Origin: a virus
Taxonomy: Duplodnaviria > Heunggongvirae > Uroviricota > Caudoviricetes
IMG/VR virus record: IMGVR_UViG_3300021387_000529
Span: 1-64,000 of that record
Strand: one strand, 5' to 3'
Length of the DNA: 64,000 nt
The position numbers were made by a program, and so were the translations under genes. Shown here in pieces: positions 1 through 64,000 of this stretch. Below the pieces are notes generated by a model, which saw nothing but the letters and a program-made list of their open reading frames with translations, did no database searches and was not told where the DNA came from. The stretch's first letter is position 1; every line of letters begins with the position of its first letter.

Positions 1-503
1 ACTGGTCCAACAAAAGAAATTATTCCAGTTTTCATAGTTTCTTCAAGAGCAGATGAATACAACTTTTTCCAAAGTGGGATCCAAGCTGCACTGTCAATAG
101 ACAATAATGACTGCTTTTCAAGATGCTTGAAGTTAGCTTTCACGTTTGCTTTCATAAAAGGAATATGCTGACACAATGGCCAAACATCTATATGAAAGTC
201 TGGATGCAATGAGTCTTCAAACTCATGAACTCTAAAACCACCATTAGAGTTTTTATCAAGCTTCATTCCAAAATGCATCAAGATGGACTTAATGTCATTT
301 GATGGAATATCAACAATAATGTCAATATCATTTAAGCTTCTAAATGCATCTGGTGTGTCCTCGAGCGTTCTACGAATAAAACTTCCAACAATTGCATATG
401 TAATCTTATTTGTATCGAATGCTTCAAGGATGTAGCGTAAAGCTCTTTGATTTTTCTTATAATACTCTAAGTTTTTTCTTAGAGCTCGCTGTTTGAAAAG
501 CAT
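1..503 (-). CDS. Class II (CCA-adding/poly(A) polymerase head-like) nucleotidyltransferase, partial, runs off window start
   Basis: ATG at 503 with GGAGG RBS; manual translation MLFKQRALRK...YAIVGSFIRRTLEDTPDAFRSLNDIDIIVD...IDVW...LLSIDSAAW matches the hVG[GS]xxR...DxD motif; lies downstream of a CCA-less tRNA array. Confidence 0.7.
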   Translation of the reverse strand, partial: MLFKQRALRKNLEYYKKNQRALRYILEAFDTNKITYAIVGSFIRRTLEDTPDAFRSLNDIDIIVDIPSNDIKSILMHFGMKLDKNSNGGFRVHEFEDSLHPDFHIDVWPLCQHIPFMKANVKANFKHLEKQSLLSIDSAAWIPLWKKLYSSALEETMKTGIISFVGP

Positions 504-570
504 AAACCTCCAATAGAATAATAAAATACTGACTTCACCGAGTTAGCGCTACCACGGATTTATGAAGTTG

Positions 571-720
571 AATGACACTGGTTGGAACCCAACCTTCCTA
601 AAAAGCGCATCTTCAATTCTACAGTATCTTATATCTTTGTGGATATTCCTATTTAATTTGGGCCAAGTGGGTTCTTTTCCACTCCGCAGTTAGCAATCCA
701 CTTTCGCCAATTCTGCCATT
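571..720 (-). ncRNA. Putative structured ncRNA
   Basis: Closing stem AATGGCA/TGTCATT, internal pairings GTGGAT/ATCCAC and AGTGG/CCACT, hairpin GGTTGG-GTT-CCAACC; directly 3' of tRNA-Gly. Confidence 0.35.
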
Positions 721-723
721 ACG

Positions 724-795
724 AGCATCTGAGGGGAATCGAACCCCCGCCTCAACCTTGGCAAGGTCGCGTACTAGCCACTATACTACAGATAC
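724..795 (-). tRNA. tRNA-Gly(GCC)
   Basis: Cloverleaf GTATCTG/CAGATGC, anticodon loop TT-GCC-AA, T loop TTCGATT. Confidence 0.93.
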
Positions 796-803
796 ATTTC
801 AAA

Positions 804-877
804 TGGGACCTCGAGGATTTGAACCTCGCACCCAGACATTATGAGTGTCGTGCTCTGACCTAATGAGCTAAGATCCC
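804..877 (-). tRNA. tRNA(CAT), probably Ile2 (lysidine type)
   Basis: Cloverleaf, loop CT-CAT-AA, A73; Ile2 versus Met judged by overall resemblance only. Confidence 0.85.
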
Positions 878-887
878 GTAATTTGTA

Positions 888-1262
888 CTATTCAGCCCAA
901 TCAAGGTCAGCTTTTGCATCACTTGCACGTGAAGCTGCTGTTGAAGCTGGAGCTACATTTTTCTTTGTGGCTTTTCCAACCTTACTGCTCTTTATCTCTG
1001 TTTTCTTCAAAGTTTTAAGCTCAATTGCATCCTTAACTTTTATGTTTTTCTTTGGACCATGTATGACTTTATCATAGTCAAGATGGATTGTATCACGAAT
1101 GCCTGAGATGCTGATGACAGTTTCATCATCCAAAACTTGTCCGATTGTAATTGCGCCATCAATTGAACGTGCACGTCCTGAAATTGCAGTAACAGTGTAT
1201 TTTTCAGCAAAAACTGCTGAAGCCAAGATTGCGCATACAAGAATTGCAATAAGCTTTTTCAT
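888..1262 (-). CDS. Secreted protein with signal peptide (resembles small Treponema periplasmic proteins)
   Basis: MKKLIAILVCAILASAVFA signal peptide; C-terminus STAASRASDA...; AGGAG RBS. Confidence 0.75.
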   Translation of the reverse strand: MKKLIAILVCAILASAVFAEKYTVTAISGRARSIDGAITIGQVLDDETVISISGIRDTIHLDYDKVIHGPKKNIKVKDAIELKTLKKTEIKSSKVGKATKKNVAPASTAASRASDAKADLDWAE

Positions 1263-1474
1263 ATAAGCATTTTCTCCTATCTATAGATTAATTATCATCT
1301 ATTAGGTATTCTATTTGGACTCATAGAACAGTGCTTTCTATGCAATGCTACAGAGTTTATTGGTTTATGGATAAATAATTTTTTACAAAGTTCACATTGA
1401 TAATCTATATATACAATATGAGCTTTACCATTATTAGAATATTCCATATTATAACTTAGTATATTTTGGATTTC

Positions 1475-1547
1475 TGAGCCATCGGGGATTCGAACCCCGA
1501 ACCTAAGGATTAAGAGTCCATCGCGCTAACCGTTGCGCCAATGGCCC
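1475..1547 (-). tRNA. tRNA-Lys(CTT)
   Basis: Cloverleaf, loop CT-CTT-AA, TTCGAAT. Confidence 0.93.
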
Positions 1548-1553
1548 TAACTT

Positions 1554-1626
1554 TGAGCGGTACGGGCTTCGAACCCGTGACCCGCAGATTAAAAGTCTGC
1601 TACTCTACCATCTGAGCTAACCGCCC
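1554..1626 (-). tRNA. tRNA-Lys(TTT)
   Basis: Canonical cloverleaf, loop CT-TTT-AA. Confidence 0.95.
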
Positions 1627-1631
1627 TCAAG

Positions 1632-1714
1632 TGAGCGTGAATGGAGTCGAACCATCCTTGAGGGAAGCCCTCACAGATTAAAAGTCTGTTGCACGACCGA
1701 TGTGCCACACGCCC
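1632..1714 (-). tRNA. tRNA(TTT, Lys anticodon) with long variable arm
   Basis: ACAGA-CTTTTAA-TCTGT anticodon arm followed by GAGGG-CTT-CCCTC variable stem. Confidence 0.85.
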
Positions 1715-1782
1715 ATTAGAATAAAAAATATATGTTTCCATCTAAGCTGGCCACTTTCTATTCCAATGGACTGAACAGAAAG

Positions 1783-1806
1783 TTAGGGCCTTTGTTTCTT
1801 CTTCAT
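1783..1806 (-). CDS. Micro-ORF MKKKQRP, possible Lys-sensing leader
   Basis: AAGGA RBS, ATG AAG AAG AAA CAA AGG CCC TAA, directly upstream of three Lys tRNAs. Confidence 0.35.
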   Translation of the reverse strand: MKKKQRP

Positions 1807-1821
1807 TATTTTTTCCTTTTA

Positions 1822-1893
1822 TGCTGATAGAAAGAGTCGAACTTCCGCCAAGCGGATATGAGCCGCTTGTACTAACCGTTATACTATATCAGC
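1822..1893 (-). tRNA. tRNA-Met(CAT), elongator type
   Basis: Cloverleaf GCTGATA/TATCAGC, AGCGG-CTCATAT-CCGCT. Confidence 0.88.
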
Positions 1894-1928
1894 AAATGTA
1901 AAGTCGTCCCTGTAGGACTTTTTGTTTA

Positions 1929-2000
1929 TCCGCCCTGATTGAGTCGAACAACCTGTAATAGTTTGTAAAACTACCCCTCAACCCGTCGAGGACAGTGCGG
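1929..2000 (-). tRNA. Atypical tRNA-Val(TAC)
   Basis: CCGCACT/AGGGCGG acceptor with one mismatch, G at position 8, GTAGT-TTTACAA-ACTAT, T loop TTCGACT. Confidence 0.65.
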
Positions 2001-2013
2001 TTAAGTTTTCTTT

Positions 2014-2694
2014 TTAAGTCTTTTCTCTTGGACCTTCCCAATCGATATTCACAGACTTAGCATTGTCAACAAAATTAATAATATTTTTTATAGCTTCTTG
2101 GGTATTGTTATAGCAATATTTCCATGGAAGCCTTAAAACTTTCCAACCAATAGACCTGTAATATTCGTCTTTTTGTTTATCTTTTAGTTTTCTCTCAGGC
2201 CACTCATGTTGTGAGCCATCAACTTCAATATAGATTTGCTTTTTTGGCCAAGCAAAATCCATAAACCATCTATTTAAATGATATTCTTCTATAAAGTTTT
2301 GGTCTTGAACTTTATTGTGGATTATTTTTAATATCCATTCTTCAGCATATGACCTTTTACATTTACTCCTAGAAGACCACCAAATACCTCCATTTTTAGC
2401 AATAATTCTTTTTCTAGCCTCAGAACAATGCTTCCTTTGCTCTTCGGTCATCTTATAACCTTTTGTAGCACCATCTACACGATTCGGATTTTTAGAACAG
2501 CTCTTTTCATGAATTGTATTTCCACTATGTGTTGTAAACTTTTTTCCACAAAATTGGCAATAACATTCACAAAAATGGTTTTGAGTTTTTCCATTATTGT
2601 GTTTTTCTTTTCTATGAATTAGAAGCAATCTTCTTGAAATAAATTTTTCAGAACAAATTGCGCAAATCCATCCACTTTCATTTCGCTTTCCCAT
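2014..2694 (-). CDS. Free-standing putative homing endonuclease (C2H2 Zn fingers, NUMOD3-like segment, DUF559/Vsr-like PD-(D/E)xK domain)
   Basis: CxxC...HxxxxH twice; MTEEQRKHCSEA; MDFAW...IEVDGSQH...D..KDEY...GWKVLRLPW. Confidence 0.8.
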   Translation of the reverse strand: MGKRNESGWICAICSEKFISRRLLLIHRKEKHNNGKTQNHFCECYCQFCGKKFTTHSGNTIHEKSCSKNPNRVDGATKGYKMTEEQRKHCSEARKRIIAKNGGIWWSSRSKCKRSYAEEWILKIIHNKVQDQNFIEEYHLNRWFMDFAWPKKQIYIEVDGSQHEWPERKLKDKQKDEYYRSIGWKVLRLPWKYCYNNTQEAIKNIINFVDNAKSVNIDWEGPREKT

Positions 2695-2747
2695 GTTTAA
2701 TTAGTATAAACAAGGGCTCCACTCTACCAAAAAAATAGTGTAAACTT

Positions 2748-2936
2748 CCAGTGCCCAACTGGTTGTCAGAAGCTGATCAACAATGCGCATTAATGCCGTA
2801 TCTCATCTGACTGTAGACAGACTAAACCAATCTGCATTTTACATCTACAGAGTTCAGTTTTGTGGAAAACCTCGCTTAAACCTTGCTTTCTCGATAGGTA
2901 TTAGCAATAACGCCCGACAATCTTTGAAGGCACTGG
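2748..2936 (-). ncRNA. Putative ~190-nt structured ncRNA
   Basis: Terminal stem CCAGTGCC/GGCACTGG, nested TTGTCGGG/TCTGACAA and TGTAGA/TCTACA, hairpin GCAGATT...AGTCTGT. Confidence 0.5.
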
Positions 2937-2983
2937 TGGCCGGATAACCATCGCTTGAATTGATGCCATCTCATACAAGCTAG

Positions 2984-3067
2984 CGGAAGCGGCGAGTCCC
3001 GACCTCGCATTTCCCGAAGGAACCCAACTTAGCAGGCTGGTGGTTTTGCCAATTCACCCACACTTCC
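2984..3067 (-). tRNA. tRNA-Ser(GCT)
   Basis: Type II cloverleaf, G73, loop CT-GCT-AA; non-canonical T loop GTCGGGA. Confidence 0.88.
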
Positions 3068-3075
3068 AAAAAGAG

Positions 3076-3150
3076 TGGACCTAGAGGGATTTGAACCCTA
3101 ACTTTCACATTGCAAGTGTGATATGCTAGCCAGATTACATCACTAAGCCC
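3076..3150 (-). tRNA. tRNA-Ala(TGC), possible 8/4 fold
   Basis: G3:U pair, loop CT-TGC-AA; acceptor GGGCTTAG/CTAGGTCC can form 8 bp with a 4-bp T stem. Confidence 0.85.
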
Positions 3151-3162
3151 ATATAAAAATTT

Positions 3163-3296
3163 TAAACCTACACATATTTTCAAGGGACACTCAAAACTGG
3201 TTTGTCGCTCATAAAAGTTTACGCCATAAAAAATGTGTCTCTACTACTATTGCCTCTATCGCGGAGAGGGATCCGCCAACAGTGCAGGTAGGTTTA
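3163..3296 (-). ncRNA. Putative structured ncRNA
   Basis: Terminal inverted repeat TAAACCTAC/GTAGGTTTA, inner GACAC/GTGTC, GCGGA/TCCGC hairpin whose loop CCTC can pair with downstream GAGG. Confidence 0.4.
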
Positions 3297-3297
3297 G

Positions 3298-3370
3298 AGA
3301 CCAGGGAGGGATTCGAACCCTCAACAGCAGGTTTTGCAGACCTGTTTCCTAGCCTTTCGGATTCCTAGCC
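3298..3370 (-). tRNA. tRNA-Cys(GCA)
   Basis: Cloverleaf, U73, CAGGT-CTGCAAA-ACCTG. Confidence 0.92.
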
Positions 3371-3377
3371 ATAAAAC

Positions 3378-3461
3378 TAACTTTTACGAATTCTCTAATA
3401 TCCACTATTTATAGCATGCATTTTGGGATTCGAACCCATTATAGTATATCCGTAAAAGTTA
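3378..3461 (-). ncRNA. Hairpin RNA containing an isolated T-arm
   Basis: 11-bp terminal stem TAACTTTTACG/CGTAAAAGTTA enclosing TGGG-TTCGAAT-CCCA. Confidence 0.45.
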
Positions 3462-3464
3462 TAG

Positions 3465-3555
3465 CGGAGTCGGTGAGATTCGAACTCACGGAGTCCCTCA
3501 TCGGAACTCGCTCGATTTCAAGTCGAGTGCCTTAAACCAGCTCAGCCACGACTCC
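3465..3555 (-). tRNA. tRNA-Ser(TGA)
   Basis: Type II cloverleaf, G73, loop CT-TGA-AA. Confidence 0.95.
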
Positions 3556-3608
3556 AAATATTCGATGAAGTCCACCATAAATGTCGCATCATCATTGACC
3601 GTCAAGAT

Positions 3609-3683
3609 TAGAGAAGGACGGAATCGAACCATCTGTTATGGAGTCTCACTCCCGTTATAAGTGACCAACTACACTTCTTCTCT
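3609..3683 (-). ncRNA. tRNA-like RNA with aberrant anticodon arm
   Basis: Acceptor AGAGAAG/CTTCTCT, D arm GTG-TAGTTGGT-CAC, T arm GATGG-TTCGATT-CCGTC; anticodon arm GGAGT-GAG-ACTCC has no 7-nt loop. Confidence 0.6.
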
Positions 3684-3698
3684 AAAAATCAAAAGAAA

Positions 3699-3775
3699 CA
3701 CATTATAAAGGATTCGAACCTTTACCTGCGGACGTCCATAAATGGTTGCCGTGCATCTCCATACACCGATAATGC
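3699..3775 (-). ncRNA. tRNA-like RNA with aberrant anticodon arm, embedded in a larger stem (3691-3864)
   Basis: Acceptor GCATTAT/ATAATGT, D arm GTGT/GCAC, T arm AAAGG-TTCGAAT-CCTTT; anticodon region CCA-TTTA-TGG. Confidence 0.55.
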
Positions 3776-3873
3776 ATACAGCTAAAATACACATTGAGTT
3801 GCTCCCTACTTCGCTTACTTACTCGAGTTATTCAGCTTTCGGTATTTAGTTGCTTGTCTCTTTTTAATTTATT

Positions 3874-3945
3874 TGCCACATGAAGTGCTCGAAACTTCCC
3901 CCTCAGATTTTCAGTCTGGTGCGCTGCCATCTACGCTAATGCGGC
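3874..3945 (-). tRNA. tRNA-Phe(GAA)
   Basis: Cloverleaf, loop CT-GAA-AA. Confidence 0.9.
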
Positions 3946-4040
3946 ATAATTAGCAGTTTAAACCTCTGCTCCGTTAGAACCTCTGCCAAACTTCGGAGCT
4001 TCACAGGCGCTTAAAACGTACGCTGCCGTTATCGCAGCTT

Positions 4041-4124
4041 TGGGAACTCCTGGAATCGAACCAGGACGCGGTTTACACCTTGCAGATTTTCAGTCTGTTC
4101 TTCTACCAATTGAAGTAAGCCCCC
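4041..4124 (-). tRNA. tRNA(GAA, Phe anticodon) with long variable arm
   Basis: CAGA-CTGAAAA-TCTG followed by the 16-nt variable region AAGGTGTAAACCGCGT (GGT-GTAA-ACC hairpin). Confidence 0.85.
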
Positions 4125-4178
4125 ATAAAATTGTGGACGGTTTCTAATACTGGAAGGAAACCTAGCAGCCTGTTATAG

Positions 4179-4252
4179 TGGAAGTGGTGAGCATCGAACT
4201 CACTACCTTCTGCGTGCAAGGCAGACGCTCTAGCCAAATGAGCTACACCCCC
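4179..4252 (-). tRNA. tRNA-Ala(TGC)
   Basis: Canonical cloverleaf, G3:U70, loop CT-TGC-AC. Confidence 0.95.
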
Positions 4253-4432
4253 ATAAAATAAACTACAACCAATTGAAAGACTATGTACACTTGTCAGTCA
4301 ATCAACTGTATCGAGATGGTTCACTCATAAGGCTTCCGGCCCGTAGTTACTAGTCTCTCAAGATCGGATTCTTTTTTATTTTAGCTGTTCGCTCGGTTAG
4401 AAGGTTCTCTTGTCGCATAGAAACTAACCTAT

Positions 4433-4506
4433 TGGAAGTGGTGAGATTTGAACTCACGACTTTCAGCTTGCAAAGCTGACACTCTAGCCAACTGAGTTAC
4501 ACCCCC
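4433..4506 (-). tRNA. tRNA-Ala(TGC)
   Basis: Canonical cloverleaf, G3:U70, loop TT-TGC-AA. Confidence 0.95.
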
Positions 4507-4510
4507 AAAA

Positions 4511-4711
4511 AAGCCGTGGCGTACTGCGCGCGAATAGCCACGTTGTTACATGGTTTTTTCCAGAAACCATTGAACGAAAAACTCCCCGAACATTAAGCAT
4601 CTTCGGCACGATACTGCTTTCCCATACGCCCCATCACAGGCGACGCTTCAAAGCTGAACCGCTGAACTGTTTGTGACCAGTCATGATGAACCGTCCGTAT
4701 CAAGTTCATTA
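4511..4711 (-). ncRNA. Putative GC-rich structured ncRNA
   Basis: Series of hairpins (ATGAAC/GTTCAT, CGCC/GGCG, ATGGTTT/AAACCAT, CGTGGC/GCCACG); no ORF with an RBS. Confidence 0.4.
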
Positions 4712-4712
4712 G

Positions 4713-4788
4713 TCGGGGCCGGTGGAATTGAACCACCCTGAACCAACTACCCTTTCAACACCTTATCAGAGTGAGGGGATACGCCCCG
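4713..4788 (-). ncRNA. tRNA-like RNA with rearranged arms (GAT/Ile anticodon-like loop precedes D-loop-like sequence)
   Basis: CGGGGCG acceptor, CAC-TCTGATAAG-GTG within CCCT/AGGG, then TAGTTGGTT, then GGTGG-TTCAATT-CCACC and GGCCCCG-A. Confidence 0.65.
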
Positions 4789-4962
4789 AAAAGTTTCGCT
4801 TTTCACTTGTACTTCGATACTTCGCTAGGTTTACTTCTAACACCTCAAACCTTAAGTCGGTTGATAATATCTCTTCCCGTTTACAGAATGCACTGTCTGT
4901 GGTTTTATACACAGTAATTTGTCATTCCTTACGTCCCGAGTCGAACGGAACTGAATTATCTT

Positions 4963-5046
4963 TAGTACAACGTGGATTCGAACCACTTAATTCGATTTGG
5001 TTTTAAGCCAAATCTTATTCCCTAACCAAACTGGGCGTTTTGTACT
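4963..5046 (-). tRNA. Atypical tRNA-Leu(TAA)
   Basis: AGTACAA/TTGTACT-A, 7-bp anticodon stem GATTTGG-CTTAAAA-CCAAATC, long connectors, no variable stem. Confidence 0.6.
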
Positions 5047-5051
5047 AGTGA

Positions 5052-5125
5052 AGCACCAGAGGGGAGTCGAACCCCCGTCCCCTGATTGGAAGTCAGGAAT
5101 AATTGAACCGTTATACGACTGATGC
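5052..5125 (-). tRNA. tRNA-Gly(TCC)
   Basis: Cloverleaf, U73, loop CT-TCC-AA. Confidence 0.92.
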
Positions 5126-5170
5126 ATTTTCATTTTGTCATTCAGTATTAAATTAACTGATTGACGTTTA

Positions 5171-5200
5171 TTATATATGAAAAAATTTCAAAATGTTCAA
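5171..5200 (-). promoter_or_regulatory. Putative early promoter TTGAA-N15-TCATATATAA
   Basis: Same motif and spacing as five other copies in the window. Confidence 0.7.
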
Positions 5201-5230
5201 AAAATTTTTCACATTTTTTCATATATTGAG

Positions 5231-5303
5231 GGTGGCCGCTGGGAGTTGAACCCAGGAGAACCGGATCCACAATCCGGCGCATTAACCGCTCTGCCACGGC
5301 CAC
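5231..5303 (-). tRNA. tRNA-His(GTG)
   Basis: Cloverleaf, C73, loop TT-GTG-GA; genomic -1 base is T rather than G. Confidence 0.93.
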
Positions 5304-5305
5304 AG

Positions 5306-5387
5306 TCGATGAGAGGGGATTTGAACCCCTAAGGCTTTCGCCATAGCGACCTCAACGCTACGTGTATACCAATTCCACCACTCATCG
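5306..5387 (-). tRNA. tRNA-Leu(GAG)
   Basis: Type II cloverleaf, A73, loop TT-GAG-GT. Confidence 0.93.
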
Positions 5388-5393
5388 AAAAAT

Positions 5394-5419
5394 AAAAAAG
5401 CAACTCTTTCGAGTTGCTT
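5394..5419 (-). terminator. Intrinsic terminator at head of tRNA array (putative attenuator)
   Basis: AAGCAACTC-GAAA-GAGTTGC-TTTTTT; 5' arm overlaps ACCCAAGC, which is complementary to GCTTGGGT at the end of the leader ORF. Confidence 0.8.
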
Positions 5420-5467
5420 GGGTTTGTTTATTCAGGATGTCACTCTTTATTCTTTTAAATCATCCTA

Positions 5468-5614
5468 TTACCCAAGCTTTCCTCCAATAATAAACGCATG
5501 TTTTGCAAGGAGTGAACTTACACATGACACACCACATCCATGGCCTGCAAACATTGCGGCTTTTGAGAGTGAGAATGCTTTTGCTGTCATAATGAAACTC
5601 TTTACAAAATTCAT
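5468..5614 (-). CDS. Putative 48-aa attenuator leader peptide MNFVKSFIMTAKAFSLSKAAMFAGHGCGVSCVSSLLAKHAFIIGGKLG
   Basis: TAAGGA RBS, ATG...TAA TAG; codons mirror the downstream tRNA anticodons; below ORF-track cutoff. Confidence 0.7.
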   Translation of the reverse strand: MNFVKSFIMTAKAFSLSKAAMFAGHGCGVSCVSSLLAKHAFIIGGKLG

Positions 5615-5756
5615 TTCCGTATTCCTTATTTGAGTTGCTGTTAATCAGCAGCTTTATATTTTATAGATTAATTAGTTAGTTGCGTTTTTTCGCAAAAATT
5701 ACCAATTTTTTTAAGAGCGATAAGGTTGCATTTATCGCTCTTATATGAATTAAAGA

Positions 5757-6344
5757 TTAATTATCTTCATTCAATTTTTCATCATTCTTTTCCTCAATCT
5801 TTTCCTCAATCTTGAGAGAACCACCAAGAAGTTTCTTAGTTGGCTTTACCTCAGGTCTTGGGTCAACCGTAATAGAAAGAAGTCCGTCCTGCAAGTCACA
5901 TTTTGCTGTTGATGCATCATGGAAACGTGGGTCGAATGTAAAAGACAAAACTTCGTCAGTAACGAGTTTCAATCCTTTATATTCGTATGCCTTGTCTTTA
6001 TTCTCTTTGCGGCCGAATGAAACGATGATTTTGTTGTCATCAATTTCTGCCTTAAACTCATTTTCCTTAACACCGCAAGCTGCGATGTCGATGTGAAGTT
6101 CCTTAGTTTCAGGGTCTACATATTTGCTGCTTGGAGGGAATGCCGAATTGCAAGCGATGCGATTTGTTTTTGGAGGTGTCAAACGCATAAATTCGTCTGT
6201 AAAATCATTTGCTCCTGTGAACAAACCTTCGAGCATGTCTGAAAATGTTGGGATTTTTCCAAGAATAGACTCTGCGTTCTCATCATTGATGGAACCTTTC
6301 TGAACATTACCATTGTGGTTAATGTAATAAGTACCTTTCATCAT
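5757..6344 (-). CDS. Small heat-shock protein (Hsp20/alpha-crystallin)
   Basis: PP...LHIDIAACGVKENEFKAEIDDNKIIVS...AKCDLQDGLLSITV; start reassigned to ATG 6344 after GAGGAG RBS. Confidence 0.85.
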   Translation of the reverse strand: MMKGTYYINHNGNVQKGSINDENAESILGKIPTFSDMLEGLFTGANDFTDEFMRLTPPKTNRIACNSAFPPSSKYVDPETKELHIDIAACGVKENEFKAEIDDNKIIVSFGRKENKDKAYEYKGLKLVTDEVLSFTFDPRFHDASTAKCDLQDGLLSITVDPRPEVKPTKKLLGGSLKIEEKIEEKNDEKLNEDN

Positions 6345-6500
6345 TTTGTTTTCTCCTCGGCTACAATATTTGTCATTCATTACGATATGCGCATATGTGC
6401 CATTATTTATATGGGATTGAAAATTCATGCAACCTACGATATTTTCAATCTCTATATTATAATTAGTATGTTTATTATGTGTGCAACTAAATATTTTATT

Positions 6501-8516
6501 ATGACTGAAAAAATGGATTTTTATGGTATTCGTGATATTATGAACGAAACCCTTAATGAGAAAAAAGCTTTTGTTCCTCGCCATGGGGATAAAGAAAGTC
6601 TTGATAATATTACTGCGCAATTGAATGAAGCAAAAATGCATCCATGCGTATTTTTGAATAATCATGCAATTGGAATTGAAGCAGCTGGTGATTTCATGAA
6701 GCTTCTTAATTCTGGTGAAGAACAGTATGCTGATAATGACATGGTTGACAAAGACTTGCTCAAAAATGTGTACAACACTCTTAAAAAGATTTACAAAGAT
6801 GAAGGCAAGAAATTGAAAGAGTCGACTATGTTTGACTCTGTTCTAAAAGAAAGCGGAATTGAAGTTTATCCAGAAGATGGAAAATTGAAAGCACGCAATA
6901 TTGGCCAACAAGTTGTTTCATCTCGTACACAGAATAAATTAAATCCACTTGGCACAAGAGATGTTGCCAAGCCTTTGACACCAACACAAAAAGCAGTAAC
7001 TTCTACTGTTTTAAACATCCTCAATGATAAAGGAAAAGCTGGTGACATCAATTCTGAGTTTGACACTAACCCACGCCCAGACATTACATTGATGGCAAAT
7101 GGTGATGCAGTTATCACGCCAGATGGACAGAAAAGTCGCTCATATAAAATTCCTGCAAGTGAAATTGACGCTCACATGAAAGAGTCAGATAGAAAGAAAG
7201 ACACTCTAAAAAACCTTCATTTGAGAGAGTTTGCTTCAAATCAGCTTGTAAATTATTTTATGAAAAAAGGTGTTGAACGTTACTTTAACGAATACATCAT
7301 TTGTATCGATGATGACTGGTATACACCAAATGAATGGATTGATGAAGAAAACCTCGAAAATGACTATGGCGTAGAATACATTTTTGAAATGGTTGAGCAA
7401 GCTGTAAAGAAGTCGTTAAGATACCTAAAAAGTCTGGGAGTTACTCTTGATGATGAAAGTGATGAAAGTTACAATATGGAACTTATGAAAGAGTTTCTTG
7501 ATAAAATAGCAGAGACTGACACAAAGCTTTTTGAAAATCACAAGCTTAATGAAGCAAGAGCATTCCCTCATTCAAGTGGCTTTGGTCTTTCAGGACATTA
7601 TGATTATGAAGAGCCTAAAGATGATTCACTTTATATCGCAACGGAAACAAATGAAGATGATGGTGAACTCTACTTTGATGAGAAAGGCAATACAACTGAG
7701 TTTAAGACTGACGCAAAAAAGTTTACATCTAAAGAAGATGCTTTAGAATTTGCAAAGAATAATGTTATTTTTGGAGAACCTGGAACAAAGCTTTTTGAGT
7801 CAAAAACAGAACCTACACAGCGTATCAACCAAATGAAAAAAGATGGCAAAATAAATAAAAATGCAAAGCCTACTATTATGAAGGAATATGTTTCCAATCA
7901 AATAACAAATACATTTATGAGACACGGTGTTGAAAAATACTTCCACGAATATATTATTGTAGTTGATGATGATTGGTATACACCGTGTGAGTTTATAAGT
8001 GAGAATGGACTTGAAGACAGCTTTGGCCCTGAATATGTTTTTGAGCAGGTTGTTATTGCAGTAAAGTCATCAATAAGATGGTTGAAAAATCAAGGTATTC
8101 AGCCTGATGAAAATGATGAAGATGTGTCTTACAACCTTTGGGAAATGATTGATTTCGTTGGTTCATTAAAGAAAAGTGACGCTCTTAATGAGTCTAATGT
8201 TGTTATTGCACAATGGAGAAGAGACACAGCTGAAAGACTTATTAAAGAAGCAAATAAAATAGACCCTAGCTATTCTTTTGTTGAATATGACATAGGTCCT
8301 AAAAAAGAAATTAAACATAAGATTTATAAAAATGATAATGAATATGTAGGAACCTTTGATGTATTTACTGATGAACCTTATAATTCACCTTATCGATTTT
8401 TCTTCAATCATGTCAATCTTCCAAATGTAGAATTTCAAGGCATGGATATTGATGAATTCGATAAGATGTTTAAAGACTTCATTACGACTGATAAGAGACT
8501 TGGACATAAACGTTAA
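6501..8516 (+). CDS. Modular acidic protein with internal duplication; putative capsid-internal polyprotein
   Basis: Repeated ~90-aa module (E[FY]xSNQ...EYII..DDDWYTP) and many LNE/LKES/LFES motifs; likely start ATG 6501 after ACTAAAT. Confidence 0.65.
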   Translation: MTEKMDFYGIRDIMNETLNEKKAFVPRHGDKESLDNITAQLNEAKMHPCVFLNNHAIGIEAAGDFMKLLNSGEEQYADNDMVDKDLLKNVYNTLKKIYKDEGKKLKESTMFDSVLKESGIEVYPEDGKLKARNIGQQVVSSRTQNKLNPLGTRDVAKPLTPTQKAVTSTVLNILNDKGKAGDINSEFDTNPRPDITLMANGDAVITPDGQKSRSYKIPASEIDAHMKESDRKKDTLKNLHLREFASNQLVNYFMKKGVERYFNEYIICIDDDWYTPNEWIDEENLENDYGVEYIFEMVEQAVKKSLRYLKSLGVTLDDESDESYNMELMKEFLDKIAETDTKLFENHKLNEARAFPHSSGFGLSGHYDYEEPKDDSLYIATETNEDDGELYFDEKGNTTEFKTDAKKFTSKEDALEFAKNNVIFGEPGTKLFESKTEPTQRINQMKKDGKINKNAKPTIMKEYVSNQITNTFMRHGVEKYFHEYIIVVDDDWYTPCEFISENGLEDSFGPEYVFEQVVIAVKSSIRWLKNQGIQPDENDEDVSYNLWEMIDFVGSLKKSDALNESNVVIAQWRRDTAERLIKEANKIDPSYSFVEYDIGPKKEIKHKIYKNDNEYVGTFDVFTDEPYNSPYRFFFNHVNLPNVEFQGMDIDEFDKMFKDFITTDKRLGHKR

Positions 8517-8558
8517 TTTCTTATGATGAATTAAACTTACACAGGAGATTATGAAAGT

Positions 8559-9260
8559 ATGAAGATAACAGAATTTTTTGGTATTTTGAAAGGCATCAAC
8601 TTTGATGATGAATATGACTATTTGTCAGTTCATTTTGCAGGCAATTATACAGGCGGCATAAGAGATATTAAAGTTGTAAGCAACAAAGTTATTTTATCTG
8701 GAGAGCACGACCCTCATGGATTCACATTAGGTTTCTTTGACTTGTATAGCAAAATTAAAAAACTTGCTCAGTCAGCTGATGCTTATGATTATGATGTTGT
8801 TTATTTTGTTCCTTCAAAAGGAACATACAATGTAGAGGGAGCAAAAAAGAACCATTATGACTATTCTTATGACGGTGATGGCGTTTATGACTGTTGCGAT
8901 ATATATTGTTCTGATGAAGCTATAAGTGACGGAACTGATGAGTCTCATAACTTCCATGAAGGCTATAATAAAAGCAAACTTTTTGACAAAATCTTAAATG
9001 AGTCATCATTAAAAGAGAATGAATGCTCACTAGAGCAGCTTTTGAGTAAAGCTCATATTAGTGAATATAAAATGGTCAGCAAAAACTCAGCTTTGGTTAG
9101 AGTTCGGACTTCTCCTGCATTATTAACGTCTGACTCAATGGCTGCACATTTTGAAGAAGACATTCCAGACGGATATAGACTTGAAGTTGAATATTTAGGT
9201 GAAGACCCTGTTTTAGGCAGGAATCTTGACATATATGAAGTTCAACTTTTAAAAAATTAA
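8559..9260 (+). CDS. Hypothetical protein with LxE motifs
   Basis: ORF with AGGAG RBS; ILNES and LKEN motifs. Confidence 0.7.
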   Translation: MKITEFFGILKGINFDDEYDYLSVHFAGNYTGGIRDIKVVSNKVILSGEHDPHGFTLGFFDLYSKIKKLAQSADAYDYDVVYFVPSKGTYNVEGAKKNHYDYSYDGDGVYDCCDIYCSDEAISDGTDESHNFHEGYNKSKLFDKILNESSLKENECSLEQLLSKAHISEYKMVSKNSALVRVRTSPALLTSDSMAAHFEEDIPDGYRLEVEYLGEDPVLGRNLDIYEVQLLKN

Positions 9261-9273
9261 GAGGAGATATACT

Positions 9274-9603
9274 ATGTTTGTAGGTAATGAGTTCAAAGAA
9301 GACCCTTCATCTGAAGTGAATCCACTAAAAGTATTTGGTACTGATGAATTAGAAGATGTTTGGTATGGCTTAGCAGATGGCTTGAGTAAGACTTTTATAA
9401 GAGCTCTTATAAGAGATTTTCAATTAACCATTTGGTATAAGGATAAAAGTAGAGTTCGTGGAACTTCATTTTTTTATGAAATTGATGAAGTAGACAAAGC
9501 TTATGAAAAGATTCATAAATGGGTAAGCGATGGTGCTAAGATTCTTAAAATTGAATTAACTCCTAGGTTAAAAAGCACTTTCATAGACATACAGATAGAC
9601 TAA
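9274..9603 (+). CDS. Hypothetical protein
   Basis: ORF with GAGGAG RBS. Confidence 0.7.
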   Translation: MFVGNEFKEDPSSEVNPLKVFGTDELEDVWYGLADGLSKTFIRALIRDFQLTIWYKDKSRVRGTSFFYEIDEVDKAYEKIHKWVSDGAKILKIELTPRLKSTFIDIQID

Positions 9604-9617
9604 ACAGGGAAAATGTA

Positions 9618-10955
9618 ATGGAAAAACTTTTTGAAAGTGATAACAAATATAAAGCAAAAGTTGCAGGAAAAGGTTGGCTCAAAGGTAATGGCTTTGTTGA
9701 TGACGAAAGCGAAGCTGATACTTTTGAGTCAAAAACTGAGCCTACACAGCGCATCAATCAAATGAAAAAAGATGGTAAATTGAATAAAAATGCAGAAATT
9801 ACCACAAAAAAATTAAGTGAGTCGCAAACTCGTGGCCTTGAAACATACGCAGATATTATCAATTTGAAATATGACTTGATTGATGAGCATAAAGACGTGT
9901 GGGGTGATAATACTGCTGATGAAATGGATAGCATTGTTATCAGGCTAGGTGACACACATGGAAAAGGACTAGCTGCTTCAGGCATTCTTAAAAATGGAAA
10001 GATTGGAATTATCATAAGTCCAATTTGTGCCGCATTTGCAAAAGAAGACATTGATAATATTGTTCTTCATGAGCTTGCGCATTGTGCAGTGTATTTTACA
10101 TTTGGTTCATTCTGCAAAAATGAAAATGGTGGACATAATGAAAATTGGCACTATTATGTCGACCAACTTAATGAAAAAGGCTTTGACATCCGTGAGGTTG
10201 TTGACGACAGCTATCTCGATGAAATTGAAGAAAGAATGGATAAGCTTTCTGAGGCTGTAACTACGAAATATATGGCATGTTGCTATGACCCAGAAGACTA
10301 TTATGAAGAAACAAATTATATTGATGAAGATGGCGAATTGAAATGCAATTCTTCACGCGCAAAATTATTTGACACTGAAGATGAAGCTATTGACTATGCT
10401 GATGATAATAAACCTTACGGTTGGGTGTCATTTGCTATGCCTTTTAACACTATGCTTGATGAGGCAACTATCCCACAAGCTAAAAGATTTGCTACTCGTA
10501 AACATGGTGAAAGAAATCAAATTCGTAAAGCAACTGGCGCTCCATATATCGTTCATCCAGAAGGCGTTGCCGCACTTGTGAAAGAATTTGGTGGTGATGA
10601 TGAGCAAATTCAAGCTGCATGGCTTCATGATACGATGGAAGATACTGGAACATGGAAAGATGACCTTGCTGAAAAGTTTGGTGATAGAGTTGCTAACATT
10701 GTTGATGAGCTTACAAATGATAACTACACTATTCGCTCTCTTGGAAGCAAAGAAAATTACATGAACCAAAAACTTTGTCATTTAAGCCATGATGCTCTTC
10801 TTGTTAAACTTTGTGATATGCTTTACAACCATGAAGACTTCCCACCTATGCAACAGAAAATGCGTATTGAAAAGAATATCCGTTATTTGATGCAAAATCG
10901 TGAGCTTACTGAGAATGAATGGCAGATTTGCAATAAAATTGTAAGTGGAGACTAA
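9618..10955 (+). CDS. Polyprotein: SprT-like zincin plus RelA/SpoT(Mesh1)-type HD hydrolase
   Basis: VLHELAH...GGHNENW; AKRFATRKH...Q.RK...PYIVHP...AAWLHDTMEDT...FG..VA..V..LT...VKLCDMLYN. Confidence 0.85.
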   Translation: MEKLFESDNKYKAKVAGKGWLKGNGFVDDESEADTFESKTEPTQRINQMKKDGKLNKNAEITTKKLSESQTRGLETYADIINLKYDLIDEHKDVWGDNTADEMDSIVIRLGDTHGKGLAASGILKNGKIGIIISPICAAFAKEDIDNIVLHELAHCAVYFTFGSFCKNENGGHNENWHYYVDQLNEKGFDIREVVDDSYLDEIEERMDKLSEAVTTKYMACCYDPEDYYEETNYIDEDGELKCNSSRAKLFDTEDEAIDYADDNKPYGWVSFAMPFNTMLDEATIPQAKRFATRKHGERNQIRKATGAPYIVHPEGVAALVKEFGGDDEQIQAAWLHDTMEDTGTWKDDLAEKFGDRVANIVDELTNDNYTIRSLGSKENYMNQKLCHLSHDALLVKLCDMLYNHEDFPPMQQKMRIEKNIRYLMQNRELTENEWQICNKIVSGD

Positions 10956-10961
10956 TTTTAT

Positions 10962-11498
10962 ATGAATGAAGAAAATGAAGACGAATTGCAAAACAAAGAT
11001 GGAAGCGCCGACAATCCTGTCACAAATCCATCAACAAATACTCCAATACAAGATGGACAAATCCCACAAGACAATGCTGCTGTTGCTGATGGTAGTGCTG
11101 ATGCTCTTGGCCTTGAAAATATAGAAGTCAAATTTGAAAGTGGAAACTATTCTCAATTTGCAATGCTTCCTGTTACAATTGGACAGAAAGTAAATGCTTT
11201 GACAAAGACTTTGGTTCCTTTGATTGAAGTTGCTTTGATTGAATTGACGGGCTCTTCTACACAGTATAAAAGAACTTCTGCTTTAATTACACCATCTTTT
11301 GACCAAAATGCAAATCTATTGGTTAATTTTAATATTGTTTATACTGTGCCAGGTTACATTGGCGTAGACTTTGAGTATAAAGACTTGCAAGATGACTCAA
11401 AATATGTTTATGATAGAATTTCACCAGCTGGAATAAAAATTACTAAATGTGAGATTGATACTTCTTCTGGCGAAGTTACAATCAATGGAGAATTTTAA
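10962..11498 (+). CDS. Hypothetical protein
   Basis: ORF preceded by ACTAATT. Confidence 0.7.
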   Translation: MNEENEDELQNKDGSADNPVTNPSTNTPIQDGQIPQDNAAVADGSADALGLENIEVKFESGNYSQFAMLPVTIGQKVNALTKTLVPLIEVALIELTGSSTQYKRTSALITPSFDQNANLLVNFNIVYTVPGYIGVDFEYKDLQDDSKYVYDRISPAGIKITKCEIDTSSGEVTINGEF

Positions 11499-11501
11499 CA
11501 G

Positions 11502-12386
11502 ATGAATTTTAAAGACTTGCTTCGCTTGAATGAAGATGTTGTAATGCAGAAAAAGATTGAAGACCTCGGAAAAAATAAACAAGATGGCAAAAAGCAGAAT
11601 TTCGATGACTACATCAAAACTGACATTGAAAATAGAATTAAAAATGGCGCCGATTTTTCTAAGGTAAAAGACTGGAAAAAATTCTCTTCTAATGTGAAAA
11701 CCATCGCTGATGCAAAAGGAATGGACAATGCTCCAAAAGATGAGAAAGACGCTGAAGATAGAATTCAATCTGAAGTTTTGAAACAGATGACTAATGAAGG
11801 TGGTGAAAATACTAATCCAGATGCAACTGTTCAGGCTGAAAAAGAAATTGATGAACTCACAAAACAAATTCAAGAGTCTTGGATTCCGGAGCTTCATAAG
11901 TCTTTACGTGAAGAAATTCTTAAAAAAAAACTAATTTCAGCAGCGTGTGTATTCATTGACCTTGACAGCTTAAAAATGCTTGGTGCTCATTCTACACAAG
12001 AATGGGCACGAAAAAGTCATCAAGACAAAGGACCATGGGGACTTCCAAAAGGCCAGATTGATGAAGGTGAAAACTCTACTGAAGCAGTTATTCGTGAAAT
12101 AAAAGAAGAAATGAACTATGACATTGATACTTCTAAATTGCGCCATATTGGCATTGTAAAATATCTTCCAGTAAAAGACCTAGACATTTTTGTCTATCCA
12201 GTTTCTAGTGGAGAGCTTGAGAACTTAGCACAAACTTCAAAATGTGTTTCATATTTTGAAAACAAAGCTGGTGTTCAACAGCCTGAAATTGACGACTTCA
12301 AAGTTTGTACATTAGAAGAGCTTGGAAAAAGATACCAAATGTCTATAAAGTCAGCGCTTAGTGACATTTTCAGCGATAGTGAATGA
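11502..12386 (+). CDS. NUDIX hydrolase with N-terminal LxE-containing extension
   Basis: WGLPKGQIDEGENSTEAVIREIKEEMN Nudix box. Confidence 0.88.
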   Translation: MNFKDLLRLNEDVVMQKKIEDLGKNKQDGKKQNFDDYIKTDIENRIKNGADFSKVKDWKKFSSNVKTIADAKGMDNAPKDEKDAEDRIQSEVLKQMTNEGGENTNPDATVQAEKEIDELTKQIQESWIPELHKSLREEILKKKLISAACVFIDLDSLKMLGAHSTQEWARKSHQDKGPWGLPKGQIDEGENSTEAVIREIKEEMNYDIDTSKLRHIGIVKYLPVKDLDIFVYPVSSGELENLAQTSKCVSYFENKAGVQQPEIDDFKVCTLEELGKRYQMSIKSALSDIFSDSE

Positions 12387-12977
12387 TTGTTTGATGAGCT
12401 CATATAAATTGAGTTCATTATATTTTATATAATGCGCATCTGTTGCGAAAGAATACCCAATCAAAAATTTTTTAATTTCGTTTGTCTGCGGATGACGATA
12501 TAAATACCCATAGTCTGGTTTTTTATCTAAAATAAACTTTTCAATATGAGGACTTTCTTTTGAAAGTCCTTCTTTTTTTATATCATGAAACTCTGTGTAA
12601 TTATTGATAAGTGTTTTTGTTGCGTAATCAAACTTTTTCAAATATTCAACATGTACATAAAAGTCTTTTATTTTAAGGTCTTTTGCATTTACTGAAAAAT
12701 ATGCAATTGGATATTTATCAACATACTCAGTTTTGAACGGTTTGTTTTTCAAAATAATATCTACTGATTTTTTGTCAGAAATTTTTTCTAATTTCCATGG
12801 ATAAAATTCTTCAATGTCAAAGTCTAAATTCAATTTACAATACATGACATATGGATAATTTTTTCTTTCTAATAAAAGACAATACCCAAGCAAATTAAGA
12901 TTTGCATCATAAACCATTTCAATAGGCGTAGTTGGCAAAATATAGAAGCCGTTTAACTTTTCTAAACCTTTTAACAT
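12351..12977 (-). CDS. Hypothetical protein
   Basis: 208-aa ORF with phage-like codon usage. Confidence 0.65.
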   Translation of the reverse strand: MLKGLEKLNGFYILPTTPIEMVYDANLNLLGYCLLLERKNYPYVMYCKLNLDFDIEEFYPWKLEKISDKKSVDIILKNKPFKTEYVDKYPIAYFSVNAKDLKIKDFYVHVEYLKKFDYATKTLINNYTEFHDIKKEGLSKESPHIEKFILDKKPDYGYLYRHPQTNEIKKFLIGYSFATDAHYIKYNELNLYELIKQSFTIAENVTKR

Positions 12978-13000
12978 ATATAAATAATAAGTCGTAAAAT

Positions 13001-13027
13001 AAAAAAGGGAGCCGAAGCTCCCATTTT
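13001..13027 (-). terminator. Intrinsic terminator
   Basis: GGGAGC-TTCG-GCTCCC-TTTTTT downstream of 13047-14492. Confidence 0.8.
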
Positions 13028-13046
13028 GATTTTTTAATTTTTTAGA

Positions 13047-14492
13047 TTAAAACATTGCTCCACATACTGGGCAGTGTGTTACACCTTCTTCTGGAGAGAG
13101 TGCTCCACAGTCATCACACTGAAGCAAGTCGTCTTTTCTGTCCCAAACGATTGAAACTTTTCCATCTTTAACTTCAACATCCTGAACACGAGCTTTAATT
13201 TCTGGGCTCATGAATTCCCAACCTTTAAGAAGAGCAATCTTGTCAGCTGAAAGTCCGCTCTCTTCAGTTGCAGGTGCTGAGCGTGTTCTGCGTGTTGCAG
13301 GTGCTGGCTCTTCAGATGTAACCGGCTGCATTGTGTCAAATGATGCTGGTGTAGCCATTGGGTCAGGCATTGTGTCGACTGAAGTTGCAGCATTAAACTC
13401 TTCCTTGCTCATGTTGAGATTTTCCTGAATAGCTTTGTTCTCAGCTGCTGCCTGTTCTTTCTCTTCTTTTGCATAGATTTTAGCAAAATATTCTTTTTCT
13501 TTTGCTACAAGACCATTAAGCTCTTCAGTGAACTTTGTGCCCAACTGAGCGTCACAAAGTTTGAACAAACCAGAGATACGTTTCTGAATTTTCTGATATG
13601 TTGTAGGCTGGAAGAACTTGTCGAGGTCGTAGCGTTCATAAGAGCGCTCTTCATCAGTCATTGGACCAACTTTGATGATATTCTCATCTACTGTTGAACC
13701 ATCATCATTTCCAAGCTCTTCGAGCATGTCTTTTTCTTTCATCTTAGAAGCATTTACAACTTCCCAAGGATTTTCTTTGATGCCAGTTTTCTTGAAACCA
13801 AGACAATATTTCTCGAATGAACCATCTTTTCCAAGAATTGAAGCAATCTTCTGTACTGAGCCATAAGACTTAATACCAGGTTTTGCCCATACACGGTTCT
13901 GGTCATCGATATTCAAGTCGCGGCACAAAATCTTAGTGTGTTTGTTCTCTGCACACCAATTGTCCTTGTAGTCAATACAGTTGTAGATTGAAACACGGTC
14001 ACCACGATAACCAGTAGAGAACTGATAAGTCTTTCCATCAGTTGGTTTGAAACCACCTTTTGAAACAAGTTCAAAGATTTCTGGATGAGCAGTCTTGTTC
14101 TTGTAAACCCAATCACCGTTAATTTTCACTTTTTCCATAACTTTGTCATAAAGACGAATAAGAATATGGTTGTCAGATGCAATAGCCTGACGAAGAGGCA
14201 ACTTGATTGTAAAGCGTTTGCCCTCGTCATCTTTTACTTCACATGTAATGATTTCTTTTGGGTCGTAAGGTTTGCGTTTGTAACCCTGAGCTTCAGCTCC
14301 GATAGGTGCTCCAAGAAGACGAACTACAGTATAGAAACCTTTTTCACAACCAACATATCCTACTTCGTCGTATTCAGGCTGTTCATAATTTCCGCCATTG
14401 TTCTGATTTTTTGAATCGTCCTGGATTTTCTTAGAATAAGACTTGAAAAACTCGTCATCCAACTCAACACTTTCATTCATAACATCACTCAT
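13047..14492 (-). CDS. Putative gp32-like ssDNA-binding protein with C-terminal Zn ribbon
   Basis: VVRLL, YDLDKFFQPTTYQKI, Ala/Pro-rich linker, CxxC...CPVC; AGGAG RBS. Confidence 0.5.
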   Translation of the reverse strand: MSDVMNESVELDDEFFKSYSKKIQDDSKNQNNGGNYEQPEYDEVGYVGCEKGFYTVVRLLGAPIGAEAQGYKRKPYDPKEIITCEVKDDEGKRFTIKLPLRQAIASDNHILIRLYDKVMEKVKINGDWVYKNKTAHPEIFELVSKGGFKPTDGKTYQFSTGYRGDRVSIYNCIDYKDNWCAENKHTKILCRDLNIDDQNRVWAKPGIKSYGSVQKIASILGKDGSFEKYCLGFKKTGIKENPWEVVNASKMKEKDMLEELGNDDGSTVDENIIKVGPMTDEERSYERYDLDKFFQPTTYQKIQKRISGLFKLCDAQLGTKFTEELNGLVAKEKEYFAKIYAKEEKEQAAAENKAIQENLNMSKEEFNAATSVDTMPDPMATPASFDTMQPVTSEEPAPATRRTRSAPATEESGLSADKIALLKGWEFMSPEIKARVQDVEVKDGKVSIVWDRKDDLLQCDDCGALSPEEGVTHCPVCGAMF

Positions 14493-14573
14493 AATATTTT
14501 CTCCTTTTCACTTATAAGTATTTAACACGTGTTAAATATTTAGTATGAAATTGTTTAAATGATATTCAATATA

Positions 14574-15083
14574 TTAACTGACATACATGTCATTTATAAG
14601 ACGTTTGATTGCATTCTGCACTGTGAGGTAAGGTGTCTTCTCATCTGTCCAAATTTTGCTGTCAGCATGTGCAGTCCATTCACCATTCATAGAATAGTCT
14701 GAAGCAAGCATTTCTTTTACAGCAGGAACTATATCATCATCAATGTCACCATAGAAGCGTGTAATTGCCAATGCTGAAATAAATGCAGACAAGTCATCAG
14801 GAGAAACCTGTGCCATTGGAAAGAAATAGTCTTCATATTGTGACTCAAAAAGTCCAACACCAATTGCAAAGCCAGCTTTGTTAAAAATCTTTCGATTTTT
14901 GATGTTGTTAGTCATTCCAATCGCAACAGTTTTATTGTCAATGTCACTTATTCCAATAAACTCAACATCACAATAATTTCGAAGCCATGCAAGGTTCATT
15001 TCCGTAGCCGGGTCTGCACTTATTGCTGGCTCAACCCACAATTTAAGCGGTCTCTTCTTAGCATCTTCCATTTTTAATGCCAT
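14574..15083 (-). CDS. Hypothetical protein
   Basis: ORF with AGGAG RBS. Confidence 0.7.
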   Translation of the reverse strand: MALKMEDAKKRPLKLWVEPAISADPATEMNLAWLRNYCDVEFIGISDIDNKTVAIGMTNNIKNRKIFNKAGFAIGVGLFESQYEDYFFPMAQVSPDDLSAFISALAITRFYGDIDDDIVPAVKEMLASDYSMNGEWTAHADSKIWTDEKTPYLTVQNAIKRLINDMYVS

Positions 15084-15094
15084 ATACAAAACTC

Positions 15095-15346
15095 CTACCA
15101 GGTAATTGCACCTGGGTCTTCATTATCTTCGTCTTCATCATCATCGAAGACATATCCAGGCGGAGTCAAAACTTTTCCACCTGAGATTTCTTTTGCCAAA
15201 ACATCGATGTTCCAGTCGAAGGTCATGTTGCTTCCATCATCTAGAGTGACAAATGTTTCATTTTCGCCGCTCCATTCCAATTTCGTGATTTTATCAACAT
15301 CAATATATGTTGCGCCATCTTCATCAACTGCAATCATCTTTTTCAT
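15095..15346 (-). CDS. Small acidic hypothetical protein
   Basis: ORF in operon with the RNA ligase. Confidence 0.7.
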   Translation of the reverse strand: MKKMIAVDEDGATYIDVDKITKLEWSGENETFVTLDDGSNMTFDWNIDVLAKEISGGKVLTPPGYVFDDDEDEDNEDPGAITW

Positions 15347-15349
15347 TTG

Positions 15350-16633
15350 TTACTTCCAGTTAATAGCTGCGATTTTGACAAGTCCAATTTCCTGATATGG
15401 AAGATTTTTGACTTTAGTTGAAAGACCAATTCCTTTAGACTTATCATATACGTCAGTTCTGATAACTATGCCTTCATTCATAGCATAGTCTGTCCAAAGC
15501 TTTTCATTTGGCTGTGGAACATAATTGAATATTAATTCATCACCAACGCGTTTCCAATAAGATTTCTCAGCGAAAGCAACCAATTCATCAATATTTGGCG
15601 CAATATCAGAAAACTTATTGTAGTGTCCAACATATGGAACTGTTCTAAGACCATTTCCAAGTCGATTTACAATTTCAACAAGTTTATCCCAACCGACCTG
15701 AACACATTCTTTCTTAAATGGGTCATATGCCTTTACAGCAAAAACAAGCCATGTTGGAGCTTTGAACTTGTAAATGTTTCCCTGGATGTTAGGTCCGCAC
15801 TGCTCACCCTGAAGAATATAGAATACACCATCTTCTTTTAAGAGGCGACGAAGTCCACGCTCAATATCATAGCGTTTCGCAGCGTTCCAGAAGTCGTTAT
15901 TCACTTCTTTTCTGTATGCATTATTGCGTGAGCAAACGAAGAAACGATGCTTTTTATCAGCAGGGTCGAGCATACATGTGAATGACTGACCTTCCATTTT
16001 TATAGTAGCATAAACTGGACTTTCTGCAAATTTCTCAATTGCAGCTTTGTAATTCTGGATAGAAGTCTCATCTGACTTATCGATGTAGAATGAAGGGAAA
16101 CCACCACTCTTGTTTGTGTGAGCTTTCTGCCAAATACGGCCAATCCAGCGAGTAAGTGCATGTGAAAGGCAGAACTTAACCCATCGTGGATAAGCTTTTT
16201 TGCTTATAGTTGGAGAAGCATCTTCTTCTGGCTCATATTTTCTGATATTGAGTGCTTCAGTAAGAGCATCACCTTCTTCATCTTTCATCAATTTTGCAAG
16301 AGTTTTCTCATCAAAACCAAGGTCTTTTACAGATACACCAAGACCCCATGACTTAACGCGAGTTCCATCAATTTTCTTACCCATTGTCATAGGCTTGATA
16401 ATGAAACCATTTGCAGCTTCAGAATAGCAACGTTTACGTAAGAACTCCCATTTTGGTTCAACTGGAAGAATAGAACCTTCCTGAATGAAAGCAATTTTGT
16501 TGCCAACAATTGCATCTTCCTTTGGAATAATACACTCATATCCGAGCTCTTCGAAAGTTACGTCAACAATTCGGTCTTTACCTTCCATTGGGATGACTTC
16601 TTTAATTGTGACAAATGATGCTAATTTTCTCAT
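15350..16633 (-). CDS. ATP-dependent RNA ligase (DRB0094/Rnl2-like)
   Basis: N-terminal RKLAS...D.I; KSDE..IQN; motif I KMEGQS; CSRN; QGEQCGPNIQGN; EGIVIR; KVKN. Confidence 0.88.
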   Translation of the reverse strand: MRKLASFVTIKEVIPMEGKDRIVDVTFEELGYECIIPKEDAIVGNKIAFIQEGSILPVEPKWEFLRKRCYSEAANGFIIKPMTMGKKIDGTRVKSWGLGVSVKDLGFDEKTLAKLMKDEEGDALTEALNIRKYEPEEDASPTISKKAYPRWVKFCLSHALTRWIGRIWQKAHTNKSGGFPSFYIDKSDETSIQNYKAAIEKFAESPVYATIKMEGQSFTCMLDPADKKHRFFVCSRNNAYRKEVNNDFWNAAKRYDIERGLRRLLKEDGVFYILQGEQCGPNIQGNIYKFKAPTWLVFAVKAYDPFKKECVQVGWDKLVEIVNRLGNGLRTVPYVGHYNKFSDIAPNIDELVAFAEKSYWKRVGDELIFNYVPQPNEKLWTDYAMNEGIVIRTDVYDKSKGIGLSTKVKNLPYQEIGLVKIAAINWK

Positions 16634-16715
16634 TTTCAACACTCCTTTGTATAATGTTCACTTGTTATATTCAATATATTAATGACATTGAACAGAATTT
16701 ATAAAAGAATTTTAG

Positions 16716-16812
16716 TTACCTGTTTAAATAATCTTTAAAAGGGTAAGTAAACTTTCTACCCTATAGATTTTAAATTATATAATAGTAATAGGGGAATTTC
16801 TATAAAAAATTT
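16716..16812. repeat. ~95-bp intergenic repeat, copy 1
   Basis: TTACCTGTTTAAATAATCTTTAAAAGGGTAAG...GATTTTAAATTATATAATAGTAATAG also present at 42028-42122. Confidence 0.9.
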
Positions 16813-16820
16813 AAAAATTT

Positions 16821-16850
16821 TTGAATTTAAAGGTAAAAACTCATATATTA
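16821..16850 (+). promoter_or_regulatory. Putative early promoter TTGAA-N15-TCATATATTA
   Basis: Recurrent motif upstream of 16889. Confidence 0.75.
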
Positions 16851-16888
16851 TAATCGTAAATCAAACCAATAACAAGGAGAACAACACT

Positions 16889-17284
16889 ATGGAAAGAACA
16901 ACAATTCACATCGGAACAAATGTACCAAACGTACTTCTCGGAGCTGGAGTAATTGCAGTGAATGAGAAAACATGGAATGAATGGGGAACAAGAACATACG
17001 GTGAGAAAAACACCATCAAAATGTTCGATAATGAAGAGCAGTATTGGAAATGGATGGAACGCAACAAGAAAAAAACATTCAAAACAAAGAATGATGACGG
17101 AAGCATTTCATACAAAACAATCCGCTACATGCCGCGCTATGAAGTAGCTGCTCTCGCAAGCTATGACGACGACATCAAGTTCCAGCAGATGAGCTACGAT
17201 GAAACAACTGACAAGTTCTTCACTGTACCTCGCAAAGCACGGAAACAGGTCGTAACAATGGCTCAGAAGAACATCTTCGCTTAA
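16889..17284 (+). CDS. Hypothetical early protein
   Basis: AAGGAG RBS; followed by perfect palindrome TGGTAGGGACATGCATGTCCCTACCA. Confidence 0.75.
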   Translation: MERTTIHIGTNVPNVLLGAGVIAVNEKTWNEWGTRTYGEKNTIKMFDNEEQYWKWMERNKKKTFKTKNDDGSISYKTIRYMPRYEVAALASYDDDIKFQQMSYDETTDKFFTVPRKARKQVVTMAQKNIFA

Positions 17285-17361
17285 GAGCTTCTGGTAGGGA
17301 CATGCATGTCCCTACCAAAATTATTTTAAATATTGTTAATATTATTACTAAGGAAAACACA

Positions 17362-17505
17362 ATGGAAAATTTGCCTTTTGGAATTGCAATTTTGGTTTTG
17401 GCTGTTTTGAGTGTTGTAATGCCTTTTTTCTTTGGAGATAAAGAACCAAAACATCATGGCTATACTCCTGAAATTGATGAAGAAACTGGTGACTTTAAGT
17501 TTTAA
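17362..17505 (+). CDS. Small single-TM protein
   Basis: TAAGGA RBS; MENLPFGIAILVLAVLSVVMPFFFG hydrophobic segment. Confidence 0.6.
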   Translation: MENLPFGIAILVLAVLSVVMPFFFGDKEPKHHGYTPEIDEETGDFKF

Positions 17506-18878
17506 AGTCCAGTAAATGTTTTTCCTACTAACAAGTCACTCAATTTATTGCCTAAGACTTTTTCGCCCTTAGTGTGAAGGTTTAGGTTATAAGTGAGTTT
17601 TGTATCATACACAGAATAAACAATTAGATTTGCTTTATACTCAGAACCTGGAAATACTCCGTCAATTCTGACACTATGACAATTTGGGTCTTCAATTCGT
17701 TTTTCAGTTACACCTGGAATATAAATTGTAATGCCGTTAAAATTACCTTCATCTTCAGGTTTTATTTTAAAGTCGATTGTAATTGAGTTTTCAGTTGTTA
17801 ACTCATCATTTTGGTGGAACTCTATTAACTGGCAATCTCTATCCTCATTGAAGTAACCTTCAACAACATCTTTTACAATGTTGTCAGTAGACTCACGAAT
17901 AGCTTTTCCTTCATTTAAAAGTCGTTTTGTCAATCCGCTGTTATCACGATAAAGCATATCATCATTTTCAACAGCCAAAACTTCACCATCTTGTGGAAGC
18001 GTTTTATCATTCATATTTTTAATGGCTTCTTTTGCTGTGTCATTTACGACAACTGCATCTTTTATAAGTTTAATTCTTTTTTCTTCATCGACAGTAAAAT
18101 GCTCATGAGGCGTCCATTTTGCATCTGCCCAAATAAGTGAAGTTTTTTGAGTGAAGACAACTTCTTCATCATTGTAACCATACATACCAGAAAAACGCAA
18201 TGGCAATTTGATATAACCATCAATGTCTTCTATTAGAGTTTGATATGTTCTGATTGTAAATCCGACTTTTAATGGAAATATTTTAGATTTTTGAAGCCAA
18301 TCTTTTTCTTGGTATTCTGGATTGCTGTCAATACTATCAACTGTTATAAAAACTGGAATATCTAAAGGTTGGCCACAAATTTCATGTTCAACTACGAAAT
18401 ATAATGGAGCTGTAGGTGTTTTTTCCCAATATAACAATTGAGAAGCAACATTTACGTCAGCTCTTCGTGCAAAGTAAATAGTAGACTCATATGAAACTTT
18501 TACAGCAGCTGCTTTTGTAATAATACCAGAAAATGGGTCAATCAAACCTTTTACAATCTGATACGCATTTTGAGTTGAGCCACGGTCGTCTTCTTCCAAT
18601 GAAGATGATTGTGAATATATAGCAAATGGCAGGTCGAGGTTTATGTAGTCATAGTCTTTGCCATTTTTTAAGTTTCCATTTCCAAGCTGCTCGATTCTTT
18701 TTCGAAAAACAATGTCTTCTTTTGAATATAAAACTTTTCCTAAGTCACCTTTGAAAAGCAAGCTTGAAAGTAAAAACTCCATTCCAAGTTTACACATGAA
18801 ATTTGTATCAACAAAGTTTTTATCTTTTAATGAGTCATAATATCCATGTATTTTAAGTTCTTGTCCTTTTTTAGCCAT
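17502..18878 (-). CDS. Hypothetical, probably virion structural protein
   Basis: 458-aa ORF with ACTAATT upstream; adjacent to tail module. Confidence 0.6.
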   Translation of the reverse strand: MAKKGQELKIHGYYDSLKDKNFVDTNFMCKLGMEFLLSSLLFKGDLGKVLYSKEDIVFRKRIEQLGNGNLKNGKDYDYINLDLPFAIYSQSSSLEEDDRGSTQNAYQIVKGLIDPFSGIITKAAAVKVSYESTIYFARRADVNVASQLLYWEKTPTAPLYFVVEHEICGQPLDIPVFITVDSIDSNPEYQEKDWLQKSKIFPLKVGFTIRTYQTLIEDIDGYIKLPLRFSGMYGYNDEEVVFTQKTSLIWADAKWTPHEHFTVDEEKRIKLIKDAVVVNDTAKEAIKNMNDKTLPQDGEVLAVENDDMLYRDNSGLTKRLLNEGKAIRESTDNIVKDVVEGYFNEDRDCQLIEFHQNDELTTENSITIDFKIKPEDEGNFNGITIYIPGVTEKRIEDPNCHSVRIDGVFPGSEYKANLIVYSVYDTKLTYNLNLHTKGEKVLGNKLSDLLVGKTFTGL

Positions 18879-18885
18879 ATTTTTA

Positions 18886-18908
18886 AATTAGTCACGAAAA
18901 AACTAATT
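18886..18908. promoter_or_regulatory. Back-to-back ACTAATT putative late promoters
   Basis: AATTAGT (18886-18892) and ACTAATT (18902-18908) lie 7 and 5 nt from divergent ATGs. Confidence 0.65.
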
Positions 18909-18913
18909 TAATT

Positions 18914-20251
18914 ATGCAGATGGACTCTACAATAAAACGTGTTTATGACCAATACCATTTAAAAGACTTTGAGTATGGAAAAGTTGGTTCAGATAATTTG
19001 AATCCTCAGCGTGAAATGATTAAAGACCAAGTCACTTTAATTGAAGCTGCAGTTCAAGAACTAACTGACGAAATCATAAGAAAAAAGATTCGAGTTCCTA
19101 AAGAAGTTGAAGACCCTATTAAAGCAGTAGTTTCAGGTGAGAGTCCAACTTCATCTTCACCAGAAAGAAGAGCACGCGCAAAAAGAGCTGGTTCTGACAC
19201 TTTAGCAATTTTTGGTGATATACCTGAAGACTTAGAGCTTTGGATTGGAACATTTCCAGGAAGTGTAAATGAGTTATCATTGCCGCCAATCATTGCCTGT
19301 GAAGAAATTTTACGTAAATATAACTTCGACACAGGTGAGATTACTGAAGTTGCAAGTCCAAATGATGGTGAAATGACTTATGAGATTTCAACTTCAAATA
19401 GTGATGATGACGAAGATGACAATGATGATAGTAATGAAGATGGCGAGGATAATTATAGTGAGCAATTAGCTGAATGTGCTGAGATTGAAATGGAATGGTT
19501 GAAAATTATTTTAGCCATTTTAAAAATTATTAAAATTTTAAATATGATTCTTGAAAAAGTAATTGCAACTGTTGTGTTAGTCATTAAAATTGTATGTTTA
19601 GCTGCAGGTGCATGGATTAATCCTCCAAATATTGCACAGATTGTGAAAATAATTGTATCAATGGTTATGGGATTAATCTGTATGATTATAGCAAAATTGA
19701 TTCAATTACTCTTTAGTTTATTAAACTTAGACTGTTTAGCAGACCAAGTTATGGATGTTTTAGACCAGATCCAAGAAGCTATGAACGCATTTTCAAGTAC
19801 GCTTGGAATGTTAGACCCAAACACAATTACATTCTTAGGTGACCTCATGAAAAATGGTATGAGTGATTTGACAAGCATTGTAGAAGAATTGATGCAATCT
19901 AAACATGAGGCATGGGAACAGGCAAAACAAGAAATTGCTCAGACATTCTCAAAAGAAAACTTGAAGAAAATACAAGACCAAATGTTGAAAGAAGCTGCAA
20001 ATGCTGCCCTTAATGAAGCAAATGCTCAGTCAGGTGGAAAAGTAACAGCAATCTTCAATCAAGCTTCATCTGTTATAAATGAAGCACAGAATATTTCGAA
20101 AGAAACTGTTGATAAGTTTAATGCAATGCAAGAAGCTTTCACAGTTGCTCAAAATGAGCTTCTTAGAGGTGAAGAAAAAGCTCGAACAACAGACTCTTCA
20201 ATCAATAAGATTTTAGCTGACCCTTCTATCAAGGGACTTTCAGTGGGGTAA
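18914..20251 (+). CDS. Virion-associated protein with long hydrophobic helical segment
   Basis: WLKIILAILKIIKILNMILEKVIATVVLVIKIVCLAAGAW...; first gene of the structural run. Confidence 0.6.
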   Translation: MQMDSTIKRVYDQYHLKDFEYGKVGSDNLNPQREMIKDQVTLIEAAVQELTDEIIRKKIRVPKEVEDPIKAVVSGESPTSSSPERRARAKRAGSDTLAIFGDIPEDLELWIGTFPGSVNELSLPPIIACEEILRKYNFDTGEITEVASPNDGEMTYEISTSNSDDDEDDNDDSNEDGEDNYSEQLAECAEIEMEWLKIILAILKIIKILNMILEKVIATVVLVIKIVCLAAGAWINPPNIAQIVKIIVSMVMGLICMIIAKLIQLLFSLLNLDCLADQVMDVLDQIQEAMNAFSSTLGMLDPNTITFLGDLMKNGMSDLTSIVEELMQSKHEAWEQAKQEIAQTFSKENLKKIQDQMLKEAANAALNEANAQSGGKVTAIFNQASSVINEAQNISKETVDKFNAMQEAFTVAQNELLRGEEKARTTDSSINKILADPSIKGLSVG

Positions 20252-20254
20252 TAA

Positions 20255-23200
20255 ATGGCAATAGAATACACAAAAAATTATTGGACAAAAAATAAATCTG
20301 AAACTTCATGGGAAGTATCATCATTCACAGAGCGTAAAGCATCGGTTATAAACTATTTTAGCGCGCAAAGAAAAATCGCACGAAATGTTGGTGGTGTTGC
20401 AAATTACCAAGAAATGCTTGAAGGAAAAAAAGCATTTGCAGACTCATTGATTTCTGAAAAAGAACGCTCGAAAAGTGACTTCGATATTCTTAAAAAGAAT
20501 AATGGATTAAGTGGTGAAAACATTCAGAATGTTGAAGAATATAATACAATTATGGACGAGGTTGACTTACAGTCACAAGTTGAGTATCTTCAATTGTATT
20601 ATGACTCATACATGATGAACAGCAATTCTGATGCACAATGGCGCTTAGGAAGTTTGCTTGGAGACATCCGAACTAATGGAATATCTGATGAAAGATTTGG
20701 TGAAATTGTAAATAAGTCTGTTAGTACTCGTTCAAATATGACATATATGTATGATTGGAAATTTTTGAATGAGCAAGGAGCAAAAGAACGCACACAAAGA
20801 TTTTATTCTTCACTTGGATTTCCTCCATATAAATTTGGGCCAAATGTTAAGCTTGGTGCTAAAACAAATAGAATGCAGACTGTTTTGCTCAATAATCAAA
20901 ATCCAACGTTTAACCAAGACGAATTTAATGTTATAAGAGAAGACTTAACAATTCGTGACATTGGCATGAAAACATTGTCAGACTGGATAAATTATCTTCA
21001 GTGGACAGCTGAAGGTGCCACAGGAATTGTTTCAACATATATGACTGAGTGGGACTTATCAATTTATATTCAAGAAGGATTGATGCTTCCAAAAATAAAT
21101 GGTGGACCAATGGATATTTATCTTAATTATCGAGTTCGCCAAGATAATCCACTCTCAAATTCAGAAACTCAAGACTACGTTGATGATAGAGCTTTGTCAT
21201 TTAATGTCTGTGGTTCTGCTGTTTCAAAATTATTCTTTGATTGTACTAAAAACTGGCGCCCATCTGACTACCCACTTTCAGCATGGTGGATGCCATATTT
21301 AAAAGATAGAGATTGGTCTTTAGCTGGAATAAATTTGAAAGGCCCTGGTGTTGCAATTCCATATATGTCATTCTATGATGACCTTGTGGTAAACTATGAC
21401 TATGGAAACCAAAAAGACTTAAGAGATATTTTCAAACATCAAGATTATATTGGAATTATGGCTCGTGCAGCAAATACTATGGAAAATCCATATTGGAGCG
21501 TGTTCTATTCTTCTGAAAGTGATGGCACAACAAATATGGATATTAAGATGAAGAACCTCTTAAACCAAGTTGCTGGAGCTGACTATGGAAAAGCAGCAGG
21601 AAGAGACTTAAACTACTTGAAAACTATTGCACGAAAAGAGTGCATCATGAATGGTGGTTATTATGGTGGCCCTGTAACTGTAGACCAAAACGGTGGAATG
21701 TTTGGTAGAACAATGATTGAAAATACAATGAATCTTGAAGGTGAAGACACATCTAATAAGACAGAACAATCATTGGATGCTCAAAGTGGTGCATCAGGGG
21801 CTGAGAACTCAGAGTCATACTCTGCCCAAACAACTGACTCACCTGCAAAAAATTCTATAAACTCTAACAAAAAAGACGCTTCACAGATGTCTAAACTTGT
21901 TGGAATAAATAGACTTTCACCTGCTATTTATGGTGGTCCACACGGTTCTGACTACTCACCGTATAATTTACGTGACTACTTTAAGAAAGACTCATTGGTT
22001 ACACGTCAAGTTCCAAAAATTGGTTTTTCTAATTTGTCTACAGATAATGAAATTTCAAAAGATGTTTCATCTGACATTGAGGAAGGAAAATATAAATTCT
22101 CACCAACAAAAGCGTTATCTTATTTGAAAGAAGGCGCATATTCATACACAAAGAGACTTGTATATTGTAAAGAATATATTGAAAAAACATTTGAAGGAAT
22201 TGTGCATTTTAATATTGCAACACTTCAATTTGAAGCATATCTTCCAGATAATTATAATGGAGCAAAAATTCTCTATAATAGAGAAAAAATCACATATAAG
22301 ACAAAAGTCTATAATACACGACAATTAGCATCTACATTAAAAGGACTTGAATGGTGGACATTTTCAATTATTTCTAAATTCTCAGACTTTGGTTCTGAAA
22401 TTTATATCAAAGTGCCTGTATGTAAAGGAAAATATGAAGGATTTATCGAAAAAACTGTAAAGTTTTATGACATGCAAGACTATCCAGACTTAAGATGGAA
22501 AATTACAGCGCATAAATTCTTAGGTTGGACTACAACTACAGGAAAAAAAGAAGTTTTATTCAATACAGTAAAAAGTTTTAATACTGGAGCATTGCCAGAA
22601 CAAGCAATTGATATTGAACAAAAAACTGGTTTTGTATTGTCTTGTAATTCAGCATATGATGAAGAGATGATTAAATTGCAGCTTGTGCAATATAATAGAG
22701 GATTGACAAATTCACCAAAATATTTGTATTTCTGTGGATGCGATAATATAAACTCACGCTATACAGATGGGCCTTCATATATTTTCAAGGCTCCAGTATA
22801 TTTATTGTATTATGAAAATACTATTGAATACTATAAAAAGTTTTTATTTTGGACTGTACATGCAGGAACGTCTCGTACATATATGCCATATCTTTATGTA
22901 GACTTGGCAAATACAACTGAATATTATGACTTAACAGTAAAAAATGATAAAATTATTAGAGGCTCTGCTGAAAACATTCCAATGCATTTAGCTGATGTTT
23001 ATGCTACAAATGGACTCACATATAATCCTATGCAAAAAATGAAGCTTGGAATGAAGCATACAATTACATCATTCAAAGCAAAAAAGACTATGTCTGGTTT
23101 AGTAAACATGGTTTTTGGAAAAGCAGGAAATGGAGTAAATAATGGCTTTGGCGACATTGTATGGACTACAACATCTGACGTTGGTATTGAAGGAATAGGT

Positions 23201-24895
23201 ATTCTTTCTGGCTGGCAAGGAATTGATGTAAACTGTGAAAATATTTCAACAATCTTTGGAAATTATGATGTTAAAAATATTATTAATAGAAAAGATGGTG
23301 ATATTGATAATATTCCAATAAACCAATTACCAATGTCAACTATACAAAGAGCAAATCCAATATCATTTAGAGCTGACTTCTCTCCAAATATCACATATAT
23401 GTCATATCTTGGATTTGACTTTCTCCAAGCATTTACAAAGAAAACAATGGATAACGCGCTTAAACGTGCAATTAATAGTATTTGTATATCAATTTATTTC
23501 AATCTTTATGATAGTAAAGACCTCATGAAAATTGATATAAATGAGCCAATTAAAAATTTTGTTTCATATTGTCAAAGTGAGCTTGGTTATCTCAAAATGG
23601 CAAAAGATGTATTTAACACTTTAAACTTTGAGTTAATACGAAAATTGCTTTTGAATAATGTTGACGCTTGTGTATTGAAAGCATCTGGACTTAAGAAGAT
23701 TGATGAAAATAATTTTGTAAAAGTAAATGCTGATAAAAAGCATGTTTTATATAATTATTGGATTGATGTTGCAATTCAGCTCTTTTATGATAAGTCTAAA
23801 CATAACACAAAAAGAGAAAAGATAAATGACAGATTTAACTATTTGATGTCAATCCTTACAGACACAATAAATACTGTGACAAAAATTTTGGAAAAAGAAA
23901 CTCTTGATTGGACATATAATGATTGGAAAGTTATTATGGGTCAAATTTATATTCAAGAGCAAAACATAGTTAAAAACGAAATTGATGAGTTCTTCTTTGC
24001 GTATTTGAATATTCTTTATTGTTATCGTTTGTATTTTATTGGAAAACGTTTCAATAAAGAAGACGGAACTATGTGGGCAATGCGTCAGCTCGAATCAACA
24101 ATTGACTTAGTACACACAAATGAAGAACCTGCCAAGTCTCCAAAAGAATTGAATGATGAAGATAAAGATATTTATAATGTTGTATTCTATGAAGTTCAAA
24201 ATACTCTTGACTTAAAGCGTGAAGTCATCATTGATGAAAGTCATCCTCCACTAACAGTTGACAAAGTTTACCGTATTTATGTAAAAGTTGAATATGGAAC
24301 AGAAAATGATTGGAATAAATGGATTGCATATCGTGATGATGTAAATAATAACCCAAAAGCACGAGAAGTTATTCGTATGAATGTTGATGGTGATGTTAGA
24401 TACGTTTTCAAACCGACTGATGGGCTCTATCAATTTAAGTCTAAAGAATGGAACGACAATGTAAAGAATGAAGAATGGAATTACAACCATAAAGACAAAC
24501 CTGCAAAAGAGGTAAAAGAATACATCAATTGTGTTTTCCCAATTGAGTGGAAACCTGTAAAAGGAAAGACACCAATTCGTTGGAATGTTCTTGGCTCAGT
24601 AAATGTTGATAATCTTCTTGAATATTCGCATGAGTCTATATCTGCGCAAGACTTGGTGTGTTTGACAGAAGAAGGCTCAGACTTCTGGACAATTACAATT
24701 CCAGCAAATATGTGGCCTGAAAAAGAATTGTATAAAACAAAATTGTATATTAAACTGATGACAGACCAAATTGATATTTACAATGATATTTATACAGTTG
24801 TTGCAGGACCATTCGCTAATTCTATCTCACCAATTAGAACATACGATGGTAATCTCCTTGAAAGGTTGAAAGATGAGATTTCATTCTTGAAATAG
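20255..24895 (+). CDS. Large putative structural protein (1546 aa)
   Basis: Long ORF in tail/baseplate cluster. Confidence 0.65.
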   Translation: MAIEYTKNYWTKNKSETSWEVSSFTERKASVINYFSAQRKIARNVGGVANYQEMLEGKKAFADSLISEKERSKSDFDILKKNNGLSGENIQNVEEYNTIMDEVDLQSQVEYLQLYYDSYMMNSNSDAQWRLGSLLGDIRTNGISDERFGEIVNKSVSTRSNMTYMYDWKFLNEQGAKERTQRFYSSLGFPPYKFGPNVKLGAKTNRMQTVLLNNQNPTFNQDEFNVIREDLTIRDIGMKTLSDWINYLQWTAEGATGIVSTYMTEWDLSIYIQEGLMLPKINGGPMDIYLNYRVRQDNPLSNSETQDYVDDRALSFNVCGSAVSKLFFDCTKNWRPSDYPLSAWWMPYLKDRDWSLAGINLKGPGVAIPYMSFYDDLVVNYDYGNQKDLRDIFKHQDYIGIMARAANTMENPYWSVFYSSESDGTTNMDIKMKNLLNQVAGADYGKAAGRDLNYLKTIARKECIMNGGYYGGPVTVDQNGGMFGRTMIENTMNLEGEDTSNKTEQSLDAQSGASGAENSESYSAQTTDSPAKNSINSNKKDASQMSKLVGINRLSPAIYGGPHGSDYSPYNLRDYFKKDSLVTRQVPKIGFSNLSTDNEISKDVSSDIEEGKYKFSPTKALSYLKEGAYSYTKRLVYCKEYIEKTFEGIVHFNIATLQFEAYLPDNYNGAKILYNREKITYKTKVYNTRQLASTLKGLEWWTFSIISKFSDFGSEIYIKVPVCKGKYEGFIEKTVKFYDMQDYPDLRWKITAHKFLGWTTTTGKKEVLFNTVKSFNTGALPEQAIDIEQKTGFVLSCNSAYDEEMIKLQLVQYNRGLTNSPKYLYFCGCDNINSRYTDGPSYIFKAPVYLLYYENTIEYYKKFLFWTVHAGTSRTYMPYLYVDLANTTEYYDLTVKNDKIIRGSAENIPMHLADVYATNGLTYNPMQKMKLGMKHTITSFKAKKTMSGLVNMVFGKAGNGVNNGFGDIVWTTTSDVGIEGIGILSGWQGIDVNCENISTIFGNYDVKNIINRKDGDIDNIPINQLPMSTIQRANPISFRADFSPNITYMSYLGFDFLQAFTKKTMDNALKRAINSICISIYFNLYDSKDLMKIDINEPIKNFVSYCQSELGYLKMAKDVFNTLNFELIRKLLLNNVDACVLKASGLKKIDENNFVKVNADKKHVLYNYWIDVAIQLFYDKSKHNTKREKINDRFNYLMSILTDTINTVTKILEKETLDWTYNDWKVIMGQIYIQEQNIVKNEIDEFFFAYLNILYCYRLYFIGKRFNKEDGTMWAMRQLESTIDLVHTNEEPAKSPKELNDEDKDIYNVVFYEVQNTLDLKREVIIDESHPPLTVDKVYRIYVKVEYGTENDWNKWIAYRDDVNNNPKAREVIRMNVDGDVRYVFKPTDGLYQFKSKEWNDNVKNEEWNYNHKDKPAKEVKEYINCVFPIEWKPVKGKTPIRWNVLGSVNVDNLLEYSHESISAQDLVCLTEEGSDFWTITIPANMWPEKELYKTKLYIKLMTDQIDIYNDIYTVVAGPFANSISPIRTYDGNLLERLKDEISFLK

Positions 24896-24912
24896 TGACT
24901 AATTTTTATAGT

Positions 24913-27900
24913 ATGGAAAAATTTCAGCCTAACACAAGATTTTATTCTAAAAATTATAATAGTTTCTCATCAAAAGATGAATTTGACTCAGCAAAACGCG
25001 TACAAATAACCAATGAAATGCCACCAATGGACATGTTTGACTTTACGCACTCAATGCTTAAAAATGACTTATGGAAATGGTTTTTAGGCTATTCATTGAT
25101 TATGAATGACCTTACTTATAATGAAGATACAGATGGCGTTGAGACTATTGATAAAGAAGGAAATCTTGGAAATTTAACAATTGCAAAATACGTAAATGGT
25201 GTTAGAGCAAATGACTATGGTCCCATTCCTGAGAAAAAATGGAATCCAAATTATAAAAAAGACTATCAAGAATTTCTTGAATATGTAAAAGATGACCCTT
25301 CATTAGAAGACAAATATACAGAAGATGATTTTAAATATAATATAGACTATTCAAAAAAGGCACGTCGTATTGAAATAAACGGTGTACTTTTACCAGAAGT
25401 TGACTTAATGCTACATGAAGCATACCGTTATTTGTCTGTTTTATATCCAGACCACCCAGACTTTACAAAGCTTTTAACAACAAATGAATTTGAAGATGAA
25501 ATCGCACAAGCAGCATCTATTATTGATTATGTTCCTGACCAAGTCTTTTTTAATTGGCTTGCGTTACGTTTAGATTATTCAAATGTAGACGATGAATTTA
25601 TTGATGATGCAAAAATAGAAGAAGCAGCAAAATTAAAAATACGTAATTTAGTTAATCATTCAATGAGACGTAAATTCTTTGGCTCAAAAACTGGATATAA
25701 AATGATGGGAAGTGACATTTTCCAGCATGTTACAGTTTTTCCAGCAGCACAAATTGTGCCTTATAAAGATTTTGAAGATACACGTACTGAAGAAGAAAAA
25801 GAAAATCCATATTCATTAAACTTTAAATGGCTCCGTGCATTTGAAGAGATGCCTGAAAATTTTAAGACATCTGAAAGAACAGTGAATAAAAGCCATGTTT
25901 TGTATAAAAAGAAAGTACGTTTATTGGATTGGACAAATGAAACTTATAACTTTCCAGAGCGTTGGGTTGAGCCTGCAAAGTTTTATGGAACAGCTTGGCC
26001 AACACCATACTCACAGTTTGTTTTGTATGAGTATCCATTGCAAAAAGTAATTGATGAAAAAGACTTTGATGAGTTGAAGGATGGATTATCAACGACACGA
26101 ACAATTAAAAATGACTTTAAGGTTGGACAGAGAATAAAAATTGGCGGACAAGACAACAATTGGACAGACTACCAAGTTGGACATATTGCCTCTATTCGTG
26201 AAGACGCAACATACTCTGTTGAGCTCAACTTATATAGCGAAAATGATGGTGAAACAGTTGTTCATGAAAATCCAAATACATTAACAGTAGTAGATGTCGA
26301 CGTGCCCGTAAGTCCATTTTACATGAATTTTGAAGTATGGCCATCTAATAAAGAGCTTTTATCGAAAATTGCAGAATATGAAAGAGCAGTTCATTACTGT
26401 AAAAAAGAAGGCTTTATAAATAAGTATGAAGATAGAATTAAAAAGTCATTATTTTCTAAGAAAACACGCTTTAATGAATATATAAAATTTTGTAGTGTTA
26501 ATTCATTTAAAGACTCTACAGAAGAACTTCATAATATTGTGTATGACCCAGCTGTTCAAAAATTATTCAATAAAGAGAAGATTGGATGCAGACAAATGAA
26601 TATTGGTAAGTTTACGCCAGACCCTCATCAAGATGGTTGCATGTATATGTCACCTGAGCAATTCATGACAACATTTGAAGACGAGCTCAATATTAAATTA
26701 AATACTTCTCCATGGAATGACTATACAGAAGAAACATTCTATGATGAAAATGGCATACCAAATGAATGGCCAGTTTCTGAAATTGAATATGGTGTAACAA
26801 ATATGGCATCAGATGGTTTTGTGCAAAAAGGTGATATTTTGAAATATCAAGATGATGAAAAATTATTTGAAAGTCAAGTTCTTGGTATTTCAAATGCATT
26901 TATTCAGTTTAAAATAGATGAAAGCACTTCTTCGTTAGAAGACTTAAAGACAAAAATACAAGAAGCAAAAGAAGCTGAAACTTCAAGGTATGGTCTTGTA
27001 ATGAAATTATCTGAAAATAATGTTGAAGGCGCTAATAAAAAAGTCGTATTATATGGAAATCCAGTCTATGGTGAGCCAACTGAAATTGATGCACGTAGAC
27101 ATTATGCGCCATCTTCAATCTATTTTAATATTAAAGCAATTCCTCGTGTAAAGTCTCATATGGCAATGAGAGCAATTTATAAGAGTGATAATGCTAAAGA
27201 AGACTTTAGTTCAATTTGTTCTAAAAAATTTGCATGCCTTTTTATGCTTATTGGTGAAGGTGACGGCAATTCAAAATATTCTGTAATCGCAAAAGACATT
27301 GTAAAATTTAGCAAAACTTATGATAAATTAAAAGTGGCATTTGATGAGCTTATCAAAGCTGCAGAAGAAGACAAGCTTTTATATAATGACAAACATTGGA
27401 AAAATCTCGATGAAATGGCAAAAGAGTATATTTCTCTTTTTGAAGAGAATAGACCAATTTTGTATAAAAAATTAAGTTTTATATATGTTGATTGGCTTAA
27501 AAATAATAATAAGCTTTTGTCGAACAGACCACCTTTAGATGATATTAAAAGAACAATAAATGGTTTGTATAGCACATTTGAAGAATACTATAAAGAATAT
27601 TATTTGTGGCAAATTGAAGAAGCATCAATTGATATTTCACGTGACCATTATATAGAAGAATTGGCAAAAGACTATGGCGCAATGTCTGACAAAAAATTGG
27701 CTGTAACTGGCATTATAGAATGTGATAAAAAACTTTTTGAAGAAATGCTTCCAAACAGAGCATTTTTGATTTCACCATTACCAAAAGATATTTTTATGGA
27801 GCAGCTCCCAACCGAAGACTCTTCTTATACATTATTGACTGGACAGGATAAATTTGTTTCAATCATAGAATTTGAGAAAAATAAATATGATGATATGATT

Positions 27901-28410
27901 GACCAAAAATTACAGCCAATTTTTGGTAAAAGTGGTTTACTACAGAATTGTATGAATTATTCATGTGATGCTTGGAATTTCGGCGCTTTAAATACTGTAA
28001 CAGTTGTCGAAACACACTTTAATTCTGATAAATATGAATATGAGTCTGCTGATGTTGTTGATAATAAAAATAAAATTGACTTCTTAGATGACTACTATCA
28101 TTCAAGCTTAAACTATCTTGAAAAATATAATGAGCTTTTTCCTGAAAATATGCAGCTTCATCTTGATAATGAAGGTGTGTGTCTTACACAAGAAGAATAT
28201 GATGCTCTTGAAGACGAACATTATAAAGAAGAACATTTGCGCTTGAATGAAGAAGATGGACAATACTATTCTGAAAAAACTGTTATCACACGCTTGCCAT
28301 ACATGCATATCAATGATGGAATTCAAAATGTATTTGATAATGATGATAATTCTCATAAGTTTGCATATGGCGACCCAAATATGATGGAAATGTTCTTGGA
28401 AGATAATTAA
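24913..28410 (+). CDS. Putative baseplate wedge protein
   Basis: RNLVNHSMRRKFFGSKTGYKMM resembles the P2 gpI/T4 gp7 wedge motif; ATG 24913 follows ACTAATT. Confidence 0.5.
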   Translation: MEKFQPNTRFYSKNYNSFSSKDEFDSAKRVQITNEMPPMDMFDFTHSMLKNDLWKWFLGYSLIMNDLTYNEDTDGVETIDKEGNLGNLTIAKYVNGVRANDYGPIPEKKWNPNYKKDYQEFLEYVKDDPSLEDKYTEDDFKYNIDYSKKARRIEINGVLLPEVDLMLHEAYRYLSVLYPDHPDFTKLLTTNEFEDEIAQAASIIDYVPDQVFFNWLALRLDYSNVDDEFIDDAKIEEAAKLKIRNLVNHSMRRKFFGSKTGYKMMGSDIFQHVTVFPAAQIVPYKDFEDTRTEEEKENPYSLNFKWLRAFEEMPENFKTSERTVNKSHVLYKKKVRLLDWTNETYNFPERWVEPAKFYGTAWPTPYSQFVLYEYPLQKVIDEKDFDELKDGLSTTRTIKNDFKVGQRIKIGGQDNNWTDYQVGHIASIREDATYSVELNLYSENDGETVVHENPNTLTVVDVDVPVSPFYMNFEVWPSNKELLSKIAEYERAVHYCKKEGFINKYEDRIKKSLFSKKTRFNEYIKFCSVNSFKDSTEELHNIVYDPAVQKLFNKEKIGCRQMNIGKFTPDPHQDGCMYMSPEQFMTTFEDELNIKLNTSPWNDYTEETFYDENGIPNEWPVSEIEYGVTNMASDGFVQKGDILKYQDDEKLFESQVLGISNAFIQFKIDESTSSLEDLKTKIQEAKEAETSRYGLVMKLSENNVEGANKKVVLYGNPVYGEPTEIDARRHYAPSSIYFNIKAIPRVKSHMAMRAIYKSDNAKEDFSSICSKKFACLFMLIGEGDGNSKYSVIAKDIVKFSKTYDKLKVAFDELIKAAEEDKLLYNDKHWKNLDEMAKEYISLFEENRPILYKKLSFIYVDWLKNNNKLLSNRPPLDDIKRTINGLYSTFEEYYKEYYLWQIEEASIDISRDHYIEELAKDYGAMSDKKLAVTGIIECDKKLFEEMLPNRAFLISPLPKDIFMEQLPTEDSSYTLLTGQDKFVSIIEFEKNKYDDMIDQKLQPIFGKSGLLQNCMNYSCDAWNFGALNTVTVVETHFNSDKYEYESADVVDNKNKIDFLDDYYHSSLNYLEKYNELFPENMQLHLDNEGVCLTQEEYDALEDEHYKEEHLRLNEEDGQYYSEKTVITRLPYMHINDGIQNVFDNDDNSHKFAYGDPNMMEMFLEDN

Positions 28411-28437
28411 CGCTTTGGATGTTTTGACTAATTTCTT

Positions 28438-31400
28438 ATGATTAAGAAGAATAACATCCAAGGCGAAGTCCAAACATTTAATAATTTTGAAATTTATGCA
28501 TGTCTAACAGAAGATTCTAATGTAATACGTTTTGAAGATGAGACTTCGATTGAGAGAATGGCATACATGTCAACAGGCGACCAAATTATTGGAAAAGCCA
28601 TTCCTGATGATGTTTTTATTGAAACAATTGATGAAACAAATCATTTTATTACAGTTACTCAAAAAATGGACATTACTGTAGATGAGACTATTAAAGTTTT
28701 ATGTAAAGTCCAATTTTATCCAAAAGATAATAAAAAAGACTTTTATAAATATCGTATTGAAGACGCAAAAAATAAACAAGCTCGTCATGAAAATGTATTT
28801 GAAAACTTTGTAAATAATGGTAAGACTGACGAAATATCTGAGTTTAGATTTTTGCCTGCGCTTGACATCTCTAATTATAGAGACAATTTACTCACAAATA
28901 TCCAAAATCAAAAAAGTCCTCGTAAAAAGTTTAATGAGATGTGCAAATATCTCTATAAGAAGTCTAATATTAAGATTGCGCAGCCTTCAACATTAAATTG
29001 TGAAGGCGACCTTCTCATGGATGTTAATGCTTATACAGTATTTAATGAGAATGGTGAAAAATATATTATGAGCCAAAAAATACTTGACTATTTTGGCGAG
29101 TATCTTGATGAAATGTCACGTGCTTCAGATAACACACTTGTTGGCGTTTCAATCAATGGTTTTACATTTTCTGGAAATAGAAAAAATAATGATAAAAACA
29201 TTGAGTCTGTTTTTAGAACAACTAAGCAATGGGGTTCAGCAATTCCATATTATATTAAAATTGGAACAGGAAAATTAGATGACTCACTTTTTAATACAGT
29301 TGAAGAAGAAAGCTCAGAAGAAAGCATGAAAACCTTCTACAATGATAAGAGTGAAAGTTATTATGATGACCAATATTATTCATCTAAAAGAGACTCTGTG
29401 ACTAATGAAGAAAATGTAATTACAGACATCGATAAACCTTTATTTAAGTCTCAGCTTAGTGAATATGAAGTTTTAAACGACATTAAGTTTAAGTCCTCAC
29501 AGAAAGACTATACAGCTTTACAATTTGCTGTAATGAGAAGAATGTTTGAAAACTTTCATACACATGCTGACAATGTTTCTGTGTTAAATAAAGACAGAAA
29601 ACTTGATATTTTTAGTTTTAATTCTGACGCAGTTCTTTCAAAAGTTTGTAAATATCTTGGAATATTGCCATCTGAAGACTTGGAAACTCTACAAAAGCCT
29701 ACAAACACAGACTTCTTGTATTATTATGCATATGAGGACGGTTTAGCATATGCTTTCTATGATGGCAATGAATGGGTAAAAAGAACATGTAAATTTTTTA
29801 CAAATGATACACCAATTAAAATTAGATATTCTAAGAATAATAGCCATTTATATGCACAGTTCAGAAATGACATGACTTGTAGCATTTTACTTGGTGATGA
29901 GACATACAACGTTAAATATTTTAAAAACAATGAATACTATAGCTATGTAGATGCTGAAGCCTCAAATTTGAAAATAAGTCTCAATCTTGGTGTGACAGAC
30001 ATTACAAAAGGAAGCTTTAACTCATTAGTAGTTCTTAAAGAGAATTTAAAAGCATCAGGATATGAATATTCAGATGATGGATGCTCTGTTGACTATTCTA
30101 AACCAGTTGATGAAATTTCTCTTGTTGAAGACTACATTTACTGTGATGAAGATAATAAAGTTTTATACACATATAACAATGATAAAAAATTGATGATTTC
30201 ACAAGAAAATAACAGATATTTCAAAAATATCATCAATAATATCGTTGAGTTTGAAACAATTTCATCATTTACAAAAGACGGAACTGTAGATAATTATTAT
30301 CTTAAAGGTGTAAATGGTTTTAAGTTTGACATTGATAAAATGTCATTGAAGGACAGAATTTTATCATTAGAGCATATTAAAATTAGAAATGAATACCATT
30401 CTGAAAATGAGCCAGTATTATTCTCTAATTTTATCCATTATAAGCCATACTTGAGAGGCTTTATTTATGATGGTGATACACTTGATTTGAGCTCTGATGA
30501 TAATTTTAATATTATCTTTAATTTTGGTTATAAATTTAAGATGAATCCAAACTCTTATAGCCAAAAAGCAAAAGCTCTTAATGAACTTAAAAAAGTTAGA
30601 CCGTATGATAAAGAGAATGACTCATACTATGACGGAGAACTCATTTATGGTGAGTCTGAATTTAATGGCTCAACAATTTTGAGTCCAATCTATGTTGAGT
30701 CTTCATTCACAGATGAGCAAAACATTATTGAAGGATTTGAATATTACAAAAATCTTTTGATTATGGAAGGAAAAGTTGATTTAAAAGACCCAACAACAAT
30801 TATGTTCGAAAGCAAAAAATCACTTGATGCTTTGCAAAATATTGATAATGGTGATGAGGTTTTGCAAACAGTTTTTCTTGATAGCCCTTCTTCTAAAAAC
30901 TATACTTATTATGAAGACAGCACTATAAAAGACATTAAATTTTTAGACCATAAAGACAGAGTTTTTATGGTTGGAACTAAGAACTCAATATTCTTCTTTA
31001 ATTGTGCTGATATTGACAGTTTGTCTGTTTCAAAAGATAAAGCAGCTGTTATCAAACTTGATGACGAACTTACATCGATTGTCTATGAGAAAGAGACAAA
31101 AAAATGGATTTATACTCTTGAAAATGAAGGAAAATATGCAGGATGTAGAAGTGTAAAAGTTTCTTACTCTGAAGGAACTACACCTTATGTGGAAGAGCCT
31201 ATTGAAGAAACAAACAACTATGATGGCATAGACTTTAATGAATACCAATTCGTAAAGCCTTTGATTTCTGACGATAAAGATGTTATCAATTTAACAGATA
31301 CAGACCAACTATTATTCAGTGAAAATGAAGCTATTCTTGCACGTGACTTTGCTTTTAGAAAAATTGATGAAAATTGTTATGTTCAAAATGTTGCAAATGT

Positions 31401-34400
31401 TAAAGACTCAGACTTTGCATTTAACAGTAAAACAACTACAAAACAAATCGGTGACATAATGGAAGATGACTTTGTTGAGATTGAATTTGATGCCATGCCT
31501 ACAAGCAAAGAGTCATTATTCCTTGGTGGAAGTGATGTTGTCGGCACATATATTTATGACCAACTTGTTGGAAAATGGAGATACTCATCAATCAGTGTTT
31601 ATAATTCTCTTGTAAAAAATATTACAAAAGACACACACGTTCATCTTATTTTAGTTGATGAGGAAATTATTCCATCGTTGTATTTGCAAGAAAATGGAAA
31701 AGCAATTACAAAAAATATTAGATCAATTTTTGATAATACAGACGGAACTGAGTCAGAGTCAAAAAACCTTGCTCAATTCTTGTGGTTACTTCCAAGACCA
31801 GACTTGAATAAAAATGAAAATTATGTCGTATGTGTTCGTTCTGGACCATATGTAAATATGTCAACATCTTATAGGTCAAATCTTGCATTGAAAAATGTTT
31901 CTGTTAAAAGCTTAAAAGTTATTAAAGAAGGAAAGCTTTATACACAAAATGCTGATGAAAAGCCTGAGCCTCTCTACAAAAATGGTTTTTATACTGTATA
32001 TAGAGAAAAACCAATGAAAATGGCTTATAATTATGAGGGATATATCGCTGTTCTTAATGGTGATGCTTTGTTCATAAAGTCTCCAACAATGAAATGGAAA
32101 AAAGATGAACACGGAAACTATGGCTACACAAATGAGTCAACAGACTTTTTCTGGAAAAGAGCTCGAATTCCTTCACAAAAAGACTTATCATATATGCTCT
32201 TCAATAATATGTCAATCAAAGAGGCATACCAACTTGTTTGTGACCAAAAACAAATTTTTGAAGACTTCTTAGAAAAAACACAGAATAAAGATGAAACACA
32301 AAAAACTTTATATGCATGGTTAAAAAGCAATAGTGTTATTACACCAGACCAAGCGCTATACAATATTGAAGAAAAATATGAGAATAAGCTTGTAATCAAT
32401 GGAATTAAATTCTTAATGTCTGAAAAAGGACTTTATGCAAATATTGATATTAATGCAAAAGAAGAGTACGTAATTCCACAGAATATATCAATTCAAGGTG
32501 GTGTAACAACACAAGCCTATATTCGTGAACAGACTTATTTCAATTATCTTAGAGACTATTATGAGATTATTCTTGGATGTAATAGACTTTCAGATATAAT
32601 TGAGAATGGAGTTAAGTCTTTTGAATTAACACAGACAGATCTTGTGATTGTTACAAAGTCTAACGATGTATTATCACTTCCATTGCAGTACACATATTCA
32701 AGAGATGATATTGAAAATTATAACAATTGGAATGTAAAGTCTCTTGCTCCTGAAATGGAGTTTCCATCATATAAAAAAGTTGACGATACAATTTTCTCAC
32801 GTTATGGGTATTCAAAAGACAATGAAAATGTTGTGTCAGACTACTACAACCAAATGGCAAATGTAACTGACAAGATGTATGAGATTACAAGCGTATATGT
32901 TGATAAAAACATCCAGATTTGTGGTGGATATTTTGCATATTCTCAGGAAGCATTGAACTTTTATTCTAAAATGCTTGACTCTGAAGAATATAGTATTTTT
33001 AATGAGCATGAGGCAACAACGTATAGACGTCCATTTATATCATATTCTACAGACTCTGGAAGAACATTTACAAGAATTGATATGCAGTCTTATGACCAAT
33101 TCGCATTTACAGCTGAAGACTCAGTTATTAGCTCAATTTATAGAATTGGAAATAAGATTAGGATGACTGTAACTGGAAGCTCTGGCAATGTTTATGCAAA
33201 TGATTTCGTTATTACTGTAAATGGTGATAATTATGAATTGACAAATACATTGAAATTTGAAAAATTTGCAACAAAGTCTAATGGTGGCAATGGAAATTAT
33301 GAAAATGCAAATGAATTAAGAATACCAAACTCATTTGTAAATTCTGGAAGTATTAACAATTCAACACAATTTGTAAATTGTTCAGATGTCTTCTTCTTAG
33401 CTGTTGCTCCAGCTTCAGCAATAGTCGGAAAAGTTATTTCAAAAGATGCATCTTCTATTGTTGTTAGTCCTAATGTAAAAGATAAAGTTGTTGCTTCAAC
33501 TGAGAATGAAGAAGTACGTGTGCTTATTGCAGTTTATACAGCAAAGTCTATTAAAGAGCCATGGTTATTACTTGACTTTAAAGAAGAATACTTTACAGAC
33601 CACAACTCATTAAAAGTTGATTTTATTAAACTTGAAGAGTCAAGCAATAACGCAAATCTTTTGTACTCAAAAAATGAAACATTACCACCAGGAGAGTATG
33701 ACACATTCTGTGTGTTGCCATTCTTGAATGATACAAATAAAACTATTTATAGCTACAATGAAGAAACTGGAAAACCTGAAACATTGGTAAACTCATCTGG
33801 TGATAGTATTTATTTGTTTGATAAAAATACATCAATGTTTATGCTTTGTAGAAATCCACTTAACATTGAACAAAATGCATTCTCGATGTATTCTATGATA
33901 AAAGATAAAATAACAAGTTTATCATTAGTTGAAGCTTATGCTTTGAATGAAGACTATACATTTGAAGGAAATGACTATAATATGAATGCATTCTTTAATA
34001 ATCATCAACCTTCATTAAAGAATGCTGTATTTACAGACAGCAATCCATCATTTAGAGCATTAGTCGTTGCTAAAAATGATGAGTTCTCTGCATTATTTAA
34101 TTCATTCAAAAAAGCAACAACAAACGTTGACGTTAATTTGATGTATAAATGGCCTTGGACTGATGAAGAATTTATAAACTTGACGCAGAATGGACTAGAC
34201 AAAGAAATAAATAATGGTGCTCCAGGCTTTTATTCAAAATTAAAAGAACTTTATAATGATGGAATTACAATCACAAAAGAATGGATTGAAAAAACATTCA
34301 AGCCAGTAGACGTTACTTTGTCAAACGGAAGCCATTTTAGAGCAATAAAAGAAATTGCGACAAATACTGTTTTGACAGAAGAACTTATTTCTGACATTAC

Positions 34401-36852
34401 TCTTTCTATGACATATGAAACATTCTATGACAGCTTGAAATATTATAATCAGAATTTCTCAATAGAAAATGACGACTATGTTGGCGCTCTTTGCGATTAT
34501 GAAGATAACTCAATCAGTTCAATTTATATAGGTGAGAAAGGCTATGGTTCAACAATAGATATTGAAAAATGGGATGAAATTCAGCCTCATGAGAATGACC
34601 CAGAGTCATTTAATAGTTTCTTGTTAAAAAATAAATTAAATAGATTTATCCATATTTGTGATAAATACGGAACTGATTTGACCCTTAAGAATGGCCGTTT
34701 TGAGATGTCAAATGAAATTGGAACAATCAATTATGATGATCTCTTCGTAGAAAAGAAAATTGTAAAAATTATTTCTCAAGACTTTAATGAAGTTCTCAGC
34801 TATAAGAACATTTACAAAGTTCAAGACTCAGATATAAATGTGTTCTCTCCACAGAAAATCGTATCATTGAAAGGAACAAAAGCAAAAAATATAATGTCTA
34901 TTTTTAGAGTTTACTATTCTGATGTTGATGTTTCATTAAATGGAAGAATTTCAGTTGAGCTCGAAACAAAATTATATTTTGACAAAAAACTTACAGAAAG
35001 AGCTAAGCTAAATGTTTTCTACGAAGATGGAATAATTTATTTTGAAAAGAATAATAAAGACATTTACACAAATGGAAATATCCTCAAATTTATTGTAAAA
35101 GACAATGTTAATGGAAAAACATGTATAAAAACATTTGAACTTACAAATAGCCCAATTGCAAAAGTAAGCTCATTAGACATTGGAGTTTTTGCTATTGATG
35201 AAAACTTACAAGAATATAAAATTTTGGCTGATGTTGACATCTCATCATGTGAAGCATATGACGCTAATATTATTATTTCAAATATTGAAAATAAGCTGAT
35301 TACATTAAATGTTGTTGGTAAAATTGAGAATAACACAATTAAAGTTTATGTCGATAAGAAAAATGGAAAGAACTCAGATTATGCAGACTCTTATGAGTTT
35401 GATTTGGATATTCATAACCTCAATCCTAAGTTGTATCTTTCGACAAATAAACTTTCAAAGACAAGAAATGAGACAATTGATGCAAAAGTTTTTTCAAATG
35501 AATTAGACATTTCAGATAAGTTTAATTTTACTGTTCTCACAACAGATAAAGAAAATGTTTACAAAATGGTTGCAAATTATAAAAATATAAAACTTGAAGA
35601 AGAATTTGAAACATTTGAAAGTTTAGCTTCAGAAAATATTCTCAAAGTTGATGATGACACATTTGTATTCACACAGCTTACTCCTTCAATAAATTACACT
35701 GTTTCTATTCCATGCGTTATTGATGGACTAAAAGGTAGATATATTTTAAGCCAACCAAAATATAAAAATTACAATGATGTTATAAAAACGCTTGAAAGAA
35801 AAGTTTTCTTTACTGATGAAAAACTTGCTTTTGATGTATCAACTGGAAATGAAGTCATATTGAAGAACATTGGAACAGATAAAGTGCAAATTGATACAGA
35901 CTTCTCATCAAAAGGACAATATTTCGTATTGAAGTCGCTTCCTGTAAACACATATTATCCAGACGTTGAAACATTAAATAATGAAGAATACTATGCTGAA
36001 GTTTCTTTAAGTGATATTGGACTTTATGGATATGACAGAGTTTGGATAAATGAAAATGTTTTCATGAAGCCTGCTTTCACATATAATGATAAGAATTATA
36101 ATGGAAGCAGCATGTCTCAATACAGTATTGACAAATGGGTAAATAAAGACGGATTTAAAGTATGGCTATGTGATGAGTTTGGAAGATTTGTAAAACCAAC
36201 CAGTATCAATGATAAAGTAACATATGAAATCATCGGAACTGAAAATGGTGATTGTTCTTCAGAAATTTATCAGTCACATGAAACAAGAATAAATCCTTGT
36301 GAGCTTTTATACAAAACATCTTATGACATGTATAAAAATAAATTTTATGAGAAAGGATTAAAAACAAATCCATTCTTGAAAAAGTTTAAGATTTTGTCAA
36401 AAAAAGTTGATGGAAATGTTACATATAATATTTATGGATTTACAGACATTATTAAAAGAAACAAAGTTTCAGAAAATATTTGTAATAACTGCTACATTCT
36501 CAAACTTGATGAGCTTGACTATGAAAGCTCAGACATTGTAATGCAAATTTTGCATAGTTTCAAAGATAACAGTGAAGATGAATTTGAATACTTCTATGGA
36601 ATAAAACACAACAACTGCTATTACATAAAAAATGAAAATGCAGTTGATGGCGCATCTGTTGACATTTATTCAAATTTTATCATAGACTCAACTGAAGATG
36701 TTGAAAATAAGGATAAGTCAACTGTTGAAGAAATTACTGAACTTGGAATTTTCTCAAAAGATAATGTTCTTCTTGCATATATGACACATCCAAAATGCCA
36801 GTATGACACTAAGAAAAACTACATTGCCTACAACCTTCTCATCGAAAACTAA
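28438..36852 (+). CDS. Very large baseplate/tail-fibre-associated protein (2804 aa)
   Basis: YIKIGTG near N-terminus; C-terminal ITELGIFSKDNVLLAY resembles the DUF3751-type baseplate-attachment motif. Confidence 0.6.
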   Translation: MIKKNNIQGEVQTFNNFEIYACLTEDSNVIRFEDETSIERMAYMSTGDQIIGKAIPDDVFIETIDETNHFITVTQKMDITVDETIKVLCKVQFYPKDNKKDFYKYRIEDAKNKQARHENVFENFVNNGKTDEISEFRFLPALDISNYRDNLLTNIQNQKSPRKKFNEMCKYLYKKSNIKIAQPSTLNCEGDLLMDVNAYTVFNENGEKYIMSQKILDYFGEYLDEMSRASDNTLVGVSINGFTFSGNRKNNDKNIESVFRTTKQWGSAIPYYIKIGTGKLDDSLFNTVEEESSEESMKTFYNDKSESYYDDQYYSSKRDSVTNEENVITDIDKPLFKSQLSEYEVLNDIKFKSSQKDYTALQFAVMRRMFENFHTHADNVSVLNKDRKLDIFSFNSDAVLSKVCKYLGILPSEDLETLQKPTNTDFLYYYAYEDGLAYAFYDGNEWVKRTCKFFTNDTPIKIRYSKNNSHLYAQFRNDMTCSILLGDETYNVKYFKNNEYYSYVDAEASNLKISLNLGVTDITKGSFNSLVVLKENLKASGYEYSDDGCSVDYSKPVDEISLVEDYIYCDEDNKVLYTYNNDKKLMISQENNRYFKNIINNIVEFETISSFTKDGTVDNYYLKGVNGFKFDIDKMSLKDRILSLEHIKIRNEYHSENEPVLFSNFIHYKPYLRGFIYDGDTLDLSSDDNFNIIFNFGYKFKMNPNSYSQKAKALNELKKVRPYDKENDSYYDGELIYGESEFNGSTILSPIYVESSFTDEQNIIEGFEYYKNLLIMEGKVDLKDPTTIMFESKKSLDALQNIDNGDEVLQTVFLDSPSSKNYTYYEDSTIKDIKFLDHKDRVFMVGTKNSIFFFNCADIDSLSVSKDKAAVIKLDDELTSIVYEKETKKWIYTLENEGKYAGCRSVKVSYSEGTTPYVEEPIEETNNYDGIDFNEYQFVKPLISDDKDVINLTDTDQLLFSENEAILARDFAFRKIDENCYVQNVANVKDSDFAFNSKTTTKQIGDIMEDDFVEIEFDAMPTSKESLFLGGSDVVGTYIYDQLVGKWRYSSISVYNSLVKNITKDTHVHLILVDEEIIPSLYLQENGKAITKNIRSIFDNTDGTESESKNLAQFLWLLPRPDLNKNENYVVCVRSGPYVNMSTSYRSNLALKNVSVKSLKVIKEGKLYTQNADEKPEPLYKNGFYTVYREKPMKMAYNYEGYIAVLNGDALFIKSPTMKWKKDEHGNYGYTNESTDFFWKRARIPSQKDLSYMLFNNMSIKEAYQLVCDQKQIFEDFLEKTQNKDETQKTLYAWLKSNSVITPDQALYNIEEKYENKLVINGIKFLMSEKGLYANIDINAKEEYVIPQNISIQGGVTTQAYIREQTYFNYLRDYYEIILGCNRLSDIIENGVKSFELTQTDLVIVTKSNDVLSLPLQYTYSRDDIENYNNWNVKSLAPEMEFPSYKKVDDTIFSRYGYSKDNENVVSDYYNQMANVTDKMYEITSVYVDKNIQICGGYFAYSQEALNFYSKMLDSEEYSIFNEHEATTYRRPFISYSTDSGRTFTRIDMQSYDQFAFTAEDSVISSIYRIGNKIRMTVTGSSGNVYANDFVITVNGDNYELTNTLKFEKFATKSNGGNGNYENANELRIPNSFVNSGSINNSTQFVNCSDVFFLAVAPASAIVGKVISKDASSIVVSPNVKDKVVASTENEEVRVLIAVYTAKSIKEPWLLLDFKEEYFTDHNSLKVDFIKLEESSNNANLLYSKNETLPPGEYDTFCVLPFLNDTNKTIYSYNEETGKPETLVNSSGDSIYLFDKNTSMFMLCRNPLNIEQNAFSMYSMIKDKITSLSLVEAYALNEDYTFEGNDYNMNAFFNNHQPSLKNAVFTDSNPSFRALVVAKNDEFSALFNSFKKATTNVDVNLMYKWPWTDEEFINLTQNGLDKEINNGAPGFYSKLKELYNDGITITKEWIEKTFKPVDVTLSNGSHFRAIKEIATNTVLTEELISDITLSMTYETFYDSLKYYNQNFSIENDDYVGALCDYEDNSISSIYIGEKGYGSTIDIEKWDEIQPHENDPESFNSFLLKNKLNRFIHICDKYGTDLTLKNGRFEMSNEIGTINYDDLFVEKKIVKIISQDFNEVLSYKNIYKVQDSDINVFSPQKIVSLKGTKAKNIMSIFRVYYSDVDVSLNGRISVELETKLYFDKKLTERAKLNVFYEDGIIYFEKNNKDIYTNGNILKFIVKDNVNGKTCIKTFELTNSPIAKVSSLDIGVFAIDENLQEYKILADVDISSCEAYDANIIISNIENKLITLNVVGKIENNTIKVYVDKKNGKNSDYADSYEFDLDIHNLNPKLYLSTNKLSKTRNETIDAKVFSNELDISDKFNFTVLTTDKENVYKMVANYKNIKLEEEFETFESLASENILKVDDDTFVFTQLTPSINYTVSIPCVIDGLKGRYILSQPKYKNYNDVIKTLERKVFFTDEKLAFDVSTGNEVILKNIGTDKVQIDTDFSSKGQYFVLKSLPVNTYYPDVETLNNEEYYAEVSLSDIGLYGYDRVWINENVFMKPAFTYNDKNYNGSSMSQYSIDKWVNKDGFKVWLCDEFGRFVKPTSINDKVTYEIIGTENGDCSSEIYQSHETRINPCELLYKTSYDMYKNKFYEKGLKTNPFLKKFKILSKKVDGNVTYNIYGFTDIIKRNKVSENICNNCYILKLDELDYESSDIVMQILHSFKDNSEDEFEYFYGIKHNNCYYIKNENAVDGASVDIYSNFIIDSTEDVENKDKSTVEEITELGIFSKDNVLLAYMTHPKCQYDTKKNYIAYNLLIEN

Positions 36853-36861
36853 TTAAATATA

Positions 36862-38418
36862 ATGCAAGTTGAATTAGATGAGAATGGAGAAAAATTTAAG
36901 AAGTCTCTTGATATTATGAAACAGTTTGTAAATCAAACTGATAAAAATATCGCTTTTGTGCCAGACCCAACAGGAGCTGCTCAAATTCTTGCTGGTGCAA
37001 AAGTGATAGCAGCTTCTAAACAAGCATCAGACTTAAAAAAGACTGTAAAAAATATTAAAGAATTATCTGACGAATATTCATCTACAAAAAAAGAATTAAA
37101 AGACTTGCTTGATGAAGACTATGACTTTTTCACATTAAAAGGCGATAATTCATCATATGCAGACGCTATGAAAAAGACATTTGAAGAAGGTCTTGTAAAA
37201 GTCAATGGAAATTGGATTTCTATGAAAAAATGGTGGACTGATGGATGGGATGACTACTTTGACAGTGTAAAAGATGGCGCATCAAAAATTTTGGATGAGT
37301 TAAATCCATTCAAGGACTTGTCTACTGCAGAGTGGACTCTTACTGTAAAAGCATATAAGAATATAATTGCAGAAAAATACAAGAAGTCTAATGATAAACT
37401 AAAGAAAATTAAAAAAACTTATTTTAAAGGTTTTTCTCTTGAAGAAGATTTCAACATTTCTGAAGCATTCGGCAATAAATATGCATCTAATTTCTTTTAT
37501 GTGTCTGATGCTGCAAAATATAAGCTATTGAGACAAAAAAACCTTGATAAGTTATTTTCGCATGTTAAAATAAAGAAGCCTTCTAAACTTACGCAGAAGA
37601 AAGCTCCTTCAGAAACACAAATAGACGAAACAATAAAAAATACAAATGCAGAAATAAAAAATAAAATTATCTATGAGTTTGAAACATACAAATACAACAG
37701 AAAAACTCGAACTCAAACAGGAACAGAATTTGAAAAAATTTTAGCATCAGGTGCAGATTTTATTCCAAACCATTATGATGCTGCTTTCTATTGGAATGAT
37801 TCTACAAATACTCTTAATGAGTTTGTAAGAATTAAAAATGTTAAAACTTCTCGAGATATTGCATTTTTAAGTCCTTCAGGATTTGCTGTTCGTATGACTG
37901 GAATTACAATACCACAATTGAAAAATAAAGCATTTGATGTAAATGGTGTTTCACATGGAATAAAAAAACTAAGTTCATCACATGAGATTACTAAGAAAAC
38001 ATCTTTTAATTTTAGACTTGATACTGATGTTGCGTGGCTTAAATTATTTGGACAGCTTATTGGAGAAAATAATTTCTATGAAGGAACAATCAATGATAAA
38101 GAAAAATTTGTGACTGTATTTGCGAATAGTTTTTCTTCTGGTAATATAAATGATAGACATTTATGTTTAGCAATTAAGCTTGGAAACTTACGTGAGTTTG
38201 AAAAATATTATAGGGTAATTGTATTTGAAGATGTTAAAATAACTGGAACAGACAACTTAAAATTCTCTTCAGAAGGTGGAATTGCTGAAATGGGAATTGA
38301 GTTTATCTATAGAAGCTCTAAAATCTATAGAGTTGGAAAAGAAGACCGTAGTCTTGGAATGTTAAAAGATGGCGGTTATTTAGATACACATAAGGCTTTG
38401 TATGAAATATGGACATGA
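36862..38418 (+). CDS. Tail-tube-fold (gp19/gp48/gp54-like) protein
   Basis: C-terminal half has RMTGITIP...SFNFRLD...IVFEDVKITG...LKFS pattern, paralogous to the next two ORFs. Confidence 0.5.
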   Translation: MQVELDENGEKFKKSLDIMKQFVNQTDKNIAFVPDPTGAAQILAGAKVIAASKQASDLKKTVKNIKELSDEYSSTKKELKDLLDEDYDFFTLKGDNSSYADAMKKTFEEGLVKVNGNWISMKKWWTDGWDDYFDSVKDGASKILDELNPFKDLSTAEWTLTVKAYKNIIAEKYKKSNDKLKKIKKTYFKGFSLEEDFNISEAFGNKYASNFFYVSDAAKYKLLRQKNLDKLFSHVKIKKPSKLTQKKAPSETQIDETIKNTNAEIKNKIIYEFETYKYNRKTRTQTGTEFEKILASGADFIPNHYDAAFYWNDSTNTLNEFVRIKNVKTSRDIAFLSPSGFAVRMTGITIPQLKNKAFDVNGVSHGIKKLSSSHEITKKTSFNFRLDTDVAWLKLFGQLIGENNFYEGTINDKEKFVTVFANSFSSGNINDRHLCLAIKLGNLREFEKYYRVIVFEDVKITGTDNLKFSSEGGIAEMGIEFIYRSSKIYRVGKEDRSLGMLKDGGYLDTHKALYEIWT

Positions 38419-39701
38419 AAAAAATTATTGAAAATATGGTTGTTGTAAAACCGTTAAAATCTCATTTCTCTATTGAAAAAGAATTAAAGTCTATGCAAGA
38501 CTCACTCGATAAAGCAGTTTTACTTCAAAAGATTTTGACTTCAAAAAATAATCCATCTTTTGAAATTAAAGCTTTAGAAAAACCGAAAAATGCAGATGCC
38601 TCAAAAATATTAAAAGACTTGAAAAGAAAGAATAGAATTGCTGGGCTAAACTCAGTTGGAAATTCACTTCAAAGAAATAATCTTATAAAAAAGATTGCTT
38701 ATGAAACGACATACTTGCCAGTTTCAGGCGCATTCGGTGCTTTATCAGATGATTTTGAAGAGCTTATCAACTCAACAACATATTTGCGAGTTTCAGGCGC
38801 ATTTGGAGCATTTGCTGATAATGTTGAAGACATGGTTAAATGGATTGAAGACGTTTTATCTGGAAGAAAAAATAATGTAATTAATAAATTAAGTAAAGTC
38901 TTATTTGGTGAAGATGTAGATGTAGGATTTGGAACACAGATAAATGATGGCAGTGGAATTTATAGTAAACACGTTTCTGTTGATGCTCCAATAAAAAATT
39001 CAAAAACTCCACAAATACAGTCTATTCTCAAAGCAGGTGCTGACTTTCTAAAAAACTTTTTTGAAGTTTCATTTGTATTTAGAGATAGAGATGCTCCAGA
39101 ACGTTTTGACACATTAATGCTTACACGTACTGGCTCAATTGAAATTCCACGTTTGAAAGCAAAAACATTTACAGTAAAAACGATAAATGGTTCTGTTGAA
39201 AAAATTGCTTCACAGCTTCAAGGAACATATGAAACAACGCTTGACTTACGTATAGACCAAGACTGTTATATTCTTGATAAGTTTAGTGAAATTGGCGGTA
39301 TATGGCAATTTAATGAGCCAAGAGTTTTTCCTGCATCTTCTATTTTTATGAATGACAGTATAAATATAAATAGAAGACATAGACTTGACATTGTTGTAAA
39401 AGAAATTTCTGGATTTGAGCATAGAAAAATTGGCCTTACTGGCGCAGATAAAAGTGAAGTAAACCAATTTAAAGGAGTATATGCACATAAATTAAAGAGT
39501 AAATATGACACAAATAAAGTGAATACTCCAAATGTTAGATTGAATGAAACAGAGGTTTCTGAATGGGTACTTGAAGACGTTCGAATAGTTGGAATTTCTG
39601 ATATAAATTATTCTTTTGACCAAACTTCGCCTCCAAATATCCAATTACAGCTTACTATGAAAAGCGTGTTCCATAGAACTGGAACTAATTATATGTTATG
39701 A
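38409..39701 (+). CDS. Tail-tube-fold protein (paralogue of 36862)
   Basis: Shares ILxxGADF, RTGSIEIP, LRID, VLEDVRIVG. Confidence 0.5.
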   Translation: MDMKKIIENMVVVKPLKSHFSIEKELKSMQDSLDKAVLLQKILTSKNNPSFEIKALEKPKNADASKILKDLKRKNRIAGLNSVGNSLQRNNLIKKIAYETTYLPVSGAFGALSDDFEELINSTTYLRVSGAFGAFADNVEDMVKWIEDVLSGRKNNVINKLSKVLFGEDVDVGFGTQINDGSGIYSKHVSVDAPIKNSKTPQIQSILKAGADFLKNFFEVSFVFRDRDAPERFDTLMLTRTGSIEIPRLKAKTFTVKTINGSVEKIASQLQGTYETTLDLRIDQDCYILDKFSEIGGIWQFNEPRVFPASSIFMNDSININRRHRLDIVVKEISGFEHRKIGLTGADKSEVNQFKGVYAHKLKSKYDTNKVNTPNVRLNETEVSEWVLEDVRIVGISDINYSFDQTSPPNIQLQLTMKSVFHRTGTNYML

Positions 39702-40540
39702 TATTAGGCAATAAAGACATTAGTAAAGGCGGCTGGAATTTTCAACCTTTAGGAACACAAGCAGAAATAGACAGCTTTTTTAGAAGGTTTGAAAATGAGC
39801 AAGAAAATTACATTTTTGATATAGAGCCTCAATCACAAAATTTATTTTTTATTGCAAATTTTTCAGAAAGTATAAGCGAAAAAGACGATGACTCTATAAA
39901 AGAATTATATAATGCTCATATGAGATGTCGTTCAATTGAATTGCCTCGTTTGACATTTGACTATGAAACAGACGAGATGACAAAAATGCCTATTTTTAAA
40001 AGTGGAAAGTTTAGTTATGAAATCACTATAAATTGGATGGAAGACGTTTACCATTCTATATACCATTACCATGAAAATTGGATGGCTCGTTGGTATAATT
40101 ATCAATATAATGTTTTACGTTGTGGCCAATCTGGTAAATTCAGAAAATGCCAATTAGTTGCATATCATTATAAAAAGACTGAAGATGTATTTAATCCTGA
40201 TGTTGAAGCTGAGCCATTGTATATTATTAACATTTACGGTATGGTTCCACGTGAACTTCCATCAATCAAACATTCATATGATGAAGACCAGGGCGACCAA
40301 AATTTAACAATACAATATTATTGTTCTAAATTTGAGATTTTATTCAATAGTAAGTTTACATCAAAAGATGATAGTAATTTTGCAAAAGGAAGCGATGCTG
40401 ATACGAAGTCAACTCCTGGTGAGATTTGGGGCCCATCATTAAGCTCTAACCAAGTAAATGACTCTCAGACATATGAAAAACTTAGAATTTCTCGAGCTCT
40501 TACTCAGAGATATGGACCAACACAATTGGAGACTGTATAA
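39698..40540 (+). CDS. Tail tube/baseplate junction protein (gp54/gp19-like)
   Basis: RCRSIELP...ITINWMED...W...IYGMVPREL. Confidence 0.55.
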   Translation: MILGNKDISKGGWNFQPLGTQAEIDSFFRRFENEQENYIFDIEPQSQNLFFIANFSESISEKDDDSIKELYNAHMRCRSIELPRLTFDYETDEMTKMPIFKSGKFSYEITINWMEDVYHSIYHYHENWMARWYNYQYNVLRCGQSGKFRKCQLVAYHYKKTEDVFNPDVEAEPLYIINIYGMVPRELPSIKHSYDEDQGDQNLTIQYYCSKFEILFNSKFTSKDDSNFAKGSDADTKSTPGEIWGPSLSSNQVNDSQTYEKLRISRALTQRYGPTQLETV

Positions 40541-40543
40541 AAT

Positions 40544-41002
40544 ATGATAAATACACTTTTAAAGAAGACTGAGAAACTCTTAGAAGAGCCACAAGGAATA
40601 ATTAATTTTATTGATATAGACTATAAATTGCTTGAAGACCCAGATGACCCATACACAACATCTACACGTAAGATGGTTGAAAGAAATTTTGAAGCAATTT
40701 TAAATCCATTTAGAATGTGGCTTCAATCTAAAAAGACAGATTATATTCGCCAAAAAGATTGGGGTGGGCTATTCCAATATCAATTGAATGATAGAGTTAG
40801 ACTTCATCCAAATAATGAAGAAACTGTACGTGAGTTGATAGTCTCACAAGCTGAAGAAAAGTTTCCAGAATTGAGTATTGTTGACTGCAAGGTTGAAGCT
40901 GACGTTCCAAACAGAAATTGGAAAGTTGACATAATAGTTCAAGATAAATACTCAAATGGTATTGGACAAATAAAAGAAAACATTTCTGCAGGAGATGAAT
41001 AA
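40544..41002 (+). CDS. Baseplate wedge subunit, gp25/GPW-like
   Basis: R..DWGG.F..QL...FPELSIVDCKV...RNWKVDI. Confidence 0.7.
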   Translation: MINTLLKKTEKLLEEPQGIINFIDIDYKLLEDPDDPYTTSTRKMVERNFEAILNPFRMWLQSKKTDYIRQKDWGGLFQYQLNDRVRLHPNNEETVRELIVSQAEEKFPELSIVDCKVEADVPNRNWKVDIIVQDKYSNGIGQIKENISAGDE

Positions 41003-41418
41003 TGAAATATGATGAATTGAAAAGAACTGAAACTGGATATTTAGCTTCTAACAGTAAAACTTTTCGTGAATACGGAAAAGTTTTAAAATATTTAAAAGAT
41101 AGATATGACTCATATTCTCAGAATTGTACTTCAGACGAAATACTTTTTTCAGACATTGCTCATGAATATATTGAAAAACAAAAACATGAAATGATGTTTG
41201 TCAGTGATAAAACTAACTACAAGTTACGCATTCGCTATGCATCACAATTTATAAATAAAGACTTTGTTTCAAGAAGCACTGTTGAAAAACTTCTTAAAAA
41301 TTATAATGGAAATTATGAATTTGATGAAATAAATGAGTTTTTAAAGTCTCATTATTTATATTCAAAAATTCGCCCAGAAATTATTGAAACAATTATAGCT
41401 GCTCAGCGTGGGCATTAA
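41002..41418 (+). CDS. Hypothetical protein
   Basis: Translationally coupled ORF. Confidence 0.65.
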   Translation: MKYDELKRTETGYLASNSKTFREYGKVLKYLKDRYDSYSQNCTSDEILFSDIAHEYIEKQKHEMMFVSDKTNYKLRIRYASQFINKDFVSRSTVEKLLKNYNGNYEFDEINEFLKSHYLYSKIRPEIIETIIAAQRGH

Positions 41419-41534
41419 AATTATCTGCTGTTTTTATAAGCTCGTCTTTAATGTCCTCTATTCGCGCCTTTAATACTTTTTGTGAAGGGCAATTTTCTAA
41501 TAATGAATAAAAAATTTCTAAAAAAGTTATGAAA

Positions 41535-41996
41535 TTATTGTCTGGCATCTTGGACTTCCTCACTATGAGCATCCAAGAATTTTTGGTACTCTGATAATTC
41601 AGTGATAAATCTATTCAATTTTGAACAATTTATTCCATATTTAACATTCGTTCCACCTTCTTCATCATTTATGATTTCTTTAATCTCATCCCAAGATTTG
41701 TTTTTCAAAAACTTATAATAATAACTGATTGACAATTTAACAGTGTCTTTAAATTCTTCAATCGATGGGAACGAAATTGTTGTGCCATTCATAATGTCAA
41801 TAAGGTCTACAAATGCATCCAATCCAAAATAGTTGTATAGTTCAACAAGCTTGAGGCTATTTTTATTCTTCATCGAGTTTTTGAGCATCGCAAGCTTGAT
41901 AATATCTTTTATTACTTTGACGTTTGGCCTATCAGCTGTTGCTTCATTCATCTTCTTTCTAAAAAGAGACTTTTCTTCATCAAATAATTTTTCCAT
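41535..41996 (-). CDS. Mor/C-like transcription regulator
   Basis: GLDAFVDLIDIMNGTTISFPS resembles the Mor dimerisation motif (L...GG..hYhP). Confidence 0.5.
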   Translation of the reverse strand: MEKLFDEEKSLFRKKMNEATADRPNVKVIKDIIKLAMLKNSMKNKNSLKLVELYNYFGLDAFVDLIDIMNGTTISFPSIEEFKDTVKLSISYYYKFLKNKSWDEIKEIINDEEGGTNVKYGINCSKLNRFITELSEYQKFLDAHSEEVQDARQ

Positions 41997-42027
41997 ATTA
42001 AAATAGTCACAAATCTTTAAAAGTAAC

Positions 42028-42122
42028 TTACCTGTTTAAATAATCTTTAAAAGGGTAAGCAAAAGTTCCCCTAATGATTTTAAATTATATAATAGTAATA
42101 GATAAATTCTATAAAAAATTTA
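42028..42122. repeat. ~95-bp intergenic repeat, copy 2
   Basis: Matches 16716-16812 in the same orientation. Confidence 0.9.
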
Positions 42123-42131
42123 TTAATCTTT

Positions 42132-42161
42132 TTGAATAAATACAGAATTTTTCATATATTA
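42132..42161 (+). promoter_or_regulatory. Putative early promoter TTGAA-N15-TCATATATTA
   Basis: Recurrent motif. Confidence 0.75.
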
Positions 42162-42195
42162 TAAATGTAAATAACAATAATTCAGAGAGGAAATC

Positions 42196-43098
42196 ATGGC
42201 AAAAGCTAAGAGATACAAGACATTGACCCCACCAACACCGGTTTTACCGCCTGAATATGTAGCAAAAGGCTACAAGCTCAATGGTGAGGTATTGCCAAAA
42301 CTTGCTGAAGAAATGCTGTACAATTGTGCTCGATATTATGAGCATGAAATTTACTGGGAAAAAATCCTCAAAACTGGAAACTTTATCCAGTGTCTCAAAC
42401 CTGAACTTACAGAAAATCAGAAAAAGCTCAACTTCCCTGCTGATTATGTTAAGCTCTTCAAACAGATGCAGGCTGACCAGGCAGTTGAAAAAGAAGAAAA
42501 AGCTGCTTACAGAAAAGAGCATCGTGCTGAAATCAAAAAAGAAAATGACGAAAAGAAAGCGAAATACGGAAATGCAATTGTTGATGGTGTAGCTATTCCA
42601 GTTGCTTTTCAGGTTGAAGCTCCTTCAATGATTATCACACGTGGTGAAGACCCTCGCTTTGGTTGCTGGAAATATCGTGTTCGTGAAGAAGACATTACTT
42701 TGAATTGTGTGAATGGAACAGTTCCTGCAGGCTTCAAAGGTAAAGTTGAAAAATCACCAACTTCACAGTGGGTTATGAAATACAAGCAGCAGTGTGGAAG
42801 ACCTGAAATGAAGACTGCAATGCAGCTTCCAAAAAAAGTCAATCTTGGTGGCGCAATTGCTGAGAAAAACATCGAGAAGAAATTTGACAAGACCTTTGAA
42901 GTTATCAAAGACTACAAGAATATCGAACAGCACATTCTTGAAGGCATCAAGTCTTCTGACCCAGCTCGAAAACAGGCTGCACTTTGTGCATGGCTGATTG
43001 CTGAAACAGGTATTCGTGTCGGAAATGAACGTGACCTTTCAAAATTTGCGGACACCGTTGGCGCATCAACTCTTAAAAAAGAGAATTTCAAGTTTTAA
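42196..43098 (+). CDS. Eukaryote/thaumarchaeal-type DNA topoisomerase IB, N-terminal core only (lacks catalytic C-terminal half)
   Basis: PPEY, AEE, KYG..VDG, VEAP...RG.DP..G..K.R..EDITLN, KFDK, IRVGNE...ADTVGASTLK, then stop. Confidence 0.85.
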   Translation: MAKAKRYKTLTPPTPVLPPEYVAKGYKLNGEVLPKLAEEMLYNCARYYEHEIYWEKILKTGNFIQCLKPELTENQKKLNFPADYVKLFKQMQADQAVEKEEKAAYRKEHRAEIKKENDEKKAKYGNAIVDGVAIPVAFQVEAPSMIITRGEDPRFGCWKYRVREEDITLNCVNGTVPAGFKGKVEKSPTSQWVMKYKQQCGRPEMKTAMQLPKKVNLGGAIAEKNIEKKFDKTFEVIKDYKNIEQHILEGIKSSDPARKQAALCAWLIAETGIRVGNERDLSKFADTVGASTLKKENFKF

Positions 43099-43108
43099 GG
43101 AAGAAAAT

Positions 43109-43780
43109 ATGGCAAAATATCAAAGAGTATCAAACCTTGACTTTACCAAACAGATTGGCTTGGTTAAAAATTATTGTGCTGAACTTCCATTTTGGAATAC
43201 AATTTCTGATAAACTTAAAAAGAATTTAATTGTAACAATTCTTGACAGAGTTTTGGTAGACCAGTCTTTTACACTTGAAAAGGTTTCTGGAACTCTTGAA
43301 AAGTTTTCAAACTTTTCAACAAGAATTATGGAAAATGACGGGCTGCTTGGCATTACTTGTGAACATAAAATTCCTTGCGGTTCTGAAATTATCTATATTT
43401 TCGGCAGCCTTGACCTTGAGTCTAATTATGCTGAAGCATTAAAAATATACGACTCTGGAATTGCTTTCAAAAGTGTTCTTCCTGAGTTTCTGGAAGTAGA
43501 AAAACTTTACAAAAAAATTGGTAAAACATTCGCATGGTGGGACGTTACAGGAAGCTACCGAAAAAGATTAGGTCTTCCTTATAAGAGTTTTGATGAGTCT
43601 CATGCAGAGTGCTATGACTATGATGGAAATCTCATTGGATACGCAGCCATCAAATGGCATGGAAGAGGTTGGAAGTGGCCTTATGTGAGATTTGAAGATA
43701 CAGACTTCAAAGAACTTGGAACTATCAAGAAGTTTACTTCAAACAGTGACTATATGCTTTCAATTCTGGAGGTAGCATAA
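43109..43780 (+). CDS. Hypothetical protein
   Basis: ATG 43109 after TAAGGA. Confidence 0.7.
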   Translation: MAKYQRVSNLDFTKQIGLVKNYCAELPFWNTISDKLKKNLIVTILDRVLVDQSFTLEKVSGTLEKFSNFSTRIMENDGLLGITCEHKIPCGSEIIYIFGSLDLESNYAEALKIYDSGIAFKSVLPEFLEVEKLYKKIGKTFAWWDVTGSYRKRLGLPYKSFDESHAECYDYDGNLIGYAAIKWHGRGWKWPYVRFEDTDFKELGTIKKFTSNSDYMLSILEVA

Positions 43781-43781
43781 A

Positions 43782-44099
43782 ATGAAAAAATTTATTTTAA
43801 TATTGATTGCATCAATCATTTTCACAAGTTGTAATGCACCTATTGAAGTTAAAGTTGTAGATGTTTCATCAGACAAAGCAGAACTTGGAGCTACTTTTAT
43901 AGATTTCTTTGACCCTGTTGAACTTGTACATATCAGTAGAGATGAGTGCTCTGCCGCAATTGTAATGGATAAAAATACTGGCGTACTCTATGTTCTGAAA
44001 GATGCTGGATATCAGTGGGGTATGTCTCCTATATATGATTCAGATGGTTCAGTTTTGACAAAAGAAAAGTGGCTTACAAAATACACTGCTAAAAAATAA
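43782..44099 (+). CDS. Lipoprotein, DUF6440-like
   Basis: Lipobox IFTSC; DKNTGVLY...G.SPIYDSDG. Confidence 0.65.
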   Translation: MKKFILILIASIIFTSCNAPIEVKVVDVSSDKAELGATFIDFFDPVELVHISRDECSAAIVMDKNTGVLYVLKDAGYQWGMSPIYDSDGSVLTKEKWLTKYTAKK

Positions 44100-44116
44100 G
44101 GAAATGGAGATAAATA

Positions 44117-44329
44117 ATGCAAAAAGCAATTGCAACTGTATACATTCCTGAAACATGGACTACAAAAGCTGAGTTCAACACCAGCATTAAGTTTGAACAA
44201 GTTAAGAAAGAAGCAACAGACCTTCTTGCAAAAAGAATGCAACAAGACGGTATGATTGTCAAGCAGATAACATCTCTTGTGTATGAAGGCGCAATTTGGA
44301 CTGGATATTTTTTAGTTAGAGAGGAATAA
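44117..44329 (+). CDS. Hypothetical protein
   Basis: GGAG RBS. Confidence 0.65.
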   Translation: MQKAIATVYIPETWTTKAEFNTSIKFEQVKKEATDLLAKRMQQDGMIVKQITSLVYEGAIWTGYFLVREE

Positions 44330-44331
44330 AA

Positions 44332-44937
44332 ATGGGAAGTAAACTTGTAAATATTTTCGCAGACTATGTAAACCGTGAATTGAAAGAAGAAAACATCCGC
44401 AACTTTGTAAACCGCGTTCTTGAAAAAGCTGATGATGCTAATGCAGAAAATCCTGCATCGTCAAGTGGAAAATACCACCCAGTCTCAGATATGGGACATG
44501 GTGGAAATGTGCGTCATTCTATTCTTGTTGCAGAAATTGCAAAGATTATGATGCGTGCTGACCCTTACTATGATGAAGAGTTCCATCGTGAAATTGTCAT
44601 TGCTTCATGTATTTTGCATGATATTTGCAAATACAAAAGTGAAGACACATCACACACTCAATTTGAACATGCGACTTTGGCTGCAGACCTTATTTCTGAG
44701 ACTGGAAAAGAAAGTAAAGACTATGCTCTTATTTCATTCTTGATTGCGAAAAATGTTGCAACTCATATGGGAAGATGGAACACAAGCAAATATTCTTCTG
44801 TTGAACTTCCAAAACCACATGACGAAGAACAGAAGCTTATTCATCTGGCAGACCTTATTTCAGCGAACAAAGACTTGCCAAACATCATTAATCTTTTTAC
44901 AAAAGCTGCTGAAGAGGAAATGAAAGATGGCAAATGA
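44332..44937 (+). CDS. HD-domain phosphohydrolase (YhaM-like HD)
   Basis: PASSSGKYH, GG..RHS, LHDICK, H.G.W, HLAD. Confidence 0.85.
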   Translation: MGSKLVNIFADYVNRELKEENIRNFVNRVLEKADDANAENPASSSGKYHPVSDMGHGGNVRHSILVAEIAKIMMRADPYYDEEFHREIVIASCILHDICKYKSEDTSHTQFEHATLAADLISETGKESKDYALISFLIAKNVATHMGRWNTSKYSSVELPKPHDEEQKLIHLADLISANKDLPNIINLFTKAAEEEMKDGK

Positions 44938-45409
44938 CAGAGTAAACCACCCATCTCACTATGAGAAAGGCGGTGGACATAAAGAATGTATTGACTTGTT
45001 GGCTGTAATGGTTGCTGGTTATGAAGGTATTGCTGCTGGTTGTATCATGCAGGCGAAGTATCTTTACAGAGCTGGCTCAAAAGGTGAAGCATCACTTTCG
45101 CAGGCACAAAAAACAATTGAAGATTTCAAGAAATTCCGATGGTATCTTGCTAAGTTTTATGAAACTGCAACAAATGCTATTTTTGATAGCGTAATATTCT
45201 TGCCGCTTGGTTGGGCATGTTCTGTCGACAAGACAGAAGCCCAGATTAACGAAATTGTAGATGAGTTTACATATGACAAGCCTGAGCTTATTCGTGAAGA
45301 CATGCGTGCGCTTTTGCGTTTGCTTCCGACATTGCATAAGTTTTCAGAAGTTGTTGATGCCGTAAAACTTGTAGATAACATTATTGAAAAGTTACAGCAA
45401 AACATATAA
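44927..45409 (+). CDS. DUF3310 family protein
   Basis: DRVNHPSHY...ECID...KYLYRAG.K...ED.KK.RWYL. Confidence 0.8.
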   Translation: MANDRVNHPSHYEKGGGHKECIDLLAVMVAGYEGIAAGCIMQAKYLYRAGSKGEASLSQAQKTIEDFKKFRWYLAKFYETATNAIFDSVIFLPLGWACSVDKTEAQINEIVDEFTYDKPELIREDMRALLRLLPTLHKFSEVVDAVKLVDNIIEKLQQNI

Positions 45410-45487
45410 TTTCCTTGCTTCAAAGGGACAAACATTTATTAAGTGTTTGTCCCTTTACTAATTAATCTATTAAGTGAGGAATTAAGT

Positions 45488-47080
45488 GTGAAAAACGTTA
45501 AAAGTGTAAAGAAATTTTCATTGCCAAAAATATCCCTCAAAAAGGGAAATCGGTACATCGACAATTCAACAATCTTGATAAGCGGAATTGTTTTTACTTG
45601 CATTTTGCTTTCAATCGCGTCTGGATTTATTGATCTGACCTTTTTCAGCGGTCTTTCAAAGTCAGTCTTACATTTAGCAACATTACCATTGCCAGCTGCT
45701 GTTTTATATACAATCATCTCAGTTGGTTTCATTTCAGGAAAGTTTTGGTGTGCTATGCAAATCGGTATGCTTCGTGAACTTCAAACACGTCTTGTTGCGC
45801 AAGGTTTGGCATGGGGCAATGACCTAAAAAAGGCTCGTATAGGTTGGCATATTGCACATAAATTCTTGATAGCTGTTTCTATTGTAACAGCTCTTTCATT
45901 GTCATTCAACTCAATTGGCGCTGGTATTCGTAGCATGGAACAGAATATTAAAAATATGGCAACTGATGTTGAGCAACTTGTAATGCTTCAAAAATCTGTT
46001 CGTGATGGTGTAAATGAAAACCGTGATGCGAAAAAAGACTCTATTTCAGGACAGAAAAATGCACAGAAAAGTGTCGTTGAGTCTTTTGAAGAGAAATGGA
46101 AATATGTTGTTGAATATCGTGCAAAACGTGAAGAATTAGACACAGAAGCAGAAGACTATAAAACACAACTTGCCAACTTGAAAAGACTTTATGTTTCAAA
46201 AGCTCCAGAAGGCGTAACACAATCAAATATTGACTGGATTGATGAATATACAGTTAAGAATAAACTTCTTGAAAACGCAAAGAAATTCGAGGTTATCGAC
46301 AGCTCATCTTATATTGAAGAGAGCATCGCATATGATAAGTCTGAGATTGAGTCAACTTTGAAAGCTTTGGCTGATAAAGAATACAGAACTCCAGATGGTG
46401 AATTGATTTCATTTGTAAAAAGTGATGGCTCATTGGTAGACATTCAGCTTGCGATTTCACGTTTACAAGCAGGAATTGCGCATTGGCAAAGTGATACTGG
46501 GGATGCTGGTGAAAGTTCAAAGATTTTCACATTGATGGCCGCATACATAAATGCTGATGCAAAAGCTGGTGGAATGGGAATTTCTGAATGGCTTATGGTG
46601 ATTTTCATCTTCTTAGCTGGTATCGTTCAGGAATATTTAATTTTCTTATTTACACCAAAAGCAACTATTGACCGTAAGCTTCTTTCACAAGTTTCACATT
46701 ATATGAAATGGAAGAGTGAAGAAGAAAAAGAGCGCTTCTTGATTTCGGTTTATATTTCATATGCTGGTGATGGTATTCTCAACCAAGATAGATTTGAAGC
46801 AAAATGTAAGAAGGCGGTTTATTTTATGGAATTGAACACAGATGATGTTATTGCAAAATATTCTTCTAAAAAGAAAGAGCACAAAATAACGCCAATCAAA
46901 GTTTCAACAATTCGTGACAAAGTTTATGAAGAAAATGCTTTGCCAAAAGTTGATATTGATGAGCCAATAGTAAATCCTGTAAAAATTGCAACGCGGTCTA
47001 ACCCAAGTGGAGAGCCACGCTATTCACCAAAAGTTGACCAAATTGTAAAAGAAATAGAAGAGGAGATTAAGAAAGCATGA
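45488..47080 (+). CDS. Multi-pass membrane protein with coiled-coil domain
   Basis: Three N-terminal TM segments, long helical loop, fourth TM; GTG 45488 after GAGGA. Confidence 0.7.
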   Translation: MKNVKSVKKFSLPKISLKKGNRYIDNSTILISGIVFTCILLSIASGFIDLTFFSGLSKSVLHLATLPLPAAVLYTIISVGFISGKFWCAMQIGMLRELQTRLVAQGLAWGNDLKKARIGWHIAHKFLIAVSIVTALSLSFNSIGAGIRSMEQNIKNMATDVEQLVMLQKSVRDGVNENRDAKKDSISGQKNAQKSVVESFEEKWKYVVEYRAKREELDTEAEDYKTQLANLKRLYVSKAPEGVTQSNIDWIDEYTVKNKLLENAKKFEVIDSSSYIEESIAYDKSEIESTLKALADKEYRTPDGELISFVKSDGSLVDIQLAISRLQAGIAHWQSDTGDAGESSKIFTLMAAYINADAKAGGMGISEWLMVIFIFLAGIVQEYLIFLFTPKATIDRKLLSQVSHYMKWKSEEEKERFLISVYISYAGDGILNQDRFEAKCKKAVYFMELNTDDVIAKYSSKKKEHKITPIKVSTIRDKVYEENALPKVDIDEPIVNPVKIATRSNPSGEPRYSPKVDQIVKEIEEEIKKA

Positions 47081-47307
47081 CAGAACCCGAAGTCATTGGA
47101 AAGTTTGAAGAATTTAAGAAGGCAATTATTTTGAAAAATGAGACTATTGCCAATCTTACAACACAGAATGAAGGATTGAACATTAAAATTACCGACCTTG
47201 AAGACAAGATTAAGGCATATGAACAGCAGATTGGTAATTTGAAAGAAAATCCATTCTCAGAAAAGGTTGAAAACGCAATTAAGGAATTGGATGAATTGGT
47301 TAAATAA
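47077..47307 (+). CDS. Small coiled-coil protein
   Basis: Heptad pattern; overlaps upstream stop (ATGA). Confidence 0.7.
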   Translation: MTEPEVIGKFEEFKKAIILKNETIANLTTQNEGLNIKITDLEDKIKAYEQQIGNLKENPFSEKVENAIKELDELVK

Positions 47308-47394
47308 AGTTAATCTCATATTTGTAAAATTGATAATTATTTTTGAATTATAGAAATCAAAAATAATTAGAGAGTTTAAGACTAATTAAACATT

Positions 47395-48069
47395 ATGAGA
47401 AAAAAGTTGATGATGGCTTTCATGGTTTGGTTCTCAATAATGTCTGTTTTCATTTCTATGGTTTTCGCAAATGAAAACTTAGAAATAATAAAGAAACAGG
47501 CTTTAGAGTATCACAATCATGAGACATATGAGCTTTGGTACGATGCAGAAAATCATAATCCTGCATATGTAATATGGGACCTTACATTTGAAGATGCAAT
47601 TTTAAGTGAAGCTGTCAATAATAGAACAACTTCTAAATTTACAGTCTGTAAAAGTTCTGTAAAAGAAATTGTATATTCAAAAAGCGGATATGATAAAGGA
47701 CATATGTGTCCATCAAATGACAGAGACTGGTCGAAAGAGTCTTCTTATAACACATTCCGGATGTGTAATGTGTGCCCTCAAACTCCAGCTCTAAATCGTG
47801 GTTCTTGGAAAAAATATGAGAAACGCGGACATGAATTAGCTAAAAAGTATCAGAAAGTGACCATTGCTGCTGGTCCTATCTATGAGAATAACGAAAATGT
47901 TTTTCTTATTAAGGGTGGGGTAAGAATTCCAGATGCTTTTTTCAAAGTTTTCTATGCAGATGGAAAATTTTTAGAAGCATACATTTTCTATCAAGATGGT
48001 TCAACTGTTACTAAAAGCATATCTGATATTGAGAAAGTTGCGAAGTTACAGTTTGTCGCAAAAAGATAA
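47395..48069 (+). CDS. Secreted DNA/RNA non-specific endonuclease (NucA/Serratia type)
   Basis: Signal peptide; SGYDKGHMCP..D...TF...N..PQ...LNRG.W...E, GP, IP..FFKV. Confidence 0.9.
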   Translation: MRKKLMMAFMVWFSIMSVFISMVFANENLEIIKKQALEYHNHETYELWYDAENHNPAYVIWDLTFEDAILSEAVNNRTTSKFTVCKSSVKEIVYSKSGYDKGHMCPSNDRDWSKESSYNTFRMCNVCPQTPALNRGSWKKYEKRGHELAKKYQKVTIAAGPIYENNENVFLIKGGVRIPDAFFKVFYADGKFLEAYIFYQDGSTVTKSISDIEKVAKLQFVAKR

Positions 48070-48081
48070 AAGGAGAAAAAC

Positions 48082-48915
48082 ATGAAAAAGATTTTTGCTG
48101 TATTGGCAATGGTTTTTGCCGTTTTTGTATTGACAGCAGAAGAGAAAGTATTGCTTGACCCACAGTCAACTGCAAGCATTGGTGATGAGAATATCTCATA
48201 TGTTGAGAACTTTACAATTGGCTCAACAAGCGGATATTTTACAGATGGTAATTTGAAGATTTTGCCACCAACAGAAGATGGTTTCAGAGTTTTGGCGATT
48301 GATGTTCCACGCTCAGATGTATCTTCTTATGACTTAATTCCTGCATATCCATCATTTTTGAATGAAGGAACAGACGGTGCTGGTGCTATCTCAAATGCTG
48401 GCGCAATTAAGAAAGTCGAAGTTGAAGTTATGTTTAACCGTCCTTATGATGAAGTCATGCTGCTATATTCAACTTCGCCAAATGGTCCTGTAAAAACAAT
48501 TAAACTTATTCCTGAAGATGGAAAAGCAATTGAGACTATGGTGCCAATTAAGATGGTTTCAGTTGACTTGAATTATAATGACAATGTAAAGACACGTGAA
48601 ATTAAAGCTGATCCAGCTCTTGGTGGTGATGCAACTGGCATCTATTTTAGAGGTTATCGTATTCGTGTAAATCCAGCTTATGGTGTAAATGAATATTCGC
48701 CTTGGTCTATTGTATATTTTAAGCAGACAAAGGTAATTTATGATTTGCGTTTTACACCTGAGCAGTGGGAAATGCGTGAAAAGCTCAAAGAAGAATGGAA
48801 AATTGACGATGGTTCTGGAGCTGCTAAAGCTAAGGCAATCAATGAGATCACTTATCGAAAGAAACTTGAAGCTATTGAACAGTCGAAAATGCATGTTGAA
48901 TTGAAACAACAGTAA
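48082..48915 (+). CDS. flaA: Spirochaete flagellar filament outer-layer (sheath) protein FlaA homologue
   Basis: Signal peptide then EEKVLLD; IPAY; GAGAISNAGAIKKVEV; NY..NVKTREIK..P; F.G..I; YFKQTKVIYD; IEQSKM, collinear with recalled Treponema FlaA motifs (GYGVVKNVGVLKSI, YISDVRSREVR, YFKDVKIIYD, IEQEKL). Confidence 0.8.
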   Translation: MKKIFAVLAMVFAVFVLTAEEKVLLDPQSTASIGDENISYVENFTIGSTSGYFTDGNLKILPPTEDGFRVLAIDVPRSDVSSYDLIPAYPSFLNEGTDGAGAISNAGAIKKVEVEVMFNRPYDEVMLLYSTSPNGPVKTIKLIPEDGKAIETMVPIKMVSVDLNYNDNVKTREIKADPALGGDATGIYFRGYRIRVNPAYGVNEYSPWSIVYFKQTKVIYDLRFTPEQWEMREKLKEEWKIDDGSGAAKAKAINEITYRKKLEAIEQSKMHVELKQQ

Positions 48916-48921
48916 TTAAAC

Positions 48922-48950
48922 TGCCGCTCAAAAAAAGAGCGGCATTTTTT
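48922..48950 (+). terminator. Intrinsic terminator
   Basis: TGCCGCTC-loop-GAGCGGCA-TTTTTT. Confidence 0.8.
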
Positions 48951-48965
48951 ATTAATCTTCATATT

Positions 48966-49802
48966 ATGAGTTACGACGCAAAATATGAAAGAATAAAAGT
49001 CTTTGAAAATACATTATCTATCATTGAAAGAATTCCAAAAGTAAAAAACTCACAAGAAAAATCTATTGAAAAAACATTGGTTTACCATGAAGGTGGTAAA
49101 TTTGAAAAGCACGAAAAGACATTTCCAAAAACAAATATTATAGTTACACGAAACAGAACGATGGAAGCTGGAAGAAAATGGGCAAAAGTTGGAAATACAG
49201 CTGTCTTAAATTTCGCTTCAGCAACTAATCCAGGCGGAGGCGTAACAAGAGGCTCGATTGCACAAGAAGAATGTTTGTGTCGTGTTTCAACTTTGTTTAA
49301 TTGTTTGAACACGCCTTTGAATTGGAACTTATTTTACAATCCAAACAGAAAAATGAAAGACCCACTTCATGATGACAAAGTAATTTATACACCAAAGGTT
49401 TGTGTTATCAAAGATGATGACTACAAAACTCTTGATGAAAAAGAATTCTTTTTTGTAGATGTCATTACTTGTGCTGCTCCAAACTTACGTGAAAAACCTC
49501 AAAATTATTGCAACGCTGGTGAAAGTGACGTGGCTGTTTCAATCACTCCAGAAAAATTGTATGATATTCATGTTCAACGTGCTCGAAAAATTCTCGATAT
49601 AGCAGCTATGCATTGGATTAAAAATCTCGTGCTTGGAGCATTTGGTTGTGGAGCTTTTAAGAATGACCCAAACATTGTTGCTCGAGCATATGCTGATGTT
49701 TTGAAAGACTATGATGGCGTTTTCGAGAATATTGAGTTTGCTGTATATTGTGGAAGCGATACATCAAACTATGATATTTTCAAGAAGACTTTATGTAAAT
49801 AA
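48966..49802 (+). CDS. TIGR02452/DUF2263 bacterial PARG-like ADP-ribose glycohydrolase
   Basis: LNFASATNPGGG...GSIAQEECLCR; VITCAAPN; LVLGAFGCGAFKN. Confidence 0.9.
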   Translation: MSYDAKYERIKVFENTLSIIERIPKVKNSQEKSIEKTLVYHEGGKFEKHEKTFPKTNIIVTRNRTMEAGRKWAKVGNTAVLNFASATNPGGGVTRGSIAQEECLCRVSTLFNCLNTPLNWNLFYNPNRKMKDPLHDDKVIYTPKVCVIKDDDYKTLDEKEFFFVDVITCAAPNLREKPQNYCNAGESDVAVSITPEKLYDIHVQRARKILDIAAMHWIKNLVLGAFGCGAFKNDPNIVARAYADVLKDYDGVFENIEFAVYCGSDTSNYDIFKKTLCK

Positions 49803-49811
49803 TTTGGTGGA

Positions 49812-50219
49812 ATGAAGCACATGAAAAAAAGGAATAAAATTTATTTAAGTGGTTGTATGACAATGGACAAAGACCATTTCAAAGAGCATTTCGCTGAAGC
49901 TGAGAAAACTCTTTCTGAGATGGGTTATGAGGTTACAAACACTTCAAAAGTTGAATGGGATGAAGGAATTGCGAATGAATGCGGAGATGCTTGGGGCGAC
50001 AAAGCTTGGCGTGAATACATTAAACGTGACATAGACCTTGTTGCTCAGCATGATGCAGTTGCTCTTCTTTCAAATTGGGAATTTTCAATGGGAGCATATG
50101 CTGAATTAGCTTCTGCACAAAGGCATGGTCTTAAGATTGTTTTTGAAAAAGACGGCTTCAAAAAAATTATTTCAGATTGGAAGATAAAAGATTTAAAAAA
50201 TATTGAACTTTCTTTGTAG
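49812..50219 (+). CDS. DUF4406 (nucleoside deoxyribosyltransferase-like) protein
   Basis: KIYLSG.MT...F..AE..L...GY...D.V.LL..WE.S.GA..E. Confidence 0.8.
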   Translation: MKHMKKRNKIYLSGCMTMDKDHFKEHFAEAEKTLSEMGYEVTNTSKVEWDEGIANECGDAWGDKAWREYIKRDIDLVAQHDAVALLSNWEFSMGAYAELASAQRHGLKIVFEKDGFKKIISDWKIKDLKNIELSL

Positions 50220-50232
50220 TTTTCATATATTA
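50203..50232 (+). promoter_or_regulatory. Putative early promoter TTGAA-N15-TCATATATTA
   Basis: Recurrent motif. Confidence 0.75.
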
Positions 50233-50267
50233 TATTCGTAAATCACGCTGATTGAGAGGTACTGAAT

Positions 50268-50432
50268 ATGAAGATTGAACTTGAAAATGAGAAACTTGGA
50301 CTTACAGCTGAAAGCAAAGGTCGCTGGTGGACAGTCCGCCAGAATGGAAAAGTTATCGTTGAAAATGCTTCAAGAAGTGTTGCAATTCATGAGTACTTCG
50401 CAATCGTAAAAGCCGCAAAGGAGAATGCATAA
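50268..50432 (+). CDS. Small early protein (54 aa)
   Basis: GAGG RBS; MKIELENEKLGLTAESKGRWWTVRQNG... Confidence 0.65.
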   Translation: MKIELENEKLGLTAESKGRWWTVRQNGKVIVENASRSVAIHEYFAIVKAAKENA

Positions 50433-50435
50433 AAT

Positions 50436-50570
50436 ATGAAAAAGGTAGTTCTTTATTTTGAAGTTGGCGGTATGGAAGACTGTATCGAGTTTACAGATGA
50501 AAGAGAATTTAAGAAGTTTGTCATGGACTCATTCGACAATCCAAATCTCATTATCACAAAGGTTGAATAA
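50436..50570 (+). CDS. Small protein (44 aa)
   Basis: AGGAG upstream; MKKVVLYFEVGGMEDC... Confidence 0.55.
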   Translation: MKKVVLYFEVGGMEDCIEFTDEREFKKFVMDSFDNPNLIITKVE

Positions 50571-50572
50571 CT

Positions 50573-51523
50573 ATGGAAAAAACATATTACTGCTTTACAA
50601 ATGAAGAAAGTGAAAAAGAATTGAAATGGTTTTTTGACCATGTAATCGAAAAACCGCTGGCGCATGAGTCATATTTGATGTGTATCTCATCTCGTGCCAA
50701 AAAGGTTTCAAAAGAAGAACGTGAACGCATTCAGCTTGGACGAGGCGAAATGATGCGTGAAAATGTTATCACATCTCGTGGTAAAGACATGATTTGGAAC
50801 TTCGATTGGTTCAAAAGTTTTATTTACAGATATGAATGTCCAGTTGAAGGTATGACTACTAAGACTGGTGACCCATATCCTCAGAACTCGCTTGTTTTGT
50901 ATGTTTACGTTAATCCAAGTGATGAACACAAAGTTTTGATGGACACTACGAATGCAACTTTCCAGATGCTTTCTGACCTCATCAACTCTGCAACAATGGA
51001 AAGAAGTGATGGCATCAAGGAACAGCTCTTCAAACTGCGAACAATTGACAAACATAAGAAAACTTGCCGTGCGACAAATGTTTCACGCCATCTCTGGACA
51101 CAGTTTGACTTTGACTTCAGTGATGATGTGAAGAAAGATGAAGACTTACAGCGTGATGTATTAAACCAGCTTTTGATTGTTGGTCGTGCGCTTTTCGGTA
51201 AAGGTAATTTGGTTGTTGTACGAACTTCTGGTGGTTATCATGTTCTTGTTCACCGTGAAGGTATGAAGAACTGGAACTCAGAATGCCGCCCTAAGAAGAT
51301 GTGGAATGATGCGTTGAAGTTTGCTGACCCAATCAATGACTACATCAAAATTGTAACTTGGGAACTCAACAACATCTCAACCAAACATTTTACAGAGGTA
51401 CCAAAAATCAGATGGTTTGATGAATGGGTTAAAACTGGCCAATCATTCTTACCATGCCCTGGTACTCTTCAGTATGGTGATTTCTTTGTAAAAGTTGTAA
51501 ATAAGGAGGACTTTGATGCGTAA
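50573..51523 (+). CDS. AEP-superfamily (primase-polymerase-like) protein
   Basis: QFDFD, VRTSGGYHVL, PCPGTLQ motifs. Confidence 0.6.
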   Translation: MEKTYYCFTNEESEKELKWFFDHVIEKPLAHESYLMCISSRAKKVSKEERERIQLGRGEMMRENVITSRGKDMIWNFDWFKSFIYRYECPVEGMTTKTGDPYPQNSLVLYVYVNPSDEHKVLMDTTNATFQMLSDLINSATMERSDGIKEQLFKLRTIDKHKKTCRATNVSRHLWTQFDFDFSDDVKKDEDLQRDVLNQLLIVGRALFGKGNLVVVRTSGGYHVLVHREGMKNWNSECRPKKMWNDALKFADPINDYIKIVTWELNNISTKHFTEVPKIRWFDEWVKTGQSFLPCPGTLQYGDFFVKVVNKEDFDA

Positions 51524-52205
51524 TCCAAATGAAAAGTTGTCTGAAATGACAAAAGATGAGATTGTCAATTTTGAGTTTCAGCGGCTTCAGGATGCTCTTG
51601 TCAAAAATGATGCTACAAAACTGAGAAACATTCAGGAAGACATCAGAACAAAGTTTGCGAAATACAAGCGCGAATATGAGCCTTGGTCTGCTAAGATTGA
51701 AAAGTTTAACAGAGAAGCTGACGCTCATTTTGCTGAGGACAAAGAGATTAAAAAGAGGGTTGCGAGCAATCCGATGATTGCTGAGCTTAAAAACTTCTTC
51801 AATGCTCTTCATTATACTTCCATATCATTGTTGGTATTTGGGCCAGTCTATCAGATTTACCATCTTGCGACACATGGTTGGGCTAATTCAACTTACATGT
51901 TCTTAGCATTTTTTTGGATCGTGCTGATTGCTCGCCTCAGTTTCGAGTTCTATGTTGAGTACCCAGAATTTGTTACAAAACATAAGCACAAGTTTCCGAA
52001 AGACTTCTGCCACAAGGAAATGGCGCAAGCTTTCTTGAAATATGATGCGTATTGCAGTTGTGACACATTGGCAATGTTGTTTGACAGATTTGTATTCAGC
52101 AAGCAACTCGCTGATTGTATACCAGTTCTTGATGCATATCCAGATGCAAAAAGAGCTATTAATATTAAATTCAATGAAGTTGTAAAGACAGGAGATATTT
52201 GGTAA
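51516..52205 (+). CDS. Membrane protein (2 TM)
   Basis: AGGAGG RBS; two hydrophobic segments. Confidence 0.65.
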   Translation: MRNPNEKLSEMTKDEIVNFEFQRLQDALVKNDATKLRNIQEDIRTKFAKYKREYEPWSAKIEKFNREADAHFAEDKEIKKRVASNPMIAELKNFFNALHYTSISLLVFGPVYQIYHLATHGWANSTYMFLAFFWIVLIARLSFEFYVEYPEFVTKHKHKFPKDFCHKEMAQAFLKYDAYCSCDTLAMLFDRFVFSKQLADCIPVLDAYPDAKRAINIKFNEVVKTGDIW

Positions 52206-52207
52206 AA

Positions 52208-52768
52208 ATGGCAAAGTATTTTATTGTAATTGACATGCAGAATGACTTCGTAACAGGAAGTTTGGCAAATCCGGCAGCAGCCGCAACTATTCCGTTCATC
52301 AAGAACCAGATTGAGCATTTCAAAGCAAAAGGTTATCAGATTGTGTTCACACGTGATACACACTTTAAAAATTACCTCAAAACAAATGAGGGAAAACATC
52401 TTCCAGTTGTTCACTGTATTGAAGGCACAAAAGGTTGGGAAATTGTTCCGGAGTTGAATGGCACACCTGAAGCAAAAGTTATTGACAAAACACATTTCGG
52501 TTTTACTGGTTGGGCAGACCTTATTAAGCCTGGCGATGAAGTTGTAATGTGTGGAACAGTAACATCAATTTGTGTCGTGAGCAACGCTCTTGCAATGAAA
52601 GCTCTCAGCAATGTTGAAGTTACAATTCTTGCAGAAGGTTGTTCTGGACTTTCAAATGAAGACCACGAAGCTGCATTAAAAGTTATGGAATGTTGCCAGT
52701 GTAAAGTTATCCGTGACCTTGCAGCTACAGTTGCAGAAGAAAATGCTGCTCAGGAAGCTGGAGCATAA
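52208..52768 (+). CDS. pncA: Nicotinamidase (isochorismatase family)
   Basis: IVIDMQNDF..GSL, TRDTH, HC..GT.GW, DK..F, G..T.ICV..NA. Confidence 0.85.
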   Translation: MAKYFIVIDMQNDFVTGSLANPAAAATIPFIKNQIEHFKAKGYQIVFTRDTHFKNYLKTNEGKHLPVVHCIEGTKGWEIVPELNGTPEAKVIDKTHFGFTGWADLIKPGDEVVMCGTVTSICVVSNALAMKALSNVEVTILAEGCSGLSNEDHEAALKVMECCQCKVIRDLAATVAEENAAQEAGA

Positions 52769-52771
52769 AAT

Positions 52772-53062
52772 ATGAAAAAATACACAATAAGAGCAGAGAT
52801 TAGCGGATGGGCAACTGTTGCTTGCAATGATGATGACGATTACGAAGATTTAGACTGCGGCGATTATGACTATTCTGCTGGAAATTCTGGAGCTTCTTTC
52901 AATAAAGAGGTTATAGTTGATGTAGAAGCTCCAGATGATGTGTCAACAGACTCTAAAGAATTTAGAGAACTTGTAAGAGATGCGGCATTTGAAAACTTTG
53001 ATTCTGGAAATTTGGATATTCTCGATGGTGAGAATGACTTGGATGATTTTGAAGTTCTATGA
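52772..53062 (+). CDS. Highly acidic small protein
   Basis: Asp/Glu-rich 96-aa ORF. Confidence 0.65.
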   Translation: MKKYTIRAEISGWATVACNDDDDYEDLDCGDYDYSAGNSGASFNKEVIVDVEAPDDVSTDSKEFRELVRDAAFENFDSGNLDILDGENDLDDFEVL

Positions 53063-53229
53063 GCATTGCAGTAACAAAATACAAGCTTCTTGCTTACAAA
53101 GATGAGGTGCTTGTAGCAAGAGTAATAACCGAAAATGAGACTCAAATCTGTAAACTTGCTGATGAGTTACGAAAAAACGGTTATATGGTCAGACTATACG
53201 ATATAGTGCCTACTTGCACAGGGAGATAA
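53059..53229 (+). CDS. Small hypothetical protein (56 aa)
   Basis: ATGA overlap with upstream gene; fills the gap. Confidence 0.5.
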   Translation: MSIAVTKYKLLAYKDEVLVARVITENETQICKLADELRKNGYMVRLYDIVPTCTGR

Positions 53230-53232
53230 AAA

Positions 53233-54090
53233 ATGAGCAGTTATTTGGACATTTCTATTGAAAGACAACTTGAAAACGGAAAATGGGTAAATTTCATCAA
53301 TTGTTCATCTGAGGATGCGCTTGAGACAGTAAACCTCTATTTGCTTCGTGATGTTTTCAGAGATTGTGAGTACTACACATGTGAAGTTGACAGAACTGAT
53401 GTTGCAAAACAAACTGCTCTAAACTTCGCAACAAAAATCCATAGACAGAATGGTGTTTTCAATTCTGTTTCAGAAGGCTCACCACTTTGGCCATACGACA
53501 AAGAAGAGCATGATATAAAAATCGAAACTCTTGACATATTGTCTAAAATGGAAGAGCTCGATAGAAATGATAACTTTCGCTTTAGCGAAGTTGTTTTGAC
53601 TTTGCGTGATGGAACAGAACTGGTCTTTGCTACGCCATACAATGCTCTAAATGAGCTGCGATACAATCCAGACTACAAAGATAAAGAACCTGCACATATC
53701 TTCAGAGACACAGTTATCATTCGTAAGTTCTTCGACAAAGATGGAGATGAAGTTGTTCAGTATCAGGTTCCAAATCACACATACCTTTCAACATATGAAG
53801 ATTTGAAAAAGTTTGAGCATGAGATTGAAAGGGAATTAGAAGACGCAAAGCGGTCCCAGAGTGATGAGGTGCGTCTCAGTTCAATCCTTGCTGATGAGGT
53901 TAGTGAATTAAAGCCTGAAGAAATGGAAGGCCCTCTGGGTGAAATTGTGAAGCGTTTGATTGCGCATAATGACGGTGATTTTTACTACACTCTAGACTAT
54001 GTTGAAAGTCTTGGAAATGTTCTTGACGAGCTTCATTTCTTAATTCGTCTTGTTGGCAAAAATGGTCGTATCATATGGAGGGTTTCATAA
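53233..54090 (+). CDS. Hypothetical protein
   Basis: GGAG RBS, 285 aa. Confidence 0.7.
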   Translation: MSSYLDISIERQLENGKWVNFINCSSEDALETVNLYLLRDVFRDCEYYTCEVDRTDVAKQTALNFATKIHRQNGVFNSVSEGSPLWPYDKEEHDIKIETLDILSKMEELDRNDNFRFSEVVLTLRDGTELVFATPYNALNELRYNPDYKDKEPAHIFRDTVIIRKFFDKDGDEVVQYQVPNHTYLSTYEDLKKFEHEIERELEDAKRSQSDEVRLSSILADEVSELKPEEMEGPLGEIVKRLIAHNDGDFYYTLDYVESLGNVLDELHFLIRLVGKNGRIIWRVS

Positions 54091-54091
54091 T

Positions 54092-54577
54092 ATGGGTAGT
54101 TTTTTCAGACAGATTATTGAGCCTGAACTTCCAAAAGCAACTTGTCCAAAATGTGGAAAAGAATACATAGCTGCTAGTATTCATCAACAGTATGCGCCAC
54201 ATGTTAATGAGATGTGCTATTCATGTTGGAAAAGTCAATTTCAAGGTCGTAAGCTGACAAGAGAAGAAATTCAAGAAGCTGCAGAAAGTTTTATTGAAGA
54301 GAAATCGAAGTTTGGTTATTACGATTGTAGTCTTCCAGACTTCTACTCAAAAGAACAAGAAGAAGCTATTCTTAGAAGAGTTGGCGAAATCTATGCTGAA
54401 AGAGAAGCTGCAAAAGAAGCAGAAACTCGTGCAATCTATCTCAAGAAAGCTGAGAAGTTTATAGAAGAAAATGGAAATGACACTAAAAACATTGTGGCAG
54501 CTCTTCTTCGACTTATTGATGATAATTATACAAGACTTGACAGAAAAGTGCCGCTTTCAGAAATGAGATTTGGTTAA
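54092..54577 (+). CDS. Zn-finger-containing hypothetical protein
   Basis: CPKCG...CYSC; GGAGG RBS. Confidence 0.65.
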   Translation: MGSFFRQIIEPELPKATCPKCGKEYIAASIHQQYAPHVNEMCYSCWKSQFQGRKLTREEIQEAAESFIEEKSKFGYYDCSLPDFYSKEQEEAILRRVGEIYAEREAAKEAETRAIYLKKAEKFIEENGNDTKNIVAALLRLIDDNYTRLDRKVPLSEMRFG

Positions 54578-54584
54578 AAATTTT

Positions 54585-54614
54585 TTGAACAATTTTTCAA
54601 AACTTCATATATTA
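54585..54614 (+). promoter_or_regulatory. Putative early promoter TTGAA-N15-TCATATATTA
   Basis: Recurrent motif. Confidence 0.75.
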
Positions 54615-54634
54615 TTTATGTATGGAGGTCAAAA

Positions 54635-55114
54635 ATGATTGATGAATCTTTCGGTGAGTTTTCACAGACAACACATATTATTGGAGCAAAAATCCAGATG
54701 GATATTTCAATCTGGTATAAGGTTGGAGTGAATGGTCCAGAGTGTGGCAGGTGTTCATTCTCATTTGACAAAACTCCAGAAGAATACCGTGGAAAAATTC
54801 GTACATTTACGACCAAATCATATGAAGCTGCTTCAATCCTCAACCAAATTATCAGTAAAAGCTTCAAAGATGTGGGTTACAAACACTACAAGTCAAGAGA
54901 CATCAAAGAGCTTTTCTCTGATGATTGGAAGAGAATTGTTGAAAAGTGGGAAGTCGAAGCTTCTAAAGAAAAGTTTGGGCAGTTCCAGGTTGAGCTGAAA
55001 AAATTGTTGGAAAAATATGGATATGAGATGAATGCTGAGTCTGAGTCTTACGATGGTGACCATGCTTATATCACAGTCTTTGATACTAAAACAGGAAATG
55101 AATACTTTCTTTGA
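54635..55114 (+). CDS. Hypothetical early protein
   Basis: GGAGG RBS. Confidence 0.7.
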   Translation: MIDESFGEFSQTTHIIGAKIQMDISIWYKVGVNGPECGRCSFSFDKTPEEYRGKIRTFTTKSYEAASILNQIISKSFKDVGYKHYKSRDIKELFSDDWKRIVEKWEVEASKEKFGQFQVELKKLLEKYGYEMNAESESYDGDHAYITVFDTKTGNEYFL

Positions 55115-55128
55115 AAGAGGATAGATAA

Positions 55129-55935
55129 ATGGCAAACATTGACTACAATAAACTGCATGATGACATTACGCAGTGGACAGTCGACTGGTTCCTGAAAAAT
55201 GGCGGTGACTATGCAGTAATTGGTATCAGCGGAGGAAAAGACTCTTCAATTTGTGCTGCTATTCTTGCTGAAGCGCTCGGACCGCAAAGAGTTGTTGGCG
55301 TTCTTATGCCAAATGGCAAACAGAGTGACATTGAAGACTCACACAGAGTTGTTGAAGCTCTCGGAATTAAGAGCATTGAAGTAAACATTGGTTCAGCTTA
55401 TGAAGCTCTTCAGAAGAACATTGATGTTCCTTTCGGCCCGGAAGATTGGACTAAACTCTTCACAACTAACACGCCTGCACGTTTGCGTATGGTTACACTG
55501 TATGGAGTTGCTGCTCAGATTAACGGCCGCGTTGTAAATACATGCAATCTTTCAGAAGACTTCGTTGGTTACTCAACAAAGTGGGGTGATGCAACTGGCG
55601 ACTTCAGTCTTCTTGGAAAGCTCACAAAGACTGAAGTTGTAAGACTTGGTGATACTTTCAAAAACCTTCCATTTGACTTGGTTCATAAAACTCCTTCAGA
55701 TGGAATGTGTGGAAAGTCTGATGAAGACAATATGGGTTTTACTTATGAGCTTCTTGACAAACTTATTCGCAATGAGCCGCTTGACCTTTCTGAGTTCTAC
55801 AGAAATCTTGAAGCAGTCAACAAAATTTTGAAGATGAACTTGCATCCGAATACAAAGAAAAAGCTCGTTGTATTCGATGTTTATGACCCGGGTCTTCCAA
55901 TCGTTGATCCAACAAAGCTCTTCAACGTATATTAA
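55129..55935 (+). CDS. nadE: NH3-dependent NAD+ synthetase
   Basis: GISGGKDS, N..ARLRM..LY, NTCNLSE..VGYSTKWGD, KTPSDG...DE...G.TY..LD. Confidence 0.95.
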   Translation: MANIDYNKLHDDITQWTVDWFLKNGGDYAVIGISGGKDSSICAAILAEALGPQRVVGVLMPNGKQSDIEDSHRVVEALGIKSIEVNIGSAYEALQKNIDVPFGPEDWTKLFTTNTPARLRMVTLYGVAAQINGRVVNTCNLSEDFVGYSTKWGDATGDFSLLGKLTKTEVVRLGDTFKNLPFDLVHKTPSDGMCGKSDEDNMGFTYELLDKLIRNEPLDLSEFYRNLEAVNKILKMNLHPNTKKKLVVFDVYDPGLPIVDPTKLFNVY

Positions 55936-56136
55936 TCTTATTTACGAGATATGATTGGAGATTTTTATTCTAAATATATGGGTTATATTGGCGAAATGAG
56001 ACCTATGCTTAGTAGCTTAGGACTTGGTGAAAGCTGGTTAGACCTTGATAAAACATTAAAAAACGAGAACTTTAAAGAGTTTCTCGATAATAAAAAACCC
56101 TCGGAAGAAACTGAGGACATAGAGGAGAAAAGTGCT

Positions 56137-56787
56137 ATGGATATGAATGGCATGTTTAATGGAATGTTTGGCCACCTCGGCAGTGGTATGTGTCGACTTG
56201 GAATTAACGGTAATGTTGCTGTTAAAACTGCAAATGGTTACAAGACTTATAACGTCGAGACTGGTAACTTGACGAATGTAACTCAGTTCTGTTTTGACAT
56301 CGGTCAGGAGTTCTTCTTCGTGATGCCTACAACTAAGGCTAAGAAAGGTGACATTCTGTTGATTGATGGACATCCGAAATGCGTTATCGAAAACAAAGAT
56401 AACAAAACAATCAAAGTTATGGACTACGAAAACAGTGCAATCCAGGAAATCGTTCCTGAGCGCCATGTATTCATGGGCCAGACTTATTTCTACCGCAAGA
56501 TTGTTTCAATGTTTGGAACAAACAATTTCTTGAAAGGCAGCAAGGGTATGAGCAAAATGTTCAAGCTCATGATGCTCAAGGAAATGATGGGCGGTATGCT
56601 TGGTGGGAGCCGCAATTCTGGCTCTGATAATCCTCTTGCTGGTATGCTTCCTATGATGATGATGGGAAACATGTTCGGTGGCGATAAAGATGGCGGACTT
56701 GGTGACTTCACTGAGATGTTCGACCTCGACTTCGATGGTGAAGATGAGGAAGATAAGCCGACTGACGATAAGAAAGCTGCTGAGTAA
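56137..56787 (+). CDS. Protein with Met/Gly-rich repeats
   Basis: GAGGAG RBS before ATG 56137; LMMLKEMMGG, LPMMMMG; in-frame upstream ATG 55951 also possible. Confidence 0.7.
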   Translation: MDMNGMFNGMFGHLGSGMCRLGINGNVAVKTANGYKTYNVETGNLTNVTQFCFDIGQEFFFVMPTTKAKKGDILLIDGHPKCVIENKDNKTIKVMDYENSAIQEIVPERHVFMGQTYFYRKIVSMFGTNNFLKGSKGMSKMFKLMMLKEMMGGMLGGSRNSGSDNPLAGMLPMMMMGNMFGGDKDGGLGDFTEMFDLDFDGEDEEDKPTDDKKAAE

Positions 56788-56842
56788 CAAAAACTAAAAA
56801 AGGGGAGCCGTACGGCTCCCCAACTATTATGGAGGAATTATT

Positions 56843-57733
56843 ATGGGTGGCGGTTGCTATTCTTCAAGTTCATTTGCTAGCTATTCATTAAGCAGTGGCA
56901 AATCATATGATGTACATACAAAACGTATTTCTGGGCAGAAGTTTGACGTTACAAGGTTGAAAGAAGCCCTCAATCCGAAAAATAAAATTCGTGAATGTTG
57001 CAATTCAGACGAGCATCCAAATACTGTTCCAGTTATTCTTGCACTTGATGTAACTGGCTCAATGGGCGAAGCTTGCAAGGAAACAGCTGAAGCGCTTTCA
57101 CAGATTATGGACACCCTTTATACAAAGTTTAAGGATGTTGAAGTCATGGTAATGGGTGTTGGCGACTTTGAATGTGATGACGCTCCGCTTCAGGTTTCAC
57201 AGTTTGAGTCTGACGTTCGTGTTGCTCAGCAGCTCGACCAGATTTGGATGGAACATGGTGGTGGTGGAAACAGATATGAAAGCTACACAGCTCCATGGCT
57301 GTTTGGCCTTTACCGCACAAAACTTGACGCATTCGACAAACAGGGACGTAAAGGCATAATTATCACTATGGGTGATGAGCCTCTTAATCCAGACTTGCCG
57401 CTTGGTCGTGTTAAAGAATATCTTGGAAATGTTGATGGCGAGCAGCTTTCAGCAAAAGACCTTGAAACAAAGACACTTTATGAAAATGCTTCAAAGAAAT
57501 TTGACATCTACCATATCGGCGTAAAGAGCAGACACAATGCATATGACCGCTATAAGAATGACATTAAAGAGTCATTTGGAAGCGTTATTGGCCAGAACTT
57601 GAGAGAGTCTACAATCAATGAACTTTCAACAGTTATCTGCGAATGTATCGAAAATTCTATCAATGGCAGCGAAGTTCACTTGAAAGAGGAAGCTCCTGCT
57701 AAGACTGACAGTGAGGGTGCAATTGTATGGTAG
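56843..57733 (+). CDS. vWA-domain protein
   Basis: MIDAS LDVTGSMG, GGGN..ESY, ITMGDE. Confidence 0.85.
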   Translation: MGGGCYSSSSFASYSLSSGKSYDVHTKRISGQKFDVTRLKEALNPKNKIRECCNSDEHPNTVPVILALDVTGSMGEACKETAEALSQIMDTLYTKFKDVEVMVMGVGDFECDDAPLQVSQFESDVRVAQQLDQIWMEHGGGGNRYESYTAPWLFGLYRTKLDAFDKQGRKGIIITMGDEPLNPDLPLGRVKEYLGNVDGEQLSAKDLETKTLYENASKKFDIYHIGVKSRHNAYDRYKNDIKESFGSVIGQNLRESTINELSTVICECIENSINGSEVHLKEEAPAKTDSEGAIVW

Positions 57734-58038
57734 AAAAATGGCGGAAAAAACCAGTAACGGTTGACGCCATTCAATACATTGGAACTAAAGAGTCTTATGA
57801 TGAACTTGTAAAGTTTATCAACAACTCAGCTCCTGCCTTAAAAGTTTCAGCTAAACGTGGAGGTTTGACAACCTTCACGGAGAGCACAGTTTACATCACA
57901 ATGCCGAATGACCAGATTTTGCAAATGAATACTGGAGACTTTTTGGTAAAAGGTATTGATGGTTCAATCTATCCTGTAAGAAAAAGCACTTTTTATCGTA
58001 CATACGAAAAAGTGGATAACGGAGAAATTACATGGTAA
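57727..58038 (+). CDS. Widespread small phage protein (RKKPV...GD...YP...F..TYE family)
   Basis: WRKKPVTVDAIQY...GDFLVKGIDGSIYPVRKSTFYRTYE. Confidence 0.7.
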   Translation: MVEKWRKKPVTVDAIQYIGTKESYDELVKFINNSAPALKVSAKRGGLTTFTESTVYITMPNDQILQMNTGDFLVKGIDGSIYPVRKSTFYRTYEKVDNGEITW

Positions 58039-58472
58039 TCAGTAAGAATGGAATGGTTGGCACTTCAAACAGTGGAATGATAATGGCTTATGCGCTTGAA
58101 ATTGAGTCAGAAGGTTTTGACAATCTTTTTACACACAAACTTGAAAGGCTTGAAGCTGCAGTCATTTTACAGAATGCAAGCCACTTCCATCTTCATGCTG
58201 TTATCAAGTCTCACATTTCAGGTGATGAAGGTGAATTGAAAGTTGATTTTGACGATGAGACATATGTCGAATTCCTAACAAAAGTAAACAGACTTGATGT
58301 TTTTGGCAGTAATCTTGTTTCATGCAAAAAACCAAGTGACGAAATAAAAGACGGGATTTTTGCGGCCATTATTGACAAATCAACTGATGATAGGCCAACA
58401 TTTGAAAAAGATACAGATGGTTATCTCAGAAAATATGAGCATGATGATGACCCAATGGCAATAAGGTGGTAA
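58032..58472 (+). CDS. Hypothetical protein
   Basis: GGAG RBS. Confidence 0.65.
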   Translation: MVISKNGMVGTSNSGMIMAYALEIESEGFDNLFTHKLERLEAAVILQNASHFHLHAVIKSHISGDEGELKVDFDDETYVEFLTKVNRLDVFGSNLVSCKKPSDEIKDGIFAAIIDKSTDDRPTFEKDTDGYLRKYEHDDDPMAIRW

Positions 58473-58478
58473 GATAAA

Positions 58479-59621
58479 ATGATAGACTTTCATGTAGTAA
58501 TTGGAACAGTTGCAGGAGATGAGGGAAAAGGCACAATCACAGCACAGATTGCAGCTAATCACTCAAATGTCTTGAATGTACTTACAAATGGTGGAGCACA
58601 GCGCGGACATACAGTTGTTTTCGAAGATGGAGACAAACTGGTTAAAAAAACTAACAAACATTTTGGAAGCGCAACGTATCTGCATGCATCAAATTATTTT
58701 TCTTCATCATTTATTCTTGACCCAATGCAGTTCAAGCTTGAATATGAAAGCTATGGTTATCACGAGTTTGGAGGTTTATACAGGCATCCAAATTGCCGTT
58801 GGGTTACGCCTTTTGACATAATGGCCAACCAAGCTGAAGCAAAAGCTCGTGGAGTTCACAACACTTGTGGAATGGGAATTTGGAAAACTATTCAGAGATT
58901 TGCTAACAGCCGTTGGAGCATGCCATTTGACAGGTTTTTAGAGCTCGACTTTGACAAGAGAATTGAATACCTCAAAAGTATCGCAAAGTATTATGAGCCT
59001 GAAATGATGCGCTATAATCAGAAAGAATATGACATCTTTTTTAATGATGAGACTATTCAGACGGATTTGATTTTCCACTTCATCTCAGATTGTGAGTTTA
59101 TGCATATAAATACAATCTTAGTTGATGACAATTTTTTCGAGCTCGACAAGAGGTTTGATACAGTCATTTGTGAAAATGGACAAGGTTTGGCAATTGGTGA
59201 TGACGGAACTGATGATGTACAGAAAACTCCAACTAAGACTGGACTTGCGGCTATACCAAAAGAATTTGAAAGTTATCTTCATGAAAATAATGTAACAAAA
59301 ATCATTCATTATGTGTCACGAACTTATGAGACACGCCATGGAGATGACAGAACTTTCGACAGTATGGCTTCAAAGTACATTTCTTCTTATATTAAAGAAG
59401 ATACAGATAACCATTTCAACATGTGGCAAGGTAGTTTCAAATATGCTCCATTGGATGTTGGAAAATTGAATGAACGAATCGCGAAAGATTTGAAAGGTAA
59501 CTGTGAAAATACGATTACTGAGCTGGATCTAACACACTGTGATGAGGTTGGACCAGAAGGAATAGTTTGTCCATTTGCGCAAAATACAGTTTATCGTGGT
59601 TCACCAATAGTTAAAGTCTAA
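58479..59621 (+). CDS. purA: Divergent adenylosuccinate synthetase-like protein
   Basis: GDEGKG, GGAQRGHTV, E.GQG, Y.TRHG. Confidence 0.8.
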   Translation: MIDFHVVIGTVAGDEGKGTITAQIAANHSNVLNVLTNGGAQRGHTVVFEDGDKLVKKTNKHFGSATYLHASNYFSSSFILDPMQFKLEYESYGYHEFGGLYRHPNCRWVTPFDIMANQAEAKARGVHNTCGMGIWKTIQRFANSRWSMPFDRFLELDFDKRIEYLKSIAKYYEPEMMRYNQKEYDIFFNDETIQTDLIFHFISDCEFMHINTILVDDNFFELDKRFDTVICENGQGLAIGDDGTDDVQKTPTKTGLAAIPKEFESYLHENNVTKIIHYVSRTYETRHGDDRTFDSMASKYISSYIKEDTDNHFNMWQGSFKYAPLDVGKLNERIAKDLKGNCENTITELDLTHCDEVGPEGIVCPFAQNTVYRGSPIVKV

Positions 59622-59632
59622 GAATAGAAAAA

Positions 59633-59658
59633 ATGCCGCAGAAGCGGCATTTTTTTTT
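59633..59658 (+). terminator. Intrinsic terminator
   Basis: ATGCCGC-AGAA-GCGGCAT-TTTTTTTT. Confidence 0.8.
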
Positions 59659-59686
59659 GAACTTTTAGCCTTCATATCATATATTA
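59657..59686 (+). promoter_or_regulatory. Putative early promoter TTGAA-N15-TCATATATTA
   Basis: Recurrent motif. Confidence 0.75.
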
Positions 59687-59718
59687 TATTTGTAAATAAC
59701 GATAACACGAGGTAAGAT

Positions 59719-59880
59719 ATGAGAAGCTCAGAAATTTTATTGAAAGCTGCTGAAGACGGACTTTTGAGTTGGGAGCAGCTTGCTCGTGAATTGATCGCTG
59801 AAAACAGTGAAGACGACAACGCAGAGGTTGTTCATACCTTTGAGCTCGATGATGATGAGGATGAATATGAAATTGACTAA
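59719..59880 (+). CDS. Small acidic early protein (53 aa)
   Basis: GAGG RBS; MRSSEILLKAAEDGLLSWEQLARELIAENSEDD...DDDEDEYEID. Confidence 0.65.
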   Translation: MRSSEILLKAAEDGLLSWEQLARELIAENSEDDNAEVVHTFELDDDEDEYEID

Positions 59881-60106
59881 AAAAGCTGCGCTTCGTCTTG
59901 AGCGCATTTCTGGTGAGTTTACAATGGGAATACGTGAAGATGAAGCAACTAACTTCATCAAAAACTTCCCAGATGTAGTAAAGAAACTTGCTGAAGATGG
60001 AACGCCTGATGCTGTTTTGAATGCATATAAAGCAAAATTTGAGCTTGCAGTTGCGTACGAAAAAGTTGCAAAAGCACTTAAAATTCTGGAAGGAGAAATT
60101 GTATGA
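59867..60106 (+). CDS. Hypothetical protein
   Basis: GAGGA RBS. Confidence 0.65.
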   Translation: MKLTKKAALRLERISGEFTMGIREDEATNFIKNFPDVVKKLAEDGTPDAVLNAYKAKFELAVAYEKVAKALKILEGEIV

Positions 60107-60276
60107 CAAATGCTGAAGTTATTGCTGAATTGAAAAAATGTCCGCCTGATGCTGATTGCCGTATTGACATCTACAAAAAAGAAAATGGTAAGTTTGTAAA
60201 CTCTGAATTTTATCGTCCATACGAAGTAAAGTTTGACCATGAAGAAAATGAAGTTGTGCTGAATGCAGCTGACTAA
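60103..60276 (+). CDS. Small phage protein (57 aa)
   Basis: AGGAG RBS; MTNAEVIAELKKCPPDA... Confidence 0.6.
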   Translation: MTNAEVIAELKKCPPDADCRIDIYKKENGKFVNSEFYRPYEVKFDHEENEVVLNAAD

Positions 60277-60300
60277 TTTTTTATTGGAGACTTAAAAGAA

Positions 60301-60714
60301 ATGGAAAAAGACTTTTCGCAGCTTTCTAGCAGTCAAATTAGAGATTATGAGAAAGCAATCGAAAGCTATATTGAGCAGATGTGTGGATATACACAATTAA
60401 ACTCACGTGATGTGCCAATGGGTGCTGGTCCAGCTCTTAATATGTTTGGAAAACCAAGCAATCATTACTGTTGCCGCCCAAAATATTACAGAGCAGATGT
60501 CAACACATTTGATAAGACTATCAAACTTGAATATGAGACACAGGAAACACCAATCAACGTTGCGAAAGACATGCTTCAGTATTGTCTTGACACAATTGGT
60601 GAATGGGACTTTCAAGTTGAAGATAAAATCCTTGAGCTCATCAACAATGGCTTCAAGTTTCATGTTTATGTTCATGACAGAGCTAAGAAACAAGAAGATG
60701 AGTTTGATTGGTAA
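60301..60714 (+). CDS. Hypothetical protein
   Basis: GGAG RBS. Confidence 0.65.
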   Translation: MEKDFSQLSSSQIRDYEKAIESYIEQMCGYTQLNSRDVPMGAGPALNMFGKPSNHYCCRPKYYRADVNTFDKTIKLEYETQETPINVAKDMLQYCLDTIGEWDFQVEDKILELINNGFKFHVYVHDRAKKQEDEFDW

Positions 60715-60789
60715 TTATTAATCTATAAACAAAGCAGTATGTCGAAATGCTGCTAAAAATACAAAACAATAATGGAGGTCCCGTTTAAT

Positions 60790-62091
60790 ATGTGGGAAAT
60801 CAATGGAAAGAGAACTTCTGATGAAGCAGAAGTAATGAAAGCGTTTGGCCTTAAATATCCGCCAATGGTAAAGAGTCTTGATGACACCGACCTTTATAAG
60901 GCCAGCATGGGTCAGACATATCATCATCAGTTTGGTAATTTGAAAACAACTTGGGACTTCCGTGCCCGCAATGTTGGACTTAATTCAAAGCATCCTGAAA
61001 AATACACAAAAGAAGACATCACAGAAATCAAAAATCAGCTGCGTGCATATTGCGCACTTCGTTTTGAAGACGAAGAACTTGACTATCTTCGCAACAAATG
61101 TCCTTGGATTAAAACAGACTATCTCAACTTCTTGAAGTTCTGGCATCCAGTCTTTGAAGACTTCACAGTCGAAGAAGATGAAAAGACAGGCATTAAGCTC
61201 TCATTTGCTGGTGTACAGGAATATGTAGAGTACTACGAAATTCCTGTTCTTGAAATCTGTGCAGAAACATACTACCGCAATCACTACAATTATGATGAGC
61301 TTCTTGCAAACTACAAGAAACTCACTGAAGAAAAAATTGCCAAAATGAAAGAAGGCAACTATCACTTTGGAGCATGGTCAGAGTTTGGAGCTCGCCGCCG
61401 CCTTTCTTATGAAGCACAGGAATGGTTGATTGGCCGCCTTGCTGAAGAGAAGAAATACACTGGTCCTTTCTATGGTTTCATTGGAACTTCAAATATCCGC
61501 CTTGCCCGCATGTTCAACGTAACACCTGTTGGAACTTGTGCACATGAGTTTATCGAGTGTGTTGGACAGGGTGACCCTTCACTCAATCCTGCTTACAGCA
61601 ACAAGTTCGCAATGGAAGCTTGGATTAAAGAATACGGAGTTTGGAATGGTATCTGGTTGACTGACACAATTGGTGATGAACTTTGCCGCCGTGACATGCA
61701 GAAAACATATGCAACATTGTTCAGCGGAGTTCGTAATGACTCTGGTGACCCATTTGTTTGGGCAGACAATTGGATTGAGCACTTCAAATCACTTGGAATT
61801 GACCCGAAAACAAAGACACTTTTGTTCAGCAACAGCATCAACAGTCTTGAACTGTGGGATAAACTTTGCCGCCATGTTGAAGGCCGCGCAAAACCTGCAT
61901 TTGGAATTGGCACATATTGGTCAGGTCCTCAGGACATCGACCCTCTCAACATCGTTGCAAAAGTCGTTCTGGTAAACGGAATGGACGTTGCAAAGTTGAG
62001 CGATGACGCTGGTAAAACAATGAGCCGCAGCGCTGAGTATGTTGACTATCTCAAACGTGCACTTGACTGGCGCTTGAAGAGCGGAAAATAA
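60790..62091 (+). CDS. pncB: Nicotinate phosphoribosyltransferase
   Basis: SL.DTDLYK.SM.Q, EFG.RRR.S, GTSN, P.GT.AHE, LTDT, GVR.DSGDP, FGIGT, KLSD..GK. Confidence 0.93.
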   Translation: MWEINGKRTSDEAEVMKAFGLKYPPMVKSLDDTDLYKASMGQTYHHQFGNLKTTWDFRARNVGLNSKHPEKYTKEDITEIKNQLRAYCALRFEDEELDYLRNKCPWIKTDYLNFLKFWHPVFEDFTVEEDEKTGIKLSFAGVQEYVEYYEIPVLEICAETYYRNHYNYDELLANYKKLTEEKIAKMKEGNYHFGAWSEFGARRRLSYEAQEWLIGRLAEEKKYTGPFYGFIGTSNIRLARMFNVTPVGTCAHEFIECVGQGDPSLNPAYSNKFAMEAWIKEYGVWNGIWLTDTIGDELCRRDMQKTYATLFSGVRNDSGDPFVWADNWIEHFKSLGIDPKTKTLLFSNSINSLELWDKLCRHVEGRAKPAFGIGTYWSGPQDIDPLNIVAKVVLVNGMDVAKLSDDAGKTMSRSAEYVDYLKRALDWRLKSGK

Positions 62092-62142
62092 AATGAAAAA
62101 CCGCCCTTGAGGGCGGTTAATCTAGTTTTAAGGTGGTGAAAA

Positions 62143-62709
62143 ATGATTTTATGTATATTCTTTTTGGTTGTCTGTGGTTTGTGTTTCATTGGACAATGTA
62201 TCACATCAGATTGGTATTATTCAACTCGTGATGTTGATAAAGACATAATCAAAGATGAAGAAAACCCAAAAAAGAAACGCGAGTTGAAGATTGAAAGACT
62301 TCAGTATAAAATTTCAAGGTTTACATACTTTGTTTTTGGTGAGCTAGACTCTGATTGCATACGCGCTTGGATAGTTGGTTTAGCAGCTGTTGCTTTTGGT
62401 TTATTTTTGGTCATTGCTAAATGTACTGACTCATCTGAAATTACAAATTTTAATGCAAAATATGACTATTATGCAACTGCCATTGAGCAAGGATATATTT
62501 GGAACTCGCAGGATGACATTGTATTTGAACAAAGAAAAATTGCTGAAATGAAAGCTTGGGTTCATGAGCATCCAATCAGAACTTTCTTCAAAGTTGAAGA
62601 TGTCGATGCTTTGTATGATAAAGTCATGAAGTTTGAAATTCCTGCAATTGAAAACACAGCAAAGTATCAGTTGAATACTACACGAAATGTAATAAAAACA
62701 GAGAGGTAA
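62143..62709 (+). CDS. Membrane protein (2 TM)
   Basis: Two hydrophobic segments; AAGGTGG RBS. Confidence 0.65.
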   Translation: MILCIFFLVVCGLCFIGQCITSDWYYSTRDVDKDIIKDEENPKKKRELKIERLQYKISRFTYFVFGELDSDCIRAWIVGLAAVAFGLFLVIAKCTDSSEITNFNAKYDYYATAIEQGYIWNSQDDIVFEQRKIAEMKAWVHEHPIRTFFKVEDVDALYDKVMKFEIPAIENTAKYQLNTTRNVIKTER

Positions 62710-62716
62710 AACGCAT

Positions 62717-62965
62717 ATGAAATATGACAACAAAATTCGTAACCACATTATCTATGTAAAAGGTGGTGAAAAAGGCAATGGTTATATTGCAAGCAAACCA
62801 AATGGTGGTGACTACAAAATTACGCCGTATCTTCAGAAAGCTCGTGTTTTTAGCTCATCTGGAGCAGCCTTAAATGCAGCCAACTTTGTAGCTAAGCAGT
62901 TTGGTTTTGCATCCTACGGCAACAATCTCCAGATTATACCAGTTGTTCTGGTAGAGGTAAAATAA
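62717..62965 (+). CDS. Hypothetical protein
   Basis: GAGG RBS. Confidence 0.65.
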   Translation: MKYDNKIRNHIIYVKGGEKGNGYIASKPNGGDYKITPYLQKARVFSSSGAALNAANFVAKQFGFASYGNNLQIIPVVLVEVK

Positions 62966-62968
62966 AAT

Positions 62969-63466
62969 ATGAGTAGCGGACTTCATAATCGATGTAAAGA
63001 ACGAGCACAGAAAAAGAGAAAGTGCCAAGCAGCATTCTATGAAAGATATTATGGTGTAGTCAAATTGATGTTCAAATATCTTCTTGAATGTGAGTATGTT
63101 CCATTGATGTTCGAAAACGAGCATGAAGTTGAGTATGAAGCTGATGAGCTCAGAAAGATTTGGAAGTCTGTTTTCAAGCTTCCGTATCTCAGTATTCGTG
63201 GAATAACTGAAAGCAGAGCGCCAATCCCATATAAGATTGTTTACAATCGTTGGAAGCGCTTTCTTAAGGAACGCTTGGTTCATTTGCGTTCATTGTATCT
63301 TATTGAAGTTATTGGATGCAGTATGCGAGATGATGTAAAAATCAATATTCGTGAATTGTATTCAGTTCATAAAGAAATCAATGAATATATAAATACACAA
63401 GTTTTGCCACAAGCTTGGGTACAAAATTACAATAAACAGGTTGACGAAAACCTGGAGGAGAAATAA
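62969..63466 (+). CDS. Hypothetical protein
   Basis: GAGG RBS. Confidence 0.65.
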   Translation: MSSGLHNRCKERAQKKRKCQAAFYERYYGVVKLMFKYLLECEYVPLMFENEHEVEYEADELRKIWKSVFKLPYLSIRGITESRAPIPYKIVYNRWKRFLKERLVHLRSLYLIEVIGCSMRDDVKINIRELYSVHKEINEYINTQVLPQAWVQNYNKQVDENLEEK

Positions 63467-63469
63467 AAT

Positions 63470-64000
63470 ATGGCATACGAGAAGAAAACAAAAATGAGCC
63501 TTCGACAGGCAGAACTTTTCATTCGTAATGGCGGAACTTATGACAAGTTTCAGGAAAAGAACACAGCTCTCAGCGCTGGTGAGATGAAGACATTGTGGGA
63601 CTCAGCTACAAATCTTCGTGACAGCCGTGACTTCATTGATGAAGTTTCAAAGAAAGAGCGCTACGCGACTGAAGCTTTCAGATACGGTTACATTGGAAAG
63701 ACTGTAACAGACCAGAACGGAAACACATATGTGCAGACAAATCGTGGTTCACATTATGGTTACATTGCTGCAGTTTACGATGAAAAGACAAAACGCATTT
63801 TCGCAGGTTTCACATATATCTCAGAAGATGAAAAATATGTTCATCCTGTGATCGGTCAGGCAATCGCTCTCAAACGCGCAATTGAAGCCCGTAAAGCTGG
63901 TGATTTCGACATCGACAACACAGAATGGAGCAAGCCTTATCTTCGCAATTCTGATGAGCTTCAGTTCAACCACTTCAAAGACAGAGCACGTCGCTACTTC
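63470..64000 (+). CDS. Hypothetical protein, partial, runs off window end
   Basis: GGAGGAG RBS; MAYEKKTKMSLRQAELFIRNGG... open to window end. Confidence 0.7.
   Translation, partial: MAYEKKTKMSLRQAELFIRNGGTYDKFQEKNTALSAGEMKTLWDSATNLRDSRDFIDEVSKKERYATEAFRYGYIGKTVTDQNGNTYVQTNRGSHYGYIAAVYDEKTKRIFAGFTYISEDEKYVHPVIGQAIALKRAIEARKAGDFDIDNTEWSKPYLRNSDELQFNHFKDRARRYF

What the first reader, a model, noticed from the sequence alone, without database searches (positions are those of the whole stretch)
5394..5676. Candidate multi-codon translational attenuator gating the phage tRNA array
Seen (minus strand): ACTAATT motif (5670-5676), TAAGGA RBS, 48-codon ORF (5614-5468), intrinsic terminator (5419-5394), then the first tRNA (5387). 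GCTTGGGT at the ORF's last codons and stop is complementary to ACCCAAGC, which overlaps the terminator's 5' arm, and AGGATG/CATCCT nests inside, so antiterminator and terminator helices compete. 46 of 48 codons are for amino acids with tRNAs in the array (A7 S6 G6 K5 F5 L4 M3 V3 I3 H2 C2; exceptions N2 and T10). D, E, P, Q, R, W and Y are absent from both peptide and array. The match extends to isoacceptors: Leu only CTC/CTT (tRNA GAG), Ser only TCA/AGT (TGA, GCT), Val only GTA/GTG (TAC), Lys AAA and AAG (TTT, CTT). Established: trp/his-type attenuation, and phage tRNAs can replace host tRNAs cut by anticodon nucleases. Inference: a ribosome reaching the stop masks GCTTGGGT so the terminator forms, whereas stalling on any depleted tRNA allows read-through into the replacement tRNAs. 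Caveat: a second promoter motif at 5171-5200 could transcribe all but the Leu and His tRNAs independently.
Basis: partly seen in the sequence, partly recalled or inferred. Interest (0 to 1): 0.92.

Follow-up and report, generated by a model that had tools for sequence, protein, structure and literature searches.

The report
Leader-peptide attenuators gating phage tRNA arrays
In this 300-kb rumen phage, each of the two blocks of tRNA genes sits behind a tiny translated "test" gene written almost only in the amino acids those tRNAs carry and wired to a switchable transcription stop, so the phage probably makes each tRNA set only when ribosomes read those codons slowly; I found no published case of this control for tRNA genes.

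Summary
The promoter-like motif, RBS, 48-codon ORF, terminator and abutting tRNA-Leu are all at the stated coordinates. One correction: this genome has no Val or Ile(GAU) tRNA, so 40 of 48 residues are served by its own array. The figure of 46 holds only for close relatives' arrays.

The decisive test lay outside the window. The 300,878-bp phage has a second tRNA array with the complementary amino-acid set (T, D, N, Q, E, P, Y, R, W). That array is preceded by the same cassette: ACTAATT motif, RBS, a 41-codon ORF, terminator, tRNA. 37 of the 41 residues are array-2 amino acids.

Among all 1,328 ATG ORFs of 30-80 aa in the genome, leader 1 has the most array-1-like composition and leader 2 the most array-2-like. 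In both cassettes the last two codons plus the stop pair with the terminator's 5' arm, in the same register.

Five near-identical relatives vary only at unpaired positions between stop and T-tract. More distant relatives and phage T5 lack such cassettes.

I read this as ribosome-mediated attenuation giving feedback control of tRNA supply (about 0.72). No paper was found. This scan has noted the same idea in other giant phages; I did not check those notes. No experiment exists.

The parts
5670..5676 (-). ACTAATT gene-start (promoter-like) motif of leader 1
   Evidence: Genome-wide, 47 of 62 ACTAATT sites are followed within 67 nt by an ATG opening an ORF of 40 aa or more (27% for random positions). 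32 of them lie 4-9 nt before the ATG; the rest have a GGAG in between. The same extended motif (ACTAATTA.T.TATAA) precedes leader 2. Invariant in 5 relatives.
5632..5652 (-). 5'-UTR hairpin ahead of the RBS
   Evidence: In L021 and L022 a C-to-T change turns a C.A mismatch into a U-A pair. Role unknown. Absent from leader 2.
5623..5628 (-). Shine-Dalgarno-like TAAGGA, 8 nt before the ATG
   Evidence: Invariant in relatives.
5468..5614 (-). Leader ORF 1: 48 codons plus TAA, followed by an in-frame TAG
   Evidence: It holds 28 residues of array-1-only amino acids against 2 of array-2-only. It has the top composition score of 1,328 small ORFs. 39 of 48 codons are cognate to array-1 tRNAs against 32.6 +/- 2.0 expected under synonymous resampling (P 8e-4). 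No homologue beyond 98%-identical copies, no Pfam or PHROG family.
5470..5477 (-). Antiterminator 5' strand GCTTGGGT (end of ORF plus first base of the stop)
   Evidence: Invariant in relatives.
5434..5466 (-). Inner hairpin AGGATG / CATCCT with a 21-nt loop
   Evidence: The arms are invariant and 4 loop positions vary among 5 relatives.
5416..5423 (-). Antiterminator 3' strand ACCCAAGC, overlapping 4 nt of the terminator's 5' arm
5388..5419 (-). Intrinsic terminator: 9-bp stem, GAAA loop, TTTTATTTTT
   Evidence: Invariant in relatives. The tRNA starts at the next base, so tRNA-Leu and tRNA-His can be transcribed only by read-through.
723..5387 (-). tRNA array 1: Leu(GAG), His, Gly(UCC), Ala x3, Phe x2, Ser(UGA), Cys, Ser(GCU), Met/CAU x2, Lys x3, Gly(GCC)
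   Evidence: ARAGORN and Rfam (17 above the gathering score). The ARAGORN 'Leu(taa)' at 4964-5036 is not supported by Rfam.
5170..5199 (-). Sigma70-like promoter (TGAACA-N18-TATAAT) between tRNA-His and tRNA-Gly: a possible bypass of the attenuator
   Evidence: Consensus match only.

Best explanation
Each of the phage's two tRNA arrays is controlled by a ribosome-mediated transcription attenuator whose leader peptide samples the codons served by that array.

Shown by sequence: transcription would start at an ACTAATT-type phage promoter, and a ribosome can load on the leader (48 codons for array 1, 41 for array 2). The last two codons plus the first base of the stop form the 5' strand of an antiterminator helix. 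Its 3' strand overlaps the 5' arm of an intrinsic terminator that directly precedes the first tRNA.

Inferred mechanism:
- If every codon is decoded quickly, the ribosome reaches the stop before RNA polymerase has made the terminator. It covers the antiterminator strand, the terminator forms, and the array is not transcribed.
- If decoding of any sampled codon is slow because its charged tRNA is scarce (host tRNA loss, cleavage, or heavy phage demand), the ribosome lags. The antiterminator then forms first and polymerase reads through into the tRNA genes.
- With 40-odd sensing codons of 11-12 kinds, the leader probably integrates total decoding time, like a speedometer, rather than relying on one hard stall.

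The result is closed-loop, array-specific control of tRNA supply. RNase P would then release tRNA-Leu from the leader transcript.
For: 1. Independent replication. The genome has two arrays with nearly complementary amino-acid sets. A cassette of the same build precedes each.
2. Composition.
- Leader 1 has 28 array-1-only residues against 2 array-2-only.
- Leader 2 has 31 array-2-only against 4 array-1-only.
- They are the single highest and single lowest of 1,328 small ORFs in six frames.
- 0 of 69,736 and 5 of 71,346 protein windows are as extreme.
3. The match is not just hydrophobic versus polar.
- Among K, H, D, E, R, Q and N, leader 1 uses 7 of 8 K/H (P 8e-4).
- Leader 2 uses 0 of 17 K/H in its first 37 residues (P 0.004).
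- For A/G/S/C against T/P/W/Y the counts are 21 of 22 and 2 of 15 (P 9e-5 and 6e-4).
4. Codon level.
- Leader 1 has 39 of 48 cognate codons against 32.6 expected (P 8e-4).
- Against the clade's array it has 45 of 48 (P below 5e-5).
- Leu is CTY in 4 of 4 codons in leader 1 (tRNA GAG) and TTR in 4 of 5 in leader 2 (tRNAs CAA and UAA); Fisher P 0.04.
5. Structure.
- The antiterminator is the MFE structure while the 3' arm is unmade, and is nearly iso-energetic with the terminator afterwards: -23.4 against -24.4 kcal/mol for leader 1, -18.7 against -18.9 to -21.8 for leader 2.
- Stop-region to terminator-arm duplexes are -15.2 (P 1.5e-4) and -8.3 kcal/mol (P 0.013).
- Both use the same register: the third base of an AAG codon through the first base of the stop.
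- Three of leader 2's four off-set residues (K38, K39, C41) lie in this paired, ribosome-masked tail.
6. There is no room for a promoter. The T-tract abuts tRNA-Leu(GAG), and 30 nt separate it from tRNA-Leu(CAA).
7. Among five relatives, all 7 variable columns between stop and T-tract are unpaired and none lies in a stem (Fisher P 0.001). The ORF varies at 3 of 147 positions, against 36 of 85 in the adjoining tRNA-Leu.
8. Contigs from rumen RNA libraries of more than one study run from the leader across the terminator into tRNA-Leu.
Against: - No experiment exists, and translation of the ORFs is not shown.
- The RNA-library contigs could be carried-over DNA and give no ends or levels.
- All comparative data come from near-identical relatives, so there is no compensatory change. 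Jumbo phages related at 54-60% (Ro60 protein) show no such cassette in the tRNA regions fetched, and some use sigma70-like promoters instead.
- Leader 2 shows no codon-level excess beyond the amino-acid match (P 0.27).
- This genome lacks Val and Ile(GAU) tRNAs, yet leader 1 keeps 6 such codons.
- The three amino-acid polymorphisms seen (S17L, A23P, Y37H) go to amino acids or codons outside the array.
- A loose MFE screen finds some upstream partner for the 5' arm at 79 of 153 terminator-like sites, so folding alone is weak evidence.
- No trp-type 1:2 pause hairpin was identified.
- The polymerase that uses ACTAATT promoters, and its response to hairpin terminators, are unknown.
- Internal promoters could express later tRNAs independently: the sigma70-like site at 5199-5170, and ACTAATT sites ahead of two homing-endonuclease genes inside the arrays.
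Confidence: 0.72

Rival explanations
1. The leaders are translated and matched to their arrays, but the match serves another purpose. For example, each could be a small protein whose synthesis depends on, or reports, the neighbouring tRNAs. Or its translation could affect transcript stability, processing or Rho loading rather than hairpin choice at the terminator.
For: The composition match shows a link between peptide and array, not the mechanism. Leader 1 is an amphipathic, hydrophobic peptide that could be a membrane peptide. No pause hairpin was found.
Against: The peptides have no homologues beyond 98%-identical copies and no family. Both stop regions pair with the terminator's 5' arm in the same register, which this reading leaves unexplained. 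The ORF lies upstream of the terminator, so it is made before the tRNAs, not after them.
Confidence: 0.12
2. These are ordinary small phage genes, each with its own terminator, that happen to lie upstream of the tRNA arrays. The composition match is coincidence, and the tRNAs are made by leaky termination or from other promoters.
For: Small ORFs among phage tRNA genes are common: T5 has more than ten. Distant relatives lack the cassette. A sigma70-like promoter lies inside array 1.
Against: The two ORFs are the two extremes of 1,328, each next to the matching array. The partition holds within residue classes. Stop-to-terminator complementarity has P of 1.5e-4 and 0.013. The T5 ORFs show neither terminators nor such a match.
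Confidence: 0.05
3. It is a purely RNA-level switch that binds tRNA or another ligand directly (T-box-like or riboswitch-like), and the ORFs are not translated.
For: The default fold without a ribosome is the antiterminator. Stems are conserved.
Against: No T-box or other Rfam leader family reaches threshold; the only hit is Phe_leader at E 0.85, 22 bits against a gathering score of 55. An untranslated RNA gives no reason for an open frame with an RBS whose amino-acid content mirrors the array, found twice.
Confidence: 0.04
4. The plus strand is the functional one: a 71-codon TTG-started ORF at 5418-5633, flanked by hairpins that also look like plus-strand terminators.
For: Both hairpins (5398-5419 and 5632-5654) score as terminator-like on the plus strand, and the ORF is open.
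Against: The TTG start lies inside the hairpin stem and has no RBS. This reading explains neither the composition match on the minus strand nor the twin cassette at array 2.
Confidence: 0.02

Closest known systems
Multivalent leader-peptide attenuators of enterobacterial branched-chain amino-acid operons (ilvGMEDA and ilvBN leaders), and the single-amino-acid leaders trpL, hisL, leuL, thrL and pheL (my own knowledge; pheL reviewed in PMC3082878)
   Same: A short translated leader, an intrinsic terminator before the first regulated gene, and a competing antiterminator whose 5' strand lies at the leader's stop, so that a ribosome at the stop favours termination and a lagging ribosome favours read-through. 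The ilv leaders sense several amino acids at once.
   Different: The regulated genes are tRNAs, not biosynthetic enzymes. The leader samples 11-12 amino acids spread over 40-odd codons, not a run of 3-7 regulatory codons. No 1:2 protector or pause hairpin was seen, so the untranslated default is read-through. It is phage-encoded and occurs as two complementary leaders in one genome. There is no Rfam leader-family match.
pheST (pheM leader) attenuator of E. coli phenylalanyl-tRNA synthetase (my own knowledge)
   Same: Leader-peptide attenuation applied to a component of the decoding machinery, with the supply of charged tRNA as the signal.
   Different: It controls a synthetase for one amino acid, not tRNA genes. 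It is a bacterial chromosomal operon.
T-box riboswitches (RF00230)
   Same: A terminator/antiterminator switch that reads tRNA status and controls translation-related genes.
   Different: A T-box binds uncharged tRNA directly through a specifier codon and the T-box sequence, without translation. No T-box match was found here, and each T-box reads one tRNA.
Small ORFs interspersed in the phage T5 tRNA region (NC_005859, T5.057-T5.074)
   Same: Short ORFs and promoters lie among phage tRNA genes.
   Different: The T5 ORFs have ordinary mixed compositions, abut the tRNAs without a terminator, and show no match to the downstream tRNAs.

Membership tests
Ribosome-mediated leader-peptide transcription attenuator (trp/his/ilv type) | Short ORF with a ribosome-binding site upstream of the regulated genes, in the same transcript | tested here: met
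   Leader 1: TAAGGA, 8 nt, ATG, 48 codons. Leader 2: TAAGGAG, 12 nt, ATG, 41 codons. Both follow an ACTAATT gene-start motif. Translation itself was not tested.
Ribosome-mediated leader-peptide transcription attenuator (trp/his/ilv type) | Leader codons enriched for the amino acid(s) tied to the regulated genes | tested here: met
   Met in a modified form: the leaders hold the amino acids of the downstream tRNAs. They are the extremes of 1,328 ORFs, the match holds within residue classes, and leader 1 shows a codon-level excess. There is no tandem run of one codon as in hisL or trpL.
Ribosome-mediated leader-peptide transcription attenuator (trp/his/ilv type) | Intrinsic terminator between the leader ORF and the first regulated gene | tested here: met
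   Hairpins of 9 bp and 11 bp with T-tracts lie 1 nt and 30 nt before the first tRNA.
Ribosome-mediated leader-peptide transcription attenuator (trp/his/ilv type) | Mutually exclusive antiterminator whose 5' strand is covered by a ribosome at the leader's stop codon | tested here: met
   In silico only. See the co-transcriptional folds and duplex P values of 1.5e-4 and 0.013. The register at the stop is identical in both. Stems are invariant and loops variable in relatives.
Ribosome-mediated leader-peptide transcription attenuator (trp/his/ilv type) | Protector or pause hairpin (1:2) that synchronises polymerase and ribosome and gives termination without translation | tested here: inconclusive
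   Only weak local pairings of the last ORF codons appear (-9 kcal/mol). The inner hairpins between stop and terminator could pause polymerase, but this cannot be tested here.
Ribosome-mediated leader-peptide transcription attenuator (trp/his/ilv type) | Read-through responds to the supply of charged tRNA | not testable with these tools
   Contigs from RNA libraries bridge the terminator but give no levels or ends.
Rfam leader families (Trp_leader, His_leader, Leu_leader, Thr_leader, Phe_leader) | Covariance-model score at or above the gathering threshold | tested here: not met
   No hit for leader 1. For leader 2 the only hit is Phe_leader at 22.3 bits against 55, E 0.85.
T-box riboswitch | T-box covariance-model match (specifier loop plus T-box sequence) | tested here: not met
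   No RF00230 hit at E of 1 or less in either leader region.

The most novel reading that the evidence does not exclude
Giant phages run closed-loop control of their own decoding capacity. Each tRNA array is switched by a long multivalent leader that acts as a translation speedometer for exactly the codons that array serves. The phage therefore tops up any tRNA set that the host withdraws, degrades or cleaves, and shuts the array off once decoding is fast again. This would be the first attenuator known to regulate tRNA genes. It would also be a natural, modular sensor of isoacceptor-specific decoding speed.
Probability: 0.6. Interest if true: 0.9.

Novelty: new variant of a known kind. Interest (0 to 1): 0.85.

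Why it matters
How phages regulate their tRNA genes is largely unknown, and these genes are usually treated as constitutive codon-usage patches or as decoys against anticodon nucleases. A leader that reads the decoding speed of its own array's codons would show three things. Phages sense the state of the host's tRNA pool in real time. Transcription attenuation, a textbook mechanism for amino-acid operons, has been re-used for tRNA supply. The split of tRNAs into separate arrays is a regulatory unit and not an accident.

The two complementary leaders in one genome provide a built-in control for experiments: each should respond to a different set of tRNA insults. The cassettes are about 290 nt long and should be portable. 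They could serve as reporters of isoacceptor-specific decoding speed or of anticodon-nuclease activity.

Tried and rejected
- **Peptide homology.** Both leaders find only 98%-identical copies among 5.8 billion proteins, and no Pfam or PHROG family. No distant alignment and no dN/dS was possible.
- **INPHARED.** blastn of the locus hit only tRNA fragments.
- **Co-variation in distant relatives.**
  - The neighbour protein of array 2 gave no locus.
  - Ro60-anchored loci at 54-60% identity (L007-L019) and SprT/HD-anchored loci (L026-L037) gave no cassette. Neither did the tRNA clusters of three whole relatives (G001-G003).
- These were searched with a terminator-plus-ORF filter, by eye, and with a composition scan.
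- **Phage T5 tRNA region.** It has small ORFs but no terminators and no match.
- **Genome-wide MFE screen for antiterminators.** It was not discriminating: 79 of 153 sites found a partner. I replaced it with perfect-complement and duplex-energy tests.
- **Equilibrium folding of the full leader.** It simply gives the terminator. Only prefix folds are informative.
- **RNA libraries.**
  - All runs are kept as contigs, so 3' ends, strand and read-through ratio could not be measured.
  - One contig stops at 5450 and others have gaps; this proves nothing.
- **Additional cassettes inside the arrays.** ACTAATT at 2705 and at genome 144,371 drive homing-endonuclease genes, not leaders.
- **Plus-strand ORF 5418-5633.** Rejected: the TTG start lies inside the hairpin and there is no RBS.
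- **Literature.** Eight full-text searches found no account of leader-peptide control of tRNA genes. The library lacks most subscription journals.

Full report
**What is there**

The window is the first 64 kb of a 300,878-bp phage genome with direct terminal repeats and 35% G+C. Holders of the sequence are mostly bovine gut samples.

On the minus strand an Hsp20-like gene ends at 5757. The following features come next:
- ACTAATT at 5676-5670.
- A 5'-UTR hairpin at 5652-5632.
- TAAGGA at 5628-5623.
- A 48-codon ORF at 5614-5468, ending TAA and then an in-frame TAG.
- A nested hairpin, AGGATG/CATCCT.
- A 9-bp GC-containing hairpin at 5419-5398 with TTTTATTTTT.
- tRNA-Leu(GAG) at the very next base (5387), which opens a 4.7-kb array.

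One point is not. ARAGORN and Rfam find no tRNA-Val or tRNA-Ile(GAU) in this array. Both are present in close relatives. Here a DUF559 homing-endonuclease gene has replaced tRNA-Val, and the Ile segment is deleted. So 40 of 48 residues, not 46, are served by this genome's own array.

**The decisive test: a second array**

All 41 tRNA genes of the genome lie in two arrays (Rfam confirms 23 in the second).
- Array 1 carries G, A, S, C, K, H, F, L and M.
- Array 2 (genome 138,071-147,708, plus strand) carries T, D, N, Q, E, P, Y, R and W. It also has L, F, M and a UUA-anticodon suppressor.

Immediately upstream of it lies the same kind of cassette:
- ACTAATT at 137,812.
- TAAGGAG.
- A 41-codon ORF at 137,844-137,969 (L005:3845-3970), ending TGA and then TAA.
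- Nested hairpins.
- An 11-bp terminator at 138,007-138,035 with a T-tract.
- tRNA-Leu(CAA) 30 nt later.

This leader has T7, L5, Q4, N4, R4, E3, D3, Y3, P2, W1 and M1. Only S1, K2 and C1 fall outside the array-2 set.

**Statistics of the match**

I scored each ORF as array-1-only residues minus array-2-only residues, divided by its length.
- Leader 1 scores +0.54 and leader 2 scores -0.66.
- Among all 1,328 ATG-started ORFs of 30-80 aa in six frames, these are the single highest and the single lowest. The runners-up score +0.38 and -0.42.
- Of about 70,000 windows of the same length in the genome's long ORFs, 0 and 5 are as extreme.

The match is not just hydrophobic versus polar:
- Among K, H, D, E, R, Q and N, leader 1 uses K or H in 7 of 8 cases (P 8e-4).
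- Leader 2 uses none in the 17 such residues of its first 37 positions (P 0.004).
- For A/G/S/C against T/P/W/Y the counts are 21 of 22 and 2 of 15 (P 9e-5 and 6e-4).

At codon level, with the peptide held fixed and codons resampled at genome usage:
- Leader 1 has 39 of 48 codons cognate by strict wobble, against 32.6 +/- 2.0 expected (P 8e-4).
- Against the clade's array it has 45 of 48 (P below 5e-5). It avoids the common GCT, GTT and TCT codons.
- Leader 2 shows no such excess (31 of 41 against 29.2, P 0.27).
- Leucine is served by different isoacceptors in the two arrays. It is CTY in 4 of 4 codons in leader 1 and TTR in 4 of 5 in leader 2 (Fisher P 0.04).

**RNA switch**

Folding growing prefixes shows the following in both leaders.
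- As soon as the terminator's 5' arm is made, it pairs with the end of the ORF. This remains the MFE structure until the 3' arm is almost complete.
- The two states then differ by about 1-3 kcal/mol.
- With the antiterminator in place, leader 1's terminator shrinks to a 5-bp A/U-rich stem.

The 5' strand of the antiterminator has the same register in both. It runs from the third base of an AAG codon, through the last two codons, to the first base of the stop. A ribosome at the stop would cover it and the first inner hairpin arm.

The stop-region/terminator-arm duplexes are -15.2 and -8.3 kcal/mol. Against random genome 15-mers these have P of 1.5e-4 and 0.013. Leader 1's terminator is the only one of 54 strict terminators in the genome whose 5' arm has a perfect upstream complement of 7 nt or more. 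A looser MFE screen was uninformative.

Three of leader 2's four off-set residues, and its one non-cognate Arg codon, lie in this paired tail. A stall there could not signal read-through, which fits the model.

The stop codon lies 66-70 nt before the end of the terminator stem in both. That is too far for a terminating ribosome to mask the terminator itself.

**Promoter**

ACTAATT is a gene-start motif.
- 47 of 62 copies precede an ATG-started ORF of 40 aa or more within 67 nt, against 27% for random positions.
- 32 of them lie only 4-9 nt before the ATG, which suggests leaderless or near-leaderless mRNAs.
- The rest have a GGAG in between, as both leaders do.

The extended motif is shared by the two leaders.

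**Relatives**

Four near-identical contigs carry leader 1 and one carries leader 2.
- Between stop and T-tract, 7 columns vary. All are in loops or spacers and none is in the 35 stem positions (Fisher P 0.001).
- The promoter, the RBS and the last five codons are invariant.
- The ORF varies at 3 of 147 positions, while the adjoining tRNA-Leu varies at 36 of 85, including its anticodon (GAG or AAG).

This is conservation, not covariation. The three peptide polymorphisms (S17L, A23P, Y37H) do not respect the array sets.

I found no cassette in these sources:
- Jumbo phages related at 54-60% (Ro60 anchor).
- The SprT/HD-anchored loci.
- The tRNA clusters of three whole relatives.
- Phage T5.

Some of the relatives place sigma70-like promoters directly before tRNA blocks. 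In what I could reach, the element is confined to a narrow clade.

Earlier notes of this scan describe the same idea in many other giant phages. I could not check them, and they are not used as evidence.

**Expression**

Rumen metatranscriptome assemblies hold the locus. One 291-nt contig with no mismatch (5329-5619) runs from the leader ORF across the terminator into tRNA-Leu. So does a 1.1-kb contig of a relative, found in two runs filed under different studies. This is compatible with read-through transcripts. Contigs cannot exclude DNA carry-over and give no ends.

**Interpretation**

The best reading is a ribosome-mediated attenuator of the trp/ilv kind, re-used to control tRNA genes. Fast decoding of the array's own codons would give termination, and slow decoding would give read-through. 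This amounts to product feedback, separately for each array.

What is shown, and what is inferred:
- Shown: the anatomy, its duplication, the statistical link between leader and array, the competing helices in silico, and the conservation pattern.
- Inferred: translation of the leaders, the direction and size of the response, the "speedometer" behaviour, and any link to anticodon nucleases.

It is not a member of any Rfam leader family or of the T-box family, and it lacks a clear 1:2 hairpin. So I file it as a new variant of leader-peptide attenuation, not a member of a described family. Eight full-text searches found no published account.

Noticed in passing
window 1920-2731 (-); compare L002:10306-10379: A DUF559/Vsr-like homing-endonuclease gene with a C2H2 zinc finger (ORF 2694-2014) has an ACTAATT motif 4 nt before its ATG. 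It replaces all but the last 18 nt of tRNA-Val(TAC), which is intact in relatives. The arrays of near-identical phages are mosaics of gained and lost tRNAs.
   Followed up: partly
genome 144,371-145,000 (+) = L005:10372-11001: A GIY-YIG homing-endonuclease gene lies inside array 2, again started by ACTAATT a few bases before the ATG. It sits between tRNA-Glu(CUC) and tRNA-Trp.
   Followed up: no
genome 143,689-143,761 (+) = L005:9690-9762: A tRNA with anticodon UUA (ochre suppressor type; Rfam tRNA, 47 bits) lies in array 2. Both leaders end in tandem stops of two kinds (TAA-TAG and TGA-TAA). I did not examine whether the phage recodes TAA late in infection.
   Followed up: no
genome 136,983-137,361 (+) = L005:2984-3364: A phage-encoded tmRNA (Rfam 68 bits) lies about 450 nt upstream of leader 2's promoter. 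The 137,400-137,800 stretch between them has no assigned function.
   Followed up: no
genome-wide, e.g. window 10951, 18902, 24898, 28427, 36848: ACTAATT lies 4-9 nt upstream of the ATG of 32 genes that have no Shine-Dalgarno sequence. This suggests a phage promoter class that produces leaderless or near-leaderless mRNAs.
   Followed up: partly
window 5305-5387 (-) and homologues in L001, L002, L021, L022: tRNA-Leu just after the invariant leader is hypervariable among otherwise 95%-identical phages. 36 of 85 columns vary, the changes look paired in the stems, and the anticodon is GAG or AAG. tRNA-Leu(CAA) after leader 2 behaves the same way in L020.
   Followed up: partly
window 4964-5036 (-) and 3609-3683 (-): ARAGORN's 73-nt 'tRNA-Leu(taa)' has no Rfam support and lies at a rearrangement junction relative to L001 and L002. 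A sub-threshold tRNA-like element (27.8 bits) sits where relatives have an odd 'Pro(ggg)' call. These are possible pseudo-tRNAs or tRNA-like RNAs.
   Followed up: no
window 5398-5419 and 5632-5654 (+): Both hairpins flanking leader 1 also score as plus-strand terminators, and they enclose an antisense 71-codon TTG ORF (5418-5633). This is probably incidental.
   Followed up: partly
L018:2690-2770 and 3280-3330: In a jumbo phage related at about 57% (Ro60), tRNA blocks are preceded by near-consensus TTTACA-N17-TATAAT promoters and have no leader ORF. This is a different solution for the same genes.
   Followed up: no
L043:14628-14756 (-) (phage T5 gene T5.070): A 42-aa zinc-ribbon-like peptide with 6 Cys lies directly upstream of T5 tRNA-Cys. 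There is no terminator between them, so this is probably coincidence.
   Followed up: no
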